Shown: one piece after another, positions 1 to 64,000 of the stretch | Layout: each line of letters opens with the position of its first letter | Numbering within the stretch: the first letter of the stretch is position 1 | From: Squalus acanthias | Lineage: Eukaryota | Assembly: GCA_030390025.1 (NCBI GenBank) | Contig: CM059435.1 | Coordinates: 39,866,001 to 39,930,000 of the forward strand | Direction: 5' to 3' | DNA length: 64,000 bases | Notes under the pieces: generated by a model | Database searches by the model: none | What the model was told of the DNA's origin: nothing | What the model saw: the letters and a program-made list of their open reading frames with translations, nothing else | Translations under genes and position numbers: made by a program

Positions 1-390
1 GAAAGTGGATAAGTCACCAGGTTCTGATATTATTCACCCTAGACTGTTGAAGGAAGTCAGAGAGGAGATAACAGAAGCTGTGGATCCTCCTTCGACATGC
101 AAACTGTGCTGGGGTACTGGAGAGTAGCCACTGTATCACGTCTGTTCAAGAAGGTAACACTATAGCTATAGATCAGTTTAGTCTAACCTCAGTTGTAGCC
201 AAAATCTTTAGAATACATAATTGAAGATCAAATCATTTAGACTATCAAGGACAGCCAAATGGAATTGTTAAAGGGAGATTGGATTTTGACAAATTTACTG
301 GAGTTTTTTTTTGAGATGTGATTGTATAGATAAAGGGAATGTAGTAGATGTAGTATATATGGCTTTTCAGAAGACGTTCATTAAAATGTC
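1..390 (+). mobile_element. Degenerate CR1-type LINE ORF2 fragment (truncated by window edge)
   Basis: Translates in pieces as KVDKSPGSDIIHPRLLKEVREEI and IDKGNVVDVVYMAFQKTF, matching the CR1 copy at 55.4-55.9 kb; broken by stops and frameshifts. Confidence 0.85.
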
Positions 391-424
391 TCACAAACAC
401 ACATCAAAATGTGCCACCCAACTA

Positions 425-535
425 AGATCAGCTAACTCAGCGTGGACCAAGGATGGAACCTGGAGCCTTCCCGGTCTAATGTGGCTCAGTTCAAACATTG
501 GGCAGTGAATGTACCAACTGATCTTTTGGGGAGCT
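425..535 (-). mobile_element. Old tRNA-headed SINE family A, head fragment
   Basis: Contains agatcagctaactcagc, the reverse complement of the family motif ctgtgctgagttagctgatct that recurs about 12 times in the window. Confidence 0.6.
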
Positions 536-967
536 GAAATCTTAGTGGAACAAGTATAATTTCTGATGATGTAAATACCCATCATTCTGTAGGAGGATGT
601 AATGCAAAGAGGAAATGCTTCATACAGCATTGTTTTGAATAATTCAATATTAACTTAAATTAACAGTTCTGTACATGTGTTCACCACAAGCATTGTCATG
701 TAATGGTCACACAAAGCACCACTAAGCCTATGGCAGTTCAAATATTAGTGTGTTGTACAAATGTTGCTTACAGAATTTGACAAATGGTATGAAGATCTGC
801 CTGGACAGGAAATTCTAAGTATGGCCATATTAAACTTGGTACATGGAGAGGACTGTTTGCAATATGCATGTTTCTTGATGGGTTTATCAGTAGCACTGGC
901 TAAAACCACTACATCACTATTTATAAATGAAATATGTTAGTACCACTTGATCCAATAGTGAAATAAT

Positions 968-1925
968 GGCCCAGAATTTTCAGGAAACTTGCGCCATAGT
1001 AATGGCTCATCAACACATTATTCCAGTGTAGAAGTTCCAGGAAATAATTGTGTAAGTGAGTTATGCCATTATTTACGTTGTGCTGTAATTTCCTGGAACC
1101 TTTGCGCCACTCTGCCAATACCCTCGCCGAAACCGAGAAAAGTTCCTTATCATAGCCCCGGCCACCATTGTAGTCAATGGCAAATGCAAGTTTTCTGGAT
1201 TTACACCTGCTTTCTCACCGCAGCCACTTAGTCTGAAAAATAATAGCGCAGGTCACCTGGTACTGATGTGATTTATGGCCATCACATGATTCTCATCCTG
1301 GCAGGACAACAAAGGCACCATTAAAGCAGTGGAGCCTCATCCTTTCAGTCCAGAAATTGTTTTCATATATTCTTTACTAATTCTCTCAGTTTTGGCAGTC
1401 TTGCCAGTTTTACCATGCAGAATCCATTGAGTGTCTGAAGGCAACATTTTCAAGACCCCTAGCCCCTCTCTATGCATTAAGATGGTTAAAGGAATGCAAT
1501 GGCCTATCCACTGGGCATTCCCCTGTTCTTGATTGTCGTGGACGACCTGGAGGAGAAGCAGAAAGAGGAGGTGCGTGAGGCAATATGGCCGGAGACTGCA
1601 CCAAACTCATTACTTCCCACCCCTCACCAAGAGGGTACCGGGAGCAAATGTCATTCAAGGTACTGTTGGAGGAGCTGTGCGTGCGCAGACTGCGCTTCAC
1701 CAAGGAAGCAATTGGCCAGCTCTGCAATATGCTGCAGGAAGGCCTGAAGCTGTGGTCTACTTCCTGCAGGGTTTGTCAGTGGGAATGAAGATGATGACAG
1801 CCCTCAATTTCTACGGCTCCAGTTCCTTTCAGTCAAGCACGGGAGATGTCTGTAACATCAGCCGTGAGGGCCCATAGTCAACAAATGACAGATGTCCTCT
1901 TCTGCTGGCAATGCAACTTCATTAA
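968..1925 (+). mobile_element. PIF/Harbinger DNA transposon relic with frameshifted transposase fragment (~1495-1925)
   Basis: Starts with the TIR-like ggcccagaattttc. ORF pieces YREQMSFKVLLEELCVRRLRFTKEAIGQLCNMLQ and LSVGMKMMTALNFYGSSSFQSSTGDVCNIS match the N-terminal region of Harbinger/HARBI1-type transposases. Right end not identified. Confidence 0.8.
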
Positions 1926-2249
1926 AAACCTCTGGCCTTGTCTCTGCTCTACCTCACCAAGGAGGACCCACAGGTCTTCATCCCTGAAGTTTGCAGCTTT
2001 TCTCCTCGTCTTTTCCTGACTGTGAAATAGCTGTAGAAAAGGGGCTGTGCAGACACCAAAACATACTTTTTCCAGTGTTTTACAACAATTTGTTAGCTAA
2101 AATTAACTTTTAAAAATTGATTTAAGATGATTTCAGAACTAACAACTCAATGTAGGAAAAAAGAATGGGTCACTGTCATGTGTAGCAAGAAATGGGAATT
2201 GGCATGAAGAGGATGCAAAAGAGATTCACTAAACTGATACCAACGTTGC

Positions 2250-2576
2250 TCTCCTGAATGCATTGACTTCTAGCTGGGGTATAGCTTCACAGGTGTTAGA
2301 TTTCCTCCTTTCATGTGTGAACCTTAGCAGTGAGTGTTGACAGGCAATTCATCCTCATTGGGCATCACAGCTGCGCCTGATCCTTTCTTCACCTGATGTC
2401 CATGGTGCACATTTCCCATTATGGATAATAGTTAGTAATCTCGGACTGGGACCCCTGCCAATTTACTCCTACCCAGCCCTGAGTGCTGAGAACAACATGG
2501 CACAAACCAAGAATCAACTCTGCGATCATCCTGATTTTCATGGCTTAGCTTAGTCAGCTAAACCTTCGGGGAGCTG
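2250..2576 (-). mobile_element. Old SINE family A copy
   Basis: Colinear similarity to copies at 12170-12490 and 25290-25690 (ctcctgaa...ttgac, gcctga.cct.tc..cacc, cccagccc..agtg...ctgag). Confidence 0.6.
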
Positions 2577-3089
2577 ATATGGGATTTTTAACATTTTGTT
2601 TTCTAATTTCTTTTCTTTTCCTGCCTTCTCTTCTGAAGATACTGACTCATGCTCAAACTTTGCTCTCCCAATTTATGATGTCAACAGTAATCCTCAGTAC
2701 GATTATTTTCTTGTAATCACTTCTGTTCACTCATTATTCTGTGTATGACATGATGCTTACCCTAGCTATCAGATATAAGCTAACTTTTTGTTTCAGTACT
2801 TCATGTACTGTAGCTGGAAAGAGCGGAGGAGGAAATGAGATAGGACTCCTTAGTTTGTTGTCACTGCATAAACCAGCATCCTCAGAGATTGTTCTATTTA
2901 GTTCTTTTCTATAAGTAACATATTGTAAGATTTATTTGTTTATTGGGGGAGGGACAGCTGAGTGCTTCCAAACTTTGAAAAACATGATTGACAGATGACA
3001 ATGCAAGTTGGAGAACTCATTGCGTCTTCTTTGAATAATGGCATGGGACCTTAAACTGAAGTTTATTGTCTGCTCCTGGTGGATATTAA

Positions 3090-3250
3090 ACATTTCATCT
3101 GAAGGACAACACCTACAGCAATGGAGCACTCCCTCAGTACTTCACTGGAGTATCAGCCTAGATTAGGAGCTCAAGTTTCTGACATGGGGCTCAAACCCAT
3201 AACCTTCTGACCCAGAGGCACAAGTACTACCAACTGAGCCAGGTTGACCT
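3090..3250 (-). mobile_element. DeuSINE (SacSINE1/AmnSINE1-like) 5' fragment
   Basis: Reverse complement matches the tRNA-like head and start of the Deu domain of the full copy at 41871-42314. Confidence 0.7.
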
Positions 3251-3877
3251 ATACTATGAGCAAAGAATGTTTTCATACCATGGTAGTACTATGGTAACTA
3301 TGGTAACTACTATTAAACCTAATTTTCAAAAATGTCCTCATTTTTATATTAGGACTTGGTCGCTAAATTACAGTAATATGTTTTGCCTTTCTCCAATGTT
3401 CTTTTTCAAGTCATGAAACTTTTTCTTCACTTTCTTTCATTTTCAGCTCCTCATACTTGTGAAGCCCAACATACTGTCTAGAAGATGTACGTGTGTCACA
3501 TCAAAAACGTCCTTTCGTTTATCTATGACACGGTCTACTGGGACCTCCAAAGCCTGCAGTGAAATGGTATCAATTAAGTGGCACATTAGCTACTTGACAA
3601 ATGTGAAAGAAGCATTATTACAGATGAATCTCAATTGGTTGCCTTTCTGTTGTTCCCATTAGTGAGATCAGGATGACAGAAATAGGCAACAACAAAATTA
3701 CCTGCCACTTTGGTTGGCAATCCGAAAATTCTACAACCATAGGGATGTAGAAATCCTTCTCATGAAAAGTTCAAAATGTACCCCGAGCTCTGCTTGAGCA
3801 CAATTTGAAATTAAAGGGATTACTTCAAAAGTGTAATGCACACCTGGTGTAAAGAAGGGTGATGAGGCTGATCCCTA

Positions 3878-4144
3878 GGCCCCGATTTTAACTGCAGGTG
3901 GATTCCCCGCTCAGGCCTGAGTTAAAATTACAGTCGGGTCTCAATGATGTCATCGGGCCGCAACATGCATATGTAAAGAAGGACCCTGTTGGCTCTGGGC
4001 GCGTGTCCTTGCTGCCTGCTCAGGAGAGCGGGTTAAAATTGCAGATGTTGCGATCATGGCGGCTTTCAGACAGGTAAGAGCCAGGCCGATTTTAACTGTC
4101 CACCCGCCAGGTTTCTGCTGTGCGAGTAGGGTTAAAATTGGCCC
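3878..4144. mobile_element. Harbinger-type MITE
   Basis: Imperfect TIRs ggccccgattttaac / gttaaaattggccc, 3-bp TSD cta (3875-3877, 4145-4147), internal reiterated gttaaaat motifs, CpG-rich. Confidence 0.75.
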
Positions 4145-4149
4145 CTAGT

Positions 4150-5230
4150 GTCAGAGGACTAAGTTTGAGAAATGTTTAGAAACACTCGAATTCTTCACCT
4201 TGAAAAGAGGTGTATGAAAGTTGGTCTTGTGGAAATATATAGGGGGAAAGATTCGGTTGCTTTGCGCCTCCCGTTAGCGCCCTACGAAATTGACCAGACA
4301 TTTTGCGGCGGCGCTAAACACTACCGCCACAATCTCCTGTGCCCGCAGATCGTGACGTCAGTCGAGCGTGCAATGCCCTGGACTGGATATTGAGTGGCGC
4401 CCCCTGCCTTACCGCCTGCCGCTAACAACGACAAGTTGAGGGGAGCGTTTTGCTGTCGGGAAGGGACTGGGGGAGCGCTATTTAAAGGCGACCGCTTCCT
4501 GCCTTTTTTTGTCGGAGACATTTTTGCACCACGCATTCTGAGAGAGATAGAGAGACTTCTGGAGAGATTCAACACTGTGTGAAGGAGTTTTGGGTACTGA
4601 GCAGCACTTTGCAGGTTCATTTGGATTTGACCTTCCTTGCATCGATTTAGAAGAGACTATGGGGGCTGCACTCTGAGCTCTTTCCCTGGGCCTCTCCATT
4701 GTTCTTTCCAGCAGATTTGATGTACAGGTCTCTCCAGGCCGAGATTCAAGGCTGCAATGAGCAGGGTGTGGATGGAGAGCAAGATCGACTCTCCCCTTTA
4801 AGAACTGGCCAGCGCCAGTGTGTCTGTGTTCCATTGCTGACTGACATCACATGAGCTTCGCCAGCGCTCTGAGGTAGCGCCTCGCTCCTCGGCGTTAGCG
4901 CCTTAAGAGAGGTGTGTAGCGCCTGATTTAGCGCTCCAATCACCTCCAGGGGCGATAGAAGCCAAGTTTGCAGTCGGAGGTGAAAATTAGCGGCCGGCGC
5001 TAAACTTTGCGCCGGCCGATAATTGCGCCCCAAATGGGGCGATACCGAATTTCTCCCCCATAAGGTACTAATGGAATAGAAAAGGTCAACTTTAAGCATA
5101 ATTTGAAGTTAAATCATGGACAAGAATATATAAGCACAAACTGGTAAAAGACAAGTTTGGGAAACACTTGTTCACATGAACAGTGATAAATGCTTGGAAA
5201 GATCTTCCAGGTAGAGTAGTGGAGCCCCAT
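4150..5230 (+). mobile_element. Old CR1 LINE 3' fragment split by the Harbinger insertion at 4242-5059
   Basis: Removing the insert and one TSD copy restores gaa ata tat aag gta cta (EIYKVL) after LEKRCMKVGLV, the CR1 ORF2 C-terminal LEKRRLRGDLIEVYKIL motif. Confidence 0.7.
4242..5059 (+). mobile_element. Non-autonomous Harbinger-type element, copy 1 (818 bp)
   Basis: TIRs gggggaaagattcggt / accgaatttctccccc, 3-bp TSD ata (4239-4241, 5060-5062), CpG-rich subterminal regions; homologous in opposite orientation to 62837-63728. Confidence 0.85.
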
Positions 5231-6074
5231 GTCAGAAGCTTGAGCTCCTAATCTAGGCTAACACTCCAGTGCAGTAGTGAGGGAGTGCTCCATTGTTGTA
5301 GGTGTTGTCCTTCATGAGGCAGTTGGCTGATACAATAATTGGGTGGAGAATTGTAGTTTCTATGGACACTACTAAGCCTCTCTCATCTGTATTATCTTTG
5401 TGGTAACATCCTAATAATTCACTGATAGAAACAAAAAAAGCACAAAAATAACTTGACATTAGTTTTGAGACCACTCCCAATGTCACAGGAAGTAATTGTG
5501 CTGTTGAATTCCATTAGTTGGTGATGTATGGATAGAGCATAAGAGTGTGGATTGTTTGGGCAGTGCCTGTATGCAGAGTCCACAGTAAAACTGGAAGTTC
5601 ATTTGCTACTCATGACCCACAGCAGCATCAGGCAGACTTCACTATGGTCTGCCACAACATAACTCATTTTAAGAACATATCGGGTAGATTTTCCTCCGTT
5701 GCACTCGGGCGTAAATAATTAGGCAGGGTGTATTACACGCCCATAGGATCCTGGCCAGATTTTCCATTCCATTAGTTTTATCTTATATTGCACCTCATGT
5801 TTGCCTACATAGCAAGTTACTGCACTACAAAAACAAAACTTTGTACAAATTTATTTGAGCGTGTGACACAACACAAGCATTTAATAAGTTTGGGCTCCAC
5901 CTTAAGGACTGTATCATATGGTTATGGTGGCTATTTCAGGCAACTCTTTAATGCCTACCTAGTATAACCTGAATAGACCCCAGTATTTCCAGCAGCAACT
6001 TCACCCAAATTTTATCATCCAATTTATATCTGTACTATTGGACACATGTAGAAACTTACTTGGCTCTCAAATCT

Positions 6075-7345
6075 GTGCCCATCTTTCCTACAACACTGTT
6101 TGAATCTGTCCAGTCAGGTTTCCACCCTGCCACAGCACTGAAATGGCCCTAATCAAAGTCAAAAATGATTTCCATGACTATGACCGTGATGCATCCTCCC
6201 TTCTTGCCCTCCTCGGCCTCTCTGCAGCCTTTGATATGGTTGACCACACCATCCTCCTTGCATCCACTCTTTCTATCTAATCACAGCCAGGGAAACTCCT
6301 ATAATGGCTTTTCTTTCCACTCCTCCACTGTTATCTTCTGAAGCCCCCCAAAGGATCAATCCTTGACCCCTTTGTCTTCCTCAACTATATGCTGCCCCTT
6401 GGAGTCATCATCTGCAGATATGGGGTCAGCTTCCACATTTACACTGGCGCTACCCCTCGAGCACCTCGCTCGACCCCTCTACTGCCTCTGTTGTCAGACT
6501 GCTTTTCCAACATCCAGTAATTTCCTTCAGTTAAACATTGGGAAGACTGAGGCCTTTCCCTTCGGCCCCCACCACAAACTCTGTACCCTTACCACTGAAT
6601 CCATTCCCCTCCCCAGCCATTGTCTCAGGCTGAACGAGACCTATTTAACCCCAAACTGAGCTTCCACCCCTATATCCTTTCCGTTACAAAGACCGCCTAC
6701 TTCCACATCTGTAACTTCGCCTGCCTCTGCCGTCACCTCTGTCCATCTACTGCTGAAATCCTCATCCATGCCTTTGTCACCTCCAGACTTGAATATTCCA
6801 ATGCTTTCCAGGATGACCTCCCATCCTCCACCTTCTGTAAACTTCAGTTCATCCAAAACTCTGCTGACCATATCCTATCCCACTCCAAGTCCCGCTCATC
6901 TAGCATCCCTGTCCTTGCTGATCTACATTGACTTCCGAACACCGACAGCTAAAATTTAAAATGTTCATTCTTGTGTGGAAATCTCTTTCATGACCTTGCC
7001 TCGCCTTATCTCCATACACTCCTCCAGCCCTACAAATCATCCACCCCTGAATTCTCTGCTTCTCCGGCTCTGGCCTTTTGTGCCTCCCCTCCTCCCTTCA
7101 CCCCAACATTAGAGGCTGTCCATTTATCTGTCTAGGCCCCATACTCTGGAATTCCCTGCCTAAGCTTCTCCACCTCTTTTAAAACCCTCCTTAAAACCCA
7201 CTTCTTCGACCAAGCTTTTGGTCACCCCTCCTAATTACTCTTTCTTTGGTTCTGCGTCCATTAATTTCTGATTATGCCTCTGTGAAGCACCTAACAAAGT
7301 TTTTCTACATTAAAGGCACTATATAAATGCAAGCCATTGCTATTG
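6075..7345 (+). mobile_element. L2-clade LINE, 3' portion (degenerate RT and 3' tail)
   Basis: Peptide remnants QSGFHP, FLQLNIGKTEA, SVTKTAYFHI, HAFVTSRLEYSNA; 3' tail ctgtgaagcac...aaaggcactatataaatgcaag typical of L2. Confidence 0.9.
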
Positions 7346-8434
7346 GTGACACAGGTGCTCAGCAACAATAATGTCATATTAGATTGCTTCTATTTCCTGA
7401 CTTGCAAAGAAGAAAATAAATGTCATCGGAGATTAAAAAAACAGGTGCCGACTGAGCCCTTTCGGAGTCCCATAGTGTTATGTGATCTTTAACTAGAGAA
7501 GTGAGAGAGAAAAGAAATGACAGTCTATCATTTCAGCAGCAACACTTCAAAATATTCATTTCACTTATCCTGCAAGCATGATTAGTAGTTTCCATGTCCA
7601 TAGGATTCACAAATATTAAAAGCTGTTATAATCTGGTGTTGCTGGGCTACATAGTTTATTAATGGTTTGCTGTTTCTATTTGGTCATACTAATGTAATGT
7701 TCTGTATCTGTTTATATTAAATCGACATTAAGGTATCACTGTTGGTCTAAATAATATGGGAACCTTAATGTCTTATTTTAGAGAGTTTGCACTGAGGGAA
7801 GAGTGTCCTTTTGCTTACGCAAGACTAACTTGTATTGTATGAAAATCAAGCTGCTGAAGTGAAACTAAAAAAAAAGTTTATTTTTCTTTGAAAAGGCTGT
7901 CTCTGATGTTTATTAGCTAATTACAAGTGTAAGTATTTTACCAAATGCTCTTTACTATACTTGCACATGTAAGCTCTGTGATGTTTACAACTTGCATATT
8001 TTGGTACTGTAATTTAAAATCATGCAATCGGGCCCCAAGGGAAATGAACTGTTTCAAACCAACTGGACTTCTTTCTTGTGATCAGGAATGTTGGAATTGC
8101 TATTATTATCAATCTACCACTACTAAATATCAAAACATAATTGTCTGCCTAGTTCCTCAAAAGAAGTACCTTGCTTTTAAAAAATGGCAGCTTTACACCA
8201 CAAAACTGAAGCAAAGTGAGTTCCAAGAATTATGGAGCTCCCTTCTAGATTACTACAATGAAACACAGAATAAAGCAATTGTGTACAGCATACAAAAGAA
8301 AGCCAAATGAACTAGTCTTAGGTTCATGGAAATTTGCTTTTCTCCAGATACTAAATATTTATTATCTACAACAACAGGTCTCTGCATATCACAATAATAA
8401 CAGGCCAAGGGCATTATACATGCCATTTAGACTC

Positions 8435-8810
8435 CCCCGGTGACTTTGTGAGCTTATGCAATGAGTGCCTACAGACTAGAAGGTAACAAGTTCAATCCCC
8501 AGTCTGTGCTGAGTTTGCTGATCATAGCCTCAGTGGCGATAGGAGTGCTACAATTGATCTCAGTGTTTTTCTTAGTTAAAAAGAAAAAATCGTACAGGGT
8601 TCCCACTTCTGATCATTAGCCAGTTGGAAGTGTGCATGTGTGGACAGGATTAGAGTTGACTGTGACGCCTTATGCAGTTGCCAGCCTGCTGACAGTAATT
8701 GTCTGGGCTCACGCAGATGCAATGGCTACTCAAACCAAATGGGAACCAATGCCCTTATACCACAGCAAGGAGTGAATGCTTTCCGGAAAGGGATAAGGCA
8801 GGAAGAAAAT
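8435..8810 (+). mobile_element. Old SINE family A, near full-length copy
   Basis: B-box-like gttcaatccc, then ctgtgctgagtttgctgatc, gtgtgcatgtgtggac and a purine-rich tail. Confidence 0.65.
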
Positions 8811-9097
8811 TGACAGAGATAAAAATTGCTGCTCTGAAAATTATGACAAAAAAAAGGAGCATGAAAGCAACCCATGATGATATTTCCTTTGATTCTACAT
8901 GCCTCTCTGCATGGAGGGGGGGAAAGGTCTGATCTCCAAAAGATGCCTTTCATGGCAGTCTGGGTACGATTAGAAGCTCAACATCTGGGAGAACTTTTGT
9001 CTGAACATTTCATGGCACAGCACAATGGGCTTCCAAAGCACTCTGTCCATGCACCACTATTCGGATTTTATTAACCCATCTGCAGGCACTAAACATT

Positions 9098-9753
9098 GGC
9101 CCTGAAATTCTGGGGGCTGGGGAAGGTGGTTTTGTTGCATAACGTCTGCGAGATGGATGGAACGCAGAACTGGCAGGGTTCCACCCCTTTACAGCCTCAT
9201 GGTAAATGTCACTTTCTGGTGGTGGGTCTACAATACAGTTGCCCACTTGTGGGCGAATGTATCATAATCCAATGTTAATGAGAGAAATACATCATATGAT
9301 GCATTTCCCTTATTTATGCCCTTAGCACCATTGGATGTCAGGAATACTTTTGAGTTTCCTGTGTGCAACATTGCTGGGGCATGGGCTGGGGAATTCCAGA
9401 ATTTTCAGGCCCGTTTTGTAATGCAATCAATCATAAAACAATCGACTGCATTTCATACACTAACAGAACTATTTTTGTCTCATCTTCAATCATGGATCTC
9501 TAGTCCCACAGACCATTGATACTGTGGCAAAGCACCACTGCAGGATTCCTTTAGGTGGGTGCCCCAGTTACACTGGGAACGGCGACTAGTCTCAGTGTCC
9601 CTTGTTGAGGGAGGGAAAATCATACAGGGTTTCTTAAGTAGCCTGACCTCGAGATACCTGACAGGGTCAGGGTCCTCCACAGCAGGCAGACAGAAGTTCT
9701 GCTCGTCCCCCACATCTGCCCTCTAACAAGGTCTCAACACGAATTTCAGGGCC
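9098..9753. mobile_element. Harbinger-type MITE(s), possibly nested
   Basis: Left TIR ggccctgaaattctgg at 9098. Two candidate right TIRs: ccagaattttcaggccc ending 9412 and gaatttcagggcc ending 9753 (exact 13-bp complement of the left end). TSD imperfect. Confidence 0.55.
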
Positions 9754-10360
9754 ACAAAATCAAAGACCTGCACATAGAGGTCAAAGTTTGCATAATTACA
9801 AAACAAGCCAATTTTTCACCCAAAATTATAGTCCATGAAACAAGCTTAAAATGCCTCATTAGATTTTCTCAAAATTCAGTAAGGCACACCCTATCATCAG
9901 GCTCTGAGTCGCTGTTTATAAATGATCAGACTAAAAACCATCTGAGCAGTGATCCCTTAATAACCATACTTAGATTAAAAATTCCATGTACCTAGCAATA
10001 GCCAGAAATAAAACCCAAAAATGTAGTAATATATATTTTACTATCAGTCACACAAGTACTATTCGTTCATTAGGTTAACCCTGAATGTGTATATCATAGC
10101 ACTGATGTACAAAGTTCAAGAAGTTCCTGTTTATTTGGCAGAATAATGATTATGTGAGATGCTACCAAAGTGTAAATAGTTTGGTGACTCCAGCAGAAAA
10201 CATATCATAGAATCTTTACACACCACTCCTGAGTTAACTTCAGCATTGTAAAAAGAAACCAAAGGATCTAATGCCAGCATAATAATAAATGAAAAGAATT
10301 AATGCAACTTGTAGTTATTGTGGATTTAATTACTTCTCCTGGTGTAATCTATAGTTCAAA

Positions 10361-10455
10361 TCTTCTTCTGACGAAGGGTCCACACCTGAAATTAACTCAT
10401 CCGCTCTCTCCACAGATGCTGACTGATGTGCCGAGCGTTTTCCAGCATTTTCTGG
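10361..10455 (+). mobile_element. Penelope-like terminal repeat fragment with degenerate hammerhead motif
   Basis: ctgacga-agggtc-cac-acct-gaaa-ttaactc followed by ctctccacagatgctg...ccagcattttctg; same family as 60034-60137. Confidence 0.7.
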
Positions 10456-11243
10456 AATGTCAAAGTTGCATTTTTACAATGTGTGCAGCTATCAGAAAAC
10501 TTATTAAATAGGCCAAAGGTAAAGCAGCTGATCTGTTTCAATTTGATTGCGCAACTGCTGTTTCTATGTTCTGATGCAGAGTTTGCCAAACCTCCTAAAA
10601 TATTCAGGATTATTGGCACGATACTTTCCTTGTAATATAGGTGGTGCTGATATGCTTTTTTCGTATACTTATGAAATACAACTGATTCAACATGATGAAT
10701 TCCAAATCTTAGTTATGTGAGACCTTCACAAATGTACAAAAAAACATGCTCTGATGATAGCAGTCGAAATTCAGTGTGAGTGTAAGAGTTAATCATTAAG
10801 ACATTGTATTGAAGAGGCAGAGAAAATATGTACTGTCTTAGAAAATGCGTATTGCATTAGATAATGAGCAGAGTTGTGTGTGACAGTAGAAGTTATGCTA
10901 CCAATACGATTCATATCGGGGCTTCAATTTGAACTATACACAGTAGGTAATGGTGACTGTTTTAGAAACTTCACTGGTATCTAAATACAGTGTGCCTAGT
11001 AAAATCACTGGTGGGATAATTTAAGTCCATACTGTAACTTGCTGTATCATAAATACAGTCCTAGTATCAAGTGGAAGTATTTTTGTCCTCTACTCTAGTG
11101 AGTAATGTAAACCTGCCCTTGCCACAAAGACTTTCCGAAACATATCTGTAACATTGATGGAAAACTAAAATATAAAATAAAACTATTGTAGCAGGACTGG
11201 TGATTTGTCAAAAAATAAATAAATTACATCAGCCCTTGTAACT

Positions 11244-11405
11244 CATAAGAACATAAGAAATAGGAGCAGGAGTAGGCCATTCGGCCCTTTGAGCCCGCTC
11301 TGCTATTCAATAAGATCATGGCTGATCTTCTACCTCAACTCCACCTTCCCGCATTATCCCCATATCCCTTGAGTCCCTTAGTATCCAACAATCTATTGAT
11401 CTCTC
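11244..11405 (-). mobile_element. CR1 LINE 3' end
   Basis: cataagaacataagaaataggagcaggagtaggccattcggccc is the reverse complement of the CR1 3' tail at ~56950-56983. Confidence 0.9.
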
Positions 11406-11564
11406 GTGAATGCAATTAATAACACCGTAACACTTTCTCTGCTGTCTTAATGTACATGGTTAGAGCAAGAGCTGGTGTGACTGTATGGATTAATTTTTTT
11501 TCGAAGAGCTAGCCTTTATAATAATAAATTCTACAAATAAGGGGATATGCCAACAGTTATTTTT

Positions 11565-12028
11565 TTGTTATTCATTCACGTTGCTGGCAAGGCCGGCATT
11601 TATTGCTCATCCCTAGTTGCCCTTGAGAAGGTGGTGGTGAGCCACCTTCTTGAACTGTTGCAGTCCGTGTGGTGAAGGTACTCCCACAGTGACTTTGTCG
11701 TAGTGGTTTGGTACAACTGAGTGGCTTGCTAGGCCATTTCAGAGGGCAGTTTAAGAGTCAACCACATTGCTGTGGGCCAAGGAGTCACATATAGGCCAGA
11801 CCGGGTTAGGAAGGCAGATTTCCTTCCCTAAAGGGCATTAGTGAACCAGATGGGTTTTTTACGACAATCCAGTAGTTCCATGATCACCATTACTGATACT
11901 AGCTTTTATGTTCCCGATTTATTTAATTAACTGAATTTAAATTCCCCAGCTGCCGTGGTGGGGTTTGAACTAGTCCAAGCCTCTGGATTACTAGTCCAGT
12001 AACATAACCACTATGCTACCATTCCCAT
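11565..12028 (-). mobile_element. tRNA-derived SINE family B
   Basis: Minus strand begins gggaatggtagcatagtggtta...gttcaaaccc (A/B boxes); partial homologues at 30235-30430 and 52380-52470. Confidence 0.75.
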
Positions 12029-12169
12029 TATATATTACTGTACCACATATCAGCAATTATATAAAGTCATATCTATATTTAAACATCAATTATCATTTTA
12101 ATATTAACATTTAAAAATACAGTGTAGGCTAATACAACACTACTTTTGTAACTTATTTTCCTCTTGCCA

Positions 12170-12490
12170 ATTTTTCTTCCTTCCCATCATCTCCTGAAGT
12201 AGTTGAGTCCTTGCTGGTGTACAGTTCCATTGGTGTATAACTCCTTCTGATACCTCACTCAAGTAGTCTTTATTCCTGTGCGAGCTGTCACAACAAGTGT
12301 TGATGGGACATTTTACCATGGGGTACTTCCCTGCCTAGCCTACTTCTGTCTTCCATTTTTCATACATGTACACTTCCAGCAGGAATCCCTAAGGCCAAAT
12401 GGATTGTCATGTTGGGATTAGCTAACACAACACTGGGCATTGAGCCTGAGATCTTCAAAGTCTGCATGGCTGAGCTACTCAGTGGATTAA
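12170..12490 (-). mobile_element. Old SINE family A copy
   Basis: Similarity to other minus-strand copies; ttagctaacacaacac motif and head tggctgagctactcagtgg. Confidence 0.55.
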
Positions 12491-13004
12491 AGCTGTTTTT
12501 CGATTGCACCAGGACCTATGCTAATGGTGGCAGCTCCCAACGCCTGGGTCACATATGGCTGACTTCAACCACCAAGCAAACTTGTTGGAATTGGCTCAGA
12601 CTGGCAGTGGGGAAGAGCTGTTTTCACTTGCTTGAACCACTAAGGAAGCCATTCCTAGCCTTTTCCTAGAAAGAGCTATCCAGGTACCAACAGTTTTGGT
12701 TAGTGGTGTATAGACTATGAGGAAAGAATGTGAGAATTGGTCTGCAAGCTTCTTATAATTTCTCGTTGATGTTGGAATGAATGATAGTGCACTAGGTCAA
12801 TGCTGTGTTAAACATAGCTATAGTCAAATAGTGGGAATAAATTACACCAATAAATTACACAAAGCTTTTCCTAAAGTAAAGGTAAATATTTTGCAATACA
12901 CTTAATGAAGCCTGAAATAGGCCTCAATTAGATAGGGTTGATCTTTCTATATTTATTACCGTATGATATTTTTTCATGTGTGACTAGGGTGAATTACATT
13001 TAGA

Positions 13005-13380
13005 AGAGAATTGGTTGAATCCCTGTATGTGCTGAGTTAGCTAACCTCAGTTGAGGTAAGGGTAGAGGAATGACAATTGGGTTATGGTGCTTGGGTAAGG
13101 AGATACAAATACAAAATTACCCATGATTCCTTCTTCTGATTGCTGTCCAGCGATTCCCTGCTGGAATGTGCAGATTTGTGAAATTTGGATAAGGACATAA
13201 TTGGGTGGCTACGATGCTGCTCGTGGTTGAATTGCCTGCTAACACTCAAAATCTAGACTCACTGTTAAGGAAGTTACCATGAGGCTACGGACACCTTGGA
13301 ATGCACCCCAGTATGATTCACTGACTTTTGGAGAGGAGTGCTAAGGGGAGACAAATTGTGGGGGAAGAGCAGCAGGGGAA
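13005..13380 (+). mobile_element. Old SINE family A copy
   Basis: ggttgaatccctgtatgtgctgagttagctaacctcag and colinear downstream similarity with 8435-8810. Confidence 0.6.
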
Positions 13381-13596
13381 GATAAATTGAAATATGTGTG
13401 ACAGAGATTCAGACCTAGAAAGTGGGCCATGACCATCTTTGGGCGAGCTGGGGGTGGGAGAGGGGGGTGCGTAGTTTGTGTCCCTTGTGCCTGAATGGTG
13501 AGGCCCAAGGCTCTCTACATATTGCTGGCTACACGTCAAGAGAAGAGAACTCCAAGTTTGTAGAGTACCGCACCATGCATGTCAGGCCCAGCATTT

Positions 13597-14054
13597 TGAA
13601 ATAAAAACAGGAAATGGTGGAAACGCTCAGCAGGTCAGGCAGCATCTGTGGAGAGAGAAACAGAGCTAACATTTCAAGTTGATTACCTTCCATCAGAACT
13701 GGAAGATATTAGAGATGAACAGCTTTAAAGCAAATAAAGACCCAGAGAGAAAGGGAGGGGGGCAGGGAAAGAATAAAAGGGAGAGGTCTGTGATAGGGTG
13801 GAGGGCAGGACTGATTAAATGACCAAAAGGATGATGGTGCAAGGCAAAAGGGACAAGTTGAGAAACAAAAGATGGGTCCAGAGGAGGTGTAAATGGTTAC
13901 AGCTGAATAGCATAATCTGGCCAAACGGGTTATGTGACCTGGGAATGTGGCAGATGAAAGGCAAGTAGACCACCTGAAACGTTAACTCTGTTTCTCTCTC
14001 CACGGATGCTGCCTGGCCTGCTGAGTTTTTCCAGCGTTTTCTGTTGTTATTTCA
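13597..14054. mobile_element. Penelope-like element remnant with inverted terminal-repeat arms
   Basis: Left arm tgaaataaaaacaggaaatggtggaaacgctcagcaggtcaggcagcatctgtggagagagaaacagag is complementary to the right arm ctctgtttctctctccacggatgctgcctggcctgctgagtttttccagcgttttctgttgttatttca; each arm has a decayed hammerhead core. Confidence 0.8.
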
Positions 14055-14159
14055 GGTAGATCACCATTTTGATTACTGGTATCTGGGTGAACAGCAGTTG
14101 TCCATCCATGTACAGCTTGACTCTGTTTCCCAGGCAACACATTGTACTTATTACCTATG

Positions 14160-14430
14160 TCACTCTACCTGACCTGGAACCGAGGGAGCCAAAAGCAGCT
14201 GGGTACGGCATTTTATTCTCTAACCCATTAAAATAATATAAATACATTTACCCTTGAAAGGGATGAGGACATATAAAGGAATAGGTCCTTATCACCTGTG
14301 TCAATCTACCTGACCTGGAATGATATGGGAAGGCGGAACAAGCAGCTGGTTATGGAGCTTTATCCTGTAACCCTTTCACAATAATATATTACCTTTGGAA
14401 GGTTTGGGGATATATAAGGGAATAGATGCT
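14160..14430 (+). repeat. Diverged tandem duplication, ~140-bp unit x2
   Basis: Both units contain tctacctgacctggaa, aagcagctgg, taaccc.tt, aataatata, ttacc.ttg.aagg and atataa.ggaatag in the same order. Confidence 0.8.
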
Positions 14431-14696
14431 GTTAAAAATTGATTGAAACTGTCCACTAATATTTCAGACTTTACTGTATTCAGAACTCCTAGCACCTGTT
14501 TTTTGTGTTTTGCTTTCATTCAGATACTATTATTGGATTGTAAGCTGTTTTAAAAGTGATCATGACAAGGTGTAATGTGGCTTTTATCAGTGAGCAAGAC
14601 TATATACTCATAAATGCTTGTCACAAAAGAATTAGTTGGCTCTTTCTAAGGAGTGAAATAAAAGACAGATTATAAAACCAACTATGTTCTGTTGTT

Positions 14697-14748
14697 TGTG
14701 TGTGTGAGTGTGTGTGTGTGTGTGAGTGTGAGTGTGTGTGTGTGCGCA
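14697..14748. repeat. (TG)n microsatellite with GA interruptions
   Basis: Directly visible. Confidence 0.95.
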
Positions 14749-16184
14749 CATGATTGTGTGCATCTCCATGGCTTTCAGAAAAATATATATTTAAGAAAGA
14801 AAAAAATCTTTCTGCTTCTGTTATTTTCCCTTTGTAATGGAAAATGAGCAGTACAACATCATATAGTCTGTTGACATACATGAAATAGATTGTTGGTACT
14901 GATCGTCAAAACCAGTTTACAAGGGCCTGTTTTAAGTCACAGTTAAATTGGCCAACAGAAACAGGCCTCACAAATCCATAAACATACACATGTGTGTACT
15001 ATAGACACAGCATCTGTAGTGCATCAATGTGTTTACATCTACTACAGATGCTGCAGAAAAAATAATTTCACACCAACTAGATGCAGTAAAGTCTTGCCAG
15101 GAAAAATTGATGTGGAATTATTTATATGTTTTGCTTAAACCTATTAAAGGCATATCCCAGATACATAGACAGTAGAGTTACCTTTAGTCTGATGGATATA
15201 ATTTAATCCAACGGACTGTAAAGACATCAATACCAGATTTCACTAAAATTACTTTTGTGCACATCACAATAATATATTACATATATACATTGGGTAATTG
15301 TAATCCTGAGTTAGCAGGAAGATTTCCTCTATGTGCTATGTGTAGTGGAACCATAAATTCATTTATAAAGAACGTGTTTCAATTTCACTACATGACGTGC
15401 AGAGAGGAAATAATACATTCCCTGGGAAAATTTCCTCTCTGCACTTCTTGTCACGTGAGACAGTCATAATTCTCATGGTTATAACCTTGTCCCTCCCCCC
15501 ACTTCTTGTTATGCGACCAACAAAGTATAAAATAACTTAGGAAGCTACTGAATGAGAAAAGGTCATTTGCCCAATCAAGCAAACTCTTTCTGATTTCCAT
15601 GCCCTCTCCAACCTACCTAATATCCGAAGGGAAGGAAATAATCATTGATTCAAAAAAAGAAACCTCAGAAATTTCTATCTGATCCCCAAAGGAAATTGAA
15701 GAGGATACCAACTTTACTTTATAGTATGCTTTAGTATACTCTCTACAGATTTGATTTGTAGTAATAATGCTAAGGAAGGGTTCCTGGTAGTAATGGAAGA
15801 TACAAGCTCCAATAGCAAAATTCAAATTGGATTACTCAATAGAAAACAGAATTAAAATATTATTATAAACATTAATATCTGGATGATAGTGTGACAGATG
15901 TAACACAGTCCTGGGGTTTAGATGACTGTATAAACTACTTCAGCTGCACCCTCTCAGTCTATGACACAATGCAAACACATGAATATGATATAGCACATCC
16001 TCAGATACTTATTCTTTATGAATATATATATTAATGAGTACACAAATTGGCAAATGCTGTGGAAAAATATCATGTAATACTATAGAATCTCTCATACGGT
16101 ATCATAAACCTTTAACGTCCATCTCACAATCGGCTGCTAATACCCATAGTTCTAAATAGCCTTCCATTAAGCGCAAAACAGCTT

Positions 16185-16590
16185 ACAACAACAACAACAA
16201 CAGCTTGTATTTATATAGCGCCTTTAACGTAGTAAAATGTCCCAAGGCACTTCACGGGAGTATTATAAGACAAAAAATTTGACACCGAACCACATAAGGA
16301 GAAATTAGGGCAGGTGACCAAAGGCTTGGTCAAAGAGGTAGGTTTTAAGGAGCGTCTTAAAGGAGGAACGAGAGGTAGAGAGATGGAGAGGTTTAGGCAG
16401 GGAATTCCAGAGCTTAGGGCCTAGGCAACAGAAGGCATGGCCACCAATGGTTGAGCGATTATAATCAGGGATGCTCAAGAGGGCAGAATTAGAGGAGCGC
16501 AGATATCTTGGGGGGTTATGGGGCTGGAGGAGATTACAGAGATAGGGAAGGGTGAGGCCATGGAGAGATTTGAAAACAAGGATGAGAATT
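16185..16590 (-). mobile_element. L2 LINE 3' end with (AAC)n tail
   Basis: acaacaacaac...cttgtatttatatagcgcctttaacgtag is the reverse complement of the L2 tail at 7280-7340; retained CpGs suggest a younger copy. Confidence 0.9.
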
Positions 16591-17097
16591 TTTTTTAGTG
16601 GAACTTCTGTCAGAAAAGAAAAATTATTTTAAAAATTATCCTTAAAAGTGTACCATCTATAAAATAAATAGCTGGGAACTAATTCAAGGCTGTTATACAA
16701 TGTCATGATTCTGTTTAAAGTTATCCTTCAATATGTCACCCAAATGAGTGTCAGCAGGCAAATCGACTGTAGGACCATCACAGCTAAGCCCAATACATCA
16801 CATGCGTACTTCAAGCAGAAGTTACAGCATTGGGATCAGTGCTTTGAGCTTCCTTGATTTTCCCTTCCCTAATGCAGGGATGCTGAAACTAATTTTAACA
16901 GCTCTATTGTCACCCCAGCTGAGAACCTCTAACTCAACATAGACAATGAACAGAGCCTGGAAAGGTTCTTGACTACATGGCTCAGCTACTCACTGAATAA
17001 ACTCACTGAGTTGTAGTGGGAGCAAAGTTATTTATTATTCTATATATATATCCCAACCATTGAATAAATTCTACTTAACACAACCGTAAACAGTTAA

Positions 17098-17275
17098 CAT
17101 AGATGCATTTAATGCGAAGCTAGATAAACACATGAGGGAGAAAGGAATAGTAGGTTATGCTGATGGGGTTAGATGAAGTAGGGTGGGAGGAGGCTTGTGT
17201 GGAGCATAAACACCGGCATGGACCAGTTGGGCCGAATGGCCTGTTTCTGTGCTGTACATTCTGTGTAATTCTAGG
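17098..17275 (+). mobile_element. CR1 LINE 3' end (second subfamily)
   Basis: ggagcataaacaccggcatggaccagttgggccgaatggcctgtttctgtgctgtacattctgtgtaattct, a CR1-type 3' stem-loop and tail. Confidence 0.85.
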
Positions 17276-18249
17276 TAATTAATTGGGACCTAGGAACAAG
17301 CCAGAATAATTGTGTTTGTCTAACTCACTGTGACACTCATTGTGACATGCCTTAACAATGCTGTGACTAGCAATCTTCTGATGGGGTAAACATATATTTA
17401 AAATGCTTTTTCATGGCATTAGCAGTTAGATGCTTTGAAGAGGGAATTATAGGTTTCTGTGAAACAATAAACTAGATGGGTTGAATGGTCTCCCGTGACC
17501 ATTGTGGATAAGCAAAAATACATGGCAAATGACCACTGAATACAGAAAGTATTCCATTATGGTCTGATCATGGTTTAATCTGTCTCCAGTTTAATCATTT
17601 GCATGTGTGGTACATTCATGCGATTGTGGAATATTGTTCTGATTACTCTGAATTATTGTAATGTAACATAAGTGCATTTCAAATACAAACTAATATAATA
17701 CACCTTCCAATTGCTTTGGCAATAATTTCCATATTTCTGCTGAATATCACCTGTGCTGGCATGGCTCATAGATTTTTCATAGTAAGACCTAGGCAGCTGC
17801 ATGGGAGTCTTCAGAGTAAGCAAACAGAAAGAAGATATCATCCACATCAAAAAGTGAATTGAAATTTGGGAATCAGGGGAAATGTAATAGAAATATCCCA
17901 AATCTGTATAGAGAAGAACCAACAAAAAGTGAATTTAAAAGTTTTAGCACAAAACAAAGATTCCAAAAGAACACAGGGTAAAAATGAAGAGAATCAGTGC
18001 TGATTGGCAAATAGGTTAGCAACCCTACGCTTTTGTCACTCTTTGCCCACGTGGTTGTAGAGTACAAAGTTTCAAAACAAATCCTTGTTGAAGAGGAGAA
18101 CAAAAAAAAAGTTGCGATCTCTGGTTCGACTCAGCTCATGAATTATTATTTCATGTTTTTCACCTTTCTCCCCCTCAAAACCAGGGGCAGTGCACACCAG
18201 GAAAGTGTGACAGAGAGAGAGAGAGACACACACAACACACACAGATAGA

Positions 18250-18450
18250 AGGGTGCGCGTGCATGTGAACGTGATGGGTTGTCGGGAGCGCGCTGGGCGT
18301 GAGAGCGCGGGCACGGTGTCAATCCTTAAAGCGCGCGCGGGGAGGGAGAGAGAGGGGGACACGTGACGCCGGGAGGGGGGAGCGCGAGGCGGTGCGAGCG
18401 CTGGAGCATTATCGGCGGAATATAACACGGCAAAGGGAGCAGCGAGCAAC
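18250..18450 (+). promoter_or_regulatory. CpG-island promoter, probably of ZNF217
   Basis: The densest CpG stretch outside transposons; E-box CACGTG at 18360-18365, G-rich boxes, TATA-like tataa at 18421-18425, followed by 5' splice sites and upstream of the + strand coding exons. Confidence 0.75.
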
Positions 18451-18487
18451 TGCACGGAGCCTGCACCTATAGCACAGGCAGCGCAAG
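18450..18487 (+). other. ZNF217: Putative non-coding exon 1 of ZNF217 (start approximate; alternative donor after 18594)
   Basis: Begins ~25-30 nt after the TATA-like box; donor AAG|gtagga at 18487/18488, second donor CAG|gttagt at 18594/18595; no ATG in the short form. Confidence 0.55.
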
Positions 18488-21400
18488 GTAGGAGGGCAGC
18501 CGAGTCATAAATAATGAGATAGCTTAGAATAAAGGGCTTCAGGGGATGAGTCCACAGGAGAGAGAGAGAGAGAGGCAAAGAGAGAGAGAGGCAGGTTAGT
18601 CAGAGGAAGGGAACGGGTGTGTGTTTTTCTGTTTGTTTGTTGCAGTTACAGAATATATGGGTCTATTTAAACTTGTCTTTATCTCTATTAAAGTGGGGCT
18701 TTTTTTGTTGTTGTTGCAAGCGGCTCTAATTCGAAAGGTCGTCCTCGTATTACGAAATGAGCACTTCATGCAGCTACTGTATGCAAACACATCAACAACC
18801 GCTCCAAACAGGAAAAAGTCAACGGGAGCCTCAGCTCAGCTACAAAAAAAATTATCTGGGATTTTTCTCCCCCTTTTAAAAAAAAATCTTAACTTTTGCG
18901 AATACAGAAAATGAAACCCTGCGTCTGATCTGACTTGGTTGCGTTATATAAATATATTACATACATAAAAAGGTAGAGTTTATAAAGGAGGGGAATTTTA
19001 TTAATGAACTGTGGCTTGAAGGTCTGAGGCAGCCTTGTTAGTCATTATGAAAGTTCATTGATCGCTGTCAGATTCTTTTTGTTTCGTTTGGGTTGCGTTT
19101 GTGTCCTCAGTGGGCGATGTTTTCTGAACGATGCAGATTGTATATAGCGATCAATAGAACAACCGCAAACGAACAACTTTTTAAAAAATATATTTATTTT
19201 TGGGGGGGGAAGAAAACTTAACGGGAGTTCCATTTATTAATTGCTTCCATATCATATGGTGACGATTACTGTAAGTTATTCCTTTTTTTATGAGGTAATC
19301 GGGACATTTATTTTATAAAAAAGCAATCGGAATAAGACCGAACTTTATTTTGCGAGGCAGTTCAATTGAGAAGATTGTGGCTTTCAACACACTTCGTTTT
19401 TATTCTAATCAGCAACTCCCGGATCACATGGTCTCGGATTGTGTTGGCTGTTGGTCGCTTACCTCTTATCTTGTGAAGATCTTTAAAGGAACTTTTAAGT
19501 GGCTGGTGTTTTTTTTTAAAGTATCTGCTGAATAGTATCTAAAAATTAGGCTGAAAATCGAAGGTTATTCAGACTTTATCTGCTTGAAGCAGGCAGTGAC
19601 TTGCTGACTAATACCATGACGGTATGGTTGGGGGTTGTGTTAGGAGAAAAGGTATCAAGCACAATGACATGACAATAGCTTGAATGCCTTCACGCCATGT
19701 TTAGACATGTGTGCTGAAAGTCGCTTTTGAACTGTACTGTAATTTTTTTAACGTAATGACTAAAAACGTATAGAGGTATTTATAGTACTTTCCACAAAGC
19801 AGTGCTAATTAATGTAACTTATTGCAAAATACTTGTATGTAACAAAAAAATCCTCTCCATATTGCTTTTGTTGCATTCTTGATTCCTTTTTTTAAAAGAA
19901 CAGAAACTCTGCTTCTGAATCTTGAGACTGCTGGAAATAACTTTTTTGACTTTGATTTAGGGTTTTATTTTCAGTCCAGTGATTATCTTAACTTTTTTTA
20001 CATGATGTATTAAATAGCAGAAAACACTTCTTTGAACAGTGAATTGTAATTTGTACTTATTTCTATTCCAATAATGAATTGGACAAAAGTACACAAGTTT
20101 TAGTGAATAGAAATCCATTTTAAAAACCACTTCAAGCACTGTACTAACAGGTTGTTTCAGAACACATTACACCCTAAACCAAGGGACTGCATTGTAGATT
20201 GGACTAATAATTAGTTACTAATTGACTGATTGAAACCAGGGCTGCTGGACAAATGTTCACAGGTTGGGAATAAAGTGCTTTATCAGGCTTACCTGAACTG
20301 AGAGACTAGAAAATTCCAGAGAAGTTGCAGTTTTAATGTATTTTTTTTGTCTTGGTCTCTGCAACCTTGATTGGAACTCTTAGTCTTTAACAAAGGTCAG
20401 TGGCAGCTAGCTGGCTCTCCTTCAGGGACTAGTTGGGCTGAATGGCCTGTTTCTGTGCTGTATATCCTATGAATGTTTTTAAAAAATGTCTCAAGGTTGA
20501 TTTTTGTGTACTTTTTGAAATTGGCTTGATGTGTTTAATTGAAATGTTTGTTTTAGAAACAGCAGTTCTAGATTTCAATACTGTACTTGTTTGCTGACTA
20601 CACACATGCAGTACAGATGAAAGAACCATTGAATGGCCTTTCAGAGCTATTTGATAGCTTTACGTTCAAATTTAGCACATCAGAATATGTATTTCTGTCT
20701 TGAGACCAAACTAGAATGACCTGATGGGCCAGATTTAATTATTTAGTGTTTAAAGTTAGAAAAAATATTGATGAAGACTCTTCCAGTGATGCCATAGACC
20801 CAAAAAGGCTGTTTGGTTCTGTTAAAAGGACCTTTGGCTGCTTAATGCTTGCACAAAGTTTTGCAATACATGAACTTCAGCTTCTGATCTGCACCCTTTG
20901 TTGCATATCAGTTCTTCAAGAGAACCATGTCAATTTAAAATCTTATTGAAAAATAATCAAAGGAACCTAGTAACTAAATATTGGAACATATAACATATTA
21001 AAAATAAATTATTAGATGTGAGCAGCTGTAATGGTTTAAGTATCATAGTTGAATATAATTATGTAGCTAGAAAATGTAGCAGGAAGTGAAAAGACTAGTC
21101 TTTATCTTGTGGGTTCAGTCATGTGTATCAAAAAAATTGGTAAAACCTTTTGTCCCTAAAATGGTACCGTTTTACCATTTCCTTTTTTTAAATGACTTAA
21201 ATTTTCTGTATCCCCTTTTCAACATGCATGGAGGAAGTTCTTAGACCCTTATTTTCTAGAGTCTAATTTTAAAGCAGTGCTATATACAGAAGGCAACAGG
21301 ATTTTATGAGCTAGTTTCTCTAAATTGTATTGTTAATTCTCAGCCACATTTCAGAAAAAAAACCAATGTCAATGCACATAGTCATAATTTCTCTTCCTCC

Positions 21401-23344
21401 CCCAACCCCTAAAAGTTGCAGACTTTTTTTCCAGTATGATTCATTGATCAAGGAAATGCTGCATTTGATAATCATGATGTTGAAACTGATATCCTCCACA
21501 GGCAGAATAATGATCACAGCAGCACTATTGTTGCAGAAGCCCTGTAAAAGGTTAACCTGAACCTCATATGATGCTGGGGAGTTGAAGTGTCAGCTGCTTT
21601 TGGCAGTTCAGAATAAAATTCAGTTGCCACTTGTTTTTGTTTTGCCTTATTCAAAGCTGTGCATGATGTGACGAGTCCTCATTTTTATTTAGATGTAGTA
21701 TAGAACAACTCTAATCTATATGTAAGCCATTGAAAACAAATGTATGGTAAATATCCAACTGCCTTGTTTGTTTTTTCAATTTCCTTTTAAGTTCAGTGTA
21801 AATATAAAATCCTGATTTCCTGTTAAGTAGTATTTTACAATCCAAAAGTCAAGGCTTCTAAAATAGTCTGAGTCATAAAGCAGAATGCACTTTCAGTACG
21901 GTAAACAAAGTATGCTTTCTGTGATGTAGTTTTATGCACATTTAGTCTGGGTTTTGTTACTGTATCCAAGTACAGTTGATGGTTTTGTGATGTTTTGTAG
22001 CAAATACTTTGATACAGAAATCAGCTTTGTTGTAGGTGAGGCTTGGAAAAGGGCAAGGAATGTATGGAATCAATTTACTGTGTCTGTTAAAGTACAGTCT
22101 TTCATTGTATGGGGATAATGCACTTATTTTTCTAAAAGGAAAATATTGTGTGCAATCTGGTTGAAGGCTTGTGTTTGAAAATGGATACTTTCTGTCAGAC
22201 ATCTTGCTTTTGGAAAAATCTAAGTTTTTTTAAAAAAAAAGACCAACACAAAAATTGTGAAATGCCTGGTTTAGTAGGCTATTTTTTAGTGGGTTGCTTT
22301 GTACAAATAGAAGTGGTTACTAGGCTAGTGTCTGTTTCCCACCCTTCCTTTCAGAGCTGTTTTTGATATACAGGCAGCCTCCTGTGTTGTGCCGTTAAAC
22401 TAAAAGCCACATCTGTCCTTCACATTAGGCATGTCAGACTGCCTGTTGGGCTTGTGGATTGTGACCTTGGAGGCTTCATACACTTATTGAAAATTTAGAT
22501 AAGTCTTTACTGGTAATAGACAGCATTGATGTTTGCATTACACATACATCCTGTACTGCATAGGGTTGTTGGGTTTAAATGGTTCCCTAAATTAGAGACA
22601 TATACAGTTGTCTTTTAACAGCCCTAGGTCTTCTGCTAGTTTTGTAGCAGTATATCGCTTTATAGGAAGTTGGTGGTTGGTTGCTATGTGTTCTTGCTTT
22701 GTACTAGTTCACCTTGTACTGTGTGTTCCAGTTGATCTTGCTTTAACAATTTAAAAAAAGTGTCCATTTAGTGTTTTAGCAGCCAGCAGATTGAAACAGC
22801 AACTGATAAATGTTCAGTGTGTACAATATGCCAGCAGTGTCAAACTCGAAAGGTTTGGTTGATCACTTTTTAGGTAACTGCTGTGACTTTAGCCCTGTAA
22901 TTTTGTAAATAATACAATAGGAAACTTATATCTCATACAAGAAGCAACCCCACCCACCTATTCTATTTAGTGAAATGACTGTTATGCAAACTCCATTTCA
23001 GGTTGAACCAGTAAACTAATGGCCTAAAATTACTTTTATTTTAAATTTCTACTATGTTTAAAATGAAATGTAAATGCTAAATATTATGACTTTTTCCCCC
23101 TAAGAATTTGCTGTGGGCTGGTGGAATCTAGCATCATAACTCAGTGATTCAAGAAGTATTTCAATATTCTGAATGTGGAATGGGAGTGTACCAAAACGCT
23201 CTTTGTGGGTTACTTATATAAATGCCAATAAGAGTGAATTACTGCGATGTTAAGTAGTGATTCTAATTCAGTCTTGCCATTTTAAGAAAAGGATTGCTGT
23301 ACATGTCATCCAGCACTTAAAATGTTAAGTAGCAATAGTGGCTA

Positions 23345-23800
23345 CTGCTCCCATTAGCTCATTTGGTAATGCTACTGTATAGCTGAGCCATACAGACCAG
23401 AATGGGCTAATCCTAATCCCAATCCTGGTTTCAGTTTTCAGAATTATGCATTTACATATTATCTTTTCTATTCTACACTTCAGTTTGTGTCTGTGCTGAA
23501 TTAGCTGGTCTCAGCAAAGGTGGCAGTAAGGGTGCTTAAATTGGCTTCTGCTTCCTTGGGCTAAGGAAGGGAAAATGAACTCTGTTTTATGTTTCTGGTG
23601 CTATCCAATGACCCTTGCTGGAAAGTACGCATTCGTAGATGTTGGGTGAGGAACTGGATTGAGCTCAACTATGATACTTAAGTTGCACATAAAGAATTGC
23701 AGCTTGAACAAGGTGCTGGTGAATGCCCCATACCTGTGTGAATACACCCCAGCAGGCATCAATACCTTCAGAAGGGAGGGGGTGAGTGTGAAGAAAGTTG
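23345..23800 (+). mobile_element. Old SINE family A copy
   Basis: gctgagccatacagaccag head and ctgtgctgaattagctggtctcagc motif, with an internal insertion. Confidence 0.65.
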
Positions 23801-25289
23801 GCAAAAAAACGTAGGCAAGCTGGAGTTTTATTTATGCTCTATTCCCATTAAAAACAATATTCTTAGAAATAGGTAAAATATTTCCAGTAAAACCTGTTCA
23901 AACAGAAACCTGAGATCTAAAACCTGCAAGTTGCTGACAAATGTAAATTTTTAGTGCAAGTAGTGTGAAGGATAGTGTATTTAAAATAAATAGCAAATGT
24001 AGTTCAGAGCTGTTGTGCCTTATTTAGCTCTCCAATTTATTTTCCTGCTGGTTTGAAATGAATGATAGAAAAAGGTATTTGTCCTGAGAATTTTGATAAT
24101 CCATATACAGTGTTGTGGTATGCAGCAACCATTCTTTCTCACCGCCCTTTTATAAATGATACTTACCTAATTAACACTCTTGCATCCTGTGCTACAGTCA
24201 GTCATGGTGAGCACCAGCAGTACTAAACTATACTGCTGTAAAAACACCCATCCCATTCTGGATTCTGCTGTAATACAAATGCTATATGTTAATGGACATG
24301 TGGACTCATATGTGCTTATAGTGCAATCCTCACAATCCGTATTTTAAAAAACTAGGCACAGTGAAGTTCCAAACAAGGATCCCATGAGCTGGCACTTGGG
24401 TGTTTTAATAGAATATGGCTGCTGAGTAAACTTTTTGTGTGCTGGTAAATCTCTAGTTCCTATGGGTTATCTTGATCTGCCACTTATTGTACAATATACA
24501 AAAGGAAACCAAGATGCTCTTTGTGCATAATTCTACATCAAACACTTCTTTTTGAGTGTATTTCCTCTGTTTGAGTACCATCACTGTTCCTTTTTTGTGT
24601 AGTTATGAGCAGTAAAGCTGCAGATGTGACCACAGAGTAGCAGCAGCAAATGCAAGTGCTGTCAGGAAATATTCTCAAAACAAATCGGCAGTAAGTGCCA
24701 CTAAACCAGCAAATGCTGTTATTTTATATCATTTAGTCTTGCACCATCTCAGATCCATTTGCATCACAAGTGAATATAACTGGCATTGTAGGTTTAGGTT
24801 ACTTAAACTTCCCTTGCTGCCTTGATAGCAACTTCCTCTCCTGTCCCTTTTGATCTTCAAATTCAGATATTGTCTACTATAACATTTTCGTTGCTCAAAT
24901 GTAGCAGTTTGCTATCTCAGCTTTCTCTTGCAGCCTCTAATATTTTGAATCTGGCAGGAACTATACTGTATGCAAAACCCATAATCCTTTTTCCTATCAG
25001 TTGTAAACCTTAATAAGGATGATACATTGATGGAGATTATGATGGCTATAGCAAAACCTTTTACCTAGACAAAAGTCATTTCCTGGAAAATGAGAGAATG
25101 AATTGGGATTATAGGTGGACAGTACTGTGAAACTATTTCAAACTATCCCTGAGACAAGCTTATTTTCTTTAAATTTTGGCGGTCTTCAAACTTTTGGTGC
25201 TCCTACTTATTTTTCCAGTTTTTGGTAGATTACATCGAATCAAAGTTTCAAGCTCATCACTTTTTTTTTAAATTAATGTCTTGGACTTT

Positions 25290-25690
25290 TTTACCTCTTC
25301 CTGTCCTGAAGGTGTTCACTCCTCACTCATTTCTGGGTAAGATTCTACAAGCACTTTTCACTCTGATATCTCTCACAAGTGATCATTATTTACTGTGACG
25401 GCTCGGGTATGAATATTGGCAGACTATTTGCTCACGGTGGATGTTAAGCCAAGCCTGATTCTATAGTCCACCCTCCCCTGACATCCACACGCTACGTGTA
25501 GTTCCAGAAGGAGTTGCTGGATTGTGATGTGGAGTTGTAACCCTGGCTGATTCTTCCCCCATATCCAGCCCAGTGGCACTGAGGCTGATTGCAGCACTCC
25601 TGCCACACCAGCTGAGAAATTGGCTAAGATGACATACTGGGAATTGAATGTGGGATTTTCCTGTTCTGTCTGACTAATCTTGCTGAGCTA
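25290..25690 (-). mobile_element. Old SINE family A copy
   Basis: Colinear with 28060-28440 and 2250-2576. Confidence 0.6.
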
Positions 25691-27564
25691 ATATAAATCT
25701 TCTCCTCCACCACCCCCCCCCCCCCCCCCCCACACAATCATTCCTCTTAAATTTTACTTGATAGGTGGGTAGTGTTTTATAAATACATTATCAATGGCAT
25801 AGTACCTAAATAGGATAGGACAGTATTTCTGAATTGTAAGTGCCTGTATAGTAAGTTTCAGTCCTGTGTGTGTGAGATGGAAAGTTGTGGCTATATGTGG
25901 GTGAGTACTATGTAGTTGGTGTCCATTTAATTGGTTTCTAAATCATGCTGAACATTTATTTGATACACAAATGAATATTAAGCTGCTGTGTTCACTAAAT
26001 TTCATTTCTGTACTTTGTTCAATGCATTCAGAACCAGCACTGATGAAGTGTGTCATTGTAGGCTCCAAACTGCAAGTCAGCAGAATCACCAGAAGTAGTT
26101 GGGAGATTTGACTCAAAGTAGTTTAATCAATAGATGATTTTGAAAGGTAAAAATAATGTTAAAAATCAATACTAACATAAATAGTTTTGATAACTTCGAC
26201 TATTTCCACTTTCTGCTGTGCCTCAAACTTGCTACAGTCAGATACTATGATTCTTTTTACCTCTACATTAGTTCGAGGTGGAGCTGCTCCAAATCTAAGT
26301 TCTGTACTTTAAAAAAAAAAAATTGCATTTCTTGTAGGAAAGTTTCTCTGGCCTCCGAAAAAGCTGACTGGAAGGATATGCATCAGTGAGGGGCTTGTCA
26401 CTGAGGATAGATGGCCTGGCATATGTTGTAAGGCTGTAATAACTAGTTTAGATGCTGTCTGAACTGCAATAGGCACTCAAAATGGTTTCTGGTAGTTCGC
26501 ATCTCAAAAGATCGTGTTCACGACTTGCGGTAGATGCTGGTATTGGTGTTGAAATATCATGGTTTACAGGTTCATGGGCAATTGATGCCTTTTTATATTG
26601 CTACTGTTCAGACTTTAATGTAGTAGGCTGACTTTATTCATATTGTGCTGGAACTGATGTAATGCAAATGGACTGTGGTCAAACTACTTGCTGGCCAGGG
26701 TATGATTTTTTTTTTTTCCCTCCCACCCTTCCAGAAACCATTTTGAGTGCTAACACAGGAGGGCTACTGCACAGGCATGGAGCAAACTAGAGTACTGAGC
26801 AAATATAGCTGCGAGTTATACTGTAATGCTGTTCATTTGCCCCTGTAAGTATAACTGGAACTTGATCCAGTATAATGTACAGTGTTCATCAGCTTTACTG
26901 TTTCATTTAATATCTTGAGCTATCTTGAACATTCTGCTACTGGAAGTTGGGAGTAAACAGACTCCAGTTGGCACTCTGGGTTCATTACTAGGCCTGGAGA
27001 GAGTTGCTTCACTATTGATGCAATTGTGGTCATAAAACTAGTTATGACACTTACAAGAAAATGTCAGTTCCTGGGCTTTTTATTATCTTTCGGAGGAAAA
27101 CCGAAAAATGGATGAAATAATTGCTGAGGTGTGTGTATGTTTGTAGCATTTGCATAAAGGCAGCACTGAATTCAACAAGAAACTCCCATAACTATAATCT
27201 TTGCGTTTTTCCCGTTCTATTTTGTATGCAGTTGACTGATAATCAAAGCTGTCTTTTGTACAAAACAAATGGAATTATCTAATAATTTGAAAAAAGGAAC
27301 ATAAATAACAGCAAAGTGAGAATTTAGGACTGAAAGAGAAATTTGAATTGAGCAACTTTGAGTTACACCCGTGGGTGGAAAATTGATTTTTTTCTTTTTA
27401 ACCTAGTTTTAAGCTGTTTTTGGCTGAATTTGTCTGTCTGAATGTACACGTTTAGACTGCAGTGTGGCATGTTTCTGAAGATGTTCTATCGTGAGGTTGA
27501 AGGTGAAGTTGAGAGTGATCCTGTATAGAAACTTTAATGTGCATTTAAAAGTTTACACTTCTGA

Positions 27565-27790
27565 TGATGGCTCATGAGGTGAATGCACCACACTGTGTGG
27601 TACCAACCCATACAAAGGTTTGATCCCAGTTCTGTGATTCAGTTAACTGATCTCTGCAACAAAGGCACGATAATTTGGCCTCTGCATCCCTGAGCTGTTT
27701 GGAGATTTGTTGTGTACATGATCGGTCTTGGTTGTTTGTGTGTGTGATTTTTATTGATAAAGAATGAAGTGGTGCTAACTGCTATTCCCG
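27565..27790 (+). mobile_element. Old SINE family A, partial copy
   Basis: ggtttgatcccagttctgtgattcagttaactgatctc motif. Confidence 0.5.
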
Positions 27791-28059
27791 GGGGGGGGTG
27801 GGGTCGTCAAGAAAGCCTCTTGATTTACTTTTAGGATGCTAAATTAAGATGCTGTAGTGTACGGTATGTAAAATAACTTCCAAGTTCTAGGAGCGTATCT
27901 GTACTTGGCTCCTTCTGGTACATAACAGACATGGATCAGAGTTTAGTTTTTATTTTTATCACTTGATTATTAAGCTACATTGAAATTTTTTTGACAACTT
28001 ACAGAATATTGTGAATGTGACCAGGATAATGAGAAGCAAGTTATATATTCCCTCAATTT

Positions 28060-28440
28060 CTTCACTCTTCTCCTGAAGGTGTTGATCTATGCTGATGCAA
28101 TTTCACAGGTGCTAGTAGTAACGCTTCCTGATGCCTTGCCTAAACAATCGTTCTTCCTGATTTGATTTTGTAGGAGAAGAATGCATCATGGCTGAACCCG
28201 ATTTCTGTCCTTACACATACGCGTGGGAATGAGATCCCCCAGCTGAGAGAATTCCTTCCCTTCCCTTCTCCCCGAGCCTGTCCCCAAATCCAGGAGTGGT
28301 TAAAAACCATATGTAGCACCTCCACTGCCATCTTTTGTGAGATCAGCTATCTCTGCACACATACAGATTTGAACTTGGGTCACTCTTGGTCTGTGTGGCT
28401 CTGTACCACACTAGGTGTGCATTTTACCCACTGGCATCAG
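28060..28440 (-). mobile_element. Old SINE family A copy
   Basis: gagatcagctatctctgcacac and ggtctgtgtggctctgtaccacact. Confidence 0.6.
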
Positions 28441-30234
28441 GATTGTTGCAGATATCAAATGCATGTAATTATAATGAGCTGTGGAGTCCCACATATTCTT
28501 TAATATACAAAATTAATATGGAGAGTATACTTATTGTAGGGATTGTGAGAGCTCTACATACCTGAGTTATGATTTGTGAGTTGCAGATGGCCATTTGCAC
28601 TATAGTGCAATAGTGATTTTTTTTTTTAGCCTAGATTTCAAAATTGCTTAGTCTTGTGCTGATTTCCTGTTTGTGTATTTGATGACTTTGAGTAATTGCA
28701 ATGGTATTATGTTGCAATGTGTAATCGGTGTAATGATTCATGCGTATATCATGGGTGCAAATATTGATGTGCTAGTCTAGATGATCGCATATTTATGGAT
28801 GTCATTCTCATTATAGTATGGTGTATAAAGTATGAGGGTGTGGCACAAGCATGTCTAACCAGTCCTGTGTTTTTAATTTTAAAAGGTATTTGATGCCTGT
28901 TAGGGAACATCATGGATGCACAGCTCTGAAGTTAACTCAACCCTGAGTACTGATGGAAATTGAATAGAGTCCAGAATTTAAATCGGTAAGTCTTGATATA
29001 CTAGGTCGGAAAAAAACAATTCACCTGTACTGTTTTCTCTCCAGTGGTTGGTGATTTTTAGTCAAATCAAGTCTAGCCTAGTCTGTGTATCTGCATTTAT
29101 GCCACCCTTGGTTTGACTTGCGAGGAAGTGCACTTGAGGTACAGGAAGGAATTCATTTATTTCCTTCTTTCTCCCATCATACACACCCCAAGTAATTTAT
29201 TGAGGCTTGCAAACTTGCGACAGAAGGGAAGCAGACGTGTAAACAGCAGTTACATCTGACTTTGAGCTTGGAGATTCTAGTTGAGGGTCTGATACTTGAA
29301 ACAAGATATTGGTGAGGTTGGTCAGCTACCGAAGGTATAACTTGCAATCTTTGGTAAAACTAATTTTAAAGTTGTCCAATATTTTTCAGTCTTTCAGCAT
29401 ACAATACTACTTGTAGTCGAACCACTCGCTGAGGTGTTCAAACATGGTGCTGCATGTGTTTCTAGCTTCTATCCACAGCTTGCCAGCTTTTGGATGTTGC
29501 TGAAGCCAGTGATATGAGAGAGGTTCTGGGGGTTGTGGTCTTGACAAAAAGTGAGAGTAACCCTGATGTGTACAGTGTGATTTTGCAAATTCCAGCCTTT
29601 GACAGCTGAAGAGTCAGCAGGAAGAATGGGTACAATTTAGAGATTTCTAGTATGTTAACAAGATTTCCGATATACTGTTACATGGCGTACCAGCAGAAGT
29701 GACTTTGGTGTACCTCACCCTTTCTTAGGAAACTAGAATACCAGGAAGTTTGAGGCCTGAATGCTCAAATCAGTATGCAGAGTATCTTTCTGAAGACACC
29801 GCTATTCTTAGAACTTTGCTAAATAAGTCAGTCCTGCTCGGTTTTATAATTGCTTTTGATTTCTTTAGGATGCTCAGTGGGAGTTCTTAATGGGCCTCTG
29901 TCTTCAAGACTGAACAGAATGTCATATTTTCAAAATGGCAGTGTTCATGTATAGAAACCAATTGATATTGCACCTAGAAATCTTTGTACCTGACAATTTA
30001 TATTTTATTTGAAATAAATATATTGCTGAGAAGTGTTACTGACTCCTCCCTAGTGCATCTTGGTCCTTTTTTTTTGATTGGAGCACTGTACTATAATCTA
30101 GACTGGGCTAGCTCCTTTTGCTGTCTGGCTAGAGGATGGCCTGATGCTAGTGGCATCCATGATTGAAGTTTCAGGAACAGAAAAAGATCATGTGGCCTGA
30201 AAAGCCACTTCCTTTGGTAGAAGCATGATTTTGT

Positions 30235-30430
30235 TTTGTTCATTCTCATGATGTGGGCAAGACTGGCATTGCCCATTCTTGGTTTCCTTGAGAAGGTGGT
30301 GGTACAACTGAGTGACTTTTATTGATACTGGCTTTTTAAAAAAAATAAATAAAAAAAATTGAATTTAAATTCTCAAACTGCCATGGTGAGATTTGAACTC
30401 TCTCTCTAGGTTATTGGTCCAGGCTTGAGA
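30235..30430 (-). mobile_element. SINE family B, internally deleted copy
   Basis: ccttgagaaggtggtggt joined directly to acaactgagtg, then tgaatttaaatt and tgccatggtgagatttgaact as in 11565-12028. Confidence 0.7.
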
Positions 30431-30694
30431 AACTTCAGATAGCCTTCAGGGAACAAATGTTACCTCTGTAGCCCAACGTTTAAAGTTCTCCAGCCTGATG
30501 GATGGAATGGTGCTAAAATAATGAATTTGTGGTTTTTATGCTTCACATCGTGAGTTGATTTACTCTCCAATATCCTGCCTTTTCCTGCCAGTGCCTTCTA
30601 TTTATACTGTCTATTTCTGTATTGAAAGTTTAAAAAAAAATAATAATTTGTGCCTGATGGCTCCTGTTGAATGCACTGTTTGGTGTAATACTGA

Positions 30695-31060
30695 ATTATA
30701 CAGATCCTGTACTAAGTTAGTTAATCTTGGCTGGGGCTCTAGTGGAGCTCTGCAATTTGGCTGCTGCTTGAAGTGATAGATAGAGATCAGACAGAGTTCC
30801 CACACCTGATTGTTATATACATTTGTGGTGAATCCAGGATCGAATTAGGCCGTGATGCTCTAGAAGCCAAATTACTTGTTGATGCTCATTGTCCGGGATG
30901 GGAACTCTATATAATATTTTTCCTTTTCATCACCCAACCCCTTTGCTGCTTAACACTTGGGCTAGTTGTAGTGCCCTTACTGCTGTCTCACTTAGTCATT
31001 TGGAAAAAAAAACTAGCTCTGCCACCAGGTGAGTAATCAACAAATTTTACAGAAAGGAGT
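30695..31060 (+). mobile_element. Old SINE family A copy
   Basis: ctgtactaagttagttaatcttggc and downstream colinear similarity. Confidence 0.5.
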
Positions 31061-34000
31061 GATAATAAATGAGTAGTGAGAAATGAATGTAAGATAAAGG
31101 GCCAGGGAAAGCAAATTAAAGACTGCAACTTCCTGCTTTAACCCATTAAAATTGGTTCAATGTTTTCAATTTTATGTACAGTCCACGCTTGATAATTTGA
31201 AGTCACTTGTGTCAAAAGATTTAAATGATTCAATAATTTAAATTTGGGAAATGTGAATTTGGTGCTTAAAAAAAATTAATGGATAATTTGAATGAAGAGC
31301 AGACTTATTTAGTGAAAAACTGTTCTGTATCTCATGTCTAGCATAATTGAGCACCTTGAATCCCTCAATATTGTCATTGGAGCCTGGATATTATGCTGTG
31401 CACTACTGGTGCTTTTTAAAATAAGCAGCTTCCTGCTTCTGTTAAAATAGTGAGTTTTGAGGCAGCTGCATCAAACGTTCATGCAATAATATTGCACAGT
31501 ACAATTTTTATGCTTTTGAAGTTTAGTTTTAAAGTTGTCAGAATTTTGGAAGATAATTTTGTAGTTTTCAGTAAGAAAATTTAACATGGCACCCTTTTTT
31601 TAAAAAAAAACTACATTCAGTGGTAAGTGGGTGTTTTAAAACTTCATATCGAGTTAAGTGCCCCATTTTCTGTAGATTATGTAGTAATTTTCAGCTTTTA
31701 TGACCTAATTTTTGCATTGCTACTTAACCCCACATACAATTTGCATATTTCCACTACACAATTGGCCTGGATTTGCTGCAATGCATCGTCCTTTTTGAGA
31801 GGATTTCCTTTTGACACAACATAGCTATATTTGAGCTGCCTGCCTACCTACGCCAGCTAGGCCTTCCATTTTTCATGGGAAACCCCTGATTGTGCTTCTC
31901 GGGTTTTCACAAACACTAGCTATAGTATACAGTGAAGCATTACTGTTATGTGTAGGAATTTCCTTCATGGTGTTCCTGTAACAGATGTAGAAATACATGC
32001 AGCATGCTGACTTGCATTGTGTGCTACTCCTTTTTTAAATGATTGTAGACGAAGGAGCGGCATTGTTTGCGTGCTGTTCAGTCCAGAGTTCATTTGGCAA
32101 GAGGTGTTCAAACTTGTTGTTCAGGCAGGTGCAACGGAGCTTGGAACAGTCAGCCAGAGGGTTTGAGATGAATAAGTCCTGCCACTGTTGAACCAACTTC
32201 TTAACTTGTCTAAAATTGTGTGTTGTGTCCATTTTTGTAATAAATGTAAATGACTAAAGTGAGCAGTAGATTACACATCTTCATAGTCATGTTGTACACT
32301 CCTTTCATAGCCCAAGTTACAAAGTCCTGTAGAACATTAGATGAACATCCTTTTTAAAACCAGAACTTGTTGGCATGTTTACAACCATGTTAATTGGTCA
32401 TATGATTTTATCACTCTGCAACATTTTAGCAGTAACAGTGCTATAGTACACTGGAAGGACCTGCCATTTAGCGCTAGTAGTTACTTATGTGGACCAGCTT
32501 GTTCAGTATAGTCATATTCCAATCACCATGCTCGAGTGTGATTTTTTTTTTTAACTATAAAACCACGATTTTCTAAATTATTAGGGTCTGCTTTATTTTA
32601 AATATTGCATTATACTGTGCCCTTTAACTGATTGTACTGGAGAATATATCCACAGATGCAGCCCCTGTTATCAACTGCCATAAATTTTGTACAAAGTATA
32701 TGATAATCTTAGCTTGGGTAGGGAGGAAGGGCGAGGAATATCGTGCTTTGACCATGCAAAAATCCTTCAAGCTGTTCTCGGTTGTTTGCTTGTTAGACAT
32801 TGTCTGAAGTTTCACTCTGTACAATGCTTGCCAAACAGGGAAATTGAAGATTACAGTAGGAAATAAGTTTCTTTGCGTTGCAGTGGTTGTGTCTATTTTA
32901 ATAATGGTGTTGGTGTGTTTTGTGTTGCTTTTTATATTGGTGCTGTTCTAATTCAGATTCCTGGAGATGCTATCAATGCACTGCCCCTGGTGTTTACACT
33001 ATTGGATTCAGGCCCCTTATTCTGGTGGTACATTTGCAGGCTCGGTATTTTTGCGGATCTGAGAGATTGGCAGCAGGATAAGGGGGCTGGCTTTAGCAGC
33101 ATAACCGGAGAGTTGGCTCACAGAAGTGGTAGTTTACCAGAATCCGAATTAATGTTGGACCAATATAAAAGCAGTTTGTCAATTTGAACTCTCCAGTTAA
33201 TTGCTTTTTAAAAAAAAAAAATGAAGTGAAATGATTTTATAGCTCTGATCTCTAAACCCCTAGGATTGCATTTTGCCAATATTTCAAAGCTCTATGCAGA
33301 CATGCAAGACTAATTTAAACAGATGCAGCAATGGCCCCCAAGAGTCATTTTTGGTGCTTCTCCCTTTGTTACCATTATTTGGGAAGCACGATCATGAGTT
33401 CCATTTTAAATAGAACAAGAAAAGGTTTTGGTTTCACAACAGTTCTAGAAATAAGTTTTTTTTTTTAATTACAAATTTGTCACTTTAATTATAGTCTGCT
33501 TAACAAATTTAGTCTGAGTCTCTGACTGTCATTTTCCTCCAATATGTATTAGTCCTAATTTGTGTTGACAAAATGTTGCTGACCCAGGACATGCACTTTC
33601 CTTTTGTTGGTCCTGCACTTGTTCACTGCCTCACATTATTCCTTCCATATTCTGCAATAGTTTTTCTATGCTCAGAGCCATCTTGCTCTCCTGCCAAACA
33701 AAAAGCTGCTCTTATTGGTCCAGGACTGCACGTAGCTTCCCCATGGCATTACCCTCCATCTGAAAACTCTGGTCTGCGACTAATGTGTATAATGTGCAAG
33801 CATTGTAAGCGAGACCGTATGATGTGACACCCCTTTTTATTTTATTTGTTCACTTCAGCTGTCAGTCACCCAGGACCACTGCATAGGTCTAGTTCAACAC
33901 TCTCTTGTGGACCTAATGTTCAAAAACTCTAAACTTTGTTGCCTGTGTTTGTCAGTTGTTTCTACTTGCTGTGTATACCAGTATCCTGCAGTTTATCCTT

Positions 34001-34223
34001 TGTTTGCATGATGTACGCACTCAGCCCAATGGCTAATGCTCCGTGTAATACAAGAAAGCGTTTGATTATCATATGCAACTAACCAAGGTATTTAGGCAAT
34101 AAATATTTTATCTGATAGCACTTGTAAAATGTCTGTCTTCATTATAGTGATACTGTGTGGTAAACAAATTTGCAGATATATTCCTGTTGCAGAACAAAAA
34201 TAGAATCAACCTTTCATGAAGAA

Positions 34224-34435
34224 AATCAGAAAATGCTGGAAGCACTCAGCAGGTCAGGTAAAATCCATGGAGGAAATGGACAAGTTAACATTTCGTGTGT
34301 GGACCCTTCAGTTCTATTGAAAGTTCCAGACCAGAAATGTTAATTTGTCTGTTCTCTCCACAGATACTGCCTGACCTCAGTGTTCTAGTATTTTCTGTTT
34401 CGTTGATTTCCAGCAGCTGCAGTGTTTTGCTTTTT
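34224..34435. mobile_element. Penelope-like foldback remnant (older)
   Basis: cagaaaatgctggaagcactcagcaggtcagg...gttaacatttc faces gaaatgttaa...ctctccacagatactgcctgacct...tattttctg; same family as 13597-14054. Confidence 0.75.
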
Positions 34436-37374
34436 GTTCATAACCTTTCATTTCTGAACACTATCTGCATCTTTTTGAAAAAGAAAAATAATTCACTAGA
34501 TCACCTGGGCAATTTGATAGGAGTCCCTACATGGGCTAGCTGAAATAAAGAAGTTTCTGTGAGAACATATCCTGTTTCTACGTGGTGCAGCTCATTGGTC
34601 TAACATACTTGCCAAATGTTAAACATCTTGAGGTTTTAAAATCCATGGGAGGGGAAGTGACACAGATAAACCGTGAAATGAATTTGTACTTTACAATGGG
34701 AATAATATGCAAATGAAAAGTAGAAATGATTTTAAGTCATTCTGCCAAGCTATGGTCTTAATTCAGAACAGTTGGCTGCTGTGTTGATGTAACTTTCCTT
34801 GAATTCGATTTCTTTTCAAATAATTTCAAAATTTCAATTTGTTTAAGAAGAACACCTTTGCTGGGAGTTGTTTTAGTATCTTACTCACAGAAAATGAGAA
34901 GATGATGTGATAGTTCAAACAATTTACATGCAAGTTTTTAAATCCTATCCACCACCTCTAACCTCACCACAACCCTTCATTCAAATTCCATTCTGGTCTT
35001 TTTAAATGCAAATCTGTATAGGAAGAGAGATTCATACATGACTCCACTAGGTAATGTTCACTTATAATGCAACTCAACTGGTTTTGAATGAACTGTAGAT
35101 GTTCAATTCTAGAGTACAGCTTTAAACTGGGGCTGTTTCCATTTAGGAAAATAGCTATTTAAACTGTACTGGTAATGGCCTTTTAAAATTTCTAAGCCTC
35201 TACACTGCCAGTCACTAGTTGTGTTGTACTCTGGTCTACCAGTGTCGTACAGCTGGTAGCAACCTCGGTGTAAACTTCCTGGCCTGTTTATAGTTTGTGT
35301 ACCTTAATCATCTAGTTTAATTAAGGGTCATTAGGCTACATTTTGAAACTTCAAATTGCTAGATACTCAGCTGCCACTTTTTAGATTGTACATTAGTGCT
35401 TTTTTTGTAAATTTAATGAAACAAAGTAAACGCTACAGCAGTTCAGCTTGTTACTCAGAGGTGCAATTCAAGATTTTTTAAAACATTATTTTTGTGAAAT
35501 TTTAGGGAAAGTGTACTTCTTGTAATGCAAGGATACTGAGTAAAAAGATACTTGTCTTGCAATGAAAGAAATGCCCAAGAACCATTAGAGTAAAAATAAA
35601 CACTTGGTACCAGTGCCTTGTACTTGCGCAGTATAAAGTGGATGTTTCTCCTCCATACTTTCACATTATAGTGGGGTGCTCACTTGAAATAAAGGGTACA
35701 GGAAGCTGCTTTGCTGCTGTAGGCCGAGTGGCTATTCTGTGCAAATGGTTGCTAATATTGCCAATAGGGATTTTTGTGGTCTGCCTGCCATGGGCCATTG
35801 ATTGCTGAATTGGTGTAGAATTGAGTACCATGTGCATTTATAATTGTGCATTGTATGATGTCAGCAACTTGTTCAAAATCGGTGTGAAGACCATACCAAT
35901 AGAATATTTTAGAATTTTATTACTGCAATACTTGCACTCTACCACTTGAGGGAGTGCCAATAATACCACTTTGGTAGAAGTAGTAATAATTCCATTTGTT
36001 CTGTTGGAAGCTGGTGGCACAAACCATGGGTTTCTAACCATACTGAAAGAACCTGTGCAATCTTTCAAACTGATTTATGTTGGCAGTTGTTTCTTAAATT
36101 GGTAATATAACCTGAGTTTATAAAGCATGGAAGTTTGCATTATACTCTTATCCAATGTCATTCTTGTCTGATTAATTTTAGCTTTGGTTTTAAAACAAAA
36201 CTTCAAACATTTTTGAATACAATTTTAAACTATATTAATGGACTTTCGTACGAATGCTTGACCACAGCATTGGAAATCACTCATTAACCTAAGGAGGATA
36301 TATTGCTAGACAAGTTGACATCTAAGTATCTCTTTTGTGAGTAATGAATGTCTAAATTGGATTTTCTTTGGGTGTTCAAACCTTTGTTTTCATGGGCTGC
36401 ATCAATGAACCCCATGGTGCCTAGGGGACCATGTATAAAGTTTAAATCCGCATTTCTATTTAATTTTTTATTTAACTCCAGTTGCTGATGCTACCAGATT
36501 TCTCGTGTTTATTTAGGAATTGTCTTTTGCAAACCTGTATTGGAGTGCTGCTTCTACATACGCATGTTGCTGTAGTTAGATAGATATATAAAAAAATTTG
36601 GATTCACAATTCACTTTCAGCCCATAGTTCTTCTGTGTGTACACAAAATATTCTGTATTTCCAGCAGGCACCCTTCCATGCAGCTGTTTTCTTCTTGCTG
36701 TTTCTATACTCATGATGAATCAGAGAATGGACTCTAATGAATGCCACAATGCACAAGCCATATCCTGGGTAACGAACTGCAGAGGCTGACAACCTGCTAA
36801 AAGTGCTGTCGGGCTGCCCACTGTAGTATTTTGTTACAGTATCAATGGCATTTGTCTACGCTTGTAAACAAAAGTATTAATATTTATTAATTCTGCATAC
36901 TGCATAAGCATTTTGTTGGAGCTTTTATTAAATCTTTTGACCATAGTGTCTATAGAATGGAATGAAAATACATTTTTTTTGAGAAGCTGTTTGAGATGAT
37001 GTGAAGTAACATGATGGGGGAAGATTTTTTTTTTGTAGCTGAATTGAGCCCTAAAACCAAGGAGAAAATAAACTGATAGCAGGAATGTAAGCCTTTGTTT
37101 AAATCGGAAGCTACATTAAATTAAAAGCTCAACTAGAAAACTGTGCAGAGAGATGCACAATACTAGTGGGTGGCATTGGGTTAGTGTGGTAAGTGATTTT
37201 AGATTTTGTTTCTAGTACTATTCCTTCAGTTTTTCATTTCCAATGCGTTTACAAAACTTAGTTTGCAAATTGCCTGATGTCGGAGGCTCGGCGTGGAACA
37301 AATTTAATGAAGCAGCATACATGTTATAAATTTGCCTGTAATTGAGTCACTGTCTGTTCAACATACTTGTCTCC

Positions 37375-37720
37375 GGTGCTCCTGTGATGGCTTAGTGAGT
37401 TTATTCAGCTACTAGCTGAGCCATACAGTGCAGAAAAGTACCAGGTTTGACCCGCACGTGTTCCAGCTAACTCGGCCTTCATCAGTAGGGACTAATCTCG
37501 GCACCCTGTGCTAGGGAGGGGAAAATTGTCCATGGTTTCCACTATCTGGCGACCCCTGATGTGACTGATTGTGTGCATGCATGTTGGATGAGGATAGGAT
37601 CCTGTTTCGTTGTGAAGCTCCCTGTGCCATGGAGGTTAATACATGAATAATGGCTATTTGGGCCGAGGTACTGTAAAGGCCCATGAAATTGTGCTCCAGA
37701 CAGAAATGGAGGAAGAAAAT
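37375..37720 (+). mobile_element. Old SINE family A copy
   Basis: gatggcttagtgag (A box), gctgagccatacag, ggtttgaccc (B box), gtgtgcatgcatgttggatgaggatagg. Confidence 0.65.
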
Positions 37721-40700
37721 TAGATTGAAAGCTAATTTTGGGAAGATAATTTATCTCAAAAGATGTGCAAACAGACTTCCATTAATTAAACATCTTTTTT
37801 TGAATAGGAGTAAAAATCAGTCTCTTTAATGAAGGGAGTGGGGGGGAAGAATTTGAATCGCTTTCTGTTCTGCATAACTTGAGAGCAGTAAATTTGGACC
37901 AAAAATGTCCAATCCAATCTGTTGGGAAACACATTCTCCATAAGTTACTGTAAATTACCTCAACTGCAGCCAGATTGCTGAACATTATAAATAGATGCTG
38001 AATTGTGCTGCAATGGAAAGAGGAACAAAATTCCAAGTTTGGTCTTCATATTGTGTGAGAGAGAACTGAACATGGCAGACAAAAATAGTGAAAAAGTGCA
38101 CCTTTATGCCTTGAGCTCAATATGCTACTTCAGCTCAGTTTTGTAATGATGTGAAGTGGAACTGAAATTGAGTTTAATTGTTGAGCCTCCCACTGCCATA
38201 CTGGCAAGGACTTGTGTTTTAGACCATTCAGAATATTTATTCTGACCCCTTCACATTTGCAATTTTTCTCTATTGACAATTTAACTAGTTTTACCATTGT
38301 TGCCTCTCGTGCTAGTGTTCCCAGTTACTAGAATGTTAATCTCCTCAATTATGGGATTCTGTTTAAACTGACTTCATTAGATAAGACAGTTAGCACTTCA
38401 TTTAGATTGTCTAGCCAGTATTAAATTGTAAACTATAATTGAAAATGGATTTCTCTTTTGCAAATCTTGTTTTAACATCCTTTACAGTTAGAATTGTATT
38501 TGATAGTTGCTCATGTAATAAGGGCCACTGGCAAAGCTGTTTCATTCTATATCTAGGCATTTTTCCACTGCAGTTAAATAATTATTATATGCCATGTGCT
38601 AATTAAACCAAAGCATGTTAGTGTAATTACTATACAGTTCAGTCACTGTCATGTGAGGATGTGTAATGGTGAATGAGAGTATCCCTAAGTTTTCCGTTTT
38701 TAATGATTAACTCGACTTTTGACAGTCTCCACTTGCTGAGCCATGCAATTCCCTGGAATCTTGTTATTTGAGTGTCGAGTTATTTGGTTTCTTTTACACC
38801 TCCTCCTCCTTTCAGTTGCACGTGGAGATAGCATCTGGTTCGAGTGTGGTCTGTAGTTTTTGATTTTTCTATCTAAATCATTTAGTCTCTAGTTGTGTAT
38901 AACTCTCAAAAAAGTAGAAAAAGGTACTTTAAAATAAAAACCATCTGGAACCAGCACCAGACTAGTGTATTCTTGCTAGTTTAACACTTTTAATTTTCTA
39001 TTTTGTTTTTCTGGTTTTAACTTTAGTTTTAATCTGTTGAATTATTTTTAATCTGGATTTAACTTTTATAAAACATTGAAAATGGAGGTTTGGGGCTGTT
39101 GGTGTAATCCCCAGTATTTGACATTCTCGTGCATGCTCTCGCACAATTTTAGCATGGAATATTGATGCTATATGGGTGTTCAGTGTGTGGTTTATTGTAG
39201 TTGCTATGATTTTTCTTTCAAACACCTGAACTCAGCAATGTGTCTGTTGTAGCATTTGTCTGACCTGGAGAGCTCTGCATATAACGGAAATGAGGAAATA
39301 AGTTTGCTTAAGTGGTATGCATTTAATTCTGTATACTATAACCGTGTTGTCTAATAGAAATCGCTAACTAGCCACAGGTGTGGTTATGGTTAATTACACT
39401 GTTTAGCCGCATTAATTCTAGTAGAAAACACAGTAAAATGCAAGTAAATGTACATCACGTATTATTACTTAAACTTCTACCACCATTCAGCGTGAAACTT
39501 TGTAGTCTTTCTCTTTCACCAAAGTTTGGGATTCTGGCATGAAAGATCACATGACCAACAAGGGTGTCTTTATTTTTCTTTTTATCAATCAAAAATGCAA
39601 TTGGCCACATCTGGATTCCCAATTAGCCACATGTGGCTAATGTATTGGACAATACTGCACTAGAGGCAGAGATTTGTTCAAACTGGCTTCTGGTTTATTG
39701 TACCAATTTTATAGTGTAAGCCAGACTATTGAGCATGCATTTATATTAGTGATACAGCAGCAGTTAATACAATGCAGTACTTCCCGTCCATAATCACTGT
39801 GCACATTGATTCTCTTATGAGAGGGATTGTTACAGGAAGTGTGGTCAATGCTACTTCCTCTAACTGTATAAATGTGTGAAAGTAATGTTAAAGCTTGTTT
39901 TGTTCTCATTACAAAAGTAATAGTTTGTACTGGAGGTTTTAAGCAAGCAATACTTTCTGTAGATTTTCCACGACAGTATGGCATGTGGATATTTTTTATT
40001 TTAGATTTTTTTTCGCTCATTTTAGATTTTGGAAAAATATAGATTTTTAAATGTGATCCACTGCGGGAAAGAGCCATGTTACTGATTTGAAAATTCTTAA
40101 ACAAAACTGAACTCTGCTTGGCCAGCCATGGCAATTAGTACTTCAAGTTGGTTCTTCAGCTGCTTTTAAATTGACTTTGGAGGTTGTACCAACACCATTT
40201 GGTCCTCGACATGTGGATTTTTCACAGCCAGTGGCATCTCCAGCGTAAGCTTGCCACATTTGTAAATCCTAGCTGGCAGGAAAACTCATTTACCAGGTCA
40301 GGTCTTCCCGGTGACCTGACTTAATGGATTTTGTAAGTTTACCTGGGGGTTGTCCCCAGCGATGCGAGTCTCCCACTTGGGGGAATTGGTGATGCTGATC
40401 TCCACTTCGTGCGAACGCAGCAATTGACAAGCTCCTAATGTTGATGGTCTTGCCGCCTCAACTTGTGCTGACCAGATTATACAGTAATCTTAGAGCATCA
40501 AAACTACATGTGTGTATGTCATGACGTTGCATGTTTAATTTATGACCGCTATGTTTAAAACTTTTGAGGAGGCCAATGTATCCATTGTGAGGTACTAACA
40601 TTGCTAATAATGCAGGTAATACCTGATGCATCAACTTCACAAGCCCAAATGTTGCAGCTAACCATGGCTTTTAGAGCATTGTATTGATTTTTTAAACTCG

Positions 40701-41374
40701 AACTGTCACTGCAAGGCTACCAAAAGGAAAGGCACGGATGCTTCTGATTTTAGTGTAGTTGCCAATTTACATGAATGCCGCAGCAAAATACAAATGTTTA
40801 TACAGATGGACAAAATAGAACCGACTGCAATTTCAATCAAACATTGGAAGTGGGTTCAAGTCCTTCTCTGATGTGATGCTAGTGTTCTAGCTTTTTTTGG
40901 AAAGGGGGAATATTTCTAAAGACCACACATGTCTCTTTTTACAGTAATGTTTTTTTTCCAGGCCTTTGGAAAAGCTTGCTCATTTCTGGATTAGCAATGA
41001 TGTGGAATAATATTGTACAGTAGGACTGCTTAATGTACAGTCAGCAGAACTTATTTAGTATTCTGATGGAAGTGGGTGGATGTGTTTTGCCAGATATAAA
41101 ATATGCAATTCTACAGAAAGAACAGTGGCTTATTTTGAAACTTTTAAGTACAGCACCAGTATGTTGCAACAAAATAATAATGGGCTGTGTGGTAAACTTG
41201 GCACAACCACAAGTACCACCTGCTGCACAAAGCACTTTGTGTGCAGCTAGGTTCCAACAGTACCAGCACAAATTAATCTATGATGTGTGATTAAAGAAAT
41301 ATGACTGCAGTTCATCCCTCTCCCTCTCCCTCTCCCTTCTACAGTAGTGCTATATTTCCACATGCAGAATAGTA

Positions 41375-41736
41375 CAGGAAACTCTTTATTAACCGGCACT
41401 GACCGGACCGGCGTGGTGCCGGTTAATCAAAAAGTCCGGATAATGGAGAGTTATATCTCCCAACGTAAGAGGGCCCCGTACACATTGACATGCGCCTGCA
41501 TTCGGAGCTCCGTCTCCCCGGGGACCGCCAGCTGACCATCTGTCGTGTCCGCTGCCTACCCGGGCTGCACACTCCCCTCCCAATCTACACGCTCCGATAC
41601 AAGGCAAACGCCTCGGTTTTTTTTTTAAAGTTAATTTTAAACGAGAGATGACGGAAAACCCCGGTTACCTACTCAAGAATTTTGCCGGTTAAGAGAGATT
41701 TCCGGATATTTGGGTGCCGGTTAATAGAGTTTCCTG
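41375..41736. mobile_element. Tc1/mariner (pogo/Tigger-like) MITE, 362 bp
   Basis: TIRs caggaaactctttattaaccggcac / gtgccggttaatagagtttcctg, TA on both sides (41373-41374, 41737-41738), subterminal ccggttaa repeats. Confidence 0.9.
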
Positions 41737-41870
41737 TACTCTGATTTAAAATGAATGTGTTTGCCTTGCTTCAAGATTTTCCACCAGAGGCCTGTAGCAC
41801 TGTATGTGTAATACTCAAATCTTCAGTTTGCAGCACAGAAAATACCTCCAGCCGAGATTCTTCAGGCCCA

Positions 41871-42314
41871 GTGTCGGCTGTGGTTCAGTTAGTACCACCC
41901 TCGCCTCCGAGTCAGAAGGTTGTGGGTTCAAGTCCCACTCCAGAGACTTGAGCACAAAAATCCAATGCAGTACTGCTGCACTGTCGGAGGTGCCGTCTTT
42001 CGGATGAGATGTTAAACCGAGGCCCTGTCTCAGGTGGATGTAAAAGATCCTATGGCACTATTCCAAAGAAGAGCAGGGGAGTTATCCCCGGTGTGTTGGC
42101 CAATATTTATCCCTCAATCAACATCTAAAAAAACAGATTATCTGGTTATTATCACATTGCTGTTTATGGGAGCTTGCTGTGTGCGAATTGGTTGCTGCAT
42201 TTCCTACATTACAACAGTGACTACACTTCAGAAAGTACTTCATTGGCTGTAAAGCACTTTGGGACGTCTGGCGGTTGTGAAAGGTGCTATCTAAATGCAA
42301 GCCTTTTTCTTTTT
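41871..42314 (+). mobile_element. DeuSINE (SacSINE1/AmnSINE1-like), near full-length
   Basis: tRNA-like head (gtggttcagttag, ggttcaagtcc), Deu-like core ggtggatgtaaaagatcctatggcacta...tggccaatatttatccctca, L2-type tail gtaaagcactttggga...tgctatctaaatgcaag. Confidence 0.9.
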
Positions 42315-43089
42315 CTGAAGATTGTTTTCTCCACTATTCAGGCAGCAGAGATCAGAAATGCCACAGTGCTCTAAATTAGCAGATCGCTTTCTTATTTTAA
42401 AGTATAAGTGTACATGTGGATAGTAGTGTAACTTATTTTTTTGTGGGTTATTTGCCCGAATTAAGTTTCTTGGAGGAAAAACCTCTCAACCATGGGGTTT
42501 CAAGTTAGGGACTCATTGAGTTTCTGTATATTTCTTTTATTTGCTGTACTACTAGTATTTTTGTCTGCTAATGTAAAGTGACAATGGGGCTAAACATAAA
42601 GAAAACTTGGGAAAAGTGAGTTTTTTAAAAAGGAAGTAAATGGGGAAACTCAATATTTAGACTGGTAATTTGAAAATGTTATTCAAAAATGGTTTCAGCA
42701 ATATTAACACTGTTTACTTTTGGGTAGCTGCCCTTCTCTTGGACAGGGATCTCCAGAATGTCTCCATATTTGCAGGCAATCTCCCATACATAAGTTTGCA
42801 CACCACTATTTGTAAATGTTTTGAGTTTCATATTTGCTTTTTAAAAAAAAAAAGCTTTCACTTTTTTTCCCTTTTAACCCCATTTTCAGTTTAGATCAGC
42901 AGAAGAAGCAGGTCCTTCTTTCATACAGTAATAATGGTCAGGCTACAAAATTCCTGACCAACACCTGCTGAATAACGTACGGTGCTTTTTACATTCAAGC
43001 AGTTGCATAGTTCTCTCATTGTTGCTGGTACTCCTTTTTATTAAAAAAAAATATATAAATGATGATCTGCAGGGAACCAATGGCCTGCA

Positions 43090-43610
43090 GGTATCATTCT
43101 TGATGATTAAGAAATCCACAAACTCTCTGCACTTGTTGGAGGTGAGGGTGGAATGGCTTGGCAGAGGGATCATGAGACGATTGATAGGTGGAGAAAAGAA
43201 GTCAGGTGGTTATCCTTGCTCTCCAGCAGGCTCCTACAGCTGTGTGATTTTTGGCAGGAAACTCATGTCAAGTAGAGCTTGATGTGGCCGGACCAGAGCG
43301 AACTAAACCAGTTGTCTGCTAAATACAGAAGTCTGCACCCCTTAGACTTGAGTGATGGTTTTGGGGCTGGGGGGAGGTATACTATGAAGAACGACCAGGA
43401 TGGGAGATTAAAGTTTTGCTGGCGGTAAGGGCATCGAAGAGGGAGTAGTTGAGCAAATCAACAGCTGCAGAGGTATTGTGGCAAATGGAGGGCCAAAGGC
43501 GTGGCAGTTGTTGGCTTGAAAGTGCTGTTGTAAGCTGCATGGGAATTTTTTTTCCTCTGGTGGAGATAAGTGGTGAGTTGTACAAGGAAGTGGTTGGAGA
43601 TGGCCTTGTT
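43090..43610 (-). mobile_element. L2 LINE ORF2 internal fragment
   Basis: Minus-strand peptides AAVDLLNYSLFDALTASKTLISHPGRS and STLTSNKCREFVDFLIIK resemble the L2 region between endonuclease and RT. Confidence 0.7.
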
Positions 43611-44269
43611 TCGTCTCGATCACTGAAAAGAATATGATGAGAATCAAGAACACTCTTAGACAGTTGTAGTGCCCAACACTACATACAGGTTGATGCTGAA
43701 ATACTTTTTTGCCTTCCTATGAATAGATTTGTTTTCAACAAAATAGTCATTTTTGGATTTTTAAGCAATAAAACTCTACCAAACACAATCTTAAAGTCTA
43801 TTTAACATTGAATAGTTGCATCTTTTTAAAAAAAAACATTTATTTCTATACCTCGTATGTGCACATTGCTCCACTTCTGTTTTCCGTACCGAATTCATAC
43901 ACATTCATTGCTCGCAGGATATTTACAATGACCCCAGTCACTTTTTGTGTCTCCTTTTGCAGTTGACTGATGGCGTATTTTTTTTAATTTAAAAGGACTG
44001 TGAAAATGCCCATTTATACTAAAATTGGAAAAATTGTCAGGTTGGAGCTGAGATTGTCAGTGGGGGGTGGTGAACACTGAAAACCAGTAAAGCCCAAAAT
44101 AATGAACTTGTTGAATTTTATTACAGTGCCACCAAGTGGCAACATTTTGGGAACTGCAGATAGCTAGGCATTGTTTTATGTTTTATTTCCTGGTCTTGTT
44201 GGAAACAACCTCCTGAGGTGGGGTCTTTTAACTATGGAAGTTAACAATTTGATTTCAAGACCTTTTTGT

Positions 44270-44560
44270 TATGAGTGGGGTGGGGGGGAGGGGTAGAATC
44301 AGGGAAACATGAGAGGCCTCATTGGCAAAGATGAGTAATGATAGGTGGGCTGGAAATGTGGGTGGCGGTATAGTATTGAGGTTAGAGCTGGGAATGGTCC
44401 AGGAGACTGGAGGGCCTGAAGAAGGAGTTGAGTGCATAGCTTCAGTTTTGTGAATGCAGAAATAGTTCCTCAGAACTGGCGTCTTCTATGCTGATGGCAG
44501 GAGCGGGGGTGGGGAGGGAGCTCGGGAGGTGAAGAGGAATATGGTGATTTCCTTTCCCTT
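44270..44560 (-). mobile_element. Probable L2 LINE fragment
   Basis: Purine-rich plus strand; the minus strand resembles the L2 pre-RT segment (ctcatctttgccaatgaggcctctcatgtttccctgattcta). Confidence 0.45.
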
Positions 44561-45114
44561 CTGGAATTAATAAGATTTAGTTGCAGAGGGCGAAGCAGTA
44601 TTTATTTTAGGGTGGTTCAGCCAGTTAAGGCAGTGGATGCCTAGGGTAGTTGTGGTTATCAGTCAGAAAAGTTTGGTAGTTTTTCTCAAGTTGTGTATAA
44701 TTTTTTTCCACATATAAATTGATTGCATTGTTAATGAAACCTGCGGACTGACTACTAACCTTAATCTTTATCAAAATATTTTACTGAGTTCTTGAATATT
44801 GCTATAGAGAAACTGGAAATTGTATATTTCTCCAGATTGTCAGTTGTTGGTAATCTGGCCACAGCTCAGCAACTGCCAATAAATCTATCTTTTTTGTTAG
44901 AAGTAGAACTTCTAATGTTTACAGTTGGGTTCAAAGGCAAAACTGGAGAATCCAGAAATCTGAGTAGAGGACACTCCCATTTTAAGAAATTTCAGTAAGT
45001 ATTTTAGCCTCTCTGATTTGACTAATGACATTGGGACAAACATGCCCAGAAAATGCTGTATGCCAGTTGCCAGACTGGGAGATGAGTCTGTCTTTTAGTC
45101 TGCAGTGAAACATT

Positions 45115-45841
45115 GGCCGGATTTTGCGGTCAGCGGTGAACAAACGGCGCCAGCCATTCATTATGCTTGCACTTGCCACAAACTTTCTATGGACTTTCTC
45201 ACTGGAACTTGCTGTGATTAGAAAGCCATTTTGGCACAGTGGCCTCCACAGGGGATCTAGGACTTGTGTGAACAGGTCAAGCAACTGTGTATCTCCTTCT
45301 CCTGGACCAATCCGATTGAAGCATTGTTAATGAGCAGTGCAGTGTCTGAACCAGGAAGTGTAAGTTAAGTATATTTAATTCAATGCCAAATCATATACAG
45401 AAAGTGAAAGGGGGAAGAAAGATGGGATTAAAAGAAAGAGAAAATACAAAACAATTTTTTAAATCTCCAACAATAATTAAAAGCTGAAGGATTGAGACTC
45501 CACACTTGTAAAAGTTAATTTTCAGTGCCAGAGAGGTTGTTTGGAAGTAATGAAGACTTATCACGGCATTTTTTAAAAGATTACTTGCACTAGAATAGAC
45601 AGTCCTAATTTTTTCTCGCGAGTTTAGTGGATATTTATCATGTGGGTACAGCAACTTCACACATTCCATGGGTTTTGAACAGAGTCTCTTGACGAGATAT
45701 TGGTAGAGTGAAGCTTTTGGAGGAGCAGGGCAACTCTGACAACAACTTCCTGACTTCTGCATGCTGTTGCGCTGTACGGTTTACACTTTAATGATGGTGA
45801 GCTGATAGCCTCACCATTATTTCTGCCACAAAATCCAGGCC
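45115..45841. mobile_element. Harbinger-type MITE (older), ~727 bp
   Basis: Imperfect TIRs ggccggattttgcggtcag / ctgccacaaaatccaggcc; TSD degraded (att/gat). Confidence 0.6.
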
Positions 45842-46312
45842 GATAAGTCCAAAGGAAAAATGGAGTCAGACTACCAGGTCTCCAGTTTAGCAGAAACAAC
45901 TGTGCATAGAAGTGAATGTTTACTAGGTTTCGAACTGGGGCTGTCTTTGATGAGGCCTGCCAAAGAGTAACTTGGTTTGGATTTTCTAATCTTATTGTTC
46001 TTTATGTCCCTGACATTTACATTGCAGTGGAAAGTAGTTATACAAATTTGTGCAAAGTATCTTGTTTTGAATTGGAACTTTTTTTTACCATCCATAGTTA
46101 TTTTTAGCACTGAAGCATATTGTTTAAACAATCAGTTTTTTTGTTGCACAATATATTAACGGTTTAAATAGTTTTAATCTTATTTTGAATGCTCTGTATT
46201 CTATTTTCAGCAATTGAAACCCCTGCATCTGTAAGTACAAGGACACAAGAAAAGCAAGCTTTTGAGATTGAAATTGAAACTCTAAAGCTTTGTATTGTCT
46301 CAAAATAATGTG

Positions 46313-46858
46313 ATGAGAATACAATATCAAGACGACCAGGAAAGAACATCTGAAGAAGAGCTTATGCCTTGGTTTACTGACCAGCCTACTCATGAATTTG
46401 TGATGAAATCTACTGAGAGCTCCATAATGAAAACATCTGAGGATGTCAAAGAAGAAAATGTGAACTTAACACTTGGTGATTTTTCTGATGCAAAAAATTC
46501 TATTGAACACCATTGTTCAATTTGTGACCAGTGCTTTCCTTTCAGTAGCCTTTTAGCACAACACATGCACATGCATACAAATGAAAAGCCATTTAAGTGT
46601 CCCTTTTGTGACCATAGAACGTCCCAGAAATCAAATTTGAAAATTCATCTTCGAAAGCACAAACTAGACCATTTGCAACAAGGAAGAAAAACTGGAAGAA
46701 ATAAGGCCAATCTGTCACCTACAAGCTTTGATTGCCCAAATACTTTGTCTAATAGCATCAGTCCTAATGATGCTGAAATGACTGAGACTGATCAGCCAAT
46801 AAATGGTGTTGCTTTGTCTTTTGACAGGTTTGGAAGGAAATGTTGCAGTCCAAGCTGA
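46313..46858 (+). CDS. ZNF217: ZNF217 first coding exon, 5' reading frame: two ZNF516-like C2H2 fingers plus linker; exon acceptor at 46210/46211
   Basis: Acceptor ctattttcag|caattg; first in-frame ATG at 46313; CSICDQCFPFSSLLAQHMHMH-TNEKPF-KCPFCDHRTSQKSNLKIHLRKH (46514-46660); this frame stops at 46856-46858, out of frame with the downstream ORF. Confidence 0.75.
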   Translation: MRIQYQDDQERTSEEELMPWFTDQPTHEFVMKSTESSIMKTSEDVKEENVNLTLGDFSDAKNSIEHHCSICDQCFPFSSLLAQHMHMHTNEKPFKCPFCDHRTSQKSNLKIHLRKHKLDHLQQGRKTGRNKANLSPTSFDCPNTLSNSISPNDAEMTETDQPINGVALSFDRFGRKCCSPS

Positions 46859-48090
46859 AGAATGTCCACCTCTGCCTTGTATGTTTTGTAATAAAGGCTT
46901 TCGACACTCAGAAGAACTCCGTCACCATGTAGTGATTCAGCACAGGCCTACGTTATGTGAGCCCGCGGTCCTCCAGGTGGAGGAAGGGTTGAGTCCTATC
47001 GAAGAGGCGCATATTACAGCAAGTTCTCCAGAACAAGAGGCAAATGATGAAAACGAAGATGGTGAGCTCAGCTGTAAAGTTTGTGGACTGTCCTGCGAGA
47101 GTGCTTTGAGTCTGGAAACACACATGAGGAAACACAAGGATTCATTTACCTATGGTTGTAATGTATGTGGCCGACGTTTTAAGGAGCCTTGGTTTCTAAA
47201 AAACCATATGCGAACGCATGCGAGTAAAGCTAGGGGCAAATCTCAGCAGGATTTGGAAGGTCCTGCAACTATCAATAATGTTGCTATGCAAGAACCAATT
47301 TCAGGAAACGTTGCCTCTCCTTACAAAATGTGCATGGTTTGTGGATTTCTTTTCCCGAATAAAGACAGCTTGAAAGAACATAGTAAAGTTCACAACAAAG
47401 ATCTCACCGATGATGATAGAATGGACGATTACTCCTTAAATCAGGAAGTTGCGATCTCGCAGGAAGCATTCCTGCAGATGCTGAATTTAAATCCCCTCTT
47501 GTCACACAATTGTAACAAGCCTGTGAAGCTGGGAAAATGGATATCTGAACTTGATCCTTTCAATACGTACCAAGCTTGGCAGCTGGCTACTAAGGGAAAA
47601 GTGGCAGTTGGCCGAGAGAATGTGAAAGATCCAGGGCAAATGGCAAACTCTGAGAATGAAGAGGAACCTTCTGACAAAGAGGATTCCAGTGAGCATTGGA
47701 CCATAGAGAAAGGCAATCATGGACCTACCTTGGAGAACCTAGAAAAGTCTAAAATCAAAAACAGCAGTCTAGGCCAGAATGGACTGCCTCCTATGGGAGA
47801 TGTGGACATTGACCCGAAATTGACCCAGAATAAACTTAAACCGACCAACTGCGCAATGTGTGGTAAGATTTTTAGAACCTACCATCAGTTAGTGCTCCAC
47901 TCCCGAGTACACAGGAAAGGCAGGAAAAGTGTGGAGAATCCTCCAAATTCAGTTGATGGCAGTGAAGCTGGCACTCAATCCATAGACTCCGTTACAGCAG
48001 TTGAAGACCATAGCCCAGGAGCTGACAAACCTGAGGAGGGCTCTGAAGAGGGCTCAGAAGATGGAGTACTAGGAGAAGGACTTTCATCAG
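46803..48090 (+). CDS. ZNF217: ZNF217 first coding exon, 3' reading frame (fingers equivalent to human ZF1-ZF5)
   Basis: QHRPTLCEPAVLQVE, HKDSFTYGCNVCGRRFKEPWFLKNHMRTH, SPYKMCMVCGFLFPNK, LDPFNTYQAWQLATKGKVA and CGKIFRTYHQLVLHSRVH match human ZNF217 as recalled; donor CAG|gtagga at 48090/48091, phase 1. Confidence 0.95.
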
Positions 48091-48338
48091 GTAGGAAGGT
48101 TATAAACCTATTGGGATGCTTGGGTCTAATGCTCTTTTACATTTCTTGCCAACTCTCAATTTTCAGAATTTGAAAATACTTTGTCTTCGATAAGAATCTG
48201 TGCAAACTTCTGCCACAGTATCTCAAGATAGAAGAGCCCAAATTTTTGGTGATCCTATTGTCAAATTTAGTAGCCTTCCAAAAAAAAATTGTCTTCCCTA
48301 GTCCTTTTTAAGGTTTGAAAGTGTACACCTAGAAAGAA

Positions 48339-48550
48339 TGCCATGATGTGGAGATGCCGGTGTTGGACTGGGGTGGACAAATGTGAGAAGTCGCACAACA
48401 CCAGGTTATAGTCCAACAGTTTTATTTGAAATCTCAAGCTTTCGGAGCGCTGCTCCTTCGTCAGGTGAAGCGTGACGAAGGAGCAGCGCTCCGAAAGCTT
48501 GTGATTTCAAATAAAACTGTTTGACTATAACCTGGTGTTGTGCGACTTCT
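48339..48550. mobile_element. Young Penelope-like foldback insertion (second family) with 13-bp TSD
   Basis: TSD cacctagaaagaa at 48326-48338 and 48551-48563; 81-bp inverted arms 48383-48463 / 48473-48553 with 2 mismatches; hammerhead core in each arm. Confidence 0.85.
48432..48468 (-). ncRNA. Minimal type I hammerhead ribozyme motif (Penelope-type)
   Basis: Minus strand: ucac CUGACGA A GGAGC agc GCUCC GAAA GC UU gaga; palindromic AAGCUU helix III; one mismatch in helix I. Confidence 0.7.
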
Positions 48551-49122
48551 CACCTAGAAAGAAGTGGTTTCTTGCTAAAATGTGCAATTGGATTCTCTCC
48601 AATTAATGCATGTCTTGAGGGATAGTGGGTAGTGGTTAAAACGAATGTGAAGCTTACTTTTTTTTTGCTAAGCAGTGAGAATATTGGGCTACAATATTTA
48701 AAAGGTTTCATTAAATCTCAGATTCTTAGACTCCTGTTTGGTTACTTATGTGCCAATGTATTTGAAATATATAGCAATAAGCACCAGGAATTGCAGTGGA
48801 GTATATTGTCTTAAGACTGTTAAAACAAAAAACATTTTTGTGACACATTAAGCACTTTTGTGTTCTTGGCTTCTAACATTATGCAAATATTCATAAGTGA
48901 TTAACACACACTTCACTTAGAAATCATATTCCATTACAGGTTTTAATTGGTTTGCCTGTGCCTGATGTCTGAGGAAGGGTCCAAGCCATTTGATTCAAAT
49001 ACATTTTGTGGGTTTTGATCAAATGTGAATTTGACAGACTATTTAAATATGTTTGGTCCTGGTAACTTTTTTTTAAAGTATTTATCAAGCTGTCTTGCTT
49101 AAATCAGTTTAAAAATTGCTTC

Positions 49123-49650
49123 CATATAGGAACAGCAGTAGGCCCTTGAGCCCCTCGAGCCTGTTTCGCCATTCAATGAGATCATGGCTGATCTGCGACC
49201 TAACTCCATATACCCGCCTTTGGCCCATATCCCATAATACCTTTTGGTTAACAAAAATCTATCAATCTCCGATTTAAAATTAACAATTGATCTAGCATCA
49301 ATTGCTGTTTGTGGAAGAGAGTTCCAAACTTCTACCACCCTTTGTGTGTAGAAGTGTTTCCTAATTTCACTCTTGAAAGGTCTGGCTCCAATTTTAAGAC
49401 TATGCCCCCTACTCAGAAGCCCCAACCAGCGGAAATAGCTTCTCTCTATCTACCCTATCCGTTCCCCTTAATATCTTAAACTTCGATCAGATCACCCCTT
49501 AACCTTCTAAATTCTAGGGAATGCAATGCTAATTTGTGTAATCTCTCCTCTTAACTTAACCCTTGAAGTCTGGGTATCATTCTGGTAAACCCACGCTGCA
49601 CTCCCTCCAAGGCCAATATATCCTTCCTAGAACTGCTCCCAGTACTCCGT
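49123..49650 (-). mobile_element. CR1 LINE 3' fragment
   Basis: RGHSLKIGARPFKSEIRKHFYTQRVVEVWNSLP (CR1 ORF2 C-terminus) plus 3' tail. Confidence 0.92.
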
Positions 49651-52600
49651 AGGTGATGAGGAAAGGAAAAGAACTGTTGCATAATATTGTTTTGCACAGC
49701 AGTTGCAAACTTTATTTAACTGCATGAGGAGGTAGCTCAACTTTTTTAAAAAAATGCATTACTGTTGCTATTAACTTGTTTTTGCTATTTTTAATAAATT
49801 TGTGTGGCTGTTAATACGCAAGTCAAAAGTCTAGTATAATATTCTGATGCCTTTGAAATAAGAGAAGGATTATATAAAAGCACAGATAAAAACACTACCT
49901 GAAATAAACTGAAGGGGTTCTCTCTTCGTGCCCTGGGCATGCTAAAAAAGGTTACCTAGGTATCTGAGCAGGTTAAAGGCCCCCCCCCCCCACCACCACC
50001 ACCAAGTGCAAGAACTCTTCAAGAATGTAGTCTAAAACACAAGCCAACAATATCTAATGAAAAAGAGTAAATAAATTCCCAAAACATAATTGCTATTTAT
50101 TGGATATGCATGGCTAGTAAGCTATTTATTGAGATGTTCATGTCTACAGTACAACATTTTAATGGAATATTCCCCCCCCCCCCTTTCTTGGCATAGATGC
50201 AACATGGGTGTAGTGTATTGCTTAGTTTGTTCAGTTCTCTTCAAATTTTTAGAAAGGAAATTCTTTTTTAGAGAAGTGTTACCAGATCTATGATGTACGC
50301 AAAAGGTTTGCTATACTGGAGAAATAATATTAAATATATTGAATAACCGATTCTGGGAGCCATGCAAAAAGTTATAGTTTTTTTTTCATCTCTTGCCAAT
50401 GAGGGAGTAATTTTGTTTCATAATGGAAGTTGTGGTGCAATTGAGACTCTTTGGTGAAGGGCTACTGTATGAGCTGCTGCGCTTAACGTGAAAATTGTTT
50501 TCCCGAAGTTTTAAAACTGGGAACTAATTACTGTCATGTGGCCGTATCAAATGAATGTAATGTGATCACCTCCATGTGCCGTACCTTTTTTAAATAGCCT
50601 GCCTGACAGAATGATGATACAACTGCTTTCAAACTGGACAAGGATACCCTTGTTCTATGTGACCATGGATTGGATAATTAGCTGTACGTTAAATGTAGAG
50701 GCCAGGAATGTCTTGTTTGACATTACTTTAGTGGTACAGTGAATGGATTGAAATTAACTTCTATCTGTAGTTTGAGGCAGGAACTGCCTTGAACCTTCTT
50801 GCAAATGACACACAAAACTGACCAACTCATTACTCAAACATTTACATCAGAGCCTTGACGCTGAAAGCAGTTTTACTGGTTATTTTGGCTACTGCTAGTG
50901 ATGCTCATTTTAATGGTATTGTTGCAAGATCTGAAGGTGAAAGAGTGTAAACCATGCTGTGACTTTTTTTCTTCTCTCTGCTGCCCGGAACAAAAATTTA
51001 AAATTTTAACAGCTAAATGCATATATTGGGGATTTAAAAAAAAAAAAAAATGATTTGTGTATGTTTATACTTTGTTCCTGTAAAGGCAGTCCACTTCAAA
51101 TGTTACTTGCCCTGTGACTTGCAGACCATTGTTTAGCAATTTGTGTTTTCAGGATTCAGATGCATCTATCGTACTATTATAAAATGAATGCTTAGTTTTA
51201 AGCGATGTGCCATAACCTTCAATCATTGACCCTTTTTCTTAAAATACTTCATATTTTCTAACTTTCAATATGGATAATACCCATTTTTAAATTTGTAAAT
51301 GCATACTCATTGTCAGATTGATATTGCAGTAAGATTGCACCATCTAGTGCTCTACCATTTTATTGCAGTAAAAGCACTTTCCATTTTTTACCAAACTGCT
51401 CATACCTCTAGAAATGCATGTGACATTGCAATACTCGTGTTGATAATATGGCCTTCAACTGAATAAAAGTCTGGCTATGACTACTGATCACTTGAGACGA
51501 TTGTGTACTACTGTGGCTTATAAATACTTCACAATCCTGCACATGCTAAATTGGAAGAATTGTATTGATTACAATGAGAAAACTGCATTTCATTGGTATT
51601 GCATATTCATGCCATGCCATAGTCCTTCCTACCCCATGTCATCCTCATTATGCTTGACCTGCTGTGATTAGGACCTGTTGCATGGTTAAAATTTAAGTTT
51701 TAAGGTATGCACAAAGAATAAGTGTTTGGTAGTGAATCTTAATCCTCATTGGTTTACAAATGTCAACAAACCCCCAATCTCTCTCTTTATGGCCCCTGAA
51801 TCACACTGAATTTCTGCCTTTAACTTCCTGTAACCATCTGTTTATAATTAGGCTATGTATGTATGAGTTTCTCTTGTCTCATTCATCACAAACTAGTTTA
51901 TCATTAATGGCAAACATCATTACAACTATTATTTAAACTCTAGTGTAGGTCCAAAAAGGGGAGAGGTGGGAGAAGAGAATGTGTGTGCATATAATGTTTT
52001 GGAGTGGGTCCAAGATGTTAGTTTCTAAACAATGTTCCATTATTGTTTTACTCCTTTCTCGTATCTAGAAAATTCAGTAGTTGACATTTAGCTCTGATAA
52101 TGCTTCAGAACATTCTTGTTCATTTTGAAGCTTAACATTTGTTTCAATTTATGGGCAAAATGCACTTTGGTAAAGTTTCTATGAAAGCTCAAGGCATTGA
52201 GTAATCACTCTCTTTATTTTAAAGCACTAGTAAATGGCCTGTGGTGTTGCCCAGGATCAGCTGATGAATATACCAGATGATGAGTTGGGAAAATGTCTCA
52301 ATTGTCCACAGATCCATCTAGTGGCCACAGTTTGCAGCTACATCATGGAAGTTGATACAGCAAAATGAATGGGATTTTTTTGTTCATTTTTTGGGATGTG
52401 GGTGTCTCTGGCAAGGCTGGCATTTATTGTCCATCGCTTAGTTGCCCTTAAGGTGACAGTGGGCTGCCTTGTACCCCAGCAATTTACAATGGTAAATGTC
52501 TTCCTAGGTTTACACTTTTTTTAGAATAGCAACTGGCTATGTAAACTTCTCGCTGTAATTGCATCCTCTTGCCAGTTGTGCTGTATTGTCTCCACTGGGG

Positions 52601-52907
52601 GAGGCTGTAACTAGTGTGACAAGTTTACATATGCTGTTGCCATTATGAATGTGGACTTGGATTTGATGGAAAAAATTGACGGGCAGTGTGGAGAAAAGAA
52701 GAGACTTGTATTTATATAGAGCCTTTCACGACCTCAGGATGTCCCAAAGCGCTTTACAGCCAATGAAGTACTTTTGATGTGTAGTCACTGTTGTAATGTA
52801 GGAAATGGGGCAAGCTCCCACAAACAGCAATGTGATAATGACCAGATAATCTGTTTTGTTATGTTGATTTGAGGGATAAATATTGGCCAGAACACTGGGG
52901 ATAACTC

Positions 52908-53136
52908 TAATATGATAGCAAAATACTGCAGATGCTGGAAATCTGAAATAACAACAGAAAATGCTGGAAAAACTCAGCAGGCCAGGCAGCATCCGTGGAG
53001 AGAGAAACAGAGTTAACGTTTCAGGTCAAAGACCTTTCATCAGAACTGGAGACAGCAGGAAATCAAATAGATTTAAAGCAAGGATAAAGCTGGGAAAAGG
53101 GGGAGGGGATAAAAGAACAAAAGGAGAGATTAAGAG
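52908..53136 (-). mobile_element. Penelope-like terminal repeat insertion (229 bp) with 14-bp TSD
   Basis: Exact TSD actggggataactc at 52894-52907 and 53137-53150; homologous to 13597-13790. Confidence 0.88.
53011..53047 (-). ncRNA. Intact minimal type I hammerhead ribozyme motif
   Basis: Minus strand: aguu CUGAUGA A AGGUC uuu GACCU GAAA CG UU aacu; helix I aguu/aacu, 5-bp helix II, palindromic AACGUU helix III, GUU cleavage triplet. Confidence 0.8.
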
Positions 53137-53300
53137 ACTGGGGATAACTCCCCTGCTCTTCAAAATAGTGCCATGAATCTTTTACATCCACCTGAGAGCA
53201 GACGGGGACCTTGGGATCACCCTGTTAAGCTCAGTGCTGTATCACATTGCATTTTCCTGTAGTTTTATTGAAGCCCTTTAAATCAGCAGTATCCCTTGGA

Positions 53301-53455
53301 CTGCAGCATAAAAGGGGAGCTTTGCTGCTAACATTAGAAAGCTCAAGACAATAATGCATAAATTGAATTTACTGCCATGTTGAGCAGCTGCAAAGGATCT
53401 AATTAGCCAATTGGATTTTTGATTTTCATTTTTCATTTTGATTCACTTGCCAATT
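53301..53455 (+). repeat. Direct repeat, copy 1 (upstream of coding exon 54137-54262)
   Basis: ctgcagcataaaaggggag...aatgcataaattgaatttactgccatgttgagcagctgcaaaggatctaattagc recurs at 54621-54787. Confidence 0.85.
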
Positions 53456-54084
53456 TAAATCGATGCAAATTATGAACCACAGTGAATATATTTCTCAGCC
53501 GGTAAGTTGCGTGTGTAACTGGTGTGATAGGCAGGCAAATTGTAATTGGACAGCGTAGATGAACGTTTGAGAGTTGGTGATCCAAGTATTGATTATGGTT
53601 GAGCAATGTCTAATGTATCTTATGCAGAGACACTGCTGTATTTCTAAGATCAACATTCCAATGTCCACCTATACTGATCTTGGTTATGACATTTGCCCTT
53701 TTATTTTTTGTTTTGGGGGCGAGGGAGAGAGAGACAGGAGGTGTAACAATTAATTCTGGTCTTGAGTAGTCAACTGGTTTAATACTTTATGATGGAGTTC
53801 TTAGAGGTAGGTATGTTTTTGTAACTTTGCAACTTTTTGCCTCATTACAGTTAGTTTTTTTGGGGGGACCCAGGTGCATCTGCTATTCTAAGAATAAAAC
53901 TCATTTTCTTGCAGTCACTTTTCAAAAGATTTCCGTCACCTGTTAAATTGAAAATGTGTCATTTAGAAGTACTTTTATTATACACTCATTTTTTGCTGTA
54001 GATTTAATGTACAGTTGGTAAATGGTTCATCCTCTTGGATTAGGATAAAATTGCCAGAAAGGAAATTGCTCTCATGTGGAATGA

Positions 54085-54288
<204 letters not shown>

Positions 54289-54620
54289 TGAAATATTTCA
54301 GAAATCCTCAGTATTTTGTAAATGGCTCAAACACTGCCAAATAATGGTGCTATTTACTTTATACAGAATATAAGGTATCTGTGTTTGTTACAAAGCTATA
54401 AATGAAAACCAGGCTGAAACCTTACATGGGTTGGGAACTTGGGATCTACAAAGAATATCTAAAGTGCTTAAGAACATTAAAGTCTGGAGTGGAAAAAGGC
54501 CTTTGGGTCATCAAGCCTACTCCATCCAGAGTCCATTATCACTCTATCATGGACTGCTCCCTCTGTTTTTCCTCCCTGACCACTACTTGCTCATTTCCTA
54601 CTTCATTCCCCCTATGTCCA

Positions 54621-54787
54621 CTGCTGCATAAAAGGGGAGTTTTGGAAAATGTTGACAATCATGTCTTCACCTATGGAATGCATGAATTGTATTTACTGCC
54701 ATGCTGAGCAATTGCTAAGGGTCTAATTAGCTAACTTAATTTGGATTGTTTTACGGTTCTAATCAGATTTTTCATTCACTTGTTGCC
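54621..54787 (+). repeat. Direct repeat, copy 2 (downstream of coding exon 54137-54262)
   Basis: ctgctgcataaaaggggag...aatgcatgaattgtatttactgccatgctgagcaattgctaagggtctaattagc. Confidence 0.85.
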
Positions 54788-54819
54788 AGTGCTGTTATTA
54801 TCTATCATTCTTAATCTAT

Positions 54820-55284
54820 CTTCCCAATAGATGGTGATCCATCTCCCTTTTTAAATATCAATTGACCCATATTTTCTCAAGTCCGTTTCAAACATCTGCT
54901 CTCCTATTGGGTAAAAACTTTATTTAATATCTAAATTTGCTCAAGGCTTGTGAATTTTGTACTGCTGTCCTCTAGTTTTATGCACATCTCAACCTTATCT
55001 CCAACTTTCATTATTTTAGTCATTTATATGTCTTTATATCACTGAAAGTAAGCTTTTGTTGCTTTAGACTTGTTGACTTCAACTTCCAAGGCCTAAAATA
55101 ATCCTGGACACTTCTGAGCCCTTTCCAATAAATCCTTATTCTTTTTCAGGTGCGGTAACCAAGCTATATGCCATACTCCATAATTGTCCTGTACACTTTC
55201 AGTACAACTCGCTTTGACCCTCCAGATGCATCCAGTACCCAATTTGCCTTATTGCTGGCCAGATGCTTTCAGTGTATTATCTAT
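54820..55284 (-). mobile_element. Very old CR1 LINE, probably continuing at ~56985-57480 and ~58080-58190
   Basis: Minus strand reads like LEYGI.LGYR..KKNKDLLERAQK (CR1 LEYCVQFWSP..KKDI..LERVQR motif); later pieces resemble progressively more upstream RT sequence. Confidence 0.5.
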
Positions 55285-56983
55285 CAATGGAAATGGCAGA
55301 TCAATTAACTACATACTTTGGTTCTGTCGTCACAAAGGAGGACACAAATAAACTCCGAGATGTCGGGGAACATAGGGTCTAATGAGAGGGAGGAATTGAA
55401 TGAAATCAGTATTTGTAGGGAAATTGACGGGATTGAAGGCCGATAAATCCCCAGGGCCTGATAATCTACATCCTAGGGTACTTAAGGAAGTGGCCCTAGA
55501 AATAGTAGATGCATTGCTGGTCATCTTTCAAAATTCTATAGACTGTGGAACAGTTCCCATTGATTGGGGGGTAGCTAATGTAACCCCACTATTTAAAAAA
55601 GGTGGTAGAGAAAAAACGGGGAATTAAGCCTGACATCGGTAGTGGGCAAAATGCTAGAGTCCATTATAAAAGATGTAATAGCAGAGCACTTGGAAAACAG
55701 TGACAGGACAAAGTCAACATGGATTTACAAAAGGTAAATCATGCCTGACTAATCTACTGGAATTTTTTGAGGATGTAACTGGTAGAATAGATAAGGGAGA
55801 ACCAGTGGATATGGTGTATTTGGACTTTCAGAAGGCTTTCGATAAGGTCCCGCATAAGAGATTAGCGTGCAAAGTTAAAGCACATGGGATTGGGGGTAAG
55901 GTACTGATTTGGATAGAGAACTGGTTGGCAGACAGGAAGCAAAGAGTTGGAATAAACGGGTCTTTTTCCGAGTGGCAGGCTGTGACTAGTGGGGTACCGC
56001 AGGGATCGGTACTAGGACCCCAGCTATTCACAATATATATTAATGATCTAGACGAGGGAACTAGATGTAATATCTCCAAGTTTGCAGATGACACAAAGCT
56101 GGGTGGGCGTGTGTGCTGTGAGGAGGATGCAGAGAAACTCCAGTATGATTTGGACAAGTTGGGTGATTGGGCAGATGCAGTATAATGTGGATAAATGCGA
56201 GGTTATCCACTTTGGTGGCAAAAACTGGAAGACATTATTAACTGAACAGCAATAGATTGGGAAAAGGGGAAGTGCAACGAGATCTGGGAGTCCTTGTGCA
56301 CCAGTCGCTGAAGGTAAGCATGCAGGTGCAGCAGGCGGTTAAGAAGGCAAATGGTATGTTGGCCTTCATAGCGAGAGGATTCGAGTACAGGAGCAGGGAT
56401 GTCTTGCTGCAGTTGTACAAGGCCTTGGTGAGACCACACCTTGAGTATTGTGTGCAGTTTTGGTTGCCTTATCTGAGGAAGGATGTTCTTGCCATGGAGG
56501 GAGTGCAGCGAAGATTTACCAGACTGATACCTGGGATGGCAGGAATGACGTATGAAGAGAGATTGGGTCGATTAGGCTTATATTCGCTAGAGTTTAGAAG
56601 AATGAGCGGGGATCTCATTGAAACTTATAAAATTCTAACAGGACTAGACAGACTAGATGCAGGAAGGATGTTCCCGATGGCGGGGAAGTCCAGAACCAGG
56701 GGTCACAGTCTAAGGATAAGGGGTAAGCCATTTAGGACTGAGATGAGGAGGAATTTCTTCACCCAGAGAGTGGTGAACCTGTGGAATTCTCTACCACAGA
56801 AGGCAGTTGAGGCCAATTCATTAAATATATTCAAGAAGGAGTTAGATATATTTCTTGAGGCTAAAGGGATATGGGGAGAAAGCAGGGACAGGGTACTGAA
56901 TTTGGATGATCAGCCATGATCTCATTAAATGGCGGAGCAGGCTCAAGGGGCCGAATGGCCTACTCCTGCTCCTATCTTCTATG
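55285..56983 (+). mobile_element. Young 5'-truncated CR1 LINE (RT domain, few frameshifts)
   Basis: [88 protein letters not shown]; 3' tail gaatggcctactcctgctcctatcttctatg. Confidence 0.97.
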
Positions 56984-57484
56984 CTAATCACACTCCAATC
57001 CTAATTTTCAGCCTCTGCCAGTAGAATGGCAAAATAGGACTCTTCCATATTAAACTCATTTCCTGTTGCTTGTTCCCATAATTCAGTACAGTACCATTAT
57101 CCACATTAAAATCCATCAGCCTTATCTGACAATCTACTTAAATGGTACAAATCTTTCTGAAGATAATCAAGGGCTCATTAACTTTTGACAGTAGCAGATT
57201 GACCACCCGTTATACTCCGTCCTGATTTTTTTTCTTTCTTTCCATTTGAAGTCCCTTTTCTACTTGTTATTTGCCCACTTAGCTTTGTGTCATTAGCCAA
57301 TTTAATATGTTAGTACAAACTCCCTTTTCCTTATCATTCACAAACAGTAGGGGGTCACAGAACAGTTACCTGTAAAATAGCACTGGCTATTTTTTCCCCA
57401 GACACTGAATTTTCCATTTACCATCTTTCATCTATCTTTGTTAAGCCAATTCTTTACCCTTCTGGGCAATTTGTTGATTATTTG

Positions 57485-58078
57485 TAGAATCATAGAATAG
57501 TTACAGCACAGAAGGAGGCCGTTCGGCCCGTCGAGCCCATGCTGGCTTTCTGCAAGAGCATTTCAGCTAGTTCCACTCCCCGCCCTTTCCCTGTAGCCCT
57601 GCAATTTTTTTTCCTTCAGGTACTTATCCAATTCCCCATTGAAAGCCGTGATTGAATCTGCCTCCACCAGCCTTTCAGGCAGTGCATTCCAGATCATAAC
57701 CACTCGCTGCATAAAATAGTTTTTCCCCATGTTGCCTTTGGTTCTTCTGCCAATCACCTTAAATCTGTGTCCTCTGGTTCTCGACCCTTCCGCCAATGGG
57801 AACAGTTTCTTCCTATCTACTGCCTAGAACCCTCATGATTTTGAACACTTCTATCAAATCTCCTCTCAACCTTCTCTGCTCTAAGGAAAACAACCCCAAC
57901 TTCTCCAGTCTATCCACGTAAATGAAGTCCCTCATCCCTGGAGCCATTCTTGTAAATCTTTTCTGCACCCTCTCTAAGGCCTTCACATCCATCCTAAAGT
58001 GCAGTGCCCAGAAATGAACACAATAATCCAGTTGAGGCTGAACCAGTGTTTTATAAAGGTGGTTCATAACTTCCTTCT
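57485..58078 (-). mobile_element. CR1 LINE 3' fragment
   Basis: LYKTLVQPQLDYCVHFW...LEQRRLRGDLIEVFKIM and SRTRGHRFKV...QRVVMIWNALP; tail repeat tagaatca. Confidence 0.93.
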
Positions 58079-58610
58079 ATGAGCATTAACCTTGCCTGTT
58101 AACATCACATGAGCATCTTTTGTTGAACTACTTCCGAAAATCCAAGGAAATTGCATTTACTGGATTATCCTTGGCCATACAACAACTCACATTTCTGTAA
58201 TGATCATTATGTGCAAAGGGACATCTCCAAGAACTTTACATGGTGAAAGTAAGTAAGTGGACAACAAACAAGGGAATGAGAAGAGCAATGAGTTTTTGAA
58301 GATGGGGAGGGAGTTGGAATAGATTTGATGAGTACAGGTGGCTGAAGGCATCTCCACTGATGGAGCAAGGAAGGAGAATTATCTATCTAAATTAGTTACC
58401 TCCAAGAATTTGTTCGTTCTTCCCCCCCCCCCCCCCCCCCCCCCCGATTCATATTGGGCTAATCAGCCTTTAATTAGTGGCTTAATGCCTTACTGCTCCT
58501 CATTTTTGGAATTAAAAAAAAAAAATTTCCACCAAGTATTTGGGAAGCTTATTTTTAAGTGCATGTTTTAAAACACGCTGAATTTCCACAGGTTTAAAAA
58601 GCCGCAGGCT

Positions 58611-58680
58611 CCAACCACTGAGACCAAGAGGGTTTAAGGTGTTAACCAGCCACTGAGACCAAGAGGGTTTAAGGTGTTAA
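58611..58680 (+). repeat. 35-bp tandem duplication
   Basis: cca(a/g)ccactgagaccaagagggtttaaggtgttaa x2, one mismatch. Confidence 0.95.
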
Positions 58681-60033
58681 TGAGCCAAGCATTATAGAGG
58701 CTACCACAATGACTGGCAATATTGAGAATCATTATCTGATTTTGGGTGGCCTAACAAATATTCACACCTATTATGGTGGGACTGATTCTATTCATGAGGT
58801 GTCTGCTGATCATGTACTCTTTGGGTTGGGGGGGGGGAGGAGGAGGAGAGGAAAGTAAAGGAAAGGGGTAGTCAGTTTGGTTGACAGGCCTGCTGGCACG
58901 TCTGAGTGAGGAAGGAGTTGGAGACAGTGCCCTTCTGCTTTCTGTGAAAGAAGAGAAAAAAGGAGGGAAGAGACTAGTGTAAAGTCAGTCAGCCAGTTAG
59001 ATTGGAGAAGGCAGCATGGCCTAGCAAGGAAAGCTGGCCCATTTCAAGCCCAGAACTGGTCAGAACCTAATGATGCAGTAGGAAAACTTAAGTCCATTAA
59101 TGTGGATAGTGTGATGTGCTTTTATTACTTTGCTCACAGAGGGACCTGAAATTGGTTGAGATGGAATTGCTTGCAGTCTGTAAAAATAAAGCAGCATAAT
59201 GATTTGTATCAAGCCTCGTATCACTAAAGTGTTTCAGTTCACCCACTGAAAGATGGGATGTGGAAAGACGTCATATCCAGTTCAGATTACAAAGGGGACT
59301 CTATTGTTAGCCCTGGGTTACACTATTGTATAACTGGATATCCCGACCCCTGGATAATGGACCACTTTCAGGAGTGACCAACACTTCTGTGGCTGATAGA
59401 ATATTTAAGGCAGACCTGAAATTTGTCACACTTGCTACTCTTTTAAATATCAAAAGTACACTTTCTATCTTCCGGTCTTTAGGCACTACTCCAATATTTC
59501 ATCATTAATTCCTTGAGGATTCTGGAATGTATCCCTTCTGGCCTTGAAGCCTTGTAGATAGATATCTCATCCTTCCAGTTTTTGCTCAGCACCATCTTTA
59601 CTAGCTTTTATGTGTTACAGATGGCTTAATCCCATTTACCATAGTTAGCCTGCAGTCCTCATTTTGTGATGTGAAAAATCCATTCAAAATACCTGGCCTA
59701 TCCTGCCCATCTGTAATAATTTTACCCAGTTTTATTTTTTAATAAACCCACTGCATCAGCCCAATAGAGTAAATTGAAATGCTGCACTATTGACTTTTAA
59801 AGATTCTGGCATTTTCATGGCTCACTGAGGACCTCCGGTGTCAGAAACAGTTGTGTGCTCGGCACAGTTCACTGCTCCACATTAGACTTTTTAACCATCT
59901 CGCCTTGATGGCTATGATGTAAGGTTTACATACTTTTCCAATTTCTTACCCTATCTCCTTGGTATTCATGGCCAGGTGGGTACGATGAAGCCTGACCTGT
60001 GGAGAACTCCATGGCAGTCATTAATGATTCTTG

Positions 60034-60137
60034 CGATTCTGACGAAAGGTCATCGACCTGAAACGTTAACTCTGTTTCTCTCTTCACAGATGCTGCCTGA
60101 CCTGCTGAGTATCTCCAGCATTTTCTGTTTTTATTTT
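60034..60137 (+). mobile_element. Penelope-like terminal fragment with hammerhead motif in gene-sense orientation
   Basis: TSD attaatgat(t/a)cttg at 60020-60033 and 60138-60151; CTGACGA A AGGTC atc GACCT GAAA CG TT aact at 60039-60071. Confidence 0.85.
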
Positions 60138-60538
60138 ATTAATGATACTTGGATGCCTTAAGGTGTACTAAAAAAAAAAGCCGACCCCAGCTTTGCTGTT
60201 TCATTAGTTTCTCTTCTCTTCCCCCTCCCTCCCAACCACCAAAACAAATGATCAGAGTTGTGAAATTTTCCTTTTCTCTTTAGGAGAGGTCTATCTCTGG
60301 TTCATTATGCATTAGATGTTTTAAGCACTCTTTCTCCCTTCTTCCAGGTAGAACATGGGTATGCAAGATTGAAACGGTGTTAAAATCAATTACGGATGTG
60401 TTTATAGGATTACTTTGAGAGGGTAGGACTCGTGACAAAAATGTGATTTTTGGGTGTGATTGTGAATTGTAGTGTAATGATTGGTAGATCCTAAATATAG
60501 GAGTATATTTAAAACCTTTTTTTTTGTTTTCGCTTCAG

Positions 60539-62260
60539 GTGAAAAACCCCATAGATGTCCTCTCTGTGATTATGCTGCAGCTCAAAAGACCTCACTTAAA
60601 TATCACTTGGAGCGACACCACAAGGGTGAGCAGAAAAAGGCTGAAGAAAAGAGTGATCCTCTGAAGAGTTCATTGGCATCTCCGAAATTGGAAGTCGTAC
60701 CAAAAGGAAGTGATGAATCTGTTCAGGAATCTGTGGACTCGAAGAAGTTGATTACAGATTCTTTGGGCAGTGCCAAAGATTTAGATGCAGACTTTCCTCG
60801 GAGGAAACTCAAATCTACTCATTCTTCTCGTCCAATTTTTCAAAATGTTATGTTTTCAAATATGAATAGACCGTTCCCAGACTTGAACAGGAATACTAGT
60901 TTTCATAACAATCGCCGGATCTTCTGTAATGCAGTGCTGCCATATCGTGAGAAATCAAAGGGTGAAAAGGTGGTGAGTGAGTTCCATAGGAGTGACTCTG
61001 ATCCAAAGGCGGTTATAGACCTAGACGATTCCAAGGTTTTGGAGCAATGTTTAATGGAAGAACTGTCAGAAGATGGTGTGCAACAGAATAATGCTAGAAG
61101 CATAAAGTTGGAACCTGCTTCAATAAATGACCAATGCTACGTTAGTGCTAGAGGTAATATGGAGGACTACTGTGATAAATTTGAATCCAGCTTATTGGAA
61201 AAGCCCTTGAATCTCTGCACCACAATATATCAGCAAAGCCTGTGTAGTGGTGGTAGTCCTCGGGGAAATGCATCTACCTCAGTTTCCAAGAGTGCCTTAC
61301 TGAGCAACACGTGTCCATTTTGTACTTACAGAACTTTGTACCCAGAGGTCTTAGTGATGCACCAAAGGTTGGTACACAAATATAATCCTGACCCAAGCCC
61401 AATAAATGGAGTTCGAAGTGCTGTTCGTGGTGGGTCAATTAAAAGCAGACGCACTGGATGCCCTCCTGCACTATTAGGTCAAGATGTTTCTTCTTTGCTT
61501 GCCACCAAAGAAATGAACAGAAAGTTTTCTCGTCGGACCAGGTCACCACTACCAGCAGCTTCACCAGATGCTTCAAACATGCTGCTTGGGAAGGCAAAAT
61601 CACCATCATCACACCAATCTCTGTGCAATAATCTCCTTCCCTCTGCAGCAGGATCTAGATCTTCAGGCGAATTTAAAGCATTCAAGGCTACCCAAAATCC
61701 TAATGTACATCTAGAAAACTATGGATCCATACATACTGAACTTAGACAGATGCCAGATGTGGTGCAAAAAATGGAAAGAAGTGAATCCTCAGAGGCTGGT
61801 AATAGTAAGAGAAATATGTCGGAAAGGCCTGGTATTAAGTTGGACTACGAATCTGATGGACCTAGGGGACCTTTGTTTAGATATGATAGTCTTTGGGCGC
61901 CAAATGTTAGCAAAATGTGTCTTACTAATGTGTCAGAGAATCAGGGAGGCTTGGACTCGCATGAGCCTACAGCTAAAAGAATGAAAGTAAACAGTCCTTT
62001 AAGAAACGATCAGCTTACATTTGGAACAAGGAGGAGTGTCCAAGGAAGAAATGTAAAATTATTATCTCAGGAGATGTCCCCTGTTCAGTCAAGAAACTCC
62101 GGGGTATCGTCTAAGCCAGAATCCGCCTTGGATTCAAATGGAGTTGACTCGCATTGGAATGTATTGAAAATTTTGAAGTCCTACAACCCGCAAGATCTTG
62201 CTTCACTGTATAGTACTTGTGGACCCAGTAATAGTAGAGATCCTAATATTGGTCAAGAAG
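60539..62260 (+). CDS. ZNF217: ZNF217 large coding exon (human ZF7 and ZF8 equivalents, CtBP-binding motifs); gene continues beyond window
   Basis: Acceptor ttttcgcttcag|gt; GEKPHRCPLCDYAAAQKTSLKYHLERHH, EKPLNL, TCPFCTYRTLYPEVLVMHQRLVHKYNPD, RRTGCPPALLG; donor AAG|gtaggt at 62260/62261 after EG. Confidence 0.95.
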
Positions 62261-62836
62261 GTAGGTGTGGTTTGTTGAATTTATTGTAAACATTTTTTGC
62301 AGTCTGATCAGTGTCAGTTCATGAAGATTTTATTACATTAGTGTTTACATTTTTTAAATAGTGATCTATGGGGAAAATGGTTCAAGGAAAGTGGGGGGTA
62401 AAATGAGTGCCCATATTTTACTGGATCCAGATATTCATTTAAGCCCCTCTCAGCACCACAATTTTAAAATTATTTCATTTTTACTTTAGATGCTGCCTAG
62501 CAGATCAGTAACTATTTTTCACTTTAATACTGTCATTAACCCTGATCACTAGATATTACTTTCTCTTTCCTCAGCCATCTTCCCCCCCCCCCCCCCCCCC
62601 CCCCCTTTCTCTCCACCCCTCCACGCACATACAGCACAATGACTTGGACTTCTGGCAAACTAAGTGCTTCAGTTGCCTGCTACACACCAGCCACTTTAAT
62701 TTGTGTTTCTTTTGTTAGGGTAAAGGGTAGCTATTCAGAGTGGCAGAAGATGGTGTAGAGATTAGGCCAATTAGTAGCTTATCTCTAGTCTTTCAAATAA
62801 TCAGGATTGACTGCAAACCAATATGGTGGGTATATT

Positions 62837-63329
62837 GGGGGAGAAATTCAGTATCTCCCCATTTGGGGCGCAATTATCGGCCGGGCGCAAAGATTAGCGC
62901 CTGGCGCTAATTATCGCCACCGACTGCAAACTTGACTTTTATTGCCCCTGAAGGTGATTGGAGCACTAAATCAGGCGCTTAACACCTGTCTTAAGGCGCA
63001 AAGGCAGAGGAGCGAGGCGCTACCTCAGAGCGCTGGCGAAGCTCATGTGATGTCAGTCAGCAATGGAACACACACACAATGGCGCGGGGCAGTTCTTAAA
63101 GGGGAGGGTTGATCTTGCTTTCCATCCACACCCTGCTCATTGCAGCCTTGAATCTCTGCCTGGGGAGATCTGCTGGAAAGAACAATGGAGAGTACTAGGA
63201 AAAGAGCTCAGAGTGCAGCCCCCACAGTCTCTTCTAAATCGATACAAGGAAGGGCAAATCAAAATGAACCTGCAAAGTGCTGCTCAGTACCCAAAACTCC
63301 TTCACACAGCGTTGAATCTCTCCAGAAGT

Positions 63330-63381
<52 letters not shown>

Positions 63382-63728
63382 GAATACGTAGTTCAAAAAT
63401 GTCACCAACAATAAAAGGCAGGAAGCGGTTGCCTTTAAATAGCACTCCCCCAGTCCCTTCCTGACTGCAAAATGCTCCCCTCAACCTGTCGTTGCTAGCG
63501 GCAGGCGGTAAGGCAGGGGGCGCCACTCAATATCTGCTCTGGGGCGTTGCGCACTTGACTGACGTCACGATCTGCCGGCGCAGGAGATCGTGGCGGTAGT
63601 GTTTAGCGCCGCCGCAAAATGTTTAGTTAATTTCGCGAGCGGCAAAAACATCGCCGCGTCCGGGCGCTAGATGCTTTGCGCCCTCTTAAGGCGCTAACGG
63701 GAGGTGCAACCAACTGAATTTTTCCCCC
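62837..63728 (-). mobile_element. Non-autonomous Harbinger-type element, copy 2 (892 bp)
   Basis: TIRs gggggagaaattcagt / actgaatttttccccc, TSD att (62834-62836, 63729-63731); reverse-complement homologue of 4242-5059. Confidence 0.88.
63333..63378. repeat. (CT)n microsatellite inside Harbinger copy 2
   Basis: Directly visible. Confidence 0.95.
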
Positions 63729-64000
63729 ATTGTGTTTAATCAGAGTTTAAGATGGAATATAACATGCTAGTTATACAGCAAAAACATACAACTGTGACAA
63801 GCAGCTGGTGCTGGTACCGGTCCCGATCGGACAGATGGCTGGCGTGCGTGAACAGTTATCTGGCTTGCGGCCTTTCTTCTCGTCTAGAACCTCCGATGGT
63901 GAGCGTGGGATCACTCTCGAAAGAGCGTTCGACCAGCCTAACTTCTGCTTGGCTCTTCCCTCCACCGTCTGTGTGCACAAGCACTCGGTGTTACTTTTAT

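What the first reader, a model, noticed from the sequence alone, without database searches (positions are those of the whole stretch)
46514..46660. Extra N-terminal zinc-finger pair: a ten-finger ZNF217 with ancestral ZNF516/536/219-like architecture
Seen: two complete C2H2 fingers with a TNEKPF linker upstream of the region matching the human N-terminus, giving 10 fingers in total. Recalled knowledge: human ZNF217 has 8 fingers, and its paralogue ZNF516 begins with CCICGKSFPFQSSLSQHMRKHTGEKPYKCPYCDHRASQKGNLKIHIRSH, very like this pair. Inference: this lineage keeps a module lost from mammalian ZNF217, potentially a second DNA-binding unit. Intact Cys/His residues argue it is, or recently was, translated.
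Basis: partly seen in the sequence, partly recalled or inferred. Interest (0 to 1): 0.7.

Follow-up and report, generated by a model that had tools for sequence, protein, structure and literature searches.

The report
Shark ZNF217 keeps ancestral zinc fingers
The shark version of the gene regulator ZNF217 has two extra zinc fingers at its front end, matching those of its sister gene ZNF516; they were likely present in the first jawed vertebrates and have since decayed piecemeal in many sharks, rays and bony vertebrates, which makes them an evolutionary leftover rather than a new kind of system.

Summary
Both fingers are real (46514-46576, 46598-46660). Four of 4 independent runs lack base 46826, so the window carries a 1-nt insertion, most likely an assembly error; without it the ten-finger protein is continuous, and the exon is spliced into transcripts. 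Public databases already hold 1220-1310-aa shark, ray and chimaera ZNF217 models with this N-terminus. The pair matches the first pair of ZNF516 (28-33 of 49 residues) better than ZNF217's own DNA-binding pair (20-22), while the core groups with ZNF217 (100/100): an ancestral module, most likely. None of 106 bony-vertebrate ZNF217 proteins has the pair; axolotl and one caecilian keep finger 2 just before the bony-vertebrate start, which maps inside the shark linker. Among 23 cartilaginous fishes finger 1 is intact in 23, finger 2 in only 8, with its first Cys lost by two routes. An auxiliary DNA-contacting module is plausible but untested and evidently dispensable. Not found in print in 10 searches. 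A variant of a known protein; modest interest.

The parts
28886..28985 (+). Upstream 5' exon (100 nt, non-coding; four short upstream ATG frames)
   Evidence: Loose end of transcript contigs maps to 28955-28984; AG/GT edges. Its 5' edge is inferred from the AG and from the X4 back-joint lengths
46211..48090 (+). Large first coding exon of ZNF217: 102-nt UTR, N-terminus, fingers N1, N2 and F1-F5
   Evidence: Contigs of X1 and X4 span 46210-48090 with loose ends on both sides; X6 covers it in two pieces; edges
46313..46315 (+). Likely start codon (MRIQYQD...), in-frame stop just upstream; an ATG-TGA start-stop at 46308 overlaps it; a second candidate ATG at 46364 (MPWF...)
   Evidence: the same starts in homologue models
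46514..46576 (+). Extra finger N1 (helix residues -1,2,3,6 = F,S,L,Q)
   Evidence: intact in 23 of 23 cartilaginous fishes
46577..46597 (+). Seven-residue linker TNEKPFK
   Evidence: shortened by 3 residues in 10 of 23 species
46598..46660 (+). Extra finger N2 (Q,S,N,I)
   Evidence: intact in 8 of 23; homologue kept in axolotl and Rhinatrema
46826..46826 (+). One extra base in the window that shifts the frame between N2 and F1; likely an assembly error
   Evidence: Left out in 4 of 4 runs (table 4); tblastn of P0004 changes frame here
46878..47912 (+). Core fingers F1-F5 (46878, 47073, 47157, 47331, 47850)
54137..54262 (+). Exon with finger F6 (54196-54258)
60539..62260 (+). Exon with F7 (60556-60621), PLNL motif (61204), F8 (61312-61377) and RRTG motif (61447); the last coding exon has no hit in the window
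   Evidence: edges from AG/GT and tblastn, not from reads

Best explanation
This is the shark orthologue of ZNF217, with two extra N-terminal C2H2 fingers in its spliced first coding exon, that were likely inherited from the common ancestor of ZNF217 and ZNF516 and likely act as a dispensable, auxiliary DNA-contacting unit. The window's frameshift at 46826 is most likely an assembly error. The protein would work as in mammals: F1-F4 bind CoREST, F6-F7 read DNA, and the motifs beside F8 bind CtBP (from PMC11905140; transferred by homology). N1-N2 would add a second, weak 6-7-bp contact like the first pair of ZNF516 (inferred). Bony vertebrates likely shed the module by gaining a new ATG in the linker after N2 (MPT[QH]P), after which the upstream part decayed lineage by lineage; cartilaginous fishes kept the old start, but N2 lost its first zinc ligand on at least two occasions (inferred from two different lesions).
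For: Frame: base 46826 left out in 4 of 4 runs; 12 of 12 shark and ray homologues read through. Orthology: core tree without the pair splits 26 ZNF217 from 6 ZNF516 rows at 100/100. Ancestry: pair identity 28-33 of 49 to ten distinct ZNF516-type first pairs, 20-22 to ZNF217 F6-F7, at most 25 among 71 background pairs; chimaera RefSeq model has both fingers; the 14 best matches of each amphibian finger among 504 distinct fingers are all N2-type; the axolotl stretch before its finger still resembles the shark N-terminus (4 of 500 shuffles reach it) and so does the extension of an unnamed newt-cluster protein (2 of 500). Start shift: MPT[QH]P aligns to the shark linker after N2. Constraint: across 22 species N1 0.80 and N2 0.77 mean identity against 0.60-0.68 for flanks. 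Fold.
Against: No binding data for this pair; no paper seen assigns DNA binding to ZNF516's first pair (PMC5612949 passages map only CoREST and CtBP binding to fingers 1-9 together). N2 lacks its first Cys in 15 of 23 species, 4 of which have lost a His as well; amphibians keep N2 without N1. The pair is less conserved than F2-F8 (0.90-1.00) and on a par with F1 (0.81). A tree of the finger pairs alone did not resolve the grouping with ZNF516. Absence in bony vertebrates is from annotated proteins, not genomes. No remnant was detectable in six other N-terminal extensions (owl, tarsier, two seals, spadefoot toad, one unnamed record; 41-356 of 500 shuffles reach them). No outgroup (lamprey, amphioxus) or ZNF536/ZNF219 sequence was obtained.
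Confidence: 0.62

Rival explanations
1. Same history, but the fingers are kept as protein-contact modules (or N1 alone is the working part), not as a DNA-reading pair.
For: N1 intact in 23 of 23 while N2 is altered in 15; N1's helix has F and L at base-reading positions -1 and 3; amphibians keep N2 alone; the neighbouring F1-F4 are CoREST-binding fingers (PMC11905140, passages).
Against: Near-canonical linker and spacing in 8 of 23 species including both deepest branches; N2 carries Q at -1 and N at 3 as in ZNF516, residues typical of base contacts (recalled recognition code).
Confidence: 0.22
2. The pair is a vestige under relaxed selection: translated only because it lies between the start codon and the core, and drifting away.
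For: Repeated loss of zinc ligands in N2; complete absence in 104 of 106 bony-vertebrate proteins.
Against: All eight ligands are kept between chimaera and this shark (33 of 49 identical); fingers more conserved than flanks; axolotl and Rhinatrema keep an intact N2 across a deep split.
Confidence: 0.1
3. The pair is a gain in cartilaginous fishes, by internal duplication of F6-F7 or by conversion from ZNF516.
For: Pair-only tree is unresolved; tblastn shows 45% identity between F6-F7 and the pair.
Against: N2 homologues at the same position in two amphibian orders; much closer to ZNF516's pair than to F6-F7; same position in the same architecture as ZNF516.
Confidence: 0.03
4. The frameshift is real in this animal, so the pair sits in a short 181-codon upstream frame or a null allele, and no ten-finger protein is made from this copy.
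For: The window reads so; no run is known to be from the assembled individual.
Against: Three runs at 99% identity or more and one related DNA run all lack the base.
Confidence: 0.03

Closest known systems
ZNF217 of cartilaginous fishes (RefSeq/UniRef models: Pristiophorus, Heptranchias, Heterodontus, skates, Callorhinchus XP_007883777)
   Same: Same N-terminus and finger pair; 87-91% identical over the N-terminal frame for the three closest; ten fingers.
   Different: Nothing beyond species divergence and the window's 1-nt insertion; 15 of 23 species have an altered N2.
Mammalian ZNF217 (eight fingers; PMC6348741 and PMC11905140 passages)
   Same: F1-F8 in the same order, F6-F7 helix residues SYYI/QTSY identical to lemur and platypus, PLNL and RRTG motifs around F8.
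   Different: About 125 more N-terminal residues with N1-N2; the bony-vertebrate start MPT[QH]P has no Met counterpart in the shark alignment.
ZNF516 (ten fingers, CtBP/LSD1/CoREST recruiter; PMC5612949 passages)
   Same: N-terminal linked finger pair, 28-33 of 49 identical; shared core fingers and LDP motif.
   Different: Separate clade; ZNF516 rows lack the SYYI/QTSY pair and carry other C-terminal fingers; its first pair kept all eight ligands in the 10 representatives seen.
Axolotl and Rhinatrema ZNF217 (nine fingers)
   Same: One N2-type finger just before the MP[TP]QP start.
   Different: N1 decayed or absent; N2 helix differs (QSKI, QRKL).

Membership tests
Classical C2H2 zinc finger | C-x2-C-x12-H-x3-H with aromatic and Leu core | tested here: met
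Classical C2H2 zinc finger | Beta-beta-alpha fold | tested here: met
   Predicted only: two strands plus helix twice, block pLDDT 83-93
Classical C2H2 zinc finger | Zinc binding | not testable with these tools
   Needs a bench assay
Tandem DNA-binding C2H2 array | TGEKP-type linker of canonical length | tested here: met
   TNEKPFK, seven residues; G replaced by N
Tandem DNA-binding C2H2 array | Sequence-specific DNA binding | not testable with these tools
   No assay; N1 helix residues are atypical
ZNF217 orthologue | Core groups with ZNF217, apart from ZNF516 | tested here: met
   100/100, built on the closest named homologues; the window's exons are 91-98% identical to P0004
ZNF217 orthologue | Eight core fingers with the F6-F7 DNA-binding pair | tested here: met
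ZNF217 orthologue | CtBP-binding PXDLS-like and RRT motifs near F8 | tested here: met
   PLNLC at 61204 and RRTG at 61447; PLNLC is a variant of the consensus given in PMC5612949
ZNF217 orthologue | Continuous open reading frame | tested here: met
   Not met in the window as assembled; met in 4 of 4 runs
ZNF217 orthologue | Conserved gene neighbourhood | not testable with these tools
   No genome held; no neighbouring gene identified in the window
ZNF516-type N-terminal finger pair | Closest match is the first pair of ZNF516, at the same position | tested here: met
ZNF516-type N-terminal finger pair | Supported clade with the ZNF516 first pair | tested here: inconclusive
   53 columns, forks open
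ZNF536/ZNF219 N-terminal finger pair | Homology to their first pair | not tested
   No ZNF536 or ZNF219 sequence came up; the likeness is recalled

The most novel reading that the evidence does not exclude
The ZNF217 of early jawed vertebrates read DNA with two separate finger pairs. Sharks with intact N1-N2 still do, and target a ZNF516-like site set besides the F6-F7 sites; a new start codon in the ancestor of bony fishes cut the module off and narrowed the repressor's targets. The reciprocal series (N1 only in most modern sharks and stingrays, N2 only in axolotl and a caecilian, neither in amniotes) is a natural deletion panel for a function of the ZNF516-family first pair that no paper seen here defines.
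Probability: 0.25. Interest if true: 0.6.

Novelty: new variant of a known kind. Interest (0 to 1): 0.38.

Why it matters
ZNF217 is a much-studied oncogenic repressor described as an eight-finger protein. Showing that eight is the reduced state, reached by a start-codon shift, ties it architecturally to ZNF516 and gives a clean case of domain loss after gene duplication, with surviving intermediates. It supplies natural variants for testing what the family's first finger pair does. It also flags a one-base error in this assembly that would break an automatic gene model. The sequences are already in databases and the function is untested, so the impact is limited to specialists in transcription-factor evolution.

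Tried and rejected
No whole genome is held, so paralogues and synteny in this species could not be searched. An intron between N2 and F1 was considered because the inserted base creates an acceptor-like AG: rejected, no joint there and contigs run through. No run was on record as RNA; the three 'RNA?' runs are taken as RNA because their contigs join exons at AG/GT edges. A search with the axolotl N-terminus (residues 1-112) returned only itself among 9 candidates: weak, word-limited, no evidence either way. A search for remnants in six other N-terminal extensions was negative; the owl 'remnant' seen by eye was dropped. The finger-pair tree was uninformative. The solved-structure search gave only generic C2H2 hits (143 sequences); no fold search was run. 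dN/dS was not computed: no coding DNA for the homologues; among the 40 of 48 differences shown for run X19, none falls in 46514-46660, too few to weigh. Pristis was left out of the conservation table (internal duplication in its model); the low F6 value for 'intact7' reflects the chimaera model lacking F6. Earlier scan findings: none. Ten paper searches showed no paper on this architecture; the ZNF217 F6-F7 structure paper was not held; supplements were not read and subscription papers are missing from the library.

Full report
Observation. A six-frame scan of the 64-kb window finds ten C2H2 motifs, all on the + strand. Pfam zf-C2H2 passes its cut-off (33.9 against 25.2 bits), and AlphaFold2 on a 20-row alignment gives two beta-beta-alpha fingers with block pLDDT 83-93 in an otherwise low-confidence chain. 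But the pair's frame (46286-46858, first ATG 46313) ends in a stop, and the next five fingers are in another frame. tblastn of the closest homologue, P0004, changes frame at 46821-46825. As assembled, the window does not encode a ten-finger protein.

The frame break. I laid 4 of the 24 listed runs on 45900-48300. All four, from three studies, leave out base 46826 (table 4); three of them have contigs at 99% identity or more. Their contigs cover 46210-48090 and continue into sequence found at 28955-28984 and 54137-54166, at AG/GT edges, so these are spliced transcripts that carry the pair. No joint is listed near 46826. All 12 shark and ray homologues read through this place in one frame. The extra base is therefore most likely an assembly error; a private allele is not excluded, since no run is known to be from the assembled animal. 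Exons: 28886-28985, 46211-48090, 54137-54262, 60539-62260; the last 34 residues of P0004 have no hit in the window.

Identity. The top 12 of 27 hits are shark and ray proteins of 1106-1312 aa, 11 of them named ZNF217. A tree of the core with the pair excluded separates 26 ZNF217 rows from 6 ZNF516 rows at 100/100. F6-F7 helix residues equal those of lemur and platypus; PLNLC and RRTG motifs flank F8. From passages of PMC11905140: human ZF1-4 bind CoREST, ZF6-7 bind DNA, motifs next to ZF8 bind CtBP; passages of PMC6348741 give eight fingers for ZNF217 and ten for ZNF536; passages of PMC5612949 give ten for ZNF516 and map CoREST and CtBP binding to fingers 1-9 together.

Origin of the pair. Among 220 distinct finger pairs held, the best matches after cartilaginous-fish ZNF217 itself are ten ZNF516-type first pairs (28-33 of 49 identical); ZNF217's own F6-F7 gives 20-22, and 71 background pairs average 18.4 with a maximum of 25. 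Seven of these ZNF516-type representatives were named through their clusters. The chimaera RefSeq model has both fingers, although its UniRef models start later. A tree of pairs alone was unresolved. ZNF536 and ZNF219 did not come up in any search, so their likeness is recalled, not tested; that these genes are whole-genome-duplication sisters is also recalled.

Bony vertebrates. Of the best 120 of 1483 hits, 106 are bony-vertebrate ZNF217, weighted towards birds and reptiles. None has the pair; two have one upstream finger: axolotl and the caecilian Rhinatrema. For each, the 14 best matches among 504 distinct fingers are N2-type. The axolotl stretch before that finger still resembles the shark N-terminus (4 of 500 shuffles reach the score), as does the 43-residue extension of P0110, an unnamed protein of a newt cluster (2 of 500); these two values are not corrected for the ten tests. 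Six other extensions showed nothing. None of 27 further representatives nor the named models of coelacanth, lungfish, bichir, sturgeon, bowfin, Pleurodeles, Ascaphus or Microcaecilia has the finger. The common bony-vertebrate start MPT[QH]P aligns within the shark linker, about ten residues after N2, where sharks have no Met. The simplest reading is a new ATG in the ancestor of bony vertebrates, followed by separate decay upstream. This rests on annotated proteins: remnants out of frame or without an ATG are invisible here.

Cartilaginous fishes. In 23 named species (one model each) N1 keeps all four ligands in 23, N2 in 8. Ten species of the orectolobiform, lamniform and carcharhiniform sharks share a linker shorter by three residues and have Arg or His at the first Cys; four of them have also lost a His. 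Five rays have the full linker with Arg (Pristis) or His (four stingrays and devil rays). Two different lesions point to at least two independent losses (inferred; order-level names recalled). Six of the 15 have His at the first position and both other His, and might still hold zinc. There are no stop codons, as expected for a stretch between the start and the core. Mean identity over 22 species is 0.80 (N1) and 0.77 (N2), above the flanks (0.60-0.68), near F1 (0.81) and below F2-F8 (0.90-1.00).

Mechanism. Shown: the pair is in a spliced exon, in frame with the core once one base is removed; it is ZNF516-like; it is conserved beyond its flanks; it is altered repeatedly. Inferred: translation from ATG 46313; an auxiliary DNA contact, from the linker and from N2's Q(-1) and N(3) shared with ZNF516. 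Against it: N1 has F and L at base-reading positions, N1 persists without a canonical N2 in 15 species, and amphibians keep the opposite finger, so the two do not behave as an obligate unit. I put 0.62 on the whole account, about 0.9 on the history alone, and 0.22 on a protein-contact role.

Novelty. The sequences are annotated in RefSeq and UniRef. Ten searches (listings and abstract starts, with passages read in four papers) showed no description of the ten-finger state, the amphibian intermediates or the start shift; the library lacks most subscription papers and no supplements were read. The scan's earlier notes hold nothing similar.

Noticed in passing
window 28886-28985 and 46211-48090: One contig of run X4 (2009 nt) joins the donor at 48090 back to the exon start with 96 letters between. 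The 100-nt upstream exon begins GTA and ends G, and 100 + 1879 + 30 letters of end overlap equals 2009, which fits a back-spliced circular RNA of the two exons holding the start codon and seven fingers but not F6-F7. One run of four; the 96 letters were not printed.
   Followed up: partly
window 46308-46315 and 28886-28985: An ATG-TGA start-stop overlaps the main ATG, and four more short upstream frames (4-17 codons) lie in the upstream exon; possible translational damping.
   Followed up: no
window 48383-48553: Near-perfect palindrome in the intron: 81-nt arms, 98% complementary, 9 nt apart; looks like a miniature inverted-repeat element.
   Followed up: no
window 47723: All four runs read T where the window has A (synonymous Gly): a second assembly error or a private allele.
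   Followed up: no
window about 18240-18450: CpG-rich stretch beside GA repeats, a candidate promoter or first exon of the gene.
   Followed up: no
window 55682-56919 and 49099-49449: Fragments of reverse-transcriptase-like reading frames, resembling LINE elements (label recalled).
   Followed up: no
P0006 (Pristis ZNF217 model): Carries an exact internal duplication of about 75 residues including finger F1; assembly artefact or a real duplication.
   Followed up: no
P0133 and P0256 (coelacanth ZNF217): Both models lack the two Cys of core finger F1, a further finger loss in this protein.
   Followed up: no

Follow-up and report, generated by a model that had tools for sequence, protein, structure and literature searches.

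A single-base frame break in the first coding exon of a Squalus acanthias ZNF217 gene is most likely not a real feature of the organism

The window analysed here, a stretch of 64,000 nucleotides from Squalus acanthias, carries on its forward strand a gene which the earlier note named ZNF217, a name that holds since both halves of its interrupted first coding exon match ZNF217 orthologues. As judged from its sequence, the gene is an otherwise intact ZNF217 orthologue with a predicted product of 1,244 amino acids (aa) and ten C2H2 fingers. The first coding exon (46211..48090, +), delimited by the contigs of four sequence runs (X3, X9, X5 and X12) and by AG and GT ends, is 1,880 nt long in the assembly and 1,879 nt long in the runs. 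Its likely start codon is the ATG at 46313..46315 (+), which is where 8 of 12 elasmobranch gene models begin; three begin at the next ATG (46364) and one further upstream. Fingers 1 and 2 of the ten form an N-terminal C2H2 pair encoded at 46514..46660 (+), based on a Pfam C2H2 match at residues 81-117 and on finger patterns at residues 68 and 96. A non-coding exon of 100 nt with AG and GT ends lies upstream at 28886..28985 (+) and is spliced to 46211, as indicated by the loose ends of two contigs (X5 and X12); the position of its 5' edge was deduced from the acceptor sequence and from how long the X9 contig is. Beyond this exon, 139 further letters are present in the X3 contig and 105 in the X5 contig. 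Further upstream, a CpG-rich region at about 18280-18487 that ends at a GT donor (18488) is a candidate promoter and first exon.

Downstream of the interrupted exon, a second coding exon of 126 nt (54137..54262, +) is placed by a tblastn match of 98% to the sawshark protein P0003, by loose ends of the X9, X5 and X12 contigs and by its splice ends, and a third coding exon of 1,722 nt with an open frame (60539..62260, +) is placed by a tblastn match of 92% to P0003 in one frame. Joined, the three coding exons within the window form an uninterrupted frame of 1,208 aa that contains ten finger patterns. The last coding exon, of 36 codons, lies beyond the window at L002 7633-7742 and brings the total to 1,244 aa. 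Apart from the frame break, no lesion was found in the gene model. Residues 606-660 of P0003 match chain C of PDB 3uk3, a solved fragment of ZNF217 (3e-26), and this finger pair presumably binds DNA. P0003 also has the PXDLS-like and RRT motifs found in the alligator and lemur proteins, and both motifs are encoded in the window's third coding exon. These are described as the motifs by which ZNF217 recruits CtBP, and ZNF217 as a C2H2 repressor which bridges to CtBP/LSD1/CoREST (PMC5612949). Elsewhere in the window, CpG-enriched intervals with an observed/expected ratio of 0.6-1.1 occur at 3501-5000, 41001-42500 and 63001-64000, and a very high-copy repeat starts at 48340 (48340-48400). Two intronic ORFs, at 49099-49449 (-) and 55682-56185 (+), resemble reverse-transcriptase fragments of LINE retroelements.

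In the assembled first coding exon, ORF1 runs from the ATG at 46313 to a TGA at 46856-46858 and encodes 181 aa with two C2H2 fingers. ORF2, which is closed upstream by a TAA at 46800-46802, has its ATG at 46803 and is in frame +1 relative to ORF1; it continues past the splice donor at 48090/48091 and, as a genomic ORF, stops at 48173. Two overlapping ORFs offset by +1 are present in the window just as the earlier note described them. A tblastn comparison with the window places residues 1-168 of P0003 in one frame and residues 167-591 in the next, with two further exons downstream, and a genome search found a single match for this stretch of the exon in its own genome. The ORF1 and ORF2 proteins were absent from a 15-billion collection by exact look-up, a weak result as such genes may never have been called.

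A search with ORF1 among longer proteins gave 12 ZNF217 proteins of sharks and rays, of 1,106-1,312 aa. ORF1 and ORF2 fall within a single chain in every one of them, which bears out the proposal that the two ORFs are one coding sequence. The top 13 matches of ORF1 include 11 that are named ZNF217 and a 12th that is unnamed with the same alignment. Callorhinchus models P0090 and P0091 stand outside the 12, since their N-termini are not alignable and lack the N-terminal fingers, and are uninformative on chimaeras. Removing A46826 makes the junction residues the same as those of P0003 (ALSFDGLEGNV), and the resulting model is free of stops and has 93.4% identity with P0003 across 1,208 aa; identity to the Heptranchias protein is 90.8%, and identities to four orthologues are 86-93%. 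When single-base removals were scored against the 12 orthologues, that of 46826 was the best against the closest orthologue (251, versus 238 for the T-run at 46819-46822), and its mean score over the 12 was within 0.3 of the top, a scoring which by itself cannot separate positions 46825-46828. The earlier note had suggested deleting a T from 46819-46822. The break it described is present in the assembly, but the superfluous letter is not one of these Ts: their removal opens the frame yet scores below removal of 46826, and it is contradicted by the sequence runs, all seven of which lack A46826 where they cover the site. Three of the orthologue models (P0005, P0004 and P0009 in alignment A1) contain duplications. 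In Pristis, about 65 aa spanning this junction region are duplicated in tandem, and the Mustelus and Scyliorhinus models have a common 9-aa duplication before finger 7; the duplications in the three genera may be real or made by assembly.

Independent sequence was available from 24 public runs that contain the exon. Eight of the 24 were compared and seven cover 46826, representing seven samples, five studies and four organism labels; the eighth (X6), a large DNA-like set of which about 55% was read, had no cover at this position. In all seven covering runs (X1, X3, X9, X5, X12, X14 and X17), the A at 46826..46826 (+) is the one base missing at the site, and each run has one long contig across it, with depths of 3.5, 30, 72, 26, 123, 20 and 8, the depth of 3.5 for X1 being under the tool's caution level. 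For organisms A and B, two or three other letters distinguish each contig from the window over about 1.9-2.4 kb, so they come from the same or a sister species. These near-identical animals furnish independent data of the kind in which a consensus indel should be absent, and A46826 is missing from 5/5 of their runs. Runs X14 and X17, which are DNA-like and come from two other organisms, diverge further from the window, at 41 and 64 other letters, and also lack the base. The runs were seen as contigs, which drop rare variants and may collapse a heterozygous site, and none is known to be from the assembled animal. The earlier note held that a continuous ORF one base shorter, in reads or in orthologues, would make the break an assembly error or a private mutation, and such sequences were found in the contigs of 7/7 covering runs and in 12/12 shark and ray proteins. 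No frame break was seen outside this assembly in the seven covering runs and the 12 orthologous proteins.

A few other letters vary among these contigs. G47220 (Ala) is common to the organism-B runs X9 and X12 only, with T (Ser) in the other five, and is a real polymorphism. The low-depth X1 contig departs from the window at 48188 and, by one extra T, in the intronic T-run at 46078; either difference may be an error or an allele. A piece of 37-40 bases at 47568-47607 matches a second contig in X12, X14 and X17 whose flanks are unlike the window, and this contig likely derives from a paralogous gene with a conserved ELDP motif.

Four of the seven covering contigs appear to derive from transcripts. 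The X3, X5, X9 and X12 contigs span 46210-48090 in one piece and end at splice sites, the loose ends behind 48090 in X9, X5 and X12 are the first bases of the exon at 54137, and those of X5 and X12 on the upstream side are identical to 28955-28984, a match that none of 100 shuffles gave. Since they end at splice sites and continue into neighbouring exons, these contigs behave as spliced mRNA, a status judged by their spliced ends, as no listed run is recorded as RNA. A46826 is absent from all four. This bears directly on the possibility, raised in the earlier note, that a programmed +1/-2 ribosomal frameshift near UCU UUU GAC joins ORF1 to ORF2. All that speaks for such recoding is that the two frames overlap in the assembly. 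As the spliced RNA-like contigs lack the extra base, no frameshift is needed. Neither an offset in the mature mRNA nor a conserved offset or shift site in relatives was found: the base is missing from the X14 and X17 runs of other organisms as well, and 12/12 orthologues are continuous. A scan of 46780-46870 for XXXYYYZ heptamers, which would detect heptamer-type signals only, found none. For the animals sampled, recoding is refuted by the RNA-like contigs, and the probability left to it is minute.

It could also be supposed that splicing avoids the break, either through a small intron or through an alternative 5' exon joined at an acceptor before 46828, where a pyrimidine run is followed by ACAG|G. 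The assembled sequence at 46812-46827 does resemble an acceptor. Its AG is present only with the extra A, however, and all four RNA-like contigs cross the site with no joint and no loose end. The motif was rejected as an acceptor on these two grounds, and the chance that splicing circumvents the break is, if anything, more minute than that of recoding.

A bicistronic mRNA was the other biological arrangement considered in the earlier note, which envisaged a 181-aa two-finger protein followed by ZNF217 initiated at ATG 46803, as an intermediate on the way to the short mammalian protein. The ATG at 46803 has an A at -3 and a G at +4, and the two N-terminal fingers are missing in 104 of the 106 bony-vertebrate ZNF217 proteins among the matches listed. 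Against this, ATG 46803 falls within the codons for a conserved Asn-Gly in ORF1, and only the extra base places it in the ORF2 frame; moreover, finger 2 is fused in frame in two of the 106 listed rows, both caecilians. A bicistronic or dual-coding exon would be expected to have both frames constrained in the overlap, as the earlier note took to be the case, but one frame is conserved at each position, namely ORF1 to 46825 and ORF2 from 46827. Neither split ORF has conserved residues of its own, as the eight ORF2 residues before the break and the ten ORF1 residues after it are matched in 0/12 orthologues. The arrangement also requires the base in the transcript, from which it is absent in 4/4 RNA-like contigs. 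Finally, the bony-vertebrate start aligns not with ATG 46803 but with a position of the ORF1 frame some 30 codons ahead of the break, and the idea of the break as an intermediate toward the shorter mammalian form is not supported. Like the bypass by splicing, a bicistronic ZNF217 mRNA is hardly credible.

The frame break most likely does not belong to the biology of the organism, and what has to be explained is how A46826 came to be in the assembly. The reading preferred here is that A46826 is a residual consensus error with an ordinary ZNF217 gene beneath it, to which a probability of roughly 0.92 is assigned. The earlier note also considered an assembly indel the likeliest cause, and this is upheld by the absence of A46826 from 7/7 covering runs and by the continuity of 12/12 orthologues. 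The choice of an error over a variant carried by the assembled animal is inferred. Alternatively, A46826 could be a real 1-bp insertion private to the assembled animal, probably heterozygous, which would be a loss-of-function allele with its mRNA degraded by nonsense-mediated decay and would have been picked by chance for the haploid assembly. Homopolymers are the usual place of indel errors in some platforms, and A46826 lies outside a homopolymer, as a real insertion well might. Such an allele would be indistinguishable from an error without reads of the assembled animal itself. Moreover, A47723, a silent difference in a Gly codon which is T in 7/7 runs, is likewise exclusive to the window (0/7 runs), implying that private alleles occur in this exon or that there is a second error. 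On the other side, A46826 is absent in all five near-identical samples of organisms A and B, and the gene is strongly conserved, with 86-93% identity to four orthologues, and has no other lesion. No stable two-finger product is expected from such an allele. The premature TGA (46856..46858, +), which is reached only through the extra base, precedes the following exon junction by 1,232 nt, and under the 50-55-nt rule a stop that far upstream of a junction leads to decay of the mRNA, so a real insertion would make a null allele and not a two-protein device. A private allele is considered improbable, though far less so than recoding, splicing around the break or a bicistronic message.

With A46826 taken as a consensus error, the exon in the animal would be read straight through from ATG 46313 to give a 1,244-residue protein with ten C2H2 fingers. 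By extension from mammalian ZNF217, this protein is predicted to be a DNA-binding repressor to which CtBP is recruited via the PXDLS-like and RRT motifs. The extra base is of practical relevance for curation, as automatic annotation might call ZNF217 truncated, split or lost, or might invent a small intron at the false acceptor. Had the break been conserved and present in the mRNA, it would have added a vertebrate transcription factor to the rare examples of recoding, which the data oppose.

The modest biology that remains is comparative and concerns the apparent stepwise decay of a ZNF536-like finger pair and a candidate circular RNA. The earlier note was right that ZNF217 is shorter at the N-terminus in bony vertebrates. 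A query with residues 140-590 of P0003 gave 884 matches, and the best 120 of these, which were considered here, included 106 from bony vertebrates, mostly birds and reptiles with three from sturgeon or paddlefish and one from bichir; no teleost, coelacanth or lungfish is among the matches listed. Among these matches, 47-99 residues (median 59) precede the first shared finger in bony vertebrates, compared with 164-198 in sharks and rays. An MPT start motif is present in 104 of the 106 listed bony-vertebrate rows, and 104 of the 106 have no finger ahead of the first shared finger. In the caecilians Rhinatrema and Geotrypetes, one in-frame finger precedes the MPT-type start and aligns with shark finger 2, with pairwise E values of 3e-14 and 5e-16 over the N-terminal 110 aa. 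Within the elasmobranchs, loss of a cysteine has damaged finger 2 in 7 of 12 models; in the other 5 the finger is intact, as it is in the gene described here. Decay of the pair appears stepwise, with finger 2 damaged in 7/12 elasmobranchs, finger 2 alone present in two caecilians, and both fingers gone from the other listed bony vertebrates. Based on these alignments, which rest on automatic gene models, the N-terminal finger pair looks ancestral, and a displacement of the start codon likely accounts for its stepwise loss, in which the break at 46826 has no part. A search of open-licence papers found nothing on the finger history of ZNF217, ZNF516, ZNF536 and ZNF219, which does not show it to be unpublished.

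The candidate circle comes from the X9 contig (2,009 nt), in which 48093 is joined back to 46210, the short side of the joint being 33 letters long. The exon at 28886-28985 begins with the same three bases as 48091-48093, and a 30-base overlap plus 100 and 1,879 nt gives exactly 2,009 nt. The contig fits a back-splice from 48090 to 28886 that would form a two-exon circle of 1,979 nt, with the junction letters deduced from lengths, and this is probably, if by no means securely, its origin. Template switching or a tandem duplication would give the same joint and would look the same in X9. The joint is found in one of the four RNA-like runs and was unseen in X3, X5 and X12. When computed from ATG 46313, the frame of the circle meets a stop two codons past the junction, after 594 aa. 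Should the circle exist, there would be a slim chance that it is translated into a functional protein; the full reading, of a conserved, translated circle encoding a 594-residue, seven-finger protein, is improbable. Such a product would be without the C-terminal finger pair and the CtBP motifs, and might act as a natural dominant-negative after the pattern of circ-ZNF609. No ZNF217 circle was found in open-licence papers, supplementary circRNA catalogues aside, which does not show the circle to be unpublished; in PMC4306919, ZNF217 occurs only in a reference.

Several known systems resemble what is seen at this locus. According to PMC5387670, circ-ZNF609 is likewise a circle of a large first coding exon which keeps the start of the linear message and gains a stop on circularisation; the candidate described here differs in that it has two exons, is represented by one contig and has its junction inferred from lengths. 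The ZNF217 proteins of bony vertebrates among the matches listed have about 50% identity over residues 140-590 of P0003, with the 3uk3-like finger pair and the PXDLS-like and RRT motifs at like places. ZNF536, of whose family ZNF516 and ZNF219 are presumably further members, is a separate gene with only 35-40% identity in aligned blocks, while the N-terminal finger pair of the fish ZNF536-like protein P0023 is 55% identical over 60 aa to that of P0003. For the break itself, the nearest counterparts are residual indels in long-read assemblies. According to PMC8081667, frameshifting short indels are the commonest errors of CLR assemblies before polishing, and unpolished loci may persist. As in such cases, of which TLK1 is an example discussed there, A46826 is a single-base indel in a conserved coding exon that independent reads lack; it differs in lying outside a homopolymer. 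The closest relatives of the gene are the elasmobranch ZNF217 models of Pristiophorus japonicus (P0003), Heptranchias perlo (P0001), Heterodontus francisci (P0002) and nine more, in which the start region and the junction residues are as in the window. The closest three models have the same ten-finger layout, identities over 1,208 aa are 86-93%, and compared with all of the elasmobranch models the extra base is exclusive to this assembly.
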